A stretch of DNA of 62,791 nt, counting the filler, from Rhabdomonas costata (Eukaryota): NCBI GenBank assembly GCA_019059605.1. It is 23 parts of 23 records of this genome, joined end to end, with 100 filler letters (N's around TTAATTAATTAA, not from the genome) between each part and the next. Parts side by side here need not be neighbours in the genome. Positions count along the whole stretch, not along the records: positions 54,700 to 57,331 come from JAHMHO010002549.1; 22 more parts are not named here. The stretch is one strand, 5' to 3'. Below the pieces are notes generated by a model, which made no database searches, was not told the origin of the DNA, and saw only the letters and a list, made by a program, of their open reading frames with translations. This document shows, piece by piece, positions 1-62,791 of this stretch. Made by a program: the position numbers and the translations under genes. How positions within the stretch are numbered: position 1 is the stretch's first letter; every line of letters starts with the position of its first letter.

Positions 1-1914
1 TGTGTGTTGTGTTGGGGCGTTCTGGCAGTTCTGGCAGTAGCGGGGTCGGCACCAAATGACTGATTGATTGATGATTCAACTTTTCGTTGAGGGTGGAGAC
101 ACGTGGACGTTCCCGAGCTCTTTGGTTGCAACAGCAGCACTAAATCAAATATTAGGTGTAATATGACAATTCCTGAATGCAATGATGTTGCTCGGGGGGT
201 GGTGCACATTCGTGGCAGCGAAGGCAGATTAGAACAGTGGAGGGGATAGGTGCCGCTTGCACCCAATGTGTCCACACAGCTGTTTCACTGTGGTTGCCTG
301 GCAACTGCCGTGCTCTCTTTTCCTTTCCCTTGAAAATGCGATAAGTCCCCATATTCCTTGTTGACCCCCAAGACTCCAGCGTGATACCCGTCCCGGGCTT
401 TGTCCGTGTTCTCTGCGAATGGAGGAGCTGGGGGCCACTCACCGCCGGTTGTCTTCCAGTGGGTCGCGCACCTCTAAGGTACTCCCAATCAGCCAAAGCG
501 TGAAGATGTTGAGTATTATGGCAAAACTCGGGTGGCACTTAAAGGGTTGTGGCCCACTCACCACTTGTCTTCCGGCCGGCACCTTCCTCAGATTCATAGA
601 AGATCAAACAATTTGAGCTCAGCGTGGTCATGTGGCTTTTCTTTCGCTGTGGGAAGAGTTCACGCGGTTACCTATTGTACTTCAAGGAGAGCAACCTCAC
701 CGCAACCATTGGAGAGGTAGGCAATCTATGTGCATCTCAGAGCTGTCCCGGGCGTTGATCTGGCCCAGGAAGTTGCGAGGGAGTCGCTACGCACGACTTC
801 GAACCTGGAGATGAAGTTCCAACAAACCCACATTAGGAGTTCTGGTTTCGTTTACAGGAATGCGACGGCAAGAGGACGCCCTCCCCTTCCTCAACTTCGC
901 CCTCCTTTGCGGCGTACGACGACTGCGAGGTGCAGCGCACCTTTCCTTTCCACCTTTTCCAATTCCACCTCACCAATTCCACCATGAATGGGAATGAGCA
1001 AAGCTGTGTTGGTCCAATTGGTCATGTTTTGAGGCATTCCCATTGTCCTGCAACTGGACTCGAGCAACCATGAGCTGGGCTTTTTCATGTTTTTGTATGC
1101 CCCCCCTCCCATCCGAAAGGTGCCCCGGCGTTGTGATACTTGTTGAGATCATTGAGCCAATGACTGCGGTTACTCCACCGAAAATTGTTAGAAGTGGAAT
1201 GTTTACTCTGAGCGACAGGCTTTCCTTTCTCTCCGAAGGCCTTCATCGAATAAAGCGGCCAAGTTCCAAAAATGCTTCCAAAAGGGAAAAAGTTTAGTTC
1301 TTTGTCCGCTCTTAAATAAAAAGGAAACAATTGAATGAAATCATGACGCTACTGCGCGACCCTGCCCCCTTCCCAAGGTTTTCCCCATCAGCCTGATGAA
1401 GTCTCGGTCATGGCCCGGCCCAATGGCGGTGATGACCAGCACCTACCTCCTGTGCCAGTGGCTGGGCTATGTCCTGCAAAATCATTCTGGGGACATCCAG
1501 GCAAGTCTCAGCTATATGCTCAGGTTCGGGCGATGGGGTATTTTCTTCTTTTCTTTTGTCCTTTCTTCAGTTGCAGAATAGCTGTCATTGTCAGCAGTTG
1601 GTCCTGTTGGTCACTCACCTAGGAGTACTTCGCCATTCATTGAAGATATACCTGCAGGACTTTTGATTGGTCAGCCACAATTAGGCATCGAATTGACCAA
1701 ATCACTACCAGCTCAGCCAGTGCATCCATCTCTAGCTTGTCTCTAAGCGAAGCCAATGGAGATACCTTGGGTCGACGTGGGTGGCAGCATTCGTACACAG
1801 CAAAACGCAATATAGACTCCCGAAACCCACTCTTGCTGTCAAGACCTAGGCGGGGTTGGAGATATTCCATGCACACCACGGTATGTGTATAGGATTAGTA
1901 CTATTGGGCGTCAA

Positions 1915-2637
1915 ATGCTCTTCGGTGCTTTGCTGGCGTGCCGGGCGCGCAGGCTGGAGCCTGGTGCTATGCTACAAGAGCTTTGGGCGGGGCTGCTGGA
2001 CGTGCATGCCCTGGCTTTTGTGATGGGCTTCTTCCTTTTCCAGGGGTTGCTGCTGTGGGTCGTCCCTGGGCCTGAGTTTGCTGGCCCCCGAACTGCAAAC
2101 GGGTCTGCGGTTCAGTGTGGGCAATCGGAAATTTTCCTAGCAAGTAATTCATGGGGTAATTCAATTTTCTTAGTATGCGCTCCCGCGTGCGTGTATGTAT
2201 GTGTGTGTGGAGAAGGGTTCTCATTGAAGAGCGGGGGGAATGGAAGCAACAACTTGCTTATATCTTTGTTTACGAGAATGCCAGTCGTCGGTTTTATCTG
2301 CTCATGCCGTACTACTGCGATTTTAACGGGCTTGGGCTTCGTGCTGCCGGCACACACAAAGACACGGCCATGAGACTGCCCGGGGCGCCTCTATTGGAAC
2401 GCACACGTTGCTCGACGGAGACTCGGATGGAAAACGAACGGCGCATAGGCATGCAAAGAGTGAAAAGTCAGAGGATTAAAGTGGTTACCTCTTACCTCAA
2501 ACCTTTGCATCCCCTCCCCATGTAGATCCTCCAACCCGAGAGGTGACGCTTTCGCGCTTTCTGGGAACAGATATGTTCCGGTGTACCGAACCAACGGTCT
2601 GGCCTGCCACCTCCTCACCCTGGCCACCTGGGCCGTT
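1915..2637 (+). CDS. Sterol reductase, ERG4/ERG24/DHCR7 family (7-dehydrocholesterol reductase-like), partial
   Basis: An exon ending at 2102 (FFLFQGLLLWVVPGPEFAGPRTANG) joins across GT-AG intron 2103-2570 to exon 2571-2637 (YVPVYRTNGLACHLLTLATWAV). This rebuilds the family motif PG...GP....G..PxY..NG. The 5' boundary is uncertain and the 3' end runs off the contig. Confidence 0.8.
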
Positions 2638-2737
2638 NNNNNNNNNNNNNNNNNNNNNNNNNNNNNNNNNNNNNNNNNNNNTTAATTAATTAANNNNNNN
2701 NNNNNNNNNNNNNNNNNNNNNNNNNNNNNNNNNNNNN
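2638..2737. other. Artificial contig linker N44-TTAATTAATTAA-N44 (first of 22)
   Basis: Identical 100-bp spacers with six-frame stops start at 2638, 5372, 8110, 10846, 13589, 16324, 19059, 21793, 24528, 27261, 29994, 32726, 35458, 38207, 40940, 43677, 46408, 49139, 51870, 54600, 57332 and 60062. The contigs between them are 2630-2649 bp, consistent with a size-sorted concatenation. Confidence 0.99.
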
Positions 2738-2898
2738 GGTGGGTTGGGCAAAATACAAAGTGGTTCCCGCTCCCAGTCCAGGGGTATCCCCGCGGACGAG
2801 TGCAGCAGGTCCCCGCCATAAGAACAGTACAGGTGGGTGATGCAGGGAAACCCCAGAAGGGGAAAAAAAGAAAACTACGGTGTGTGTGTGTGGCACAC

Positions 2899-4307
2899 CC
2901 ATCCCGGATGGAGAAGGACGACCTTCACTCCCTTGGGTTTTAGGTCGACAGAGAGCGACTTTGCCACCATGTTCAGTGCAGCTTTGGAGCTGCGATATTC
3001 GTAGCTTCCCCCGCTTCTGTTGTCATCAATGGATCCCATCAAAGACGAAATGAGCACCTGTTGTTGGAAACAACAAGTGGAAAGAAAAAAGCAGAAGACG
3101 GAAGTAAAACTGCGTAGCGTCACTGCTTTGTTCTCGGGACCGGCCCGGCAAAAAAAGCGGCCACATTCACACATACCACTGTTTTGGTTGCGGAGAGCAG
3201 AACATTCTCGAGAAACACTTCGGTCATCCTAAACGGAGCCATCGTGTTGATAGCAAAGGCGTCCGCCCAAGCCTTGTAATCCATAGATCCCAAAGAACCA
3301 TGAGGAAAAACTCCTGCACGAACAAACCCAACCAAAAAAAAGATGAATTAGCGATGTTTGCAAAACAAATGTGGAGGTCATGAGACAGAGTTGAAACCAA
3401 AAAACAAAACACGCGGCTTCAAAGGATGACAATTGGGCCGTTGGTTTAAGCATGTCTGAGCAATGAAGAACAACCTGCGTTGTTCAGCAGGACATCAATA
3501 GAAGTGCCTTTCAGATCATCCCGTAACTTAATAATGGAGGCATCGTCATGAAGATCCTGGAAAGTAAAGAGAAAAAAGACGTGAACAGCCCACCAAAAAC
3601 AACAACCATCTATAGTAGGGAGAGAGTTGTAGGGTATGGGTGATGCTTGGATGGAATTTATCCAACCTGTGATAATGGACTAGTTTCTGTTCGTGCCATG
3701 AGGGATCAGCAAAAGTCTTTCTTAATTTCTTTATTTGATCATTTTCAGCTGGATTCCACATAATAAAGCTCAATTCTTCAGCACAGGTCATAACGACCTC
3801 TAACAAGATCCAGATAGACAATGGACGCTCACTTTGTTTTTGGTGGTAGGATAAGGTGCGGGTTTTTTTTTTGACAATGTGAGATAATTGAAAAAGACAA
3901 GAAATTTCGCCAAGCTGCAGCACCAGCAGCCACATCGGGGTATGTTTGGAGAGGCGTTGTTTTCAACGAACATCCAGAACCCACAGCAACAGGCAGATTT
4001 CATTTCGGACCAGTGAGCATGTGCAAGTGTCTGACAAAGTACCGATCAGGGACAGCTTCTTTGCACCACTGGATATGTTTTCTTGTTCAAAAGACAAAGC
4101 CGGTTTTATAAAAACGATTCACACCAGTTTACGGAAATCCACCTTGCCAGGATACCGGGAGAGATCGCCGACCTCGGCCAAGGCTGTGGGATCGCGGCAG
4201 CACGCAAGCACAGACCATCCTTCGGCCGCGTACTGCCGCACAAACTCGGCTCCCAGACCACGGTTTGCGCCAGTTATCAACACTGTTCTTGCAGCCGCGG
4301 TGGCCAT
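2899..4307 (-). CDS. Short-chain dehydrogenase/reductase, C-signal (CsgA)-like, 3' partial
   Basis: Exons 4307-4125, 3556-3475, 3313-3177 and 3057-2899, all GT-AG and in frame. Motifs: TGANRGLG (Rossmann), [16 protein letters not shown], catalytic YRSSK, LHPGW. Confidence 0.93.
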
Positions 4308-6178
4308 TAGCTAACAAATCTCAAAGAGAAACTAAAAAATGACTGCCTGGAAGGAAGAAGAATTTCATTCGCTAACTCTCAGAAACAAGCCAGGGGCTGC
4401 CTCGATTTCCTTCTCTTCCCACAGTGGTAGCCAAGTGTGGGCTCACTCAAGCCCGCCTTTTTCTCCTTGAAATCGAAACCTTCAGAGTTCTACGTTTCAA
4501 CAACTGGCAGACACAGAACCAGACAGGGCAGCGGTTCGTGGACCGGCTGGCCCGGGCACCTGTGCACAGGGGAAGGAAGGAAGGAAGGAAGGAACCAGCT
4601 GAAGCTATCTGGAAGGTGCTTTCTCCAGAGGGGGACCGGGCGATTACCCATCAGTTGGTGTGGGCCCGGCAGTTCCGCCGGAAGCAACTCGGCGGGGTGA
4701 CACCACACTGTGTTTTTTCCGGTACTTCGGTGCAGCTGAAGCCAGTGGATGGGGCCGCTCCTCTTGGAGAGGTGGCGAACAAGGGACTACCAGCTCGGGA
4801 CCCTTTTGAATATTTGCCGAAACGGCACCCAACTTTTGTTTATGGGGTTTGGAGCAAGGCTGCATTGTTGCCAAAAACAAGGCAAAGCGGGAAACTCTTG
4901 TCGGCATAAACAGCGCCAGGTCAATGTTTTACAAAATGAAAAAAAAGTGCTAACAAAAACTCGCGCTTGGGCGGAAGTGCCTGTACCTTTCTGCCATAAA
5001 CCCTATTTCTTTAACCCGCTACAGGCGCCACATAATACAGGACAGATAGAGAACGAATTGCCAGAAAAAAGTATCCTTTCGTCCGCTTGTGGAAGATCAA
5101 GGAGTCGAAAGCTTCCAAAAAAAGTGTCCGCAGCTCACTCATGAAGAAAATGTCTATCACAACGTGAAAAAAACAAAGCTCTGCTTGACATTCCAATCCC
5201 ACATCGGATCCCGTGCCCACTCACTTTCCCATTTTCTCGGGTCTTATTCTGGATTCAAAAAGTTGAGGCAACCTTGCTTTTGTATTATCTGGACATTTGA
5301 GCATAACATGCAACCATGAAACATGCTTAGTGCTCTCTCCAAATGACTTGCTCCCGAAAATAAACACACCCNNNNNNNNNNNNNNNNNNNNNNNNNNNNN
5401 NNNNNNNNNNNNNNNTTAATTAATTAANNNNNNNNNNNNNNNNNNNNNNNNNNNNNNNNNNNNNNNNNNNNGGGGGGTGTGGAAAAAGAAAGGGGAAAGC
5501 TGCACCTGCTGGGGAGTGCATTCAATGCGCCACAAAGGTATTACGAAGACCCAGTGGGGCGACTCTCTCAACTAGTTAATGCCAACTGCCTGGTCACTGG
5601 TAATCCTTTCCTAATTGATTTAGTAGTTTAGTTTAACTGAATTCACTTATCGGTTTGATTGAAGGGCAACAATTTAGGGTGCTCCTTCTGATCGGCGAAG
5701 GGTGGGATACTCTGGAACTCACCCCTGCTGCATACAATCGAGAAAGGCAGAACTGACAACCAATTCTTGTTTTAATGACTGCCTATATATTTCAGCTCTG
5801 TCATTATGGCCTGTGTCCAAAGTGTCCGTCCATTTGGGAGGGCAGCCGCCCTGCCCTCCCACATGGGTCACCATGACTTTATCCCGCGAAACGAGAATAA
5901 TCGAAACGATACGCTTCTAGGAGAAACGCACATCAGTACAAAAAAATCGGGAGCGCGGAAGTGCACTCAATATCACACTAGTACAGCGCAGACACCTTCA
6001 CCCAGCTTGTCCACCTCATACTCACATAGTCCGTGGGATGCCCATTGAAACAAAGAGCAGTGTAAAAACGAAGCACACAACTCGATCGACGCCAAGGGGA
6101 TGGCGACAGCTCTTCTCTCTTCCGGCAGAGCTAAAAATGGCACTGCGCTGGGGGGCTAAACCCCAGTGCACTGCTGCT

Positions 6179-7458
6179 TTACGTGAACTTCTCGATGGTG
6201 TGGCTGAGCTGCACGGTGGAGTCCCCCGTGGCGGCGCCCTCAGTGAAGTTCACCACGAACTCCACCTTCCCCATGGAGCACGCCCCGCTGTTGTCACAGT
6301 AGTACAGGCTGGCAGGGATGCGGATCTGCCCTGCGATGCGAGGGGAGGCCGCACACGGGCACAGCGAAATTCCAGAACTTGGACGACAAGAAGCTCGAAG
6401 GGGCGGCAACAAAAGTGATGCAGCAAAACCATCTGCACACTACGACAGGGGTACACCCACGCAAGCCCGTTAGGAAATGAGGAAGGCGCCCTCGCCTCCG
6501 CTTTTGCCTCCACACTAACATCAGCTTTCCAGAAGAATACGGCAACATATCGAAACTCAAACACTCGGTAAAATGGAAAGGGCATAACTCCGGAAGAAAA
6601 AAAGGGCCAAAACTATAAAACACTTCAGGCATCGAAATCTAAAAAGCGGCTGATGGGTACCACGGAAGAGGAGACTTTGAAGAAAAGGACCTCTGCAAAG
6701 AAAGAGGACTCCGACGGGGCACCGGAGTACTGTGGTCCTCATACAAATTCCAATGCATCGTTTCACAGCAATGCAAAGAGAAGCGTTGACGAGCACGGAA
6801 ATGCCGGGACTCTCTTGGAGATTTGCAGAGCACACACACCCGAGCCGCTTCCGCCCGTGCAGACGATCTCGAACTTCGGCTCTTCAATCGACGCCTCGGC
6901 GGGCTGAACAGAAAAAACAAACCAAGAAAAAAGAACACACAAGCAACAAGTACAATCACGCGGTCAAATCAGCGAGTGAACAAATCGGAAAACAAAAGCA
7001 GGCTGTGGTTCTGAACGTCCAGGCCTCCTTATAAATCAAAGAGCATACACCAGCCACACACATGTCTTGCCTCGTGCTTGGTTTGTGCATTGTGCACACT
7101 TCGCCCGTTTTAAGCTCCTGACCTCTGCTTCGCCCGGTTTTGCTCTCGCGTCCGGTAAGCGTTTGCACGAGCTGAACTAGCACTAGGTCTGGGATGGGGG
7201 GCCCATCGCAACCATGCTCCCAACTGCCGGATCTGTGTCGCTCAGCACCCCACACTCACTCAATCACTCACTCACTCACAAGGCACCCCGGCGCACCGTC
7301 GCGGTGACGCCCGCGGGCGCCTTGACGGTGAACTTGTTGGGAGCCTCCTTGTTGAGGTGGATGTCCGCGCTGGCGAACTGCAGCGTCACCTTCACCGTCA
7401 GCTTGGCGCCTTTGTTCCACGTCGTGGAGCCCACAATCTCCTTCGCCTTGCCGAACAT
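6179..7458 (-). CDS. 125-aa protein resembling the C-terminal beta-sandwich domain of NHLRC2/SOQ1
   Basis: Exons 7458-7297, 6903-6840 and 6330-6179 (TAA) join in frame with GT-AG junctions. Motifs HLNKEAPN and LYYCDNSGAC match my recollection of the NHLRC2/SOQ1 C-terminal domain. Confidence 0.7.
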
Positions 7459-8375
7459 CTTCTTTTTGCAGTGCCGAGAACCGGGGGGATAACGAGAGGG
7501 GGTAGAGGGTGCACAAACGCGAGAGCACAACGGCAAGAACTGTGAAAGAGAGAGGCTCGGCTGTACACAATAAACACACAAGGGATGGAGGCCAGCCGTC
7601 AAGGGCTGCGGAGCTTCATGCTTAACCAAGGAATACCCCGACGAATATGGCCACAGGCAGCGCAAAGAACGCTGGCACGCTGGGCGCGAGCCATTTCGGA
7701 CACTCTTCTTCAAAAACGCGAGGAACGTAATTGAGCTCACTGGTCGCTGATCACTTTCCTCAATTACTTCGGTGTACATGCAGCGCTGCAACGTCCGCTG
7801 TTCCTTATGATAGGTGAAGGGCTGCAACCCACCCCTTCTGGCCACCAATCAAGAAGGGTGGGATTGGCGTCGACTCATTTCGCGTCCTAATTTCCAACAA
7901 CTCTGTCGATATCGCTGGTGCGCAAAGTGGCAGTTGGGGCAGCTCGAGTCCCAAACGGCTCCCCTGAACTTTCTCCCGCGACTCAAAGGTAATTGAAAAT
8001 GTGACGTTTCCAGGGGCCCTCGAGCGAATGCGTTCGAGAAGCCAATAGGGCGCGAGTGCGGAAGAGCACTCGACACACATCAGTAACCCACCATCACCAC
8101 CACCACACANNNNNNNNNNNNNNNNNNNNNNNNNNNNNNNNNNNNNNNNNNNNTTAATTAATTAANNNNNNNNNNNNNNNNNNNNNNNNNNNNNNNNNNN
8201 NNNNNNNNNGTTTGGGTTTAAGTTATTTGGACAGCCGTTTTTATCGCATTTCGGAGGGACATGCTTTTTTCTATGGAATTTTGGTGCTCGTAGCATAGCG
8301 TGTGGTTGAGAGACCGGGTTGCATTGGGTTTGAATGTAAGTGGGAGAGGCATGGGGAGTCGGCGCGGTGTCTCAG

Positions 8376-8955
8376 ACGGTGCCCCCCTTTGAGCGTCGCG
8401 CTGGACGCCGCCGATACCACGGCAAGGCTGTTGGGCGCTGTCGTGGAAGATCTGCTTAGGGTTTCTTTGTTTCTCTCTCTCTATCTCTCTCTCTTGCGCG
8501 CAACCTGTCTTCGAAAAAACAAAGGCGAGCCTTTGCATACATATAAGTAAAGCAGATCCTGGGCATATCACAGTGATCACTGTCCGCGACAAAAAATAAA
8601 GAGAATGAGAAAAGCACTCGAGCGCGGAGGGGGGCAAGCAACACATAGATTTCGTGTGCAAAGGGATTGTCAGACTTGTATCTATGCTATCCTCCAACCA
8701 CCGCTTCTCCAAATCCCCTCAGTTGGGCGACTCCACTCCCTTTGAGGACGGCGAGAGGCAGCGCTTCCTGGCCTTCGTGCGGGTGTGTTCACATCAATGC
8801 AATGAATGCGCATGTGTACCGTATGTATGCAGGTATGTGGGTGAACGTCTGTGTGCAGTATGTGAAGATTGTGTGATGTTTTCTCCTTCCACTGGCTTCC
8901 ACTGGCACCTGCTCACGATACCCAGGACGCTTTGCAAAAAAAAAAGCACATCTGA
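8376..8955 (+). CDS. 3' end of hypothetical protein (three small exons)
   Basis: Exons 8376-8460, 8723-8782 and 8926-8955 are GC-rich, GT-AG flanked and phase-compatible: RCPPLSVALDAADTTARLLGAVVEDLLR/LGDSTPFEDGERQRFLAFVR/DALQKKKHI*. Confidence 0.5.
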
Positions 8956-8993
8956 GTGAAGAGACTGTGCGCATCAGAATGCACGAACTATAC

Positions 8994-10718
8994 TTTGGGA
9001 TGGACATTGCATGACCCTTGTAGAACTGCTTCGCAGTCCACAGAGTCGGGTTAGCCGAGTCTTTGAACCCGTTGGCAAAAGGATTGGGTCGATCTGAAAA
9101 AGTTGGAAATCACAGGAGTTATTGCAAGCAGAAAAGGAACGGAAAATGCACTGCAGAACTGGAAAGGAAAAAACTATCAAGAAACCGTCCGAGGGCCAGG
9201 GGCTGTCCAGCTGGACCTTCTTGATAGCCACCTGAAAGCAGTTGAAAACTGAAAGCTAAAATCTCTCATTAGCACTTGCATTTCCTTGATACCGACGTTG
9301 ATTAGCGGCACGACAGGGAAATCAATAAGCTTTCGTTGCTTTGCTAGCGGGTCGGGTTGGCCGCTTCTGAGCCTCGGACTCCACTGTTCTGGGTTATATA
9401 TCTTCACATTTCGAAGGGGGGCGAGCATCCGGAATTACTGTTAGATGCCCGAATTTGGCAGAAAGGGCAACCAATATGACACAAAAAGCAGTGGCAGCGG
9501 AATATGCAGCTAGACGCTTTATAGACGCTTTCTCTGGAACTGCTTCCTTTTTGTGGGGTTCACTTGCTCAGGATCTAAGGATGAGCAGAGGATCCCCTTT
9601 CACTCACCAAATCAGTTAACTCAACATGGATGAAAACCAGTCCTGCGACACCAACCATTTCATCGGAAAATGCAAGTGGACACCACGCTGTAAGAATGGT
9701 ATACAATAGCTAGGATCCAAATTTTCATGAAAAGAGAATGTTTTCAAATTTTCAATTTTTGAACCGAGAGGAATCGCAGGCATGCTTGGAAAGGCCCTCG
9801 TGCACACTTTGGAGCTGAGTCCTGCTCAGTGCTAACAACACAAACATGTCAGCACGATGCAGGAACGGCAACCAGTGTACACGATGAAAGCAGGACTATA
9901 TTGACAAATACCGGCTGACAAACCAACAGGCACTGCCTGCAGTCCTACATTGAAAACGTATTCCCCGGCCAACAATAACTTACTGGATGGATTACGGAGG
10001 AAAGGCAGATGAATCACAAGAAGGTAACACTGTAAAATCAGAATCTGTGAATTTCTTGACGGCCAAAACAACCTTAAAGCTCTCAAAGCTCTCAAAAGCT
10101 GGCTTGCAGGAGACCCGTGCTTTACAGGCTGGGTCCTGCTCCTTGCACCACCTCTCTATGTGTAAATAGAAGGAGCAGCACTAAAAATAAAGCGACCGGG
10201 AGGGTGACGCCAGGGGCGTCACATTTTTAAACAGAATGAGCCACGCCAAACCAGGCTAAAAGACACCATGAAAAGTTTCGAATCGCTTTAGAAATTTTAT
10301 CAGGATGTTGGTGACCTAATTCGAGCATTTCAAGTGTAGGGTGTTTTTGAAGGGCTTATACCCCCAGGTTCTTGAAAACAAGTTTGAGTTCCTCACGTTG
10401 CGCGTCCTTACCCGCGTCCCTGCCTTTGCCCTCTTCCTGTGCCAATTCCGTTCCACTTTTGCCTGACTTTTTTTTTGTGTCTGTGCAACTGAGCTGTTGT
10501 GACGCAGTGCCGTGATTTCGTCGTTCCAAAAAAAAATCCTTAAAAAAGGAGGGAAGCGAAACGGTAACCTCTTTTTTAGCTGTGGGCTGGCTGTCTTGTT
10601 TGCCTGCTTCCAGCTCTTTTACAGTGTTCTCCAAGGTGGTGAGGCGGACCAGGAGTTTGTCGCGGTCAAGTCGAAGCAGCATTTTCTCTTTCATCGAAGC
10701 CTCATACTTGTGCCGCAT
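8994..10718 (-). CDS. SPAG16: Sperm-associated antigen 16 / PF20 (central-pair WD-repeat protein), internal fragment
   Basis: Exons 10718-10569, 9231-9186 and 9093-8994: MRHKYEASMKEKMLLRLDRDKL (PF20 coiled-coil signature KYE..MKEKML..L.RD), then DSPWPSDDRPNPF, then FYKGHAMSI at the start of the first WD40 repeat. Confidence 0.88.
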
Positions 10719-11509
10719 CTGATATAGAAGAGAAACCCTCCACAAGGAGAACACGACAGCGAACCACATTTCAACGAAAATTGAAAGTTGAGATGTGGTT
10801 GCCTTCACCCAAAACAAAGTGAAACAGAAGTATATTCCAATACCTNNNNNNNNNNNNNNNNNNNNNNNNNNNNNNNNNNNNNNNNNNNNTTAATTAATTA
10901 ANNNNNNNNNNNNNNNNNNNNNNNNNNNNNNNNNNNNNNNNNNNNGTGGGGGTGGGGGAGAGAACCAGTGTTTTTTTCTTCGCCCCTGCTTTATTTTTGG
11001 CAATATCCCATGTTATTCCCGGACAAGAGGGGACAGGAAAACTAGCGTTGTGCTCAGTATTCGAATTATACACGGGCGAGTTTTCACGTTTGTTTTGCAT
11101 CATTTGCTGGCAGGGGAGTGATTTTAAGAATGCGTGGGTCGGCAGCTTCTCAGCCATGGCCTCCACGTCTCCAGGTTATCGAAAAGTGGGAGATTTGACC
11201 CCGGAAAAAGTTCGGGCAGCGTCCACCAGATTCTCCAGCAGTTTTGCTTGCCTTGGTAGGATCGGCCATAACACGACAGACGCACAAAAATAGAAATGAC
11301 TGTCCCTCACTCGCTTTGCTTCTTGTTTCCCCAAACAACGAGACGCACCGGCCTCGTGCGGTTGCCTTTGGGAACATGGTGGTGCCGAGCACGGATCCGC
11401 AAGGTCGTGGCGTTTCCTGTCGATAAAACAGAAAGCTTTGCGGAAAAGCTGTCGACAACACATCCCGACCTCACAAAAAAATAACCCATAAAAGAGGACA
11501 TGCCTGAGA

Positions 11510-12074
11510 TCGGAGAGGTCCTTCTCACGGCATCCACCTCTTCACCATCCTCCTGGCGTTGCTTCCCCCGCGGCTTCCCAGAGTCCTTCGACCCGCGAGA
11601 AGACTCCTCCTCCCCTGCACTTGCAACCACCGGGGATGCTTCCGGAGGGCCCGTTGCGCTCAAAATGGGAGCCGACACGGGCTGCTCCTCAGACGCAGGA
11701 GGAGGCGAAGGCGGGGATGCCGAAGGGCGCCCACTTCTTCCCTCCCCCTCGTCCTCCTCAGGTTCCTCTTTGCGCCGTCCTGGGTCCTTGGCCTTGGCCT
11801 CAACAGCCTCCACCACGTTAGATTCCCTTGCCTCAGGTGACCCTTGTTCACCGGGGGGAAGAGGGGACCTGCTCTCCGGGGTGTTACTGAGTGAAGAAGG
11901 CCGAGTTGCATCCGTGGAAACCACACTTTGGTCTTTGTGCTTTTGCAGTGTTTGTCCTCGGGCTGTCTCGCCTGGGGGGACTCGGAGTGAGGTTGCGGTT
12001 GGTGGTTCGAGCCGCAGGGCTGTAACTGAAGTTTTGTTCGGTTCTGCAGGTGACTCGTTGAGAATGTTGTTGAA
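11510..12074 (-). CDS. Low-complexity (Ser/Pro/Glu-rich) exon of hypothetical protein
   Basis: Polypyrimidine-CAG acceptor before 12074, then a long GC-rich open frame (FNNILNESPAEP...EEPEEDEGEG...EDGEEVDA). The donor position is approximate. Confidence 0.5.
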
Positions 12075-13994
12075 CTGAGCAAAAAAGTCAGAGAAAATGG
12101 TGCAAAAATTGACAGGTGAAAATTCGCGGAAAGAACAGGAGCTGTACCTTGTCTGTCTGTTGATTTGACGACAAGGAGTTTGCGACGAGCGTCAGCACTA
12201 TGAAGAGTACTGAAACAGCAACCAGGGAACAAAAATTTCTAGCCCGATTTTTTCACAGTTCATACCACAATTCCTTCTCTCTCTATACCACAAACCACAG
12301 AGTGCACTCATTTCAACGGTTTCCGGCCTCAGAGTGTCTTTCTACATGAAAAGACTTTTGGATTTGTCATCATTCAGATGCGCTGTTTGTGTTAATACGG
12401 TTAAAGCAACATGTAATTGCCTTCTGATCCCGGTTTTTGGTTGAAAAGCACGCTAAAATAAGGAAGCCTTCTCATTAATTCATTTTTATTCCAGGATTTA
12501 TTTATTTCATAAAATTTGGCATATTCCCTCTATAAAATGAAAAACAAAAGTCAAGCACCCTTTGGGGACATTTGTTTATCTAAAGCACCGAAAAGCAACA
12601 AGCGCAGTGCTTGTTCTTTCAAAAAATGCGCATGTTTTTGCTATTTGATCTTTTAAATATTGAAAAAACGGGAAATTTGTGATTTGTTTTTGATATTAGA
12701 TTTTGGATTCCCCTTTTCAAAGTGAAATATAAAATATTTGAATATTTGCGCCGGTCAACCGCAGGAGGGAGAGAGCCCGCTGAAATGGGGAACTGCTACT
12801 GGAGTTGGGCGATCCACGACTGCATTCGCTCGGCGCATAATCCTGGACATGATACTTGTACCCCGGGGGCGTTCTCCGGCAGCGCACATCAGTTCTCGGG
12901 CGACCCCGCAGCTTTCTCGCCTCTCCAGCTCACAGTTTCCCGTGCGACCACCCAACGGTAGCGGCTACCGGCGCGCTCCAACCACACACACATACAGACC
13001 GTCTTGCGGTGCAGCAGCAGATAGCCCAGCTCGGTGGTTCCCTCCTCGAGCAGCCCCGCCCCGCCGCGCCACCCCCACGACGCCGGAGGAGTGCACGTCC
13101 TCCTCCGGGGGGCTGCCCACATTCCCGCCGCCAACCACGTGGTACCCCCGCAGGGCAGAGCCCGCGGAGGCTGCAGAGCGAAACTCCCACCACCATTCAC
13201 ATGAGAGTGAAATTGTTGGTTGTGCAAGGTATTGCCTGTGTTTCTTGTTTGACTTATCGCCTCTCTTTTTCTGTTGTTGTTGTTCTTTCGTTTCACTCAG
13301 CGTGCACGCGAGGCGAGACTTATCGCCTGATGTGGTCAAAGCCAACGGTCAAGAGTAAATGAAACGAGCAAGTTGGGGAACCTGGAATGGTGGTAGACGG
13401 CGGTATCTATTAAATGTGAGCGGCGTAAAATGAAAGAGATCACTACGACAGGGGCGAGGGTGCCCCTTCCAGTCTTGAAAATAGGAGGATGCCTCCGCGG
13501 ATTGCTCGTTACAGTCTCGTGCTATTGGAAAGAGGTTTGACCCGGTGTTAGTCCTTGTCTTTTGTGGGGTCCCATAACCCCCACCCCCNNNNNNNNNNNN
13601 NNNNNNNNNNNNNNNNNNNNNNNNNNNNNNNNTTAATTAATTAANNNNNNNNNNNNNNNNNNNNNNNNNNNNNNNNNNNNNNNNNNNNCCCCCACCACCT
13701 AAATTATAGTTGTTCCCAATCTAGTTGTAATATTTTGGGAATCTCTCCGAAGCCGTCCAGAGGTCAAGCGTTACCCGCGCACGCACGGAAGGAAGGAAGG
13801 CAGGACGCGCGGATAAACAATCCACTGGGCTGGTTGGCTCAGAACTGAGCGAAAACGGCCTGTTGATTCCATTTTGCGTTTCGCCCTTCACTCGCCATTT
13901 TTCCATGATTTCTACTCGCATGAATTTTTACAAGCAGCAAGGTACCGGTCTGTAAGAGTGGTTGTTGAGGGTTCCGGTTTGGGAATTTGTGCAG

Positions 13995-15724
13995 GATCGG
14001 ATTAAGCGTCAGCTGAACGTGATCTTCTCCATCACCTCCATGTGCCCACCTGGAACTCAGGCGGGAACCTCGGGGTACCCCATGCGTATCCCCTGTCTCT
14101 TCTCTGTCACCGATGCACTCACTGACTGCTTGACGTTTAGCAACGTACCGTTCGCGGTGTACATGTGGGTTGAAAAAGTTCAAGTTTTCTCGTATCTGGC
14201 GAACCAATGACCTCCCTCTCCCTTCATTGTTCCCATGCGTGTTCTGGAATAACTGTTCGCGTTTCTGACTGAAAGCTACCGGCTCTCTGTGTGCATACAC
14301 CGACGCCAGTGGGGGCCGTGGGTTGTGGATGCAGGGAGCTGTGGGTAGAACTTCACACGTGGCTGCGGGCGATGGCCACGGCGGAGGCAGTGTGCCTGTG
14401 CGGGTGCGGGCTCTCCGGGGCGATGGACTTCCTAGAGGGCCACCTGCGGGCGGGCAGCGTGGCGCAGCAGCGCGTGCTGAGGCTGCTGGCTAACACGGAG
14501 GCCAGCAACTTCCCCTCGCCTTCCACGGACACCAAGGTCCCCCACCTCCCCACCACCCGCGACGAACAGGAATTTCGGGGGTGCTGGGTTTTATGGCAGC
14601 TATTCGTATATTTTGGTGTCGATTGCTACTCTTCGTTACCACAGACAATCAAACAAACAAGTCCAGTGTCCATTGCTACTCTTCGTTCTTCAGGGTCAGC
14701 TGAAAAAAGTATACGACAACACTCAGAATAAAAAAGGATCCTTAAAAGGCAAATGATTCTGCATCTTTGGCCCCTCTCCCCCTCGAGGGTCGTTGTTGGA
14801 CGCGGCTAGGGGTTAGGGGTTAGGGTCAAAATGTTTCGGAATTTTTGGCCACCATTTACCATGGAGGGGATCCTTTTTAAAAATGTTTTGTCCTGAGTCC
14901 AAGTCATCCTTGGTACCCCACAACGACGGGTATCAGCGGTTTGCAATAGTGATTGGGATGGTTGCGATGGAATGCCTCTCCTATGTCTGTTTGCGCTCCG
15001 TCTCCAGAGCCCACCCGCTCGCTCCCTTCTGGGGTCGGAGACCCTTCCCATCATCCGTCCCTATGATGACACCTCCGTCCTGGCGGCCTCCACCAGCAGC
15101 AGCAGCAGCGGGTGCAACGGGTACCTCCCCGCCTCCTCCCCAGCCACGACAACGATTATGCGGCGCGGCAGCTTGGGGCTGTCGGGTGCAGCGCCCATCT
15201 TGGGCAATGGCTTGGAGTCCACGCACCTCTCCGGGCTAACCCCACGGACACCCCGGAGCGAGGACGGGGCCAACACCCCTCGGGGAAAGCTCCCCAGAGT
15301 GGTGCACGGCCACCAGTATAGGATTCGCCTGCGGTATGCGTGGAAGGAGGGGGAGGGGGCACGGTTCGTCTTGCGGCGGCGAGTTGAAGCATGCAATATA
15401 TATACTGTTCAGAATTCTCGGGTCACGCTCGCGTGCCTCCTCGAACGGACCCGCGGAATTTGGTAATGTGAGCTTCGTGTTTTGATATTTTAACATTTTA
15501 CCATCTTCGGCGTATTGCAGTGGAACGTGGACTGCAGAGCACTCTCGGTGTCGCTTGGTTTTAGAGGTCTCCCGAAGTGCGCGGGTGGCCACTGCCTAAT
15601 TATCTTTGGGTCACCGCTCGTTTATATTTTCCTGGTTCCCTGGTTTTGGTTTTTCATCAGATCGGAGGGGCTGTTTGTACAGCCCAATCCAGGGACCCGA
15701 AAGCACGTCGGGACTACCGATCAG
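13995..15724 (+). CDS. Hypothetical protein, multi-exon internal fragment
   Basis: Candidate exons starting at 13995 (end unclear), 14335-14536, 15008-15333 and 15661-15724. The last three join in frame through GT-AG introns. No family recognised. Confidence 0.55.
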
Positions 15725-16812
15725 GTGCGATAACCTCGTGCACCCCCCGCCCCATCTGCCTGCTCAATTTCTTTTTTGGGGGGGGGGGAGGCGGAGCCGT
15801 CTTTTGGTACCCGTACCTGTTTGAACAGATTTGGTACCCGTTACTGGTAGCAACCCCAACTCATGACAACCGTCCCCGCACTGCGGGTGTCACCTCAGCG
15901 CTTCAAAAAACGGTTTGGGTCATCCGTCTAGCTGAAGCGCATCTGGATGGCTTCCATTGCACAGTGGGATTTGCGGGAGGAATGATGGCGATGCAGTCCG
16001 GGCCCGAGATGAGCTTTGTCTGCGCCCTTATTCGTTTTAAGCCGAACCGGGCACAAAAGAGTCGCAATCGTGATCGCCTAGAGGTGCAACAGACCTACAG
16101 CACAGTGCGTCACTTACGATCGCAAGGTGCGTTACACCGTTAACTCAGAACAGCGCTGTCCTGTATGCGTTGCCATCGCAAACCTTACCTGTGTCTGGCG
16201 TCATGCTAGATGACTGAACTTTTGGAAAAATCTCGCGCCTGCGTCTCCAATTCGTCAATTACAAAAGGTTTTTTCTACAACTGCACACTAAAATGGCGGG
16301 GTCAATCACTGGACCACCCCCCANNNNNNNNNNNNNNNNNNNNNNNNNNNNNNNNNNNNNNNNNNNNTTAATTAATTAANNNNNNNNNNNNNNNNNNNNN
16401 NNNNNNNNNNNNNNNNNNNNNNNGTGGTTGGGGGCATGACTGCACTAGCACAATGGCATGATAAGAAGTGCTCTGCGTGCAGATAGTGGGATGTCGTGCA
16501 TGTTGAGGAGCCGCCACCTTTACGCAATAGTCGGAAAAGAAGACCTGGTTGTCGCTGCGATGGTTCTGTCTAGTTTTCGGTTGGGGTTCATGATAGGGCT
16601 GCTTCAGCCAATGCCAGTACCCGTTCAGTTAGTATGGAGCCAAGCGAGTCCATCGGTGTTTTTGAGTCCAAAACGGTTGCAATGTGAAACCAAGCTAATT
16701 GGTCTAATAGCAAGACACAATTTGAAATTAGGAACACCACATAGGAACTCCCTTCCTACGGGGCGCACTTTGTCTTTTCTGGATTTTCTGAAGCAGAGAT
16801 TGTTCCTGCGCC

Positions 16813-17862
16813 ATGACTCAGATCAGCAATCTTGAAGAGGACCTTGCCAGGCTTCCGAATTGTGATACAGAAGGGTCTGAAGCCCCTGCTCGCCTTATCC
16901 TTACCAAGATTGAAGCTCGCGTGCATGCTTTGCGAACGCGTGAGGATGCTATCCAGTTTGCCGAAGCGGGCTTTGCCGTCCGCCAGGCTGCGGTTGAGCG
17001 CTGGAGCAAGCGCAAGGTGAAGCTGGATGTTGGGGGGAGGCTGTTCTCCACTACGACAAGCACGCTACTCTCCGAACCGGACAGCTTCTTCACGGCCTTG
17101 CTGAACACCAGCGTTGGGGTGGAGAGGGACCCTGAGGATGGCTCCATTCTGATTGATCGCTCGCCCGCACACTTCGAGGAGATCCTGGCATACCTTCGGG
17201 AAGGCAAGCTGCCCACCCCGGGGTCTCAGGGTGAGGTGAGTGAGCTTTTGGCGGAGGCACAGTTCTACCAGCTTTCGACGCTGACAGAGAAGCTGAATGG
17301 GATGCAAAGGAGGCAATACGAGCAATTCTTCTCTGCGACGTCGCCGCTGGAGCTTGAGGATAATGGGCGGATGGTTGTGCATGGTGGAACGTCCGGGAGC
17401 TATGGAGTTGCGCGGGCTGCGCCTGGAGTGAGCTTTGGGGTGGCGAGGTGGGCTTTTCGCGCGGATACCTCCAAGCTGACGAAAAGCAGCTTGTCAAAGG
17501 GTTGCCGTGTAGTCAGCCTTGGCTTTACTGCCCATCCCGAAGGCAACTCCGAGCTTAGCTTTGCAGTGGTTCTGTCCTGCTTCAAGGCCGAGGTGAGCTA
17601 CTCACTCGACGGTTGCTATGCGACCTATACTGCTGATGCCCGGATCGACCCTGTGCTGCCGTTTTCTTTTTTGCTGGACTTTGGGGAGGGCACTGTAAAA
17701 ATCACGGTAGGGGGTGGAGGCCCTGTCACAGAGACGATGGGATGCTACCGGATACCTCCTGGGACGTACTATCCTGCCGTCCGGACGAAGCACCCCGGAG
17801 TTGCAGTGAGCTTCGTAGACCTGAACGCTGTGCCTGTTAGGTTTCACCAACCGGTTGAGTGA
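16813..17862 (+). CDS. BTB/POZ (KCTD/T1-type) domain protein with C-terminal SPRY/ConA-like beta domain, 349 aa, intronless
   Basis: VKLDVGGRLFSTTTSTLLSEPDSFF...ILIDRSPAHFEEILAYLR...LLAEAQFYQL is a clear KCTD BTB domain. The C-terminus (GVARWAFR...LDFGEGTV...YYPAV) looks SPRY-like. Confidence 0.92.
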   Translation: MTQISNLEEDLARLPNCDTEGSEAPARLILTKIEARVHALRTREDAIQFAEAGFAVRQAAVERWSKRKVKLDVGGRLFSTTTSTLLSEPDSFFTALLNTSVGVERDPEDGSILIDRSPAHFEEILAYLREGKLPTPGSQGEVSELLAEAQFYQLSTLTEKLNGMQRRQYEQFFSATSPLELEDNGRMVVHGGTSGSYGVARAAPGVSFGVARWAFRADTSKLTKSSLSKGCRVVSLGFTAHPEGNSELSFAVVLSCFKAEVSYSLDGCYATYTADARIDPVLPFSFLLDFGEGTVKITVGGGGPVTETMGCYRIPPGTYYPAVRTKHPGVAVSFVDLNAVPVRFHQPVE

Positions 17863-18858
17863 TGATCGATAAGTGGGTGCCTGCGTGGATTCAGAGTTCT
17901 GGTATTTTGCAATATTTGCTTTTGGGTGGCCTCTTCTTGTGGGATTTCTTCTGTTCTCTTTGCCCTTGTTGTATTTTGCGTTGCAGTGCTGATGTTGCGT
18001 TCAGCCATTTACATGCTATCGTTGGTTGTATTCGTTTTTGTTCACACGTCTTGGTGGACCTGTGCGGGCCCTTCTCTGCAAGCCTTGCACTTTTGTGGAC
18101 TGCACTGCACTTGTTAGTAGCTTCATGTTTTCGTGTCCTAGGCGTCATTTCATGACTCTCGGGTCTATTCCACGTTGCTGGGATGCTCTTTGCAGGATAA
18201 CAGCGTCCGTTTCTTCCGTGATGACCTTTGGCCGGCAAATGCCCACATTGATTGGTTTATTTGCGTCCTTTTGCTATTGCAGGTGGAACCGTAATGTATC
18301 TCTTTTGGGTATCATAAGTTGGTACACAGGCCCTGATATTAACCTTCCGTTTTCGCCCATGCTGAACTGTTTGGGCGTCCTATTTTTACTGGGAATCTTT
18401 GGGCGCAGAAGCCACGCTGACTCTTGCTTTGTCCTACTCTTCCGGTTATCGAATGGACCACTTTTCGTGGCAAAAGGGTTGGCTCTAGTCTGACCTGAAC
18501 CCCTTTTAATGAAACAATGGCATTTCGCGGCGTCTACCCACACGCTTTACCTCACTGAAGTGATACCTATGTGAGCAAATGTCGAAGCCATATAAAGACG
18601 TGGAGCGCTATTTGTGTTCAGGAAACGAAATGAAGGGCTGCATTCCAGCATCCCACGCACCCACCCTAAGAAAGCGCCTGAGACTCAGTCGCAAGGGTGT
18701 GATTCATATTATTCGTTCTGTAACCCTTTTAACCAATTATTGAACCACAGCATATCCACCGAACCTTTCTGCAGTGACTCTGGTCCTTCCTTTTTCATTT
18801 ATTCTGAAAGACCGTGCTCAAAGGATACTTTGAACCCCACATCCCCACTGATTCTCTG

Positions 18859-19058
18859 ATGGCCGGGTACCGCTCTGGGCTTCTGAACCTGGGGTGGTGG
18901 CTCTGCCTCAGTGCCCTTTGGGGAAGCTGGGTGGCGCAGGCCGCTACGCCGCAGGGGTACTACGTCTTTGGGAGGATCCAGTGGAACAGGGTTTTCACGG
19001 CGGGGGTCCCGAACAACACGGTGGAGTTCCACCTGCTGCTGGGCTGCAACCACACACC
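18859..19058 (+). CDS. Secreted protein, N-terminal fragment
   Basis: ATG at 18859, signal-peptide-like LGWWLCLSALWGSWVAQA, then ATPQGYYVFGRIQWNRVFTAGVPNNTVEFHL. GC-rich codon usage; truncated by the contig end. Confidence 0.65.
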
Positions 19059-19350
19059 NNNNNNNNNNNNNNNNNNNNNNNNNNNNNNNNNNNNNNNNNN
19101 NNTTAATTAATTAANNNNNNNNNNNNNNNNNNNNNNNNNNNNNNNNNNNNNNNNNNNNGTTGGTGTGTGCCCTCAACGAACCCCATGAGATCAGCATTAA
19201 GGTCACATTTTGGATTCCATAACAGATGTCGCCGGGTGCTCCGTGCATACATGCGGCGTCCTATGGTTGATTAGCTGTTCGAACCCCGGTTGATGTGCCT
19301 CTGTGAAAGATCGATAGGGTTATATCGGGGTAACGTCACCCCTATGGCAC

Positions 19351-19620
19351 TTGAATCCTCATCACTACTATCGTAGCCCCCCTTCAGCATACATGGCCTC
19401 CAGGGATTCCAATAGGAGGGGGACGCGCCTGGGATTCCGACACGAGGGGGCAATTTACAGTTTCCTGCAGGAGTTTCAAAGAAGATCTTGCAGCGGTTAT
19501 TTATTCCAGGATGTCCAGAATGCGCTCAGCCACAAAACATTGTACTGACATTGTGCTAACAGTGTGCTTGTGCTGCCGGGGAGGGGGCGGAGCTTTTTAG
19601 TGGAGGTTCACGTTTGATAG
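19351..19620 (+). mobile_element. Possible decayed non-LTR retrotransposon reverse transcriptase remnant
   Basis: Spaced motifs LGFRHEG...YLFQDVQNALSHKTL*...LPGRGRSFLVEVH resemble the LINE RT pattern Q.GFR.G...F.D..NAF.S..H..L, with an in-frame stop. Weak, recognised by eye only. Confidence 0.25.
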
Positions 19621-21252
19621 GTATGCCAAGTTAATGTCATGTTATCTTTCAGAGGTATTGAGAGGTCGTTTCCATTCAAAAGGGGCCAATTCTGACCTTG
19701 CGCTCAAACCCTTTCCAGCTTTTTCTTTTGTCCTGTGTGTCTGCATGTTCGCATCTCCGTGTAGCAGGTGCTCTTCCCAATTAGTTGGATGAGCACCTCT
19801 CTTACCTCTGCACACCGCGCGCAAATGCTTTTTCCGAGCCGAGTTCACCACCCTTTGCATGCACTGTCACCGGCAACCGTAAGGTTGTGACCTCAACCCC
19901 CACACACACAACTTACGGTATGTCGGGGAGAGCGATGCCAAAAGGGGAGGTGGGGTGCGTAGGAGATGACGTCCCCCACAACGCACCATCCCTCTCCAGT
20001 GCGTGCTGCGGCGCTGTGCTGTTGGGTTCTTTTCTTCGGCGTTGTTTTGTGTGCATGTCCAATTCCTGGTTGGTGTGTGCTGTGGTTGCTCCAAGTTTCT
20101 TCTCATGCACCGCTTTTGCAGATAAGGTTTTTCTTGGTAATCGGGGTCACCCACTGGAGCGGGTGATGCGCTCCGGAGCGACTCTTTTTCTTCTCAGGAC
20201 TGCGGCTCTGAGATTTTAGTTCCGTTCGGGTTGGGCCGCCCATCCATATCCCTTTTCTTGGGCTGCCTACCACTTCCGCGTTCTTTCTTGCTGCTTCCCT
20301 GCTGCACCCCTGCGTGCTGTTATGTGTGTATGTATTGGACCTGAGTGTTCTACGTTTAGGCTTCCAGGGTTCTGGTGTTCTCTTCCTCTCTCCACCCGTT
20401 AACGACGCTTCACGGTCCCAGTGGCGAACCCGTGGTGGCTGCACCGGCTCCCTGATGTCTGTTGTGTGCTGCAACTGCCGGCGGAACATTGGCGAAAAAA
20501 CCCTGTGAAGAGAGTGATGGTTGCTTTTGCTATCAGTGGGGTTCAGTTGGGGTCTTGGTGTGAAGGCCCCTCGTCACCGCTCAGTCCCAGAACAAAAAGA
20601 TGCGTGGACCTTACAACACACCTTCCTGGCACGCATTTTCCCTTAATTAATAATGGGAGGTCATGCCGGAAATTCTCCGCGCCCCTTCCGCGCAAGATCT
20701 CGGTCCGGCGTGGCTTCGTGACATTCCCGCGGCTGCTTTGCGAGCTCGGGCTGCCATCGTTTAGTCGGTCTTGCCGCGGTGCCTTAAAAGAACCACAGCA
20801 GAGCCGCAGGCCACAGCCAAGCGCCCTGCAGAGTGCAAAGCGGGGTTGAAGAGTGTGTGCGGGGGGGACGGGTCTAATCTTCGGGAGCGGTTCTGGGGTC
20901 TTGCCATACGTTAATTCCCCTATTTCCCAAATTATCACGAGTATCACGAGCCCCCCCCCCCAAAAAAAAAGAGATTTTTTTACCTCGACTCACGGCCCAT
21001 GAGCGAGCGGCAAGAGCCGGCAAGGGAGCAGTCTCGGAATTTTCCAAACAACCTTCCTCTAAGACCCGAATTACACCTAGACCACCTTGGATGTCGTTAG
21101 CGGGTGTCCGGTTTACTCCTGGATAAGGAAAACGCGATCCATGCACGGGCCCAAGATTGGAGCGCGATGGTGCCGATGCAGGTGCTTGTTTTTTTTTCAG
21201 TTTTTTTCTTTGTTTTCACTCTGCTCCGCAGCTTTTTGGCCGTTGCATACCA

Positions 21253-21792
21253 ATGTCAACCGCGGCGTCGGGGTACCCCGGCGCAGGAGCAACCCCCGAC
21301 GAAGCTCCCACTGCACCCACTTCCCTCCCAAGTCTTGTCGTCAGCTTCCTTGAGGAGTTCGCCAACAAGGACCAGAAGGACGAAATTCTCGAAGTCATGA
21401 TTGAAACTGTTAAGCACATGATACAAGACCCGGGGGGGAACGGTTCCGCCGCATTGTCGGAGCCGGCTCGGATCGTAAATCAGTGGATTACGTACGCGCT
21501 GAACAAGTGCGTTGCCGGGGCCAAAGACGAGACGCTTGAGAAGCACCTGGAGCTGATCCTGGAGGAGCTGCAGAGGCACCAGCAGCAGCGAGAGCCCTCT
21601 GAAGTCCCGGGGAGCGTCGCCAGAGTCCCCGCGGAAGTGAAGATTTTCTACAAGCATCGCTTGGCCTACGAAGCACTGTGCGGTGACCACAAGGTCCACT
21701 CCGTGATGAGAAGGGCCATTGTGGAGGAGCTCGCCCAGGAGTTGTTTGGCGGTGCCGGGTCACCGGTGGGGCCGGCGGTGACCCCCACCCCC
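21253..21792 (+). CDS. Hypothetical alpha-helical protein, N-terminal fragment
   Basis: ATG at 21253 follows a T-rich tract and CAG. 180 open codons with strong GC3 bias run to the contig end. Confidence 0.75.
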
Positions 21793-22674
21793 NNNNNNNN
21801 NNNNNNNNNNNNNNNNNNNNNNNNNNNNNNNNNNNNTTAATTAATTAANNNNNNNNNNNNNNNNNNNNNNNNNNNNNNNNNNNNNNNNNNNNAGCGCCGG
21901 GAGGGGGGGGGGCTTCGCCCCCGAAGCCTCCCGGTTCGATCCTACCCGGCTATTCCTCAAATCTTCGATTTTCTTTTTTGTGAAAATTCGCAATGGATTG
22001 GGTTCATATGCTCCAAGTGCTTTCGCGCTCAGTGCCAGGTGACTTCCCGTGAAGTTGATCTTCGCCTTGCAACTAGTGGACAGAAGTTCAATCCTACGCC
22101 ACGAATGAGCGATCGATCTCGTGAAAAAGGGATCGACTTGGGACATGCCCGGTAAAAGCAAAAGAGCCTCTCGGGGGAGCGAGCAAGAACTACTCCTGTC
22201 CACTTTTAATTTCAGGGAAGAATTAATTCTGCGTACCATTATTATGTGCACAAAGGAACTCATATGCAAGCTGGAGCACACTGAACAACGATAAAGGCTA
22301 AAGGAGACAGGAAAACTTTTAGAACTTTTAGGCTGTCGTCAGTGTCTTGTCGAAAGAAATGTGTGTCATCATTGAGAAATGTGTTTCATCACTTTTTGTC
22401 ATCATTTTCCCCCAACGTGCTTTCTTGCTTAGTAGTGGTCAATACGGTTTGTAATAGTTTTCACCGTGACTTTTCTGACCTCCTTGGTATCTTGTTGTAA
22501 AGCTTGCAAAGAGGTGAGTAGTTAACACTGCAGACGGTAATATCAAAACCCGCCATGGATTGACTGTGTGCTTTGCACCTGCCTCGCGCGACAGCTTTAG
22601 ACTCCTTGCGTACACGCTCCCAATTCTTTTACACAGAAATATAGACAGTGCGCATTTGCCTTCCTCCTCCGAAT

Positions 22675-24527
22675 ATGTACTCGTCACTGGGTGCCCTCCT
22701 TGTGGGGTGGTGGGTTTGTTTGCCCCCTGTGCATGCCCTTCCTGGGCTTCCTGGGCTTCCTGGGGGCGGCACCAGCCTGGCATTCACCAACGATATCTCC
22801 GCCGCAGTCATTCCCGACTTCACGCACCTCTCCGGCGCAGTGAACTACTCCATGGAGGCCTGGGTGTACAGCATGTCCGCCATACCGCAGCCCTCGGTGC
22901 TAACCTTTGCCACTTCCGACAACATGGAGTACTGGAGTTTTGTGATGGGAGACGACGCCTTCTTCTCATTGAACGGAGAGAGCCAGATGTTCCCATTTGA
23001 GAGCCCTGGGTTCATGGGTTGGCGGCATGTTGCGATGACTGTGACGGATGGCGACGTCCGCGGGTAATTTTTTTGTGGAATCAGCGCATCACTGATGCAA
23101 TCGGAAAGTCGGGGTGGGGGGGATACATCGGAAAGTGTGTTTTACCTCATCGAGCGCTTCATGGGGATGGGACCAGCTCTTATTTGGCCTGTTGTGCGCG
23201 ACCAGAAAAGTTTCACTTCTAACCCACTCTCAATTGCAATAATGATGGGAACCAAAATTCTTGTTTTGGACCTATTTGCATTTGGATTTCCCCACTCTCA
23301 ACTTCCCTCCCGTCACGCTGACCGCTCTTTCCTGTCGATTTTTTATCCGGAACGCTATGATCCAGAATTTGCCTTGTTTTTGAAGAGCGCATTCTCGTTT
23401 CTCGTTTCGCATACGTTTGTGGTTGCATTTACAATGTTCAGAGTTCGCTGTCTTTGCGGTGCATCTCGTTGGGTTTACAGATACGTCAACGGTACGCTGA
23501 TCGCTCAGTACAACTGGAGCGCTCCTGCCTTTGCGGACAGTGCGTTTTTTGTCATCTCGAAATACACCACTGGCTGGGACAACACCACCTTGCAGACCGC
23601 CACCAGTCTGAATTTTCTCGGGTGCTCGTTTTCTGCCCTTTCTCCCGCTTTCCCATTTCCCCGCTTGAACTTTGTGCCTCTGATGTCGTATGTGAGCGTA
23701 TTCAATCATTCTATGTTGATCCGTCTCTCTCTCAGGTACATCGACGAGATTAGAGTCTGGAACACTACTTTAACGCAAGAAGAGCTGCAGACGAACATGC
23801 ACCGTCGGTTCGCGCGTGTGCGTTTGTATTGGGAGTGTAATTTCTCGGTAAGTGTGTATTTACACTTCGCCTAAGTGCATATACCCTTCGCCTACCGTCT
23901 CCCCCCGAGTGTCTTTCACCGATATAAGTGTCCGATCAATAGGTAGAATTGTATCAGGATAGTGCGAATCTGATCTAATTTATCTTCCTCGCCTCTGCCA
24001 TACCTTTGCAACCACAGCCCTATTGATCAAACTCCACTGTCCTACACCTCCAGCGGGTGTGGCGGCGGCTTTTTATTTGTCGTTTCCTGTGTGTGGGTGT
24101 GGGTGTGCGCGCGCGCGCGCTGTTTCTTGACACCCCAAATATAAGTACAATTACCCTTAACAGGCATCCTGGGGGAGGCGGTGTAACTATTACAGCCGAT
24201 AATCTTCCCTAAAGTGCCAAAAAGCGACGAAACAATGATCTAGTTTTTCTCTTGACACGTGGTTCCCTCCAGAAGGGAAGCGATAAAGTTTAACCATTCG
24301 GTGGATTTCCCTGATACGCGTTCCCGGGTGATGTTCCCTGCTTCGTGTTTGTGTGTACATATACAGCCTCTCTGAGGACACCCCCAACCTGGTGGTGCAG
24401 TGGCACTTCGATGACCTCACGGACAGCCCCGATGGCCTGCTGGCCCTCTCCGCGCAGGGCATCCCACTTTCCCTCGTAGACAGCACCAATATGCAGGACA
24501 CCTCCTGCGGAGGCACCACCCCCCCCC
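22675..24527 (+). CDS. Secreted LamG/pentraxin-like (ConA-like) domain protein, 3' partial
   Basis: Exons 22675-23063, 23481-23621, 23736-23807 and 24367-24527. Signal peptide followed by LamG motifs YSMEAWV, WRHVAMT, YVNG, FLGYIDEIRVWN..L, LVVQWHFD. Confidence 0.9.
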
Positions 24528-24635
24528 NNNNNNNNNNNNNNNNNNNNNNNNNNNNNNNNNNNNNNNNNNNNTTAATTAATTAANNNNNNNNNNNNNNNNN
24601 NNNNNNNNNNNNNNNNNNNNNNNNNNNGTTGTTGG

Positions 24636-27183
24636 GTGGTTTTCTCCTTGGGCGAAGCAAAACCTGAAATAAGCGAAGAGTCTGCCGCTTTGGAGGACTC
24701 CAGAAGAAGGGAATTGCAACTTTGCGAGGAAATCGAGTCTGAAAAATCCCGCTCGAGAGCCTTCCTAGAGGTGTTTGTTCTTTTCCCCTCTGCTCTCTCT
24801 TTTACAGCTGCACTTGAACTTTGCTGCACGGCTTGTCGTTTCGGGGACATTGGGGAAGTTGGGGGGCCCTCCAAACAAACAAACAAACAAAGGTGCTTTC
24901 GAGCCGTCGCGTTCTCTCGCGCCTCGCGCCATCGAGTCCCGTGCGTGTCATCATGTGACGTCGCGCGTGCCAGTCACCGTCGCGCGTGTTTAGTGTCTGG
25001 TTGGCATCCCAGGTTGGTGGTTGAGTCCTGCAACATTCAGCGGAGCTAGAACTCGACCTGCCATATGAATGCACATGTGGATCTCCATCCCGGAGCCCGG
25101 AGTTCCTTCCACTCCGGTCGGAGAGTGGGGCGCCCACAATCCCGCCTCGGTTGTGGGGACTCCTCCCGGGCTGTTCCAAGCAGCGTCCAGCCGGAAGGGC
25201 TTCTTGGGTGACTTTCTCTGCACGCTTCGCCCAGGTTACAGTGCTTCGAGCTCGGGACCGTAAGAGAACCGAGGAAATTCACAGCAACTCGACTCGCAGT
25301 GCTTTTGAAACCAACTATTGGGCGTTGGGCGTGTATGATGCGAGGCAGGGTCCAAGAGGACCCCAGCAGCACTAACCTTGGGCGCTTGGTATTAAGGAAT
25401 CATTACCGGTCCACTTTGCGAGGATCCCAACGACTTGTAGACCGCGTCACCGTTCACTTTACAGGAAAGGGTTCTTGACGTTCGGCCACCGGCCATATCG
25501 ATCCTGAGCATGCTCAGGAATTAGGTTAATCACATAAAGGTCCCGCATGGTATGAAAAAAACCAGAAGGAAGGCCCCTTTCACACCATGGCGACAGATTG
25601 CGTACGATGGTGGCAAGGTAAAACCTGCAACCCGAAAGGATAAACTGATCTGGGCCCTGGTTGTGTCAGTGCAAACTTCACATGCTGAGACACCCTCACC
25701 TGTGAGCCTTCTTTTGACGCTTCAAGGTAAAATGGCTAGGTTTCTTTTCTGGCACGAGAGAGTTACCTCTTCGCGCAAAAGTGTTCGGTTGTTTCATAAT
25801 CCGAAGCATGAATACCTCATGGTGCCCTTCATCTCTAGCGGTTGCTCTTTCGTCTCCTGCAAGATTAGAAAAAACAACATCATAAGTGAAACAATTCTGC
25901 ACGCGAAATTCATGTTTTGGGGGCTTTTAGAAGGTGGTCTTCAAGGTCTTCAAGGTGCATTGTGAGGGTCACGTACAGGAGAATAGGAAAGTATCTCGTC
26001 TATTTTGACTTTCTCTTTCTTTGCCTTTTCTTTTCGTAGGAACGCGAGGCTGCTTTTCGAGCACAGCTTGAAGAAGCTGCCTTGGGGACGAAAGGAAAAG
26101 TGGATGCCCTCGCTGCTGAGTTGGAAACGCTGCGTGTGAAGCACGCGCATGAGCTCATTAGTTTGCAACAAGAGTTGGAGAATGCTCATCAACTGGCAAG
26201 TTCCCTTTTGATTTTGGCAATTGCCTCTTCACCGCATTAGCTTTCTCGTCTTCAGTTGTATTTTTTCAGGTGCAAGAATTGAATGCCCAGCTGCTTGTGG
26301 CGTCGGAAATCCAAAAGGAAGGTGCAGTTGAAAAGGCGCATTTAAATGAGCTGCTCAAAGCGTCCGAATGCCGGGTATTTCCTTTTTTTTTGAAGACGTC
26401 ATGAAACCGCAACAACAAGGGTTTATTGATCTTGGGTGCTTCACGCTTCAGCATGGGTGAAAATGTTGAATTCCAATGGAGCATGGTCACTGGGGAGGAG
26501 GACGGCTGAGAGTGGCAAAGATGAACCTTTCTTGTGGTTTCTTGCGGTTTCAAAAAAAAAAAGACGAAATTTTGTGGGCACACATTTTTGAGCCTGCATC
26601 CTTGAAGGAGTTTTGGTTTTTGTGCATCGTGTTCGTCTTCAGGCGGAAGCACTTGAGCTTCGAAAGAAAAAAGCTGAATCGGATTTAGCTTCTGCCGAAG
26701 GTGAGCTGAGTGGCATTCGTTCGACACTTCAGGTTGCTTCTTTGTTGTTGTTTTTTGTGCTGTTTGTTGGTAAGTCTTGTGTGTGCTTTGTTGAGTGCCT
26801 CGTTTTGATCCTTGATTGGTATTTCGTTGGTGTGCGTTGGTGCCCGCGCCTGCGGGTTGACGGGTCCCCGCTGATGATTCGTACAGGTCCGGAATCCCGC
26901 AGAGTAGGATATCGGGATTGCTGGAAGACTGTAGGGAAGCACAAAATTGGAATTCATGGGGACGTGTTTAATGAAACCCAAAACCGAACTAAAGCCATTT
27001 TTGCGTTCTGGTTTGGTATTTTTGTTGCTTCCTCACATTCCGTTTGTTCAGGAATACAAGTTGAAGTACGTTATTGCCGAGGACACCGAAGCAGCATTTC
27101 TGAGGAGGCAGAACGCTGAGCTTGAAGCCGAACTCAGGAGACAGGAGATAAGAATCCGGCAGCTTCAGCAAGAAAAAACTCGG
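24636..27183 (+). CDS. Coiled-coil protein, internal fragment
   Basis: Phase-0 exons: one ending at 24770, then 26040-26195, 26270-26374, 26643-26732 and 27052-27183. All encode E/L/A/Q/K-rich heptads. Confidence 0.8.
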
Positions 27184-27260
27184 GTGACTGTGTTGCGTTC
27201 CGGCAATAACGTACTTCAACTTGTATTCCTGAACAAACGGAATGTGAGGAACCAACAAAA
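27020..27260. repeat. 60-bp inverted duplication at contig end (fold-back chimera)
   Basis: 27201-27260 is the reverse complement of 27020-27079 with one mismatch near the contig end. Confidence 0.95.
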
Positions 27261-30200
27261 NNNNNNNNNNNNNNNNNNNNNNNNNNNNNNNNNNNNNNNN
27301 NNNNTTAATTAATTAANNNNNNNNNNNNNNNNNNNNNNNNNNNNNNNNNNNNNNNNNNNNTTTTGTTTGTGCCCGTTCTTTGGTGGACCTTTTCCCGGCG
27401 TTGCCGTTTGGAAAGTCTGTAATTCTTTTTCCCCGTTTTGTCCTTCTATCCTCCCTTTCTTGCCTTTCTGAACATTGCCCTTTTTATGGCTTTGGAAAAT
27501 TAGACCCGCCTGGATATTCTGCTTTGTTTTTTGCCGCCCGTGAGGTTTCGATCCGATTGTTTTTATTCAGTGCTTCAGCGGTGCTTTCATTTGTTTTCGT
27601 GGATCCGCGTTTTAGCTTCCATAGGGATCTACCTTTCCCTTCGTGTTTCTTGTCCCTTCTTGTTCCCTGTCTCCTGTCAACATATTATGCTTATCCCTTC
27701 GTGTTTTGGCCCCGGTTCGGTTGTGGTGGCATTCGGCGCCGGGAATCCGCTCCCGGGAATTGCCGTCAGAAGGAAAAATCTTTCAGGCTGAGCGTGCTGC
27801 GTCATGCTCAACCCTTTCGTCCGCGCCAGACAATCCAAAGGAAACCGAAAAAGCAGCAAGAAAAGCACGAAAAAAAACACGCGCGGAAACGACACAAGGC
27901 TCTGAAATAGTAACAAAGACCCTGAAAGGGCATATATGTAGGAGGAAAAGGCTCTTAACATATCGTAACTCTTAACTTAAAGACTGTGTTGTTCAGAGAA
28001 GGAAATTTTTGTTTCGGAAAAGGGTTCAAAAGTAGGTTTACAGAGTTTGGCCGTATGTATACCTTACCCGGGTGGTCCCCCCCCCCTTGTGTTGCAGCCG
28101 GCGCGGTTCTTCTGTTGCTGCTTCTGCTGCTGTACCCCAGGGGGGGGGGGGCGAAGTCCACCGCTTGCCTTGCGAAGGATTCTCCGCGGCGCTGCTAATG
28201 CCGTACAAGAATGGAGACCAATGGAAGCCCTTCCCACATCTCTTAGACATCACTTGTTTTCTTGGGCCCGCTTATGGATCAGTGTGATATTGCCAACCAT
28301 TCTCGGCATTGGCGCGGCGACAGCCCCCTCTCCACCACCACCCTCGCCCCTTATCGTCTGCCGTGAAATCTCCAAAATTATCTTTTTCCGACCGGACGTG
28401 TTGGGCTGGGCCGCGGACTGTAGCGCTTCAGGGGTTCCTCGGCTTCTGGTTTCTTGGGCTTGGTTCGTCTCCTTCCGATACCCACTACGCGATCGCGGCG
28501 GCCAGTACCGAGGGAACGTCCCTTATTCCTTTCTGGCTTTCGCTCGGGCTTCTACCCTATTATTGAGTAGACTGACGGCCCCGGTGGCCACGAGCATCCC
28601 ATATGGTTCGACTAAACGGGGGCAATGCGTACGCCGACAGCCGGAACCAAGCTTGTTTGGATACCCGTCGGGCCCCTACCCCAACACACACACCCCAACA
28701 CCAAAACACACGCCGCCATAACGGCCGCGTACCCATGGTAATTCCCCAGTTTAGTACAGTTACCCGGATCTCCCACCCTCCGCGGCACACAGGTCAGACC
28801 TTACCATCCGGGCAATCCGGGCGGAGCTGTCAACCGCGTTAAAAAAAAAGAAACGCACCCGTGAGAGCTTCCCACCTATTGGGACCTACTTAACAGACTA
28901 TTCGTTTGTTCGATGCTGAGATGCACCATCAAGCGCTACCTCGGGGGCCGGGTTCGCACCAATATTGGTGGTTTTTTGTGCTTGGCGATGTCTGTGGGTG
29001 TTTTGGTCCACCTCGTCCACAGTGCTCCCAAGTCGCGCGGTTCCCAGGGAGCACAAGGTGTTCCCTCTGCTACAAAGCCGAAATATTCACACGAGCAAAA
29101 CTGAATGTGTCGCGGGGACAAGGAGAGTGATGGGAATCTCTGTCACCCATACATCCACCATATCCACCGAAGAGCTGGAACTGCCTCCCCACTAACGAGG
29201 AGATGGTGGCAGCAAAGGTGGTAAAAAGCAGTCACGTGATGAGGCGGTGCATAGCGATTGCCTTTCTTCCAGGGAGACTTCATTCACGCCCATCACACGA
29301 CATGTTCATAGCAACCCCCCCAAAAAAAAAACACGACAGAAAAATGAGGGTAAACAGCACCAGAGGAAAAGAAGTTCTGATTCTGGGTACACTCGTCACG
29401 GTACACGCGCCCATTGGAGCGGCGGACGGACAACAAAAAGGTCGCAAAGAAGGCTAGAGCGTGCCTGCAATGTTCTATTTCTCAAATGCACATCCATTCA
29501 ATGCCATGTCTTCGCAAGACGAAATCGATTCATTCCATTTCAATTCATTTCTGTTACTCGACTGCCCCCGAAATAGGGAGAGAGAGAGGGGGGGGCAGCT
29601 GAAAGACACAGCAGAAGACAAGTGAACGAGGGCACTGAAGACGAAAGCAAAAAAAGGTCATGTACCTGCAGTTGCAGCACTGCGTGTTGAGGCTGAGTGC
29701 AAATCACCCGCAGTACAGAGAAAGGAAAGAAAGAAAGAAGAAGCACTGGATGCCCAAAACATCTGGAAGGCGACGGGAAGGTGCGGCAGAAGACTGCAGC
29801 AGCTGCCCCTGCTCACTTAGCATAAAGCGCAGAAGTAGAAAATAGCCAGGAGACACCTTGACACGGCAGAAAACGGAGATGGCTGAGACCGGTCTCAGTC
29901 ATCCAGTCATGCAGCCACAAGCTATGGACCTTGCTGCTGAGAACTGCGGTTTTGTGCGCGCGGAACCGCGTGAGCCCAGCTTCCACACCACACNNNNNNN
30001 NNNNNNNNNNNNNNNNNNNNNNNNNNNNNNNNNNNNNTTAATTAATTAANNNNNNNNNNNNNNNNNNNNNNNNNNNNNNNNNNNNNNNNNNNNTGTTGGT
30101 GTGTTACCACTGGCCATTGGTGCAATGGCAGAAGAGGGAGCTGTGTACGTGGCGGTAAATTTTTGGGTGGTGGCAGTGGTGCATTGCGCGCTGGCTGGCT

Positions 30201-32029
30201 GGTGTGTGTGTGTGTGTGTGTCTGTGGAAAGGAGGTTTGTCGCTGCAACGAGAAGAAGTCCCTTCTGCCGCTTTCCCTTGCTTCATAAGTGATGGAGTCA
30301 GGCAATACACCCCAATACACCGAAGTTCCGTGAAAGGACAAGTAGGAATCAGAGAGAAAGAGAGATCATACGAAGGCTGACAGCACTCCACATGCAGCAG
30401 CCGATGAGAAGCAACGCCACCAACTGCGGTGACCCATGGCTGGAAAGTCCGGTCATTTTCGGAAAGGAGGATATGTGGCTGAAGTGACTCTTGCCCAAGA
30501 GGGAGAGGGAGAGGGGGCCAGTTGTCAATGCGTGGCTGCTAACACAGAACCCCCCCCCCCCCGAGAAGAAGCGGACGTTAGAAGGGGCCATTTTCGTGGG
30601 AAAGAAAAGACATGCAATTATATTGCGAGTGTTACAAAGTGCAAGTGAATGATCGCCTGACATTTCCAATGCTTCGACGTGTGGGTCGGCTGCCATAAAT
30701 TGGGGTTGCCGCACTTTCAAAAGAAGCACTGTACGCACACAACAGCATTGCTCGTCTGCAGAAGCCTGGCCATCCACCCAACTCAGCGAAAATTAAGCTT
30801 AAGCGAACATTTTAGAAAAATGGAAGAACCCGTCACCCAGACTTTATCCGCCTTGCTCACAGAACATAACGGGATGCCCATAAAAGTACCACAAAGGATG
30901 ACACCTACAATCTTCCACTGTCGCTGTCGCGCTCACCCAGCATTGTATTTTTGCACTTACTTGAGCATTCTGCACATGACACTGCCTCTCTTTCACGCTC
31001 ACACATTTTCATGGGCACCTTGGTTGGTTCATTTTGCTTAACGCTTACCCCCCCAAAATGAAAGCACTCCATGCGGTCCAGTAAAGTCAAAATCTGCTTG
31101 CATGGTCACCAAGAAATGTACAGAACTGACGTTTAGCTGACGCGAAGCTGTGATAGAGAATATACAATCTAGCGAACATAAGGGGCTTCTCACGAAGACC
31201 CTCACGATGCTGTACAGCAGAGCAAACACCTATGTACAGTGCCTCAGGCGGAAATGCCTCTCAGGGGACCCCAACGGGGTATCCTCCACTGTGGGGCTCC
31301 GTCCCAAGGCCAGCAGCAGACCCTGTCGACCCTCCAAAAGTCCCAGAGTACCCCCCAGTGTGAATAGCAGTCAAGGGCGGCAGTGTACCAAGCCCACTGC
31401 GGTCCGCTGCTAAGGGCGCGAGAGGGTCGGAGTCGGAATGCGGTGGTGCAAGGATTTCGGAGAGCTGTTGACTCCACCATTCCCACCGGGCCCACTCCGG
31501 GCGCGGACGAAGAGAGCCCTCCGCTACGGATGAGGACAGTGCCCCGTACCACCGCCGAAGTTGCAGGGCCCCTCGGGCAGTCCAAAGCCGAAGCAGTCGC
31601 CACAGCGCTCGAGAGGCCATCAGCAGAGAGGCTAACAACTCGGGCTGCGAGAGGGATTCCCAAAAGGGAACCATATCATCGACATGACGCAAAGGAAGGA
31701 AGGAGGATGAAATTCGAAAAATCACAATGCATCGACGCACAGCAAACACAGAGCCAACTTCGCAAGTCGTGAGCGTACATTCGAGAAGCAAATGGTGACA
31801 GAAATAGAGCACGGATATTTGCTCTCGCCTTCTCTGATTAGCACTACAGGTAACCGGGGGAAGTTTCTAAAGAGCATGGAAACTGAAGTCACCTTAGTAA
31901 AACTGACTGGAACAATACACACTGTGCCATGTATGCGGTTGGCTTTAACCCACCCCACAAGTCCAACTGACACCCATTACAATTACCACCAATCCTATCA
32001 CAAAAAAAAAAAATTAAGAGCAGGTCCAC

Positions 32030-32137
32030 CTCTGCACTGCGCAGGTCCCGCAGCTGCTGCTCCTTGTCCTCGAGCTTCCTCAAGGCCCCGCGCAGCTCGT
32101 TCTGCAGCTGCCTGGCCTCTTCCGTGTGCCTGGACTC
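32030..32137 (-). CDS. Coiled-coil exon of hypothetical protein
   Basis: AG/GT-flanked 108-nt exon ESRHTEEARQLQNELRGALRKLEDKEQQLRDLRSAE. Further GC-rich exon(s) are likely near 31250-31650. Confidence 0.65.
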
Positions 32138-35099
32138 CTGCGGGCGAAACGACGATGGGTAGCTGAGGGCAGGAAGAGTGGTCAGCCTAGGCTATCTTGC
32201 GGGTCTTTAGCATTTCTGGAGGGGTAAGAAGCGCCATGAGATAAGCAGCCAGCGAAGGATTGAAAACACCGTCCGTGAGACTATCTGTCATTTGCTTGAT
32301 CTCTGAAAGAGGAGAGACCGATTTCTGCCATCGCTACCACCGGCTGAGAATGAAAGGTCAAGAAACCCCAAGGAACGGCCACCCAGCGTTTCGGGAGACC
32401 ACTGTACAGAGAAAAGACCCCGGGCCTGCTTCGGCTTTACCCTCATAAGAACGCATCTGTTCTCCGGCACTGATGAAGAACTCTACCATTTCTGACTTTT
32501 TTTGTTGTCGGGGGGGGGGCTTCTATTTTTTTTTTTTTCGCGAAAGTGGTCCATCGGCATGTGCCAAAGCACGCCAACAATAATTGGTCGCGTTGCTTCC
32601 ACACGGACATGAGCGTAGGTAAAACTGCTGTCGCAGGCAGTTTGCTCACTGATGTCGCAACTGCACAGGAAGCGATTTCGTTCTGTTCCAAAATTCTCTC
32701 AGATGTTCATATTTGACACACAACCNNNNNNNNNNNNNNNNNNNNNNNNNNNNNNNNNNNNNNNNNNNNTTAATTAATTAANNNNNNNNNNNNNNNNNNN
32801 NNNNNNNNNNNNNNNNNNNNNNNNNGGGTTTGTTGGTCACACGTGCGGGGAGAGGGCCGGGTCTTAAGGTGGCAGAAGGGAAGATACAAGGCAATTTGAA
32901 GGGGCCTTCAAATTAGGGGAAATCACGATCGATGCTTTTGAAAGACTCGGAGCAGAAGTTTCCCGGGGTCTGCGGGTCCTCTCTTGCCCTCTTGCATTCA
33001 ATTCAAGTGTCGACTCAGAAGGAGAAGGAAAAGTAAATACACTTGATCTTGGGTTGGGGGCCTGCGGCATGACTGCATTCCAGTTTCCCTTCCCTTCTAG
33101 GTCGGTTCCAAACATTGCTTCTACGTACATACATAGGGGAATATAAGGCAAGAACCAGGGCCATTTCTACAGGCAACCTGTTGCTTCAAGAGACATTTGC
33201 CGGCGCACCGGTCTCTTTTCTGGTGCACCTAACAAAAGCTATGAGCACTCCGAGGATACTCCATATCTTTGCATACGGGACGTAACGCATTGCACTACTA
33301 ATGCGGTCCTCGGCCTGAAAGGGCAAACCCATCTAGGTCTCCAAAGCCCTTGCTTTTTATGTTTTTATTGACCATTGACACGCCGGACGGAAGAAAACGG
33401 AAGAAACGGAAGGGCAGTGTGCGCATCACCTCAGCAGAGGTTCATGGGTGGAAGAGGGCTGAGCATGGGTTGGAGACCGAGGGGAGGGGTACAGGTTGGG
33501 AGTATTTTCCAACGTAGAACGCAGAGGACATAGCATTCAGCGCTGGAGGACAATGCCCTACTCGGTAAACCAAGAGACAGTGTTCAGTACAAAATGACTC
33601 ACTGAGTCAATTTGCAAAGATCCAGCGTGAAAGGCGCGGAATCGCACAAAAGGGAGAGGGAGTAGGAAGACTAGTCGTTTCGGAGACATGTTGCGCAGCG
33701 GCGCCTCGCTCCCTGATGGATGCCGTGATGCAAGGGGACGACAAACCGGGCACACAAACGAAAAGCGCAAAAGTAGACAACGGAAACGCAGGGATGGGAG
33801 GGGTGCGTCGCACAAGCAAAAACAAGCAGGCACAGAGCGAGAGAAGCAGCAGGTGGGAATGAAAGGGAGGAAGATCGCCGCAGTGGTGGCTGTGCGTCTT
33901 CTGAGACGCGGAATGGGTGGCCAGTGGGGAGAGAAAAAGGGAAGGCACGCACCATCACCCCATTAAAGGACCAGTTCTGAAAGGTACACCACATCGAAGA
34001 TGACTTTTCCTATCCATCTCCACCCTATTCCAATAGCTGACGGGAATCCATCCCCTTCCATGAAGTAATTGTTTGGTCAGAACGAACGCATGTGGAAGAG
34101 TGCAGACCAAACAGAACTGGAAAACCACAGTCTTCCAACGCACAGACACAGGGGCTTTGAGTGCGCGTCTGCGGACTTCCCACTGCCCATTAATGTTTTC
34201 AAAGGTTGTTCACACCACTGCGGGGCAGCGGGGAATGCGGACAGAAGAGGCTGATCTTCAACCACGGAATGCATCCAGAGTAGAGACAAAGAAGAAAATT
34301 GAAAGGTAGGGACATAAAGATGACAGAGGAAAGATTCAGAATAGAAACCCCCACCCCCACTTACACCCCAGCAGGAAGCTCACAGACGCGATAGTGTGAA
34401 GAAAGGCAAGTGGACAAGGCAAAACCACTACTACTGGAGATATGAACTTCTTGTTGAGGGGGGGGGGGATGCAGTAAGAACACCGTGGTGGCGGTGGTGG
34501 TGGCGGCGGCAATTGCAGAAGACGTGCTGATGGAGCAGAGGGAAGAGTAGGGGGACAGCTCATGTCATCCAAGAATCCCAAAACGCCGGGCACGCTCTAC
34601 ACAGTGCGACCAAAACACAAACACACACAACCCAAACAAAAGGGAAAAAAGCTCGAGAGTGGTAAGCACACTAAAAATTCCAGTACAGTGCCAACGTTCA
34701 CAGAAGACCAATAAATTTGTAAACGGAACCGTCAGGAGCAAGCACTTCACAATAGTAGTGCAAGAAGTTGATGTTGGGGGCGCGGTGTGGGTTTGGGTGC
34801 GCTGACCCAGCTGACGGGACTGGTGGTGGTAAGTACCACGAGTAGTCGCGGGTCGCCAGCATGAGTCACAGGCTGATATCACCTGCAGAGCAAACCAAAA
34901 AAAGAATCATATGCATTTCAACCAGGGGCCGCTTCCCCCAACACACGGACATTGAAAATCATGGATCGCAAAAGCCAATTCCATTTCCGAAAGACCACAC
35001 CCTCCCGCTCCGGCAGCGCTCAACTGACCTCAGCATTATCGACCGCTGACCCGGTGAAAGAGTTATTGGCAAGAGGACGGATACAAAATGGGAAATGAA

Positions 35100-35398
35100 C
35101 CTGGAGCACAGGCCCTTTCCAGCGAAGGGGGATCTGCAGGCACCCCTCTGTCGCGGTCTCCGTTTCCTCCGTTTTCGTCACCCTCGAGGGCGCACCCGGG
35201 CAGCCCGAAGCAGGAGGAGGGCAGGCTGTCGCCTCGAGGAGCACTGACCATGGGCGCCATCAGCTCCCCTACGGAGCTCAGCTCGGACAAAGGGCTGAGC
35301 ATTGCTGCACTCACGGCAGGGGAATCCACCGTAATCTGCACGCCCCACGCAGGGGGAAAAACAACCCTCCGCGCGGTCAGCAACAATATGAGGTACAT
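35100..35398 (-). CDS. Probable exon of hypothetical protein
   Basis: GC-rich open frame (ITVDSPAVSAAMLSPLSELSSVGELMAP...). Boundaries approximate. Confidence 0.4.
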
Positions 35399-36149
35399 GC
35401 AAGGCCATACAGAACTTCCCGTTCTTTTGTCAAAAAATCTATCCTATAACCCAAAAANNNNNNNNNNNNNNNNNNNNNNNNNNNNNNNNNNNNNNNNNNN
35501 NTTAATTAATTAANNNNNNNNNNNNNNNNNNNNNNNNNNNNNNNNNNNNNNNNNNNNTTGGGTGATGTCCTCCTCTTCCGCTTCGCTCCTTCGGTCTCCT
35601 TCACCCTGCTGACCATCTCTTTTGTGATTTTGCATGGTCCCCTTTGTGGACCTGCTGGGGGGCGAACGGGCGAACGGGGCGCCAACCCGTCGCCGGGGCA
35701 GTTGTTCTTGGTCCGTGCTCGGTGCTTGGTGCTGGGTGTTGAGTGCCTGTGCTTGATATGCGGGTACGGAATGACATGCAAGGTCGGAGCTTGGCTTCAG
35801 CTTCACGCTTTTGCAGCGGTCATCGAAGCGTGCCTCGCACCTGGGGGTAAAAAAAGGTGTCCTATTCCTAAGAAACTAAAGCCCGGTCAGCGGGGGCGTC
35901 GTCGAACTCGTCGTAGCGGAAGCTCTTCATTCTCCGTATCCTTCTGATAGAATACTGGTTCGGGCCACACCTCCCAAGAGGGGGCTCCGTCGCCAGCGGG
36001 AAAGTGTAAGTGAGGTGAATCTTTGCAACTGCCACGCACCCAGATCGCTACTTTCGCACTTCGTGATCCCCTGAATGCAACTGATGTTTTGTACAAAGAC
36101 GCAAAGCCCGCGCTGAACCTTCCCTTATGGAATCTTTTCAAAACCTAAG

Positions 36150-36764
36150 CTGTCACGAATCAAATGCTACGGCAAACGTGACACCTAACTGTCCTGCGCC
36201 GTTATGCCTTCCCCTTCCCGTGGTGATCCCGGGGGGGGAGAAAGCCGAGCTAAAGAGATTAGTGATAGCGGCGCCGACCCTATTTCATAACGCACCAGAG
36301 CACCCGAGGAAAGACCAAAAATGCATTGCACGCCTACCCCCTTCGCAAAAGCAGATGGGATTCTCATCCCTGACCAAGGGAGACCCCAGGTTTCCTCGCA
36401 CGCCGGACTTCGGACCAAGTCGAAGCCGTACCGGTCTTAAGAAAGTCACGCTCTTCGGGACACCCATGGTAAGCCGGGACAGCGCCCACTTTGCGAAAGC
36501 ATAGTCGGGACACGGCTGCTGAACACCGAGCCCAGTGGAACAAGCGGCAGACGTAAGTGGTGACACTCTCCTTGTGCTGTTGTGCCTCTTCCTGGGGTTA
36601 TTTTGCACCATCTGTCCGCGACCAGACCTTGTGGGTCTGAGAGTGCTGAAAAAGCAATTAGTGGTACCATACCAGGTGGTATAAAATGGAATCATATTGT
36701 CATATTTTGGACTCACCGATGAGAAAGAAAAGCCCAGGTGACTGTATCCAAGACCACAGAACAT
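36150..36764 (-). mobile_element. Possible decayed LINE C-terminal region (post-RT, Zn-knuckle)
   Basis: One frame gives GLGVQQP...W, then PICFCEGGRRAMHFWSFLGCSGAL*NRV and GRHN. This resembles the LINE GGLG motif, C/H knuckle and following ALW..V. Contains stops; by-eye only. Confidence 0.28.
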
Positions 36765-37116
36765 GCACTACACGGTAAGTTCTGCACAAGAGTAACTTTA
36801 CATACATAACGCCATGGATGGAAAGGCGGTGGCAAGGAAGGCAGCTTATCAAGCACGCGGAGGGCTGCATCTGACAGACATCTCATAGACTGCCTCTGTA
36901 TTGCCTTTCCCCCCTCAATTCAGCTCCTCATGTGCTTTGCATACTAGCGCGGAAATGCTGGGATTGCCAATCGGAGGCACGCGGGTTCCGTCCCTCCCTG
37001 GCTTATCGCTTCCAACCGGGCGCCTTATAACGAGCATGCATGTCACACAAGATGCAACCCACTAGCCCCCGATGAGGCTACTCCAGGAGCAGTGCCAGGG
37101 TCTTAAACCGAGCCAC

Positions 37117-38120
37117 CTTGCGAACGATGTGCACAATGTTCGGTCGCACTCTTAGCGCAAAGTGCACCGCCTCCGCCGGGGGTGGGCACCCCGCCGCAGC
37201 GGCGGAGCTGGGCCTCGAAGACCCATCCACTGTGGAATTCAGGGTGAGGCTGCCCTGGCTCTCCAGGAATAGTGACGAGGCCGCTGCCGGGGGTTCTCCG
37301 GTTTGAGGGGTGGAGACCCCCCCGCGCGCGGGGCGGCGAGTGTCCCGAGGGGTGGCCGTGGACCTCTTTAAGTGTTCCCGGCATGAGCAGAGGAGAAAGC
37401 GAAGAAGAGAAACCTCGTTACGTTATGGTGTGTCTGGGAGAAGGCAATTTTTTGGCCTATTATTTCGGAGCCTAGACCGACCGCAAACTCCACAGGTTAT
37501 GGTGAACTTAATTTGCCAATGCAATGCAATTAGGGCAGTATTCTGTGAAAGTGATGGACACGTTTGCTTTGCTTTGCTTTGCTTTGCTTTGCTTTGCTTT
37601 GCTTTGCTTTGCTTTGCTTTGCTTTGCTTTGCTGCTTTTCAAACTCCTTCATACGATTAACTCAGCCTCGCCCCTCAGGGGCTCGAAACACCACGCCCTC
37701 ACCACAGCTCGCCAGAGCAGCCAAATCGACGCATAAACACTCATGCCGTAACTGACTTCGCACGCAAATTTAACTCGCACAAAAACAGCCACAAGCGAAA
37801 AGCCAGCTCTTGCAACGCAAGAGAAAACTATTTCACGGGAAAACACCATACATACACGCGCCTACACGCAGGCAGACAAAGAGGAAGACAGGCAAACCCT
37901 TGGAGAGCCGCGGGAGTGAGGTGGAGGAGTGGCGTTGGGGTCGGGCGCGGGCACAAAGCCCATGTCGGTGAGCATCTTGCGGAGCTGGGGCCAACATGGG
38001 GTGAGGCCGTGCGGAAGAGCCTTTAGGAAGGGCCGCTGGAAGCGCTCCCCGCCGGAGTCGTGCAGCACGTGAGAGTATAGATGATAGCAAAACTCGTCCA
38101 GCCACTCCACGCACGGCTTT
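37117..38120 (-). CDS. Hypothetical protein, probable exons near 37900-38120 and 37117-37370
   Basis: GC-rich frames VEWLDEFCYHLYSHVLHDSGGERFQRPFLKALP and ...AVHFALRVRPNIVHIVRK followed by GT. Boundaries approximate. Confidence 0.45.
37563..37632 (+). repeat. Pentanucleotide microsatellite (TTTGC)14
   Basis: Perfect tandem array read directly from the sequence; probably intronic. Confidence 0.98.
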
Positions 38121-39579
38121 TTTTTTCGGAAGGCGAAGGTGAGGTGCAGTGGGGACTGGGGTAAAGAAGCAAGGTAAGATCTCAAACCCACCCAAACAAG
38201 CAAAATNNNNNNNNNNNNNNNNNNNNNNNNNNNNNNNNNNNNNNNNNNNNTTAATTAATTAANNNNNNNNNNNNNNNNNNNNNNNNNNNNNNNNNNNNNN
38301 NNNNNNGGGGTTGGGTGAAGTCCACCATCTCTAGGTGTGATCGGGTCGCTTTCTTTCGGGGAGACGGAAGTGGGAAGTCAACGTGATCGGCAAACTTCAC
38401 AAGGCGTATCTTCGAGATAATTAGAATATCTTTGTTTTGTGGTGTGTCTCCGATAGGTTGAGCTTAGATAGATTTGGAAATGAACATGAATCAAGTAGCC
38501 GGTGATGGCCATCATCCCATCTTGTTGGTACCTTGTTGGTACAGTTTCTCTTTTTCCGTGCATCGATCAAGGAGAGAGGTGCGCTTCGTGAAGTGCTGTG
38601 GGCGAACTTTATTTCTTGGGGAGACCACTCGCGGGCACTGCGTCACCACAGGTTCAGGGAATAGTGCACCAGCATTTCAAACTACAAACAACAAGAAGCA
38701 AATAAATCAATCAGTGCTGGCACACCGGCGTGCAGGTGGGCGGACGGTGTGCCAGCCTACAGTTCTTTCTCTTATCAAAACCCGAGCCCGAGGTAGCTCT
38801 TTCACAGTCTGTTTAAAGGCAAAAGGCCCAAAAACACCCCAAAATGGCCTTTAAATGGCCTCTAGCGTGGCTCTAAACCGAAGCATTCCGGCCCACTCCG
38901 GTGCCAGCATGAAGTACTCCTGGGCTCTACCCTTAGGTATGCTAAGCAGGCCCGGCCGAAAGCTTAGGCTCAGTATGCACCTTAAAGGGGTTATATCTCG
39001 GCGTAGAGAAGTAGTCCGAGGCCGGGAAGCGGCCAACCAACTGGGCCATTGGCCCCTACGCGTCAGTCTAGCTTGAGTTAGGAGGTCAATGTTAGGTCTC
39101 CGGTCCGGTCCGGGAGTGGCCATGGCGGATGTCACCCAGCGAATAGGGTGAGGTTTCGTGCCGAAATAAGTGGTTCTACCCCCCCCCCCCTCGCATTTCC
39201 GATGAGCCCCCCGACGACTGGTGAGGTTCCGGAAGCGGGCTGAAGAGGCTAGATAGGCCCACCTGTTAGAACCCCCAGAACTGCGATAAGAGAAAGAACA
39301 TTAGGCCGCGTGGTGGTGAAGTACGCACAGTACATTCTCTTTTCGCACGCAATAATCAGAACACAGTAAACGTGGGTGGCGGAATGGAACCGAGACCACT
39401 GATCACACACAGCCTCGGGAGTGAGGAAATAAACGCACAGAAGAAAATCACCCCATTCTTTTCGAAATGGTTTCCTAATCCGCCGGGCTTCCGTCGTGAG
39501 CGCTGTTTGCACTGCCCTCACCTACCTCACATTTCTCGGCCAGGGTTCAGCGGTTGTTGTTAGGGTCAGGCAGCCGGGG

Positions 39580-40906
39580 AACCCCCAGCGGCAGTGGCAA
39601 TGACAGCGAAACGTCCAGGTCGCAGATCGATGAGGACGCAGAGCTGGCCCTCCGGATACAAGCCGAAGAGCTGAGGTACCGTTGAGTTCGCTGTAGGTCC
39701 CCAGCTCCCCACGACGGCCGTCTCCTGGCCGCCCAAGTAGTGTGTGTGTGTGTGTGGTGGTGGGTGCTTTTAACATACCTCACAACTTACGTGATACGGA
39801 GTTACGATTTCCTTTCTGTTCAGATTTCAGGCTTGTTTCAACAATGTGGGCGCCACGTGAACTGCTGCCCCTCCTAACTTGGATTGCACTTGAGGCACAA
39901 CCTGCCTGGAATTGTTCCTGGGGAGAATATTCCGTTCATTCACCCCATATGGCTTCGGCAACTTATGAGCGCACACAACTCGGGTTTCGCCATCTTTGAG
40001 GCAGAAGCTCCCATAATACTCGCGGTGCTTAGATCAGACCTCATGTTCCAGTTGAAGCGAAGAGCAGACTGTTCGTAAGCTGCTTTTCTCGTTTTCATAT
40101 CAACCTCTGTTGAATATTCATGGGGGTGAATAGTGTGAATTGTGAATAGTCAGCAGTAAGTTGGAGCACAACTTGCATGGCGGGAGTCGTTCAAGTCAGG
40201 TGATGTCACCATCCACGGGGCGAGTTTATTTGTGATGGCGATGCTTAAAAACCTGGGAGTGGGCGTCTGCAGATTTCGCGAGAACAACGCTCCCACGCCG
40301 CCGCGTGAGCGCAGGACGAGCGCTAGCAGCGGGGACGGGCGCCACCCCGTGGACAGTGGGGAGCTCCACCAGGACGATGACCGCGCTCGGCAGCTGGTGC
40401 CTGCTCGTTTCCTTTGGGGCAGGGGTAAAGGCAATGGCTTGAGGAGGCCCAACCTCTGCGGTAATGTAAAAAAAAAATAGGCTGTAGTGTAATTTTATTT
40501 TGGGTGAACCCGAATGGGGTGAAAAAGGAAAGGGCGCCCAAAAATTACGGATATCATCCACAGTGATCGCAATTTGGAACTGTGAGACCAGGAACTGAAA
40601 GATAGGATACCTAGTCTCGAAAAGTCTCGAAAGGTCATGTACACAAGAAATATTCAAGCGGAAAAGAAGTTATATCACAGGAAACAAAGAGTGGCGCTTG
40701 AGCATGGTCTCCCAAGTCGTCCTGACGAACCCACAACTAGACCGGTTGGAAATGAAGAAACGGGTACAACGTGCTTGAACACGGCAGGGAGATTGGTGAT
40801 TCACGCACCGTTGCAGGCGCAGGCGCAGCCGTTCCATCGTGTCGGAGGCTTCCCTGTCGAATCGTTCCGCCAGAGATTTATGCACCGCAGCTTCTGCTCC
40901 ATCCAT
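39580..40906 (-). CDS. Hypothetical protein, scattered exons
   Basis: GC-rich AG/GT-flanked blocks near 40906-40809 (MDGAEAAVHKSLAERFDREASDTMERLRLRLQR), 40455-40253 and 39725-39580. I could not join them unambiguously. Confidence 0.35.
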
Positions 40907-41491
40907 TCACGTCGAAATCTCGGGATCACCCACCAACACNNNNNNNNNNNNNNNNNNNNNNNNNNNNNNNNNNNNNNNNNNNNTTAATTAATTAANNNNN
41001 NNNNNNNNNNNNNNNNNNNNNNNNNNNNNNNNNNNNNNNGTTGTTGGGGCTGCAGGGCGACGTTGAGAGGAGGGGGAGGCTGAATGATGGGCGCAACGGG
41101 TATGTGGTGTTGGGCGCATTGCGCGCTGGCTGTTGCCTGGTTGACTGGTTGCTTGGTTATTGGTGACCACTGTGGACTGACTGGCGCACGCGCGGTTGGC
41201 CAAGGGTGCTCGCGAGAGGTGCCGTTGGAGCGAACCGTGCTGTAGGGAACCGGAACCGGTACAACGCCAAACGCTCCACTTCTGGTAACCTCCCTTCTGC
41301 CCCACGGGTCCTGGGCCTTTGTCGTGCAGCTGCTCTTTACCAGCGGCTACCTGCATTGCTCCATTGCTGCTCCAATCTCTGCGACTCCACACTCCTTCCT
41401 TGGGGGGCTACATTGCCGTGCCACCACATAGTTGCGTTGCGGGCTCTATAGTTGCGTTGCGGGCTATTCCTGCCCTTTTCCGCTGAACCTC

Positions 41492-41522
<31 letters not shown>

Positions 41523-41833
41523 CAACATTGGTCCAGGTTAGGAGCAATATATAGGTACATACACTGGGTGTGCTGGAACATCAAGGCAGGTTTGGAAAGG
41601 TTGCAGTGCGATTCCACAGCATCACGCAGGTGCATGTGGATGAAAAAGGAGCAAACAGGAAATGTGCGCGTGAAACGTGCGCGTGACAATACTCATGGGG
41701 AGGAAATAAGGTGCGGAAGAGGAAGAGAGGAAAAATGGAATACGCCGCAAGTTGCAATTGCATTGTTTGGAGAGTTGAGTCGTCGAACAAACGAAGCAGT
41801 ATAATGGTTATGACCAAGAGGAAAAAAGATCAC

Positions 41834-42850
41834 CTCCCAAGGCAACCGCTTTGCTGGGGTGCTGCGGAGGCTTCACGATGCCACGGTTCCTTTGCAGCAG
41901 CTGGGCGTCCGAGAGGAAAGCCCAGAACTGGGAGAAGGTCATCTTGCTGAGGGGGTGAATCAGCATGCAGTGCAGTGCAGGAATTAAAAGTGACTTGTTA
42001 GGGCTGGCGTGCAGCAAGGGAAGCATTTGGAGCAAGGTGTCCGCTTAATTTTACTTGACACCCCCTCCTCCGTAGAAGCAAACTACAGGCGAGGAAAAAC
42101 GAGAAGAAACAAAAAGCGCAAGGGAAAGAGCAGATGAAATAGGGCACATACCGATCCTCGAACTCCAGGTCTTCTTCGTCAGTGGCGTAAAAAGTGAAGA
42201 CTTGCTCCAGCAGGCGGTCCTCGTGAAACACGTCCTATATCCCCACACCCACACTTCCTGTTCAAGCATCAAGCGTCACTGAATTCAATGCACTTACATG
42301 TTTCAACCCATCTTCAATCCATCAATGAACATTTCAGTTGGATTCTCAGGTGTGAAAGACGAACACCCCCACCACCGGACATATCATATGTTGCATTTAT
42401 CCACGATTTGCCCTCCCCGTTCAAAGTCAGAATATATCCCATGACCAAGAAAACAACTACAAGGCATCGGGGACTGGCTGCGTTATAACCGTGATTGCCA
42501 CCGCCCCTCCAACCCCCTAAGCGCCAAAATTTTAAAACCCAGAAAAGAAGAGCAGCCACACCCGAACTCTGGAGCTCGTCAGGGCCTGCTTGACCAGCTG
42601 AAAGTCCGGCTCGACCCTAAGCACTGCAAGATGGGAAGAGAGCAGCATCCGCAGAGCACGGGGAAGGTCATGCACCGCAGTCGCGGACACAGAGGGCCGG
42701 TGGTGGGTTCCCAGGGAGGGCGGGACCACAGCAAAGGGATCGTCCTCCTCGAAGTGCCCAACCGACCCGTAGGCAGCAAATGCAAGCCGGACCAGCAGCT
42801 CCAGGAAGTCCGTAGGGCAAAGGTCAGGAAGGACCTCCTTCGGGGGAACA
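41834..42850 (-). CDS. Protein with degenerate EF-hand-like repeats (possibly flagellar-associated), internal fragment
   Basis: Exons 42850-42562, 42234-42152 and 41946-41834 join in frame: DFLELLVRLAFAAY...LEQVFTFYAT...KMTFSQFWAFLSDAQLL, a pseudo-EF-hand-like pattern. A further upstream exon is likely near 43410-43605. Confidence 0.65.
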
Positions 42851-43778
42851 CTGTTGGGGTGGGGGTGCACAGACACACACATACACGTAAACGGAGCTGG
42901 CACCTTCCTTCAAACAAACCTCTACAACTCATCTTACTTCGTCCATCGCACAAGGGAAAAGAAAGCATCTCAAAAACTCGCTTAAACCAGGAAACCCACC
43001 AATGCAGGAGTCCATTTTCTAAATCCCACATCTGATCAGAGTAAGCTGGGGGGAGAAACCTGATCTCTCAATCACCAGCGTCAGTCCATTTAAATGCAGT
43101 TCCTATGGACTGGCTGACGGGCTGGAACCGCGAAATACAATGAATGACGGAGCCGGCGTTGGGACTTCCCCACATCATACGAAGCACTGTGGGAGCTTTC
43201 CCCCCCTGAATTGCATTGATATACGAATATCAGGGAAAGCTTAATCTAATTTCGGTGCAGGGCAAACTGCCACTGCGTGAGGATTGGGAGGGGGTATGGC
43301 CGCTTCCAGCCCCATGCAGAATTTGGTAGAGTTTCTAGAGAAACTAGAAAATAGCCCAGCCATCTATGAGGGGAGAACGGGAGAAGCCACCCACACGTGA
43401 AAAGCCTCACCTCTTGTGCTGATGCTGCAATCCCACTTGAGGTCCGTGGAAGGCTATCAAGGGAACTCTGAACAGTGGAGACTCGCTTCTCTCGTCGCGC
43501 CTTGGCACCAACAAACCGATGCAACCGTACCCCTCCTTTTGATGACCCGTTCAGAGCATTGCACATTCCCACCACGACACTCATTCCGTTTGCCTCTTGG
43601 AAGTCTGCAAACAATCACGCATAACAATGAAAACCGTCCCGGAGGAAAGTCGAGCTCTGCCAGGAATGCAATGCACNNNNNNNNNNNNNNNNNNNNNNNN
43701 NNNNNNNNNNNNNNNNNNNNTTAATTAATTAANNNNNNNNNNNNNNNNNNNNNNNNNNNNNNNNNNNNNNNNNNNNGG

Positions 43779-44438
43779 GTGGTGGTGGGAGTTCGAGCCC
43801 AGATTATTGAGGATTGCGCTAAGCTTCGGGCTGAACTTGTAGCTGTAGCCGACGGGGCTAAGAAAGAAAAAGGTCTCCTGAAAGACGAGCTTCTCTCCCA
43901 AACGGCTCAGCTGCAGCAAGCGGCGTTAGGACAGCAGGAGCAATGCCAGGAAGTCATCCGGCTGATGCAGGAGATCTCCGCTCTGACTGTTTCCGCGCAG
44001 AATCGGGAAGTCGTCTATGAAAAGCTGAAGCAAGACCACTGCCGAAGCCTGGAAGAGTGCGCCCGGCTGCGCACAGAGCTTGCCACGATTCGCGACGCGG
44101 CTCTCACAGAAAACGCCAGACTGAAAGGCGAGCTGGGCACATGCACCCTTCAGGCTGAGCTAGTGCGGAAGACGCAGCACGGAAAGGCCGAGGAGATCGC
44201 TCAGCTGCAACAGGAGGTCTGTCGCCTCACGGCTGCGCTGAGCCAGACCCAGCAAGATTGCTGCAAGCTTCGAGCGGAGCTGGCGACAGGAAGCTGCGCT
44301 GCTCTGGCGGAGAACGTGAGGGTGAAGGAGGAACTCAGTGCCTGCGCAGCGCAGCTGGAGCTTGCGGTCAAGGCCCAGCGTGAGGAGCACCGAGAATTGG
44401 TTCGACTGCGACAGGAGCTTCAACTTTTCCGGCGTTGA
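43779..44438 (+). CDS. Coiled-coil protein with three internal repeats, 5' partial
   Basis: 219 open codons ending in TGA. The unit (D/E)C.(K/R)LR.EL.....A..E....K.EL occurs three times. Confidence 0.85.
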   Translation: MVVGVRAQIIEDCAKLRAELVAVADGAKKEKGLLKDELLSQTAQLQQAALGQQEQCQEVIRLMQEISALTVSAQNREVVYEKLKQDHCRSLEECARLRTELATIRDAALTENARLKGELGTCTLQAELVRKTQHGKAEEIAQLQQEVCRLTAALSQTQQDCCKLRAELATGSCAALAENVRVKEELSACAAQLELAVKAQREEHRELVRLRQELQLFRR

Positions 44439-45842
44439 GTAACGCTGCCCATTAGGACTGGATGTGTTTTTTTGTTTTTGGCCCCCATCGCAACCGAGCG
44501 AAATCGTGAACAAGCTGTGGCGCACCAACGTGTATATCTATGCCCTCCAAGTCTTTTTTAAAACCGCGGATCGGATTTTCTGTGATGAACTTTGTTGTTG
44601 CCTTCTTTGCAGCGTTTCAATGCCGAACTTAAGGTGTTGGGGCGGTAGTGGCTCCCACACGGAATGAAGGAGGATATACTTGAAGTTATGGTTCATGCAG
44701 TTGGTGTAGAGCAGAATCGGAGTGAGGCTGGCTCATGCGTACGGACCGCTTGCCCTTTTGCGGTTCCATTCATGGATGGAAAACGCGGTTTGACGGTGAG
44801 GCCCCCTTCGCCTCACTTGGAGAAGAGGAAGACGCCTACGTCCTCCTCCATGCATATCCAGCACAGCACCCCCTGAATAAGTGCCCTGAATGATATGCTG
44901 CGCAGACGAATTTTGGGAGCTTCCGCAAATTGTCTTCCTGCTGAGATATTGCATGGGTTTGCATCGATGAGTCTGCAAGGCATTAGCTTTTAGAAGAAGG
45001 CACCAGAATGACCGCTTGAACTAACTCTTTCCTGTGTTTTCTTCATAAAGCTGGCTTTCTGTTTTTGATTTCTTGGCATCCGTGGACTGTTGTTTTGTCT
45101 TTTCCCAAAAAGTTCACAAAATCCTTCATGAATGAGTCGCAGTTCTCAAGAACCTCCTCTGCGGCCCAGCAACAGGATGCGCTCAAGGTCCTTTCCTTTT
45201 TCCTGTCTTGCAGCGTGATGGTGGCAGAGAAAGTTACCGAGAGTTACGAGCTTCTGGCAGACTCAGCATTGAGTTGAAAGTGCAGCTTCTGAAGGGCGGA
45301 AATGCATGCCAGTATTTGTGCTGAAGGAAAAATCTTGTTGCATCGTGCAACAAAGTTGGGAAAAGAAGATGGTGCAGCATTGTGTTGATAAACCAGGCAA
45401 AACGATTGTGGGCATCATTGTGGGCAAAGCCTGAAGGAAGGAATAATAGAGACAGGGTATGCCAAGAGCAACGGTTTGCGACGGAAGCCAGTAACAATAC
45501 CGTCCAAAGCGTCTAAATCTAGTTCTTGCCGATGCAAGACGCGCGAAAGGACGACATGCAATTCGGCGGACTGGTGTGATAATCACTGGCGCAACAGTAA
45601 AGATGAAGTAGATGTTTTGGGACAGGGACAATTGTTGGGACAATTGCGTGTGGGGGACCGTTTTAGATTTGGTAGATCGGTTGGGACACTATTTGGACAC
45701 TATTTGGAGAGGCCAACGCCGCGGCGCAGCCGGAGCGGACGGTTGAGGCGGGACGTGCCATTGGGGGGATCATCTAAAAAACTGACCTTTGACGTCTGAC
45801 GGTGTTATACGTTTTCCGCCGTTTAACATTGATACCCCACCA

Positions 45843-46003
45843 ATGCGGCAGCCTCCGTGCTTTACGACACCCCGGAGCACGTCCTTCGTGCGCAGGTCTG
45901 AGCGAGCCCGCTGCGATGCTTGCAAGGAGCGCGAGGTCCAAAATGCTCAGCTTCACAGCGAAATGCGCGCCCTGGAGATGGAGCTGAAGGAGCTTCGGAA
46001 GAG
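45843..46003 (+). CDS. First coding exon of hypothetical coiled-coil protein
   Basis: ATG at 45843; MRQPPCFTTPRSTSFVRRSERARCDACKEREVQNAQLHSEMRALEMELKELRK followed by donor GTGAAT. Confidence 0.55.
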
Positions 46004-49000
46004 GTGAATCTCCCCTTCTTCTGGAAAGGGCGAGCAGACTTTGCACTGCTCCGGAGCTTGTCGAACAAATTTTTTCTGTTGTGAGTGGGGGAAGTCGAAC
46101 AAATGCTGCGTCGGTCGCTTTTCCCAACGGAGGCATGGCCCACACGAAAGAGGTACGCTGTCCTGTTTCAGCGAGATAGCTATGGTGGATTGGTTGCCCT
46201 CTGTTTTGAAAACACTCGCCGTCATTTCTGTCCAAATTAAAGCTGCTGTGATGGTATATTGTGATTTTCACGGAAGGACTTTGTTCCCAGCAGTGACAGG
46301 TACGGGATACCTTAATTTTCGCTGGATGGATATTTGTGACACAGGTCGCCAATACCCCTTGCCTGTTCGTGACCCCTGAGTTTGACTCCTAAGTCCACCT
46401 CCACCCTNNNNNNNNNNNNNNNNNNNNNNNNNNNNNNNNNNNNNNNNNNNNTTAATTAATTAANNNNNNNNNNNNNNNNNNNNNNNNNNNNNNNNNNNNN
46501 NNNNNNNTTTTGTGGTTGAGAAGATTGTTTTACGCGTGCCTTCCTCGTGTTAGCGCTGCTGTGCTACCACTCTATCTCTCATCATCGCTCAACTTTCGTC
46601 AGGCCACCGAAAACTGTAAGGGCTCTGTCACCCTAGAGGTAGTGTTTCGTGGCATTTGAGGATGCTGGGTTCGCGTTGTTCTGCCAGTCTGTTATTTGTC
46701 TCCTCTCTTTTGTACTACTCTGTTTACGTTTTCGCTGTGGTGCCGCTGACGCACAGAATTTCGTTGAAATGAATGATTTGGGCTTGCCGAATATTCGAAT
46801 GAGAGCCTTTTGGTTCTATCTGGCGCAACTGGAAACGAAAAATGTGGTGGCGCAAAACTTAAACCTCTCCTATTTGCGTGGTGGTGGAGGCAATTCGGAA
46901 GCTAACTTCCGAAGTTGTTATCGAGTATCATTGTTATCGAGTATCATTGCAAGATTCAACCTAAAATGGGAGGATTCACTGCCTGCCTGCCCACAGCACG
47001 CCACATGGCCTTTCCCCTCGCTCTTTTCTTGCCTTGCTATGCACTCACCCCCTCCCCCAGGAGGACGAAGGAAGTGAAGAACAAAGAAGGTAGGTATTGA
47101 GCTGAGCTTGAGATGACCGCTCCCCCACACAGTTATTTTGCTTTCGGCACATGCGCGGACAAGGATGTGGATACGGTGGACTTGGTAATCATTTGAATGG
47201 TTTCGGTTTCGGGCACGTCTCAGGTCAGCATCTCAAGTGGAAGTAAGCCTACCCTAGGATATGCGATTTTTATCAGCCGGTGGTGGTCATGGCGTCAAAA
47301 GTTACCGAATATATAACACAATACGCCAACCTGTAACCTGTTGCATGTTATCGTATGTTTACTCGCACAGTCACTGGAATTATGAAAATTCTATAAAATG
47401 AAATGAAATTACAGAATTATTAAATAACTCACAAAAATGAACTGAAAGTCTCTTCGGGCAGACAGCTTAATTTTCACAAGGCGTCACAACCCTACAGCCT
47501 CCGGAAATAAGAATTACCCTTCACAAATACAAATTAAGTCAAAGTCGCACTAAGTGCACCATCCGTGATACTCTTCAGCCGTGAAACTATACCACGGTAC
47601 TAGTGGAAAGACGAAAACGGCGGCGACAGCACATGACGAGGTTTTGTTCCGAGGCACCTCGACCTGTGCATGGGATACCACGACCTTTTTGAGCCGCAGG
47701 CTGGTGTGGCTGATGTGACAGTCTTTCCCGTTCTATGGCACCTCCGCGCTCTTTCGTCCCACTCAAGTGCGCGGTCAACCAACAAGAACTTCAACTTTCC
47801 GTTTCCCATAATTACAAACAAACAATGTGTTTCAGTGAAAAAAATTAGCCCACGCATTCTACTGGCACAGAAGTCGCGAAACATGACACATGCAATAGAA
47901 GAAAAGGTGCAACTTTGGTTAAAAAAGATTAAAACAGAAGACAAGCAGAAAAAAAAAACCTATTATCGAATAAACGAGCGCAATATAAATGGCAAAAAAC
48001 AAATGCAGACCCAAGCATACCGAGTGCGACTTTTAGGAAATCCTAAAATTATGAATGAAATTTTCATCCTATCTGAAACTTGGAAAAGAAAAGGAAAGTG
48101 CTCAGATTATTCCCGTTTATTATTGTTTGCACATTCAAGAGCAAAGTGTAGTAACCTGAACACGCGGGTGGTAGCAGGGATGTCGAGTACCTGGGGCTTC
48201 CCGACGACCAGGGTTGGTTTGTTGGGTTACTCAATGGTCCCCACCCAGGTGCTTGGCACGTTGGCATTGAGTTCATTCTACACTGGTAGTCTCGACCTCC
48301 ACTTTGGTACATACAGCAGTGGCCACCCACCGTAGCACCAAAGCAGTGCCCTGAGGCATTAGGATCAGCACCACACCCACCATGACCACCCCACAGGCGC
48401 CAACACCCCAACTTCACACCATAAGAGGCAACAGAAGGCATACACCCCAACCTAACCCTGATGCCGTGAGGGTAATGGTGGCCTTGGCTAGCAAAAGGGC
48501 TGCTGGAGCAACTGGAAACGCACCTCTCGAGCTGCCCCGGCACTTCCCCAAGCCTTGAACCTCGTTCTACCCAAGCCGCCTCCTATGGTATTCGGTGTCG
48601 GTATTTGGGGCTGTGGTTCATGGGGGTATTTGGGTTTCTGCCTCGGGGTTGGGGTTGCGGGTTGGGTTTTCGGCATTCTGAGTTGGGGTTGTGACAATTG
48701 GGGTTGGAAATGCCAGCACGGCACGGAACCTCGTCCATAAACGCACTCCACCCCAGCCAGCTGCCATCGCCCTGGTCTGACGCTGCACCATAATGCTGAA
48801 GGGACGCCATGACACCAGCACTGCACCAAGCTGACCTGACAACTTTCCCCTCATTGGGACACACCCACACCCGTCTCTCAGGAAATGCAGATAGAAACTC
48901 GCGGCCCTTTTGAGCAAATCCCAATGTAGCATCGCCAACCTTGTCTTAGCGCTTGAAACCGTAACCATACCGTTAAGCCAGTGTGTGAAACCAAGACCCA

Positions 49001-50101
49001 GTAATAGAGACAGAAACAGAACATGCAACGGTTTCTGGTATGGAGAAAGGGCATGGTTGATAGAGACCGAGCTAACACTACAAGAGAACCAAAGCACCAA
49101 TATTAAGGCCTGTACATGGAGATTCTTCACCAAAACCCNNNNNNNNNNNNNNNNNNNNNNNNNNNNNNNNNNNNNNNNNNNNTTAATTAATTAANNNNNN
49201 NNNNNNNNNNNNNNNNNNNNNNNNNNNNNNNNNNNNNNGCTGTGGAGGGAATGCGGCTATTGTGGTGGTGGTGGTTCCAGGTTGCACCAGTGAACAAAGG
49301 TACATGTGTTAGCCTGAAACACAACTCTCCCCAAGTCAAAGAAGAAAACATCTGTCAGCCTCCAAGGTAACTGGCACACCGTTTATTGTGTTGTTTGTGC
49401 GAAGTTGCAAAAGCAAGGAATCCGTTTAATGTTTTTGTGGCGTCGTGTTTCTGAAAAATGCCTTCTTTCTCCTTTCTTTTGAGGTGTTCGATTGTTTTCA
49501 AACTTCCACGCGCTGTCCGTCTCACCCTCCCATCTTTTTTGTGGTTACTCTCGATTTTCCACTCAAACGCGCGCGCAAGCGATCCTTCCTACTACTATCT
49601 CCGCTCCCTGATCTTGGCCTTACCAGCTCTGTTATTTTGCCCACATCCCATATCATCTGGCCCCCCTCGCGCTCCTCCTCTCCCCCTTGGGTTTTTCTTT
49701 CATTTTGCTCTTCTCCTGTACACAGTTTTGCTCCTTTATGCCCTCGTCTGCACTGCTACCCTGCATTTCCTTTCTTGTATAAATAAATCGACCCAAACCC
49801 CCCTTTGCCATCCACGCAGTTCACTCTTTGGTTCGACGACAACTTCCACGCAAACGTGCAAGCGCGCGAAATAAGGAAACAAAGAGGGACGCTTTCAGCG
49901 AAACAAAGCATACCCTAAAATGATTCTACTCAAAAATCTCAAATTTGACAGGTTTTTTTTGAGTTGGCGAACTCTCTAGTGTGAGTTCGTTGCGTTTTGA
50001 AGTTCTCTTAATTCAATTAATTGACGTGCGTGTTGTTGAACAGCGTTGGGAATCGTACCAAAAAGACGGCCGTCGGATATGTTGTTGGTGTCTTCTCTCA
50101 G

Positions 50102-51570
50102 GAGAGGCTTCGGATGACGACGTTCAGGGTGGGGATGAGGAGGGAAAAAAGCTGGAGAAGGCGTTGGGTTTGGACAGGAAGGATGCCGTTGTGCAGAGCC
50201 GAAGGATTCCCCACCGTGGCCCCGTGAACCGGCTGCGGGTATTCGGTGCAAGAACAGGAAATGGCTTCAGCGGCTTTTTGCTTGGAGTTTGGAGTTTCTT
50301 TCCACTTGCGGTTTGGCTCATCCGACGTTGTGGTTTTTTGGTCATCGGCAACAGGTTAACCGGCCGTGGATACCCATGACAACAAGATTTATTCGAATTG
50401 TTTTTGCTTTTTCTTTGTTTGCCGACTTTTTAATGGCTCATTCACTGAAACTGACAAATGAAGAACGGGAGGCTGCCGCACCGTCCGCCAGTGTGCCAGC
50501 GATAATTTGTTGCTTTGTATTAGAGCGCCCTTCAGTTGCAACGACAGTCTGTCGTTTTTACAGTCAATGAGGCAGCAGCCCGGTGTTCTTGCTGTGTGGG
50601 CCGAAGACGGCTACTTCTCTGTCTACGATGCTCGAGACTTGCTGAGGGAGCTCACTGACGCGCAGGGGTCTTCTTCGTATGTCTCTTCTCCCTTCCATAA
50701 TTTATTCGCAAATGCTGCTGCTGTGAAAGGAACAAAGGTGAGTGAAACAATAGTCTTTTGTCACAGTTTGATCAGTTTTATGGGAAGTCCTTGAAGTCCT
50801 GGGCTGCAGCTTGAATTAAGAACCCCTTTTTTAGCGCGCAGTTTGCAGTTTGTCACATCACGTGCGGCATACTTGATGCACAACAACGAGCATTTCACCC
50901 ACGATGTGCTCCCACTGAAACCACCTTCTGCATACTGTAAAGGTGTTTTTAATTGTTTGGCTCAACGACTGATCCATGATTAGTGCAACCACTTATGTAG
51001 GAGACAATTTCCATGAAATATGTTATTTCACGTCCAAAAAGTTTGAGACTGTGTCCAAAAACTGAGAATTTTGATAGTCGCGGAGTGCTGGTTTGATGGA
51101 TTTGTGCTTGTGGATGTTTACTTGGTTTTTATCTCGCTGGGCGAGGTAAAATCAGGGTTGTGCACCTCTGTTGATGAACCGGCCTGGCCTGTCTTGCTGT
51201 TTTGGAATCTTCGCCATCGGTGAAGGGAGAGGGCCAAATCTGCGTGTCGGGTGTCTCTTTTTGGACTAAATCTCATACTTTTGCAAAATGGCTCATACTT
51301 TCGTTGTAATTGTCTCATACTTTATGCATCATCCATTCGTCTGTTTTACTTTTACGGTTGTTTATTGCCCCACCAGTTTTCTTTCTCTCTTCAAACACGG
51401 AACACCCGAAGAATCCGTGTTTTCGTGTGTCAAACATGCACATTCTTTTTCTGGAAAAAAAGTGAGACGGTGCCCAAGGGCAAAGGCAGGAAGCCCGTGT
51501 TCCAGTCCGGGAAGTCCGACCACCCCACCGAGGGCTACGCGGTGGAGTGGAGTCCCCGCGTCACGGGGAG
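50102..51570 (+). CDS. GRWD1: Glutamate-rich WD repeat protein 1 / Rrb1 (ribosome assembly), internal fragment
   Basis: Exons 50102-50238, 50564-50667 and 51463-51570: acidic stretch, IPHRGPVNRLRSM, AVWAEDG, HPTEGYAVEWSP. The preceding acidic region favours GRWD1 over RBBP4. Confidence 0.85.
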
Positions 51571-52938
51571 GTGCATCCCCTCCTCCCCTAACCTCATCAT
51601 CATTTATCAATGGTTCAGTGGATTGCGTTCGTAGATGAGAATCAACCTTGGCTTGATAGGGCATATGCGAGACCCCCTCAATACAGGCCCATGGCCCATT
51701 GCACATGGTCCATATGCTGCCTGTGGGCTGCCTGTGGGTATATGGTTTTAGGTGGTACATGGGGTCTTCAGCAAATGGAACTGTTGCATAGCCGGCACCG
51801 GCTGGCCTGGTTGGGGTGGGGCCAGAATTGCCTTCAGCCCACCGCCTAACCGAAACTGGACAACCACACNNNNNNNNNNNNNNNNNNNNNNNNNNNNNNN
51901 NNNNNNNNNNNNNTTAATTAATTAANNNNNNNNNNNNNNNNNNNNNNNNNNNNNNNNNNNNNNNNNNNNTTTTGTGGGGCATGGCGTGAGTATGCGGGTA
52001 TGAATACAGTTACTTCTGTGGAGATGGCAAGAGCAATACTGCACGGTTGAGGTAGGACTAACAAGCATGCAGGTTTTCCAGCTCTGCTGATGAGTTCTTC
52101 ACCGCTCTGCAATTCCAATTGCCGTGCATATGCCTTGCATGGATATTTCCGTTGCACGTCCGGGGTTGCAGTAACAAGTGGCACATTAGGCCACGATCCT
52201 GGCTCTGTCTAGCTATTGCCTGGCAACAGGCTGGCTTGCACACTTTTTGTGGTGCACTGGCCTCACGCAAACTCCTTGAACCGAAGAAAATGGATGCACA
52301 TGCACATGCACAGTCACCTATTCCCTTGCACTAACGCTCAAAGCGATTCATTTTGGGTGATGCTGCCACCATTGTCACCTCCACCCCACCCGCGTGAGTG
52401 AGCGAGACTTGCACTTTCCGCTGGGCACAAATGAGAATCACCAGAATAGGAGCATCCAATAGGTTCGCAAGGTTTAGTGGTAATGCAGAGCTTCTTCACT
52501 GCTCCCAACATTGGGTAGTTTCTGAATATCTTTTTGTATTTTGGTGGTGAGTAATTCTCTTCGTTATAATTTCTCCGATTTACCTAATCTCTCAGGCATT
52601 CGTCCTTTGCTTTATAGTGAAAGCTCTTTGACAACGTTGCCCATAATGGAGGGAAGTGCCCGTCGTGGGGAAGACTGTGCTCGGTGTGAACCAACTAGAC
52701 CATAGCTGGCGAAGCACCCCATGCTTTTTGTGCAGTCCCAGCTTCCCTTGCTCTACCGACCAAACGGACTTGGTCCTTGGTCCTGCTACTCGTGGCCCCA
52801 GGCTGCTTCAATTGCTGTACCCTGCACCGCAGTGTGCTGCGGGTGTTGCCGCGCGAGCGTTACAGTCATACAGGCAGGGCGCCGTTTGGCTTCGCTGCGT
52901 CTGCGGCCCTGCCGGAAGACTGTCCTTGACCGACACCA

Positions 52939-53913
52939 ATGCGCGTTCTTCGGCAGCCTATTGTTATCATCCCTGTGGTGGTGCTGCTCTCGCTGGCACT
53001 TGCGGCGGGGGTGTCGCAGCGGTGGGGCACCACTGGCGCGGATCCCACCGCCGCCCTACGCCACCCCAGCTCATCCCCGCCCCCGCATTTCAGCCTCGAG
53101 CGGGGACCTACTAGCGCGGAGCGGTTGACAGGGCCAAGGGAAATAGAAGGCGGGAAAGCTGAGGCGCTGGAAACCTTACCCGTTTCCTCTGTGATACCTG
53201 GGACCGGACAGAAGCAGCCACCGGACGTGCAAAGCTCCGAAAAAACCCAACAGTGGCCCCAGCCCGTGGGCGTCAGCCCCGCGCTGCACTCCGCACTGGT
53301 GCGCTTGTGATGATATCTGTCTCAGTGTTTTTGTGAAGATGCCCATCAGAACGAAGAAGTTTGTGCACTCTCTCTCTACTGCGCTGCTGACGAGAGACGG
53401 AAGACGGTGCAAATCTTTGAAATTAAGCAGCAGCGCTCATCCCACTCCATCAAGAAAACTGTGACACTTCACACAAAAAAGCAATAACGAGCAGCAAAAA
53501 GCACGCCCCTCAGAAACCCACACGTGGCTTGCGTTCGTGGATTGCAAAGGTTTGCATACCACGCTAGCACGCTAGATCGTTTTATTCCTAGACTTTGAGT
53601 GATGACTTCTGGCAAGCACCTTTTCAATTCTCGCCGCTAAGGTAATGAGGAAGTCCTTGAACCCTTGGTTGCGGCTAAAGGACGGGCTGGGGGTGGCGCA
53701 GGTTGAGTATGGGAAGTGGTTTGGGGAGCGGATGAGGCCCCTGCGAGCGGGCAACGGGAGCCTCGTAGCGTACCTCCGGAGGATCGCGCCTGCGCTTCCT
53801 GAAATGGACCGGTCCGCGCCGGAGCGGCTGATGATTGCGAACATTGGCTTCAACGGCTGGGCGGATAACCTGAAGTGCGCCGTTGACCTGTTTCTGCTGT
53901 CCGTGCTCGATAG
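52939..53913 (+). CDS. Type II membrane protein, putative fucosyltransferase-like glycosyltransferase, 3' partial
   Basis: Exons 52939-53298 and 53642-53913. Short N-tail, transmembrane helix and Pro/Ser stem, then LMIANIGFNGWADNLKCAVDLFLLSVLDR, which resembles the G.G(N/D)R...S.F..A....R motif of GT37/GT23-type enzymes. Confidence 0.55.
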
Positions 53914-54782
53914 GTGCTGCCCCCCACCCCGTGCCGGCCTGCCAGCACTCGCTTATAATTACATGTTTGCCCAGGGGGTGCACGGGGGGGACACAGACCT
54001 CGTGATCCCGCTTTTTCTTCTGGTTCTTCTGGTAATGGCGACAGTCGTTGAGAACCTCCCAACCACAAGGTTCACGGGGCTCCCCATCGTGGGAAAAGGA
54101 AAACCGTTCCCCGGTGTTGGATGCCATGTGCTGCACCCTTGAAACTCAAACAAAAGGCCAGTTCTACTTATATAAGTGAACGCAAAACGCGCAAAACGCG
54201 CGCAGGGGCATTGAGAGGGCGAACCACCAAACGCGTCAAGCAACGAACTCCACACCTCTTATCTCAAACAACGCGAAACCAGCCGCTGCTGCCCCGTTCC
54301 AGCAAATTCAACGCGACCACGCGCGAGCCAGGGACCCGTGGCAGGCTCCAGATTCTCTTTCCGCTGGCAGCCTGCTTCAGTTTCGCCCTCATCCGTTAAA
54401 AAACGAAAAAAAAAAATGCAGAAGTTGCGGAAAGGTGCCAGAAAAATAAACATAAAATCTTACAATTGGGTGGTAAAGTGAGACACACGGCACACATCAA
54501 CACCTTTTGTAAGGTGACGATGGAGCTTCGAGAGCTGGCAAAGCAGCAGCAGCAGAACGGCGGGGCCGCAGGGGCGACCGTGGCAGCACCCAACCCACCN
54601 NNNNNNNNNNNNNNNNNNNNNNNNNNNNNNNNNNNNNNNNNNNTTAATTAATTAANNNNNNNNNNNNNNNNNNNNNNNNNNNNNNNNNNNNNNNNNNNNT
54701 TGTGTGGGTCTCCCGGGAAGCGTGGCTCCGGGAGACCTACAAACACCAAGTATGAGGAAGATAGTAAACTTCTTGCAGTCCG

Positions 54783-55804
54783 TTAGTATCCCTTAGTCAC
54801 GGGGCCCAGCTGAACCACCTCAAAGTTCGCCGCGGTGAGGACCTTCAGCTTGTTCATGTTGTTGTCGTTCCAGCGCGAGTCGGGCGTTCCGGAAACGTAC
54901 AGGTTCGAGCCATTGTCGGCCAGGATGAGCCCGTAGACTTTGAGGGCAGTCAAAATAACCTGTGCATCTGCAGGAAACTTCGAGATGTCGTACGAGGCTT
55001 TCAGGCGGAGCCGAGCACCCATAGGAAGGTAGGTCGGGTCCTTGATCGTGCTGGCATAGTGCCTGGCAGGGCTTACGTAAGCCTTCTGAGTCTTCGCGGC
55101 GGTGAAGCGGAGAGCGTGCTGAGAAGGCGAAAAAAAGCACGGTCTGCACTTCAAAATACTGAATGGTTCAAGCTTGGGAGAATCAACCCCTCGCACACCG
55201 TGATCTGCTTCCGCAAGACGACCTCGTCATACCACACCAGGCCAGGAAGGATGGGAAGCCCGGCAGCGTCCGCCGACGTCCAGCCTGCGGGACGAAGAAC
55301 ATTGCTATTGAGATCGAAAATGGCGCCCGAGTCGGCCTTCCACCCCGTAGACCCACTGGGCGGAAACGCGTTGTACAGCTCGTACAGCCTCCAGTTGTCA
55401 CGGTCCAGAGCGATGGTGTGTCGGTCACCCGTGGACGTGGCCCCACCCTCAATCGGGATGTTGGACGGGAGCGGGTAAGGGCCCTTATCACTTTCGTCAG
55501 AGTACGTAAACGTCACGTTGAACTTGGTCTGGTTCCCCGGAACGACGATGTAGGGAATCCCGAAAGGACCGCCGTTCCAGTTCGCCCCAAAGTCAGGGTG
55601 GAACTTTGTGTTCGAACCACCCAGATGTTGGATGAAAATCGCAGAGTTGGGGTCCACGGGCAGGTTGTTGATCGGAGTGTTCCAGGGGTTGTTGGAGGGA
55701 AAGATTTGCTTTCCTTTCAGGTCCGCCAAGATCCCAAGGTCTGGAGTCGTGTCGCACCAGCAAGAGCCCATCAATGAAAGCAGTATGCACAGACAGATAT
55801 GCAT
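54783..55804 (-). CDS. 313-aa secreted protein resembling an uncharacterised bacterial family; complete gene with one intron
   Basis: Exons 55804-55199 and 55118-54783 (TAA) with an 80-bp GT-AG intron at 55198-55119. Signal peptide. Motifs NPWNTPI..LPVDPNS, HPDFG, GIPY, Y.DESD.GPYP, IEGG..GDRH, LYELY, LRP.GWTSADAAGLP, HALRFT, PMG.R.RLK, YG.ILADNGS. Confidence 0.92.
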
Positions 55805-57471
55805 TCTCCAGGCACCCTTTCCGCGAAAAAATCAAGGCGGAATAGTGGAAGGAAAGGAACGTGGACCCGCAGGAGCGAGAAAAAAAGCATACGGAACCCA
55901 AAAGGCCACGGCGGCACAAATTCGCCGAGCGTCGTTAGATTTTATACCCAAAACCTCAAGTACCACGAAATTTCCTATCGACATTCGAAGGACGCGGGGC
56001 TGGTGCGTTCACAGAACCTGTGGCAAGACCTCCGTGACTGTACCACGACCTTTCAAACAAACCTTGTGAAAAATATGACACCAACGCCCAATGTTCTAAA
56101 GAAAAAACGTGTTCGCTGCGCTGCTTTGAAAGATAAAAACTGAAAGGAACACTGTTCTTATAATGAAACAACACTCAACCCAACCGTCACTTCTGACTTC
56201 TGACTTCTGATGATGCAACAATGCTTCACTCAACCTGGCCATTTGGTTGACGGACGGAAAATTCAGCGATCCCTTTATTCGTATTTTCAACCTTTCTCTC
56301 AAACTTCAGCCTTCCAACTGAAATACCATTCCAAACAGCCAAACAAGAGCGAAGGTGTGTCGCTGCTGGAACATCCAAACATCGCAGCGGGTTCTGACCA
56401 AAACTCGCTTTTGAGTCTTCGAAACAGTGCTCTCCTTTTTTATTTTGCGAAGGGGGCGGTCGATAATGGTGACATCCTGTTTGCACACAGCAAGTCTGAC
56501 GGCGGCTGAAAACCGTTTCGCCCTTTCAATGCCAAACCGCGGTGTCATGGTCCATTATTATTCAATCAAGAAGGGACATTCAAAGATGAGAAACTTCTCA
56601 GAAACAAAAAACGTGGAGTCATAATTCAAATAAACCGGATTTTGGGAAGAAATTTTCCTGGTCATTCTTATTTTTGAATGTCCTAAAGTCTTATTTTGAA
56701 TGCACGGAAATCTTGAATATGAAATGCTCTATCATGTATCGTGTATCGTGCCGAAGCACATCGTGGGGTCACTTCATTCTGTGCCTTATGACTCACAATT
56801 GGTAAAATTGCGACTTTAAGGACTTCCGAATGGAGTTTCTGACAAACTCACAAGAAACTTCGCAGGGAAGTCAGCATGAGTTTTCCTACGTGGGAATTAC
56901 CACTCAGGTTTTTTTTTTTTGTTTTGAGACCCCTTTTTTGGTGTACATGGTGCTCCGGCCCAACAAAAGCAAACGCTTACGTTGCATTCCAGTTACATTT
57001 CGCGTTCAACTGTTCTCTTTTTATTGGGGGCTGTTTTTTGAAAGCTCGCTTTGGGTTGTGGCACCGCGGCCCAAAATCACTTCGAGCAGGTTGTAAACGA
57101 ATTAACCGTACCACCCGCCAAGACGGTCTCTATTTCCGTACCCGTAACACAGAAAAAAAACGAAAGAAGAAAAATCAAAAAACAGTTTTTTGGTTTTTAT
57201 GAAAAACAAAGAAACCAGTTTTTTTACAGCGCTCACCGACACTCGGCACCCCAAGTCCGAGTGCACCAAGCGGCCGGAGACCACTGAGAAGGATGGATGG
57301 AGGCGTGGGCATAAAGATCGCGGTGACCTCCNNNNNNNNNNNNNNNNNNNNNNNNNNNNNNNNNNNNNNNNNNNNTTAATTAATTAANNNNNNNNNNNNN
57401 NNNNNNNNNNNNNNNNNNNNNNNNNNNNNNNGGTTTTTTTTGGTTCGGCTTGGCTTGCGTTTGTGGCGCAG

Positions 57472-58113
57472 GACGCTGTGCGAGGAGCTGGAGGAGGAGC
57501 ACCAGCGGGAGCTTCAGGCCACACAAGAGGACATCGCGGAAGCGGAGGCCTCGCGGGCCGAGGTTGCTGCGCATCTGCGCGAGCAGCACAGGCAGCTGGC
57601 CACTCAAAAGAAGGTCCTGCCCGCTCCCCCGCCCCTCGTATCTTACCCACGGCGCCTTAGCGATGCGGTCACACAGTGTGACAATTACGTTTTTGGGGAA
57701 GCCGGCGCCTTGTGAAACGTGTAGTGGTGCTAAGCGTTCATCACAGTGTAGCTCGCCAACATTTGGTAGTGCTAATCATTTAGGCTTTGGTAGAAAATTG
57801 TGGTTGTTGTTGTTGCTTCCTGATACTCAGGCGTCGCTTTCGAATTTCCTCACTACCTCAGCTCTGGTGCGGTAAATTGTAAGTCGAGAAACCGATAATG
57901 TGACAGGATATGACGCACTGGGCTGACAGAGGGGAGGGGAGAACGTTCTGGACTTTTGCTGTATGGGTTTTTTTTTCAGGTTATTGATGACCTGAAGGAG
58001 GACATAGACTTTCTGCAAGAGGAGATTGCCCCGCTGGAGGCAAGTCAGACCTCTGCTGAGGCGGGTCGCCTGGGCCCGTATCGGGCTCAAGAGGCCGTCC
58101 AGACTATCTATAG
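57472..58113 (+). CDS. Coiled-coil protein, internal fragment
   Basis: Exons 57472-57613 and 57980-58113 join in phase 0: EELEEEHQRELQATQEDIAEAE...QKK/VIDDLKEDIDFLQEEI. Confidence 0.75.
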
Positions 58114-60543
58114 GTTCGCTCGTGGGCTCGTGGTAATGGATTGGGAACTGGGGGGCTTCGGCACTCGAGGAAAGGTTTCTGTTCGGAGCAAATGAACAGG
58201 GCAGTGGTACAAGGAAGAAATTCTTTGTTCCATGTCAATATAGTGCTGCCTATAGACTTGAACATTCACAGTCGATACGCGTACTCCAGCCCCCGCACCA
58301 CACGCCTGTACTCAGATGTACCTGCAAAGGGCATTGCCTTTTCCATTATTTATGACAGTATCGCTTGAGCAGCGCAAAATCGTGTCCGTGTAATTTTGGG
58401 GTGGTGTCCAAATGGAGCTTGATTTTAAATGGAGTTAAATATCATAAATGGAATTTTGGATACCGCTCTGAGGAACTGCCTGACGCCTGAATGAGGGTTA
58501 CGGCGTACACTTCCAGGGCATCTTCAGACACTGCTACTTCTTCAGACACTCGCAATTGCTTTTTTCGGAATGCACTTAACTACACAAAGGAAGCCGCCCT
58601 TGGCCCTGCACACCGAATGTTTTCCCAAGATACCATCCTCCTCTCCCCACGCCACAGTGGTACTCGCCGATTCCCCAAAAAGATTCAAGAATTCAACCAA
58701 GAAAAACCAAAGCTGAGAAGGGAAGTACCACAGAGCAAAGCAAAGCGGGGACTAAGCCTGTTGACATTGCATTCACTTTTTTTTCGTTAACGTGCCTTTT
58801 TCATTCGACTGACCAACACAAACAACCTCATTTGCAGGTAAAATAGCCTTTTTTCTTCATAATGCAATAGAATTGGGGATCCCAAAACGTGGAACCTGGG
58901 AGTATATAAGAAATGCCAGAACTCCAACAAACTAGTGTGGGTTAACGAAAACCAGATGGAAATAAGGGGTATGATTATACTTTTTCGCAGCTGTCCTCGT
59001 TACTAACCCTTGGCGAGTATACCCGCTGCTGAAGGGGACCCAGCCTCTCATTTCTCTGGAAATCCAGCGGCAAGGCAAACCACCAAAACCTTTGCAGCGC
59101 ACAGAGTCCCTCACTGGAAATTCTTTGAGAAAAACCCAACACACACACAAAACAATCCAAACAAACAAACAAACCAAACAAACCAAAAGTTGTTGAGAGC
59201 TGACCTTAAAGAAGACCTATCGCCCGAGTGTACTTAATGGTGCCTCGAAGATTTCATATACACAGTGAGGCAAAGAAGAGCTCCAGGCTCCCATCTCGGG
59301 CCCCCAGTGCTGCTGCATAATGATTGGGGAAGTCTACATTGCAAAACGAGCACACTTCGAGAGAAAAGAAGACCACTCACTGAGTGACCACAAGTGGCAC
59401 AAACAAAGAGAAAAATCAGGCACAGCGCCGACCGGGCCTATTGAAACTTGCAAAGTCCTAGCAAGCGGCCATGCGACGCAACTCGGGTGACTCGCTCCTG
59501 CACAACGGCGAGCTGCTGAGTCACAGGTTGCATGTAAGGAGGGGTTTGTGTAAGTGCGCAAGACTGGTAGTTCTGGCAGATTTTTAGTTGGTTGCGGGTG
59601 TGGTCTCACGGTACAAAAATCGAAAAAGAACGACACAGTGCATCCGGTACTGGCTACCCAGGGCCAGGCAAAATGCACACGTTCACAGTGCAATGCTGAA
59701 GCGTAGGGTGGGGCGAGGGGAGGGGTTCGGAAAGAAGCATGATTTCACAGCGTTATTAGGAAGTGAAAAAAAAAGAATTGCATCGTGAAAGCAACTCCTC
59801 CCTGAGAAAATCGTGCTGCCTCGAACATTCGTTCAAGGGCCGAGCTGCCTTGGATCCATTCGAGGACTCATTCGCACCACGGGGGTGACGCCTCCGCAGC
59901 ATTTACACCCCGCACAGTGCATCACCATGGCTCTACAGGAATGTTGTGAAAACGCATCGCAGGGCGCGGAAAGCCGGGCATCGACAGTCACAGTCTTCCT
60001 TCTTAGAAAAGGAAGAAGAAAAAACACACCTAGAGTTAAAAATGGTGCCTTAAAAAACACCNNNNNNNNNNNNNNNNNNNNNNNNNNNNNNNNNNNNNNN
60101 NNNNNTTAATTAATTAANNNNNNNNNNNNNNNNNNNNNNNNNNNNNNNNNNNNNNNNNNNNGGGGTGGTGTGTTGAACAAAGAAATACCAAAAAGAAGAC
60201 CAGAGAGAGACAGAGAATCCGAGAATCCGAGAATTTTGAATTTTGAATTTGCGACATTTATTCACGGTTGTGGCAGCAACAGTGGCGCGAAAGCATAACA
60301 GTACAGTGACATCGGGAAAAAAAAGAGGAGGTGGAGACAGGTGAGGTGGGTTGGTTGCAGAAACGTGGGGGAACGGGGGCGGTCGGGGTGACGGGCTTTG
60401 AAGGAAAACAAGAGAAGCCGACCGCTGCGAGAAAAAGCGCCACTGCATTCAAGTCTCGATCACACACGCATGCGACGACAGAAGATTTCAGATGCACATG
60501 TACGGAGGCAGCCCCCCAAAAAACAAGAGGGGGGGATTAAAAC

Positions 60544-62791
60544 CTCTCCATGTCCCGGAACTCTAGGTCGATCTTCGATGCACTCATCTCCAGCAAATTC
60601 TGCATCGCCTGCTCATACTTCGCTGCCCCCACCAGCGCCGCAAACGCCGTCACCGAGGCCTCCACCTCTCCCCTCCGCAGGATACGCGACTTCACCGCGG
60701 GCTCGCCATCCTCCTCGTCGTCATCCTCATCCCCTGCCTCTGCCTTCGCTCCCAGCTCCTCCCTAGAGCGCTTTTGCTGGGCGGGAGGCAGCAGCCACTC
60801 AGGGGTGATCCCCGGGGTGGTGGCCAGGAAGAAGGGGGCGGAGAGCGTCTCTGGGGGCTTCACGGGCTTGCTGCGCGCCACAATGAGGTCAAGGTTGGGC
60901 AGCATGGCCCACTTAGGCCGTGGAGTCCCAGAGAGGGTCACCAGGCCGGCCTTGCACTGGTCCAACACCTGTAATGTGCACCACCCCGGCCGTTGGGGGA
61001 ATTCGAAAAACCCTTCCCTCGGTGCGAGAAGATGCGGGCTGCCATACAAATATAAAAAGCGACATCACAGAGACATAACTCCTCCCAAATCCTCTCCTGT
61101 GTATATTCCAAAAGGGGGACAATTTTTGGGATTAGTTTGGGATCAGAAGGCCCAGATGCTTGAACTCGCTGAAGTATCACGGAATCAAAGAATCGCAGAA
61201 TCGTAGCCCTCACACCCGATTTCCCGCACACTGTGTTGCACAAGTCTGCAACAAAAAAAGGACAGAGGCCCATTATTGGAAAAAGGTGGAGGCCAATCGG
61301 ATGAAAATGAGAACCAGATCAGCCCTGCAGACCTGGGGGTCGGGCTTCTGCACCACATCTGCGATGTCCTGGAAGGCATCGGCTACGGCCGGAGGGGCCC
61401 TGGACGGGGGCTCCTCGTGGGCCTCTGCTGAAGTCTCGGAGGGTTCCGCGGCCTGGGGGTCGGCCTCGCGCTCCGCCGCGGTTGCAGGCAGGGGCTGGGC
61501 CTCCTGGGAGAGCAGCAGGGCCTCATCCTTGACCCGCTGCGGGATGACGCCGTACTTCATCATGTTCGTCCAGAGGTACACCCCAAGCTAAGGGGGAAGA
61601 GGACAGGCCACACCGGCACATTGGGTGCGTTAAAAGTAGGCACGGTGCAAATTGTGGAAATGGAGTTGATAAGCCGAACCAAAAACATCTACAGTATCTC
61701 TGTGACGGTTCAAAATCCTGTGAATGACCTGCAAGGGAAGAATCTGTCATAAAAGGCTGCACAGTGGACGCCCACGGGGGACCATTGCACCACAATTTTG
61801 CACTCCTTTTACCGGAGAACTCGAAACTCGAAAGAAACAAAAAGCAAAAAGCAAAAAGCAAGTGGGAGTGGAGCTAGATGTCGAGCTTTTCTAAAGTCCG
61901 ACATGCGGGCAGGACGCTTTGTCCCATACCCACGAAAACACAGCAGACGATTGGGGTAGGGATGGCACGAGATTTTGGGAGTAAGGGTAGGGTTGGAGGG
62001 AGGGGCCCTTGCACCTGCCCCTGGTGCGTGGTGGCCAGAAACTGGAAACTGGGGTGCATCGCCATGGAGGTGACGGGGAACTCGAACCGGTACAGGTCCA
62101 CCAGCAGGTCCGTGGGAAGGTGAGTGACCCGTAGGGTGCCGTCCATGCTGCTGGTCAGGGCAAACGCGGAGTCCGGACTGAATACTACCCCGGTGACCGC
62201 CGCGCCGTGTCCCCGAAGCAGACGAACCGGGGAGACCACCCCTGCGTAAAGGTTGACAGAAAGTCCAAATAATGCAGGAGGCTCTGGGAAAGGGTAAGCG
62301 TCACCAGAAAGCCAAAACTAAGTGAACTATCAGTGAAAAACAGTAAATTGTGGCAAAGGTAATACGGGCGTCTGCGATTTCAAACCCCCGAGTTGAGATG
62401 CATCAACAATGCTCATTGAAAAAGGCACAAGCTAATCTACGTTTTAAATTTCGGCATGGTTCACCAGTCCGCCGAATTCCCCCCCCTCCACTGATCGAGT
62501 GATAATACAACTGCTTCTTTTTGCAGAATTAAAGCACGAATAGCCCACACACCGTGACGGAAGGGCCGTCGGACCGCTCCTGCAGACTTCTTCAGCACCG
62601 GTATCGGGGCCCGGACAATCGATCTCTTCTCCTTGAGCTCCGCAGCCTTCGCTCGGATGGCCGCTGCCAGCCTGCTCTTGGCCCCTACAGAGGGAGGCAG
62701 CTTGGCCGCCGCCGCGGCCCCACTCCCTGCTGTGGCGGGATCCAGCAGATCCACAGGCTGGTGCTCAAGGTTGATATCGTACACCCCCACC
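60544..62791 (-). CDS. UTP21: U3 snoRNA-associated protein 21 / WDR36, internal fragment
   Basis: Exons 62791-62553, 62241-62015, 61587-61333 and 60968-60544. WD40 repeat GHGAAVTGVVFSPDS...SSMDGTLRV, FLATTH, GVYLWTN, and the Utp21 domain LVTLSGTPRPKW..L.NLDLI..R.KP..PP...APFFL. Confidence 0.95.

Follow-up and report, generated by a model that had tools for sequence, protein, structure and literature searches.

Gene structure and genomic setting

The window that we analyzed is a stretch of 62,791 nucleotides of Rhabdomonas costata DNA, made up of 23 contigs, unlinked and each about 2.63 kb long, that are joined by N44-TTAATTAATTAA-N44 linkers. Its minus strand carries, at positions 54783 to 55804, an intron-bearing gene with its ATG start at 55804 and, by a frame check, a 313-amino-acid (aa) product. 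Exon 1 (55199 to 55804, minus strand; start codon at 55804 to 55802) supplies 202 codons that encode a probable signal peptide (residues 1 to 17) and the N-terminal two-thirds of a conserved domain, with the motifs PWNTPI, HPDFG, GDRH, LYELY, and WTSADAAGLP. A spliceosomal-type, phase 0 intron of 80 nucleotides (nt) with a GC content of 0.475 follows (55119 to 55198, minus strand), and exon 2 (54786 to 55118, minus strand) adds 111 codons for the C-terminal third of the domain, assigned by an alignment of family members (alignment A1), with the motifs HALRFT, PMGARLRLK, and ADNGS. The TAA stop codon (54783 to 54785, minus strand) leaves 83 nt of 3' flank before the contig ends at 54700. A preliminary description of this DNA had given the span of the gene, the 313 aa, and the 80-nt intron, all of which the frame check bore out, and every motif that it listed is present in the translated exons (PWNTPINNLPVDPNS, HPDFG, YSDESDKGPYP, GDRH, LYELY, GWTSADAAGLP, HALRFT, and ADNGS). 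It had also proposed a signal peptide; a hydrophobic N terminus, MHICLCILLSLMGSCWC, is indeed there, its likeness to a signal peptide being judged by eye, and the protein probably enters the secretory pathway through this N-terminal segment.

The intron starts with GTGTGC (donor G/GTGTGCGA), and a pyrimidine tract and CAG form its 3' end (acceptor CTTTTTTTCGCCTTCTCAG/). Its removal gives the predicted exon junction ...CAGATCACG/CACGCTCTC.... In the translated product the junction reads ...RKQIT/HALRFT..., which matches bacterial ...QKEIRHAIRFT... collinearly and gap-free, and in the alignment to bacterial homologs it sits within conserved, gap-free sequence. Left unspliced, the frame meets a stop 15 codons into the intron and loses the C-terminal 111 aa with their invariant residues. 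A 313-aa record in EukProt, P0003, equals the spliced product except at residues 6, 130, and 191; the gene model is thus borne out by a second, nonidentical record. These features argue for a spliceosomal intron that interrupts bacterial-type coding sequence, with splicing and expression themselves resting on record P0003.

The donor had been described as host type, but the window contains 11 copies of GGTGTGC where shuffles predict 10.05, and the motif is not enriched. An ORF-joining heuristic run over the window returned 2,133 candidate introns without a clear consensus, and a protein search for spliced host proteins corresponding to two ORFs on other contigs (23068 to 23871, plus strand; 60540 to 61064, minus strand) gave no match. 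Candidate donors of the form GT(G/C)(T/C)GC were seen, by eye only, near 61231, 61332, 7296, 38725, and 49379. The window holds no second copy of the intron, and the idea that it is an introner was unsupported there.

The contig that carries the gene spans 54700 to 57331, and the physically linked DNA amounts to only 2.6 kb. Because the window consists of 23 unlinked contigs, comparisons with the host were drawn from the other contigs. The 5' flank up to the contig end (55805 to 57331) comprises 1.5 kb with a GC content of 0.449 and with poly(A/T) tracts. The sole frame of more than 121 aa that reaches this flank (55554 to 56066, plus strand, 171 aa) mostly overlaps the gene. No second recognizable gene was found on the 2.6-kb contig, promoter-like and terminator-like matches in the flank were at chance level, and Rfam gave no match over the whole window. 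In these respects the flank looks like eukaryotic intergenic DNA and is noncoding in appearance.

The single confirmed host gene, a BTB_2 gene (Pfam E value of 1.6e-20), lies on a different contig of the window. Its GC3 is 0.637, compared to 0.736 for the coding sequence of the intron-bearing gene and a median of 0.757 (range, 0.35 to 0.97) for 80 bacterial homologs. GC3 therefore does not discriminate among them, and the "host-like GC3" that had been cited as an argument against contamination is uninformative. GC3 was also considered as evidence of amelioration and, being uninformative, was rejected.

A large bacterial protein family

Protein, cluster, and GTDB searches bore out the earlier proposal that the product matches a widespread, unannotated bacterial family. 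In the protein search, 7,999 of 8,000 scored candidates passed an E value of ≤1e-3. EukProt contributed a single one of the best 120 matches, which was the gene itself; 15 of these 120 were source-named records, from bacterial metagenome-assembled genomes (MAGs) or compost metagenomes, and the others were metagenome or assembly records without a source name. Exon 1 alone matched 119 nonself clusters with E values of 8e-78 to 1e-69. Clustered at 50% identity, the family has no fewer than 5,256 clusters (E ≤ 1e-3). Among the 600 pattern matches listed from GTDB species genomes, 598 encode a relative; Acidobacteriota, Gemmatimonadota, Armatimonadota, Actinomycetota, Chloroflexota, Planctomycetota, Bdellovibrionota, and Verrucomicrobiota are among the phyla represented. 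In the Atlas, the nearest clusters are 98 to 100% bacterial. Identity is 55 to 69% to bacterial homologs and 45 to 66% to the members of alignment A1, and tblastn matches cover residues from about 20 to 310 in 80 loci. By this full-length, collinear similarity, the window protein belongs to the exported bacterial family that A1 represents.

Alignment A1, with 71 diverse sequences, contains 33 invariant and about 80 near-invariant columns, which include H, D, E, and R residues. The window protein keeps 114 of the 116 positions conserved at ≥90%; the two that it has lost are P233L and R191W, the latter in the window copy only, with R at this position in 68 of 70 relatives and in P0003. Pfam at an E value of ≤10 returned 0 families for sequences P0001 to P0003 and for all 71 A1 members, apart from stray matches in one or two members, and NCBIfam, PHROGs, and a PDB profile search gave 0 matches to the family. 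Sequence methods provided no tie from the family to any characterized enzyme, and at the level of titles and abstracts we found no description of it in the literature, where it may go by another name.

Phylogenetic placement and probable horizontal transfer

The gene lies inside bacterial diversity in both of two trees (FastTree and IQ-TREE). It belongs to a 15-row set that includes a Dehalococcoidia MAG as well as the P0036 group, with a support of 98 in FastTree and an SH-aLRT value of 93 in IQ-TREE; a sister grouping with the Dehalococcoidia MAG has a support of only 21. Two contigs of the P0036 group carry ordinary bacterial operon genes (a Liv-type ABC transporter, NrfD, BTAD, luciferase-like monooxygenases, and ThuA). 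The gene had been called recently acquired, which is not supported by a best bacterial identity of 66 to 69% or by a terminal branch of 0.44 to 0.61 versus a median of 0.18 to 0.25. The central claim, that a eukaryote here carries an intron-bearing member of an uncharacterized, overwhelmingly bacterial exported-protein family, was sustained by the spliced EukProt record and by the bacterial nesting in the trees. Horizontal transfer from bacteria to a eukaryote is well supported. The locus would then be a nuclear gene of bacterial origin, acquired by this route, that gained its one spliceosomal intron later.

The gene might instead be foreign to the eukaryote genome. Its contig would then come from bacterial contamination or a chimeric assembly, and the "intron" would be 80 bp inserted by chance into a bacterial pseudogene. 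A contig of only 2.6 kb with the gene 83 nt from its end would allow this, and GC3, which does not separate host from bacteria, and the donor motif, which is not enriched in the window, leave room for it. The insertion, however, is bounded by GT..AG, contains a pyrimidine tract, lies exactly in phase 0, and on removal restores a gap-free alignment; the EukProt record, different at three residues, has the same spliced product; the 1.5-kb flank is AT-richer and lacks bacterial-style ORFs of its own, with promoter and terminator matches at chance; and all but 2 of the 116 conserved positions are retained, unlike in a pseudogene. The exact in-frame intron, the AT-richer, noncoding-looking flank, and the second spliced record are the stronger arguments here, and with them a contaminant becomes extremely improbable. 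We also regard an ancestrally eukaryotic family, broad vertical descent within eukaryotes, or a transfer from eukaryotes to bacteria as highly improbable. One Atlas cluster that is 98% rather than 100% bacterial would fit such an origin, but the nearest clusters are otherwise wholly or almost wholly bacterial, the one eukaryotic sequence among the best 120 matches is the gene itself, bacterial clusters number in the thousands and span many phyla, phage relatives exist, and the gene is nested in a subclade whose sampled contigs are bacterial.

Predicted structure

The AlphaFold model of the protein has a pLDDT of 92 and a pTM of 0.89. Foldseek found no match to it in the PDB at an E value of ≤0.001; the best, nonsignificant rows included the LytM M23 peptidase, with E values of 0.7 to 3 and TM scores of 0.09 to 0.11. 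A VIA-align comparison with 48,161 chains gave 36 rows with a Z score of ≥2, all with a Z score of ≤4.3, and by the method's own note a Z score under 8 may mean no more than a common arrangement. We take most of these 36 rows to be double-psi beta-barrel proteins. Five of the top nine are MltA-family lytic transglycosylases, with 161 to 179 residues aligned at Z scores of 3.2 to 4.3 and a root mean square deviation (RMSD) of about 6 Å. A double-psi beta-barrel is a candidate fold class. The mature protein would be one globular, mostly beta domain, with a core closest to a double-psi beta-barrel of the kind found in MltA-type lytic transglycosylases, GH45 endoglucanases, and expansins and with a subdomain inserted as in MltA; the span of the MltA-type alignment would imply that the barrel is built from N- and C-terminal segments around this insert.

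Phage relatives, domain fusions, and gene neighborhood

A BFVD search matched five phage models with E values of 1e-12 to 1.5e-7 and Foldseek TM scores of 0.52 to 0.63, among them the minor tail protein of Gordonia phage Guillaume. By hhalign, the A1 profile aligned with gp18 of Gordonia phage Stormageddon over 228 columns (probability of 96.5%, E value of 8.6e-10), an alignment that marks gp18 as a true, if distant, homolog of the family. This 638-aa protein (QGJ94881.1) is, by annotation only, a "glycosylhydrolase" in MN586040.1 and a "minor tail protein" in NC_054726.1. Pfam returned nothing for the phage relatives, including gp18, and we found no experimental function for them.

Among 46 long family members, the fusion partners were fn3 (seven members), FG-GAP (three), BACON (two), Big_2 (two), and Kre9_KNH (two), with Ricin-B lectin, Malectin, Laminin_G_3, PKD, SLH, GH44, and Beta_helix found once each. 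Modules of this type are typical of extracellular glycan-active proteins. Of these 46 proteins, 17 had no recognizable partner domain. No neighbor was conserved in 66 bacterial loci (117 neighbor ORFs), where glycan genes were only scattered.

Proposed function and alternatives

We propose that a transferred, intron-gaining gene encodes a secreted, barrel-fold, glycan-cleaving enzyme, and we put the probability of this whole account at about 0.6. The preliminary description had suggested an enzyme, and a glycan-acting one is plausible from the fold theme, the phage tail relatives, and the lectin-type fusions, from which a glycan-cleaving function can reasonably be inferred. A polysaccharide chain, from the bacterial cell wall or another extracellular glycan, would be bound in a cleft between the barrel and the insert and would be cut by conserved carboxylates, for which D71, D127, E142, D179, D270, and D282 are candidates. 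In the eukaryote, the enzyme may work extracellularly or within a digestive compartment, with bacterial or other glycans as its substrates; a role in the digestion of prey is speculation.

A protein of the same bacterial origin could be noncatalytic, either a wall-loosening or binding protein in the style of expansins, loosenin, and cerato-platanins or a barrel-fold inhibitor like the Streptomyces papain inhibitor. Many VIA-align rows are nonhydrolytic (expansins, loosenin, cerato-platanins, and the papain inhibitor 5ntb), and domain library scans matched no catalytic motif of known families. However, 33 invariant and about 80 near-invariant columns in 71 sequences are a density more typical of enzymes, the size and the inserted subdomain fit the MltA rows best (161 to 179 aligned residues, versus 78 to 105 for expansins), and a phage virion relative carries the label "glycosylhydrolase." We therefore consider a noncatalytic protein unlikely, though one to keep in mind. 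Our confidence is lower still in another enzyme class of the same origin (a peptidase, an amidase that acts on peptidoglycan stem peptides, or an esterase), even though conserved H69, H129, and H203 with D and S residues could build another hydrolase site and phage tail lysins are often peptidases. The LytM M23 peptidase is among the best nonsignificant Foldseek PDB rows, but E values of 0.7 to 3 and TM scores of 0.09 to 0.11 are noise; the fold theme in VIA-align is one of glycan-active barrels, and the fusion partners are of lectin and carbohydrate-binding module (CBM) types.

The glycan-cleaving account has a bolder form, in which the gene represents, in a eukaryote, a new polysaccharide-cleaving class that combines an MltA-like barrel with motifs of its own (HPDFG, GDRH, WTSADAAGLP, and ADNGS) and that has been captured by a protist and kept under purifying selection. 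We offer this form tentatively, as possible but somewhat short of an even chance. If it is true, the class would be a new CAZy-type family of enzymes that cleave envelope or extracellular polysaccharides, spanning many bacterial phyla and phage virions, and the protist would turn its copy against bacterial walls or glycans.

As a transfer, the event is of a familiar type and would not be a surprise to specialists. The locus is a clean case of bacterial-to-protist transfer followed by intron gain, with the coding sequence still strongly conserved, and it bears on how the secreted enzyme repertoires of microbial eukaryotes grow. The family is very large and has no match in the libraries searched (Pfam, NCBIfam, PHROGs, and PDB), and it has a confident predicted structure. 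Its substrate, once known, could add a family to the wall- or polysaccharide-degrading enzymes, a group that draws interest in connection with phage lysins, microbial predation, and the turnover of glycans in soil and water.

Comparison with known systems

The rlpA gene of aphids encodes a barrel-fold protein. Together with amiD and ldcA, it is among the bacterial cell wall genes that have been transferred to eukaryotes, as outlined in PMC9116674. The event is of the same kind as the one proposed here, in that a bacterial envelope-active gene was domesticated in a eukaryotic genome, but the three aphid genes differ from the window gene in family and in host lineage.

Stormageddon gp18 and the family have in common FP..N.WNTPI, GL(V/I)R..E....I.HAL, PMG, and YGM.V.D..GS, whereas GDRH and WTSADAAGLP are not conserved in gp18. 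The phage proteins also differ from the family in being larger, multidomain, and virion associated.

GH45 endoglucanases, expansins and EXLX1, loosenins, cerato-platanins, barwin, and YuiC recur among the VIA-align rows (single-domain barrel rows such as 7xc8, 1n10, 9ms5, 7wvr, 4jcw, 3x2g, 5glx, 6mvj, 3sul, 4jp6, and 4wjt) and are presumably all double-psi beta-barrels. All are secreted and polysaccharide acting. They differ from the window protein in that only 78 to 124 residues align, at Z scores of 2.1 to 3.6 and without sequence similarity, and in that the window protein has about 290 residues and an extra subdomain.

The top structural matches, over model residues 35 to 311, are to MltA (GH102; PF03562 plus the 3D domain PF06725; PDB 2pi8, 2g6g, 3czb, 7esj, and 6qk4). 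MltA and the family are both exported. However, the Z scores reach only 3.2 to 4.3 with the RMSD near 6 Å, Pfam gives no MltA or 3D match in 71 of 71 family members, and the family motifs HPDFG, GDRH, and WTSADAAGLP are unpaired with the MltA or 3D profiles. The family is fused to lectin-type modules, whereas MltA proteins are outer membrane lipoproteins of peptidoglycan turnover. Comparisons by hhalign were not significant, either with seven MltA-length ORFs (P value of 0.014, probability of 3%) or with 3D-domain proteins (P value of 0.0037, probability of 9%). The profile pairing that they gave is weak but collinear: AGSGAIFDL of the family pairs with the IQGSG region of MltA, and LPPMGMRVRL...ADNGS..SG pairs with P(L/F)G..V.....D(T/S)GG.IKG of the 3D domain. 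We take Asp308 of Escherichia coli MltA to be the catalytic aspartate of the 3D domain. In the same nonsignificant alignments, D270 of the window protein, within ADNGS, is the partner of the second Asp in the 3D motif, and D282 falls one column away from the third Asp; both residues are conserved at ≥90% in A1.

Gene structure and splicing

The gene lies on the minus strand of the contig at 54700-57331. Exon 1 (55804-55199) opens with an ATG at 55804 and holds 202 codons; the intron (55198-55119) is 80 nt long and in phase 0, starting with GTGTGCGA and ending with CTTTTTTTCGCCTTCTCAG; and exon 2 (55118-54786) contributes 111 codons in a frame closed by a TAA stop at 54785-54783. Coordinates and frames check out, showing that the gene in the preliminary description is real with correct limits, and every motif listed there was found in the exon translations. 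The N terminus, MHICLCILLSLMGSCWC, has the appearance of a signal peptide when inspected by eye, and residues 3 to 10 form a helix at low confidence in the AlphaFold2 model.

The junction, the exon 2 residues, and an independent protein record all indicate that the intron is real. Read unspliced, the frame meets a stop 15 codons into the intron. The spliced junction, ...DEVVLRKQIT/HALRFTAAKTQKAYV..., pairs gap-free with bacterial ...DEVVEQKEIRHAIRFTVAHSRRAYV.... Exon 2 carries H203, T208, P234, G236, and L241, which are invariant in an alignment of 71 family members (A1), and the near-invariant D270-N271-G272, all of which would be lost without splicing and therefore support the intron. The EukProt record P0003 (313 amino acids [aa]) is the exact spliced product save at residues 6, 130, and 191; since it differs from the window protein, it derives from a different sequence source or from a second allele or copy. 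Residue 191 (55232-55234, minus strand) is encoded by TGG, giving W in the window copy and R in P0003 and 68 of 70 relatives; W at this near-invariant position may be allelic, belong to a second gene copy, or stem from a sequencing error. The window holds no second copy of the intron.

A widespread bacterial family

With exon 1 alone as the query, 7,999 of 8,000 scored clusters passed E ≤ 1e-3, and the best nonself matches reached an E value of 8e-78 with 57 to 72% identity. The sole EukProt entry among the best 120 matches was the gene's own record; the 15 with a source name were all bacterial metagenome-assembled genomes (MAGs) or compost metagenomes, and the remainder were unnamed metagenome or assembly records. 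An exhaustive HMMER scan of 50%-identity clusters returned 5,256 at E ≤ 1e-3 and 891 at E ≤ 1e-30. A relative is encoded at 598 of the 600 pattern matches listed in GTDB species genomes, and thus at least 598 times. The 80 loci that we retained span Acidobacteriota, Gemmatimonadota, Armatimonadota, Actinomycetota, Chloroflexota, Planctomycetota, Bdellovibrionota, Verrucomicrobiota, and Pseudomonadota, plus one MAG labeled Methanomicrobiales archaeon, whose member may be truly archaeal or may stem from misbinning. ESM Atlas neighbors were unnamed clusters that were 98 to 100% bacterial. Searches of Pfam, NCBIfam, PHROGs, and PDB sequences gave zero matches for the exons, P0003, or any of the 71 aligned members.

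A FastTree tree of 200 rows (P0003 residues 21 to 313, 80 locus translations, and family proteins P0004 to P0122) placed the eukaryotic sequence within a 15-row set (support, 98) whose other members are a Dehalococcoidia MAG sequence and 13 proteins from metagenomes. A quick IQ-TREE tree of 61 rows, comprising the 51-row surrounding clade and 10 named loci (every sixth), regained the same set with an SH-aLRT value of 93. Metagenome relatives placed near the gene (the P0036 group) had typical bacterial genes on two contigs. The eukaryotic terminal branch was long (0.44 and 0.61 versus medians of 0.18 and 0.25 in the two trees), and the best identity to relatives was 66 to 69%; on these values the claim of recent acquisition is not borne out, and the trees point to no particular donor lineage. 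Of the positions conserved at ≥90%, 114 of 116 are intact in the window protein.

Eukaryotic gene or bacterial contaminant

The window consists of 23 contigs of 2,630 to 2,649 bases each, joined end to end by linkers of 44 N, TTAATTAATTAA, and 44 N (2638-2737, 5372-5471, and so on to 60062-60161); the pieces look like short contigs from a fragmented assembly, strung together. Because linkers join separate contigs, genes on their two sides have no physical linkage, and any "host" comparison within the window is with other, unlinked contigs of the same assembly. Neither of the two arguments raised against contamination stands as evidence. Host-like third-position GC does not discriminate: the gene has 0.736, a BTB_2 gene has 0.637, and bacterial homologues range from 0.35 to 0.97 (median, 0.757). 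The BTB_2 gene (16813-17862, plus strand; 349 aa; Pfam E value, 1.6e-20; potassium channel tetramerization type), apparently intronless and on another contig, was the only one of the window's 24 largest open reading frames (ORFs) with a Pfam match above the curated cutoff. The supposedly host-type GTGTGC donor is not enriched, with 11 occurrences of GGTGTGC observed versus 10.05 expected. Several plausible GT(G/C)(T/C)GC donors were spotted by eye in the window, and protein searches with two ORFs from other contigs recovered no spliced host proteins. Simple GT/GC repeats at 24091-24125 (GTGTGGGTGTGGGTGTGCGCGCGCGCGC) and 41500-41520 [(GT)n] add to the GTGTGC counts and are not splice sites.

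The 1.5-kb upstream flank has a GC content of 0.449 versus 0.571 for the coding sequence and contains poly-A/T runs. The sole open frame of >121 aa reaching this flank (55554-56066, plus strand; 171 aa) mostly overlaps the gene, and sigma-70-like and terminator-like sites were no more frequent than chance. Elsewhere, at 60540-61587 (minus strand), two open frames (GC3, 0.77 and 0.81) resemble exons of a single gene, with candidate donors GTCTGC (about 61332) and GTGTGC (61231) and acceptors rich in pyrimidines; when the larger frame was searched against proteins, it gave no match.

Predicted fold and phage relatives

The AlphaFold2 model, built from 71 sequences, was confident (pLDDT, 92; pTM, 0.89) and mostly beta. 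Foldseek gave no PDB match for it. VIA-align against 48,161 representative chains gave Z values of 4.3 at most, which by its own warning may mean a common arrangement only. Despite these values, the list for the predicted fold has a clear theme: five of the top nine rows were MltA-family lytic transglycosylases (161 to 179 residues aligned, spanning model residues 35 to 311), and the remaining rows were mostly expansins, GH45 cellulases, cerato-platanins, barwin-like proteins, YuiC, and further double-psi beta-barrel proteins. Local hhalign comparisons with seven MltA-length and six short 3D-domain ORFs from bacterial genomes were not significant (P values, 0.014 and 0.0037). The two alignments were collinear, the second setting LPPMGMRVRL...ADNGS..SG opposite PLG...DTGG.IKG of the 3D domain. 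The catalytic aspartate of MltA sits in this domain, and D270 and D282 are candidate counterparts. By no sequence test did the protein qualify for the MltA family.

Foldseek against viral models (BFVD) gave five matches (E, 1e-12 to 1.5e-7; TM, 0.52 to 0.63), among them the minor tail protein of a Gordonia phage and another phage product that bears parallel beta-helix repeats. The A1 profile matched gp18 of Gordonia phage Stormageddon (L103, 4251-6167), which RefSeq calls a "minor tail protein" and GenBank a "glycosylhydrolase," with 96.5% probability (E, 8.6e-10; 228 columns). A hypothetical protein of Microcystis phage Mae-JY09 (L081, 5578-6675), encoded two genes after a 1,554-aa protein, matched with an E value of 1e-4. 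Both proteins are homologues of the family; Pfam found no domain in either.

Fusions and neighborhoods in bacteria

We scanned 46 long members, drawn from 150 listed by the family scan. Partners were fn3 (seven members), FG-GAP (three), and BACON, Big_2, Kre9_KNH, and Flg_new_2 (two each), along with Ricin-B lectin, Malectin, Laminin_G_3, PKD, SLH, GH44, Beta_helix, and others (one each). No partner was recognized in 17 members. Some bacterial members, proteins of 648 to 2,917 aa (P0123, P0124, P0125, P0126, P0132, and P0161), contain the domain in tandem, twice or three times, P0126 with Beta_helix and fn3 modules as well, and P0256 joins a single copy to its GH44 module. The 117 immediate neighbor ORFs at 66 of the 80 loci included no conserved neighbor.

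Interpretation and comparison with known systems

The best-supported account is that a microbial eukaryote captured from bacteria the gene for a stand-alone enzyme that is exported, that this gene gained its intron in the eukaryote, and that it has been retained under constraint. We put the probability of transfer from bacteria at about 0.85. The main interpretation of the preliminary description stands, and three of its secondary claims are unproven. For a glycan-cleaving function the odds are roughly even; the substrate would most likely be a polysaccharide of the cell envelope or extracellular matrix, cleaved as in MltA or GH45, by a carboxylate-mediated mechanism in a cleft of the barrel-plus-insert fold.

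Transfer as an event is of a known kind, and the family behind the gene is the more interesting part; full-text search of the literature, as far as its indexed text extends, found no description of it. The resemblance of the product to MltA lies in the predicted fold only, over 161 to 179 aligned residues; sequence tests do not make it a member. The rlpA gene of aphids is a barrel-fold case. Aphid rlpA is a comparable eukaryotic case of wall genes (PMC9116674).
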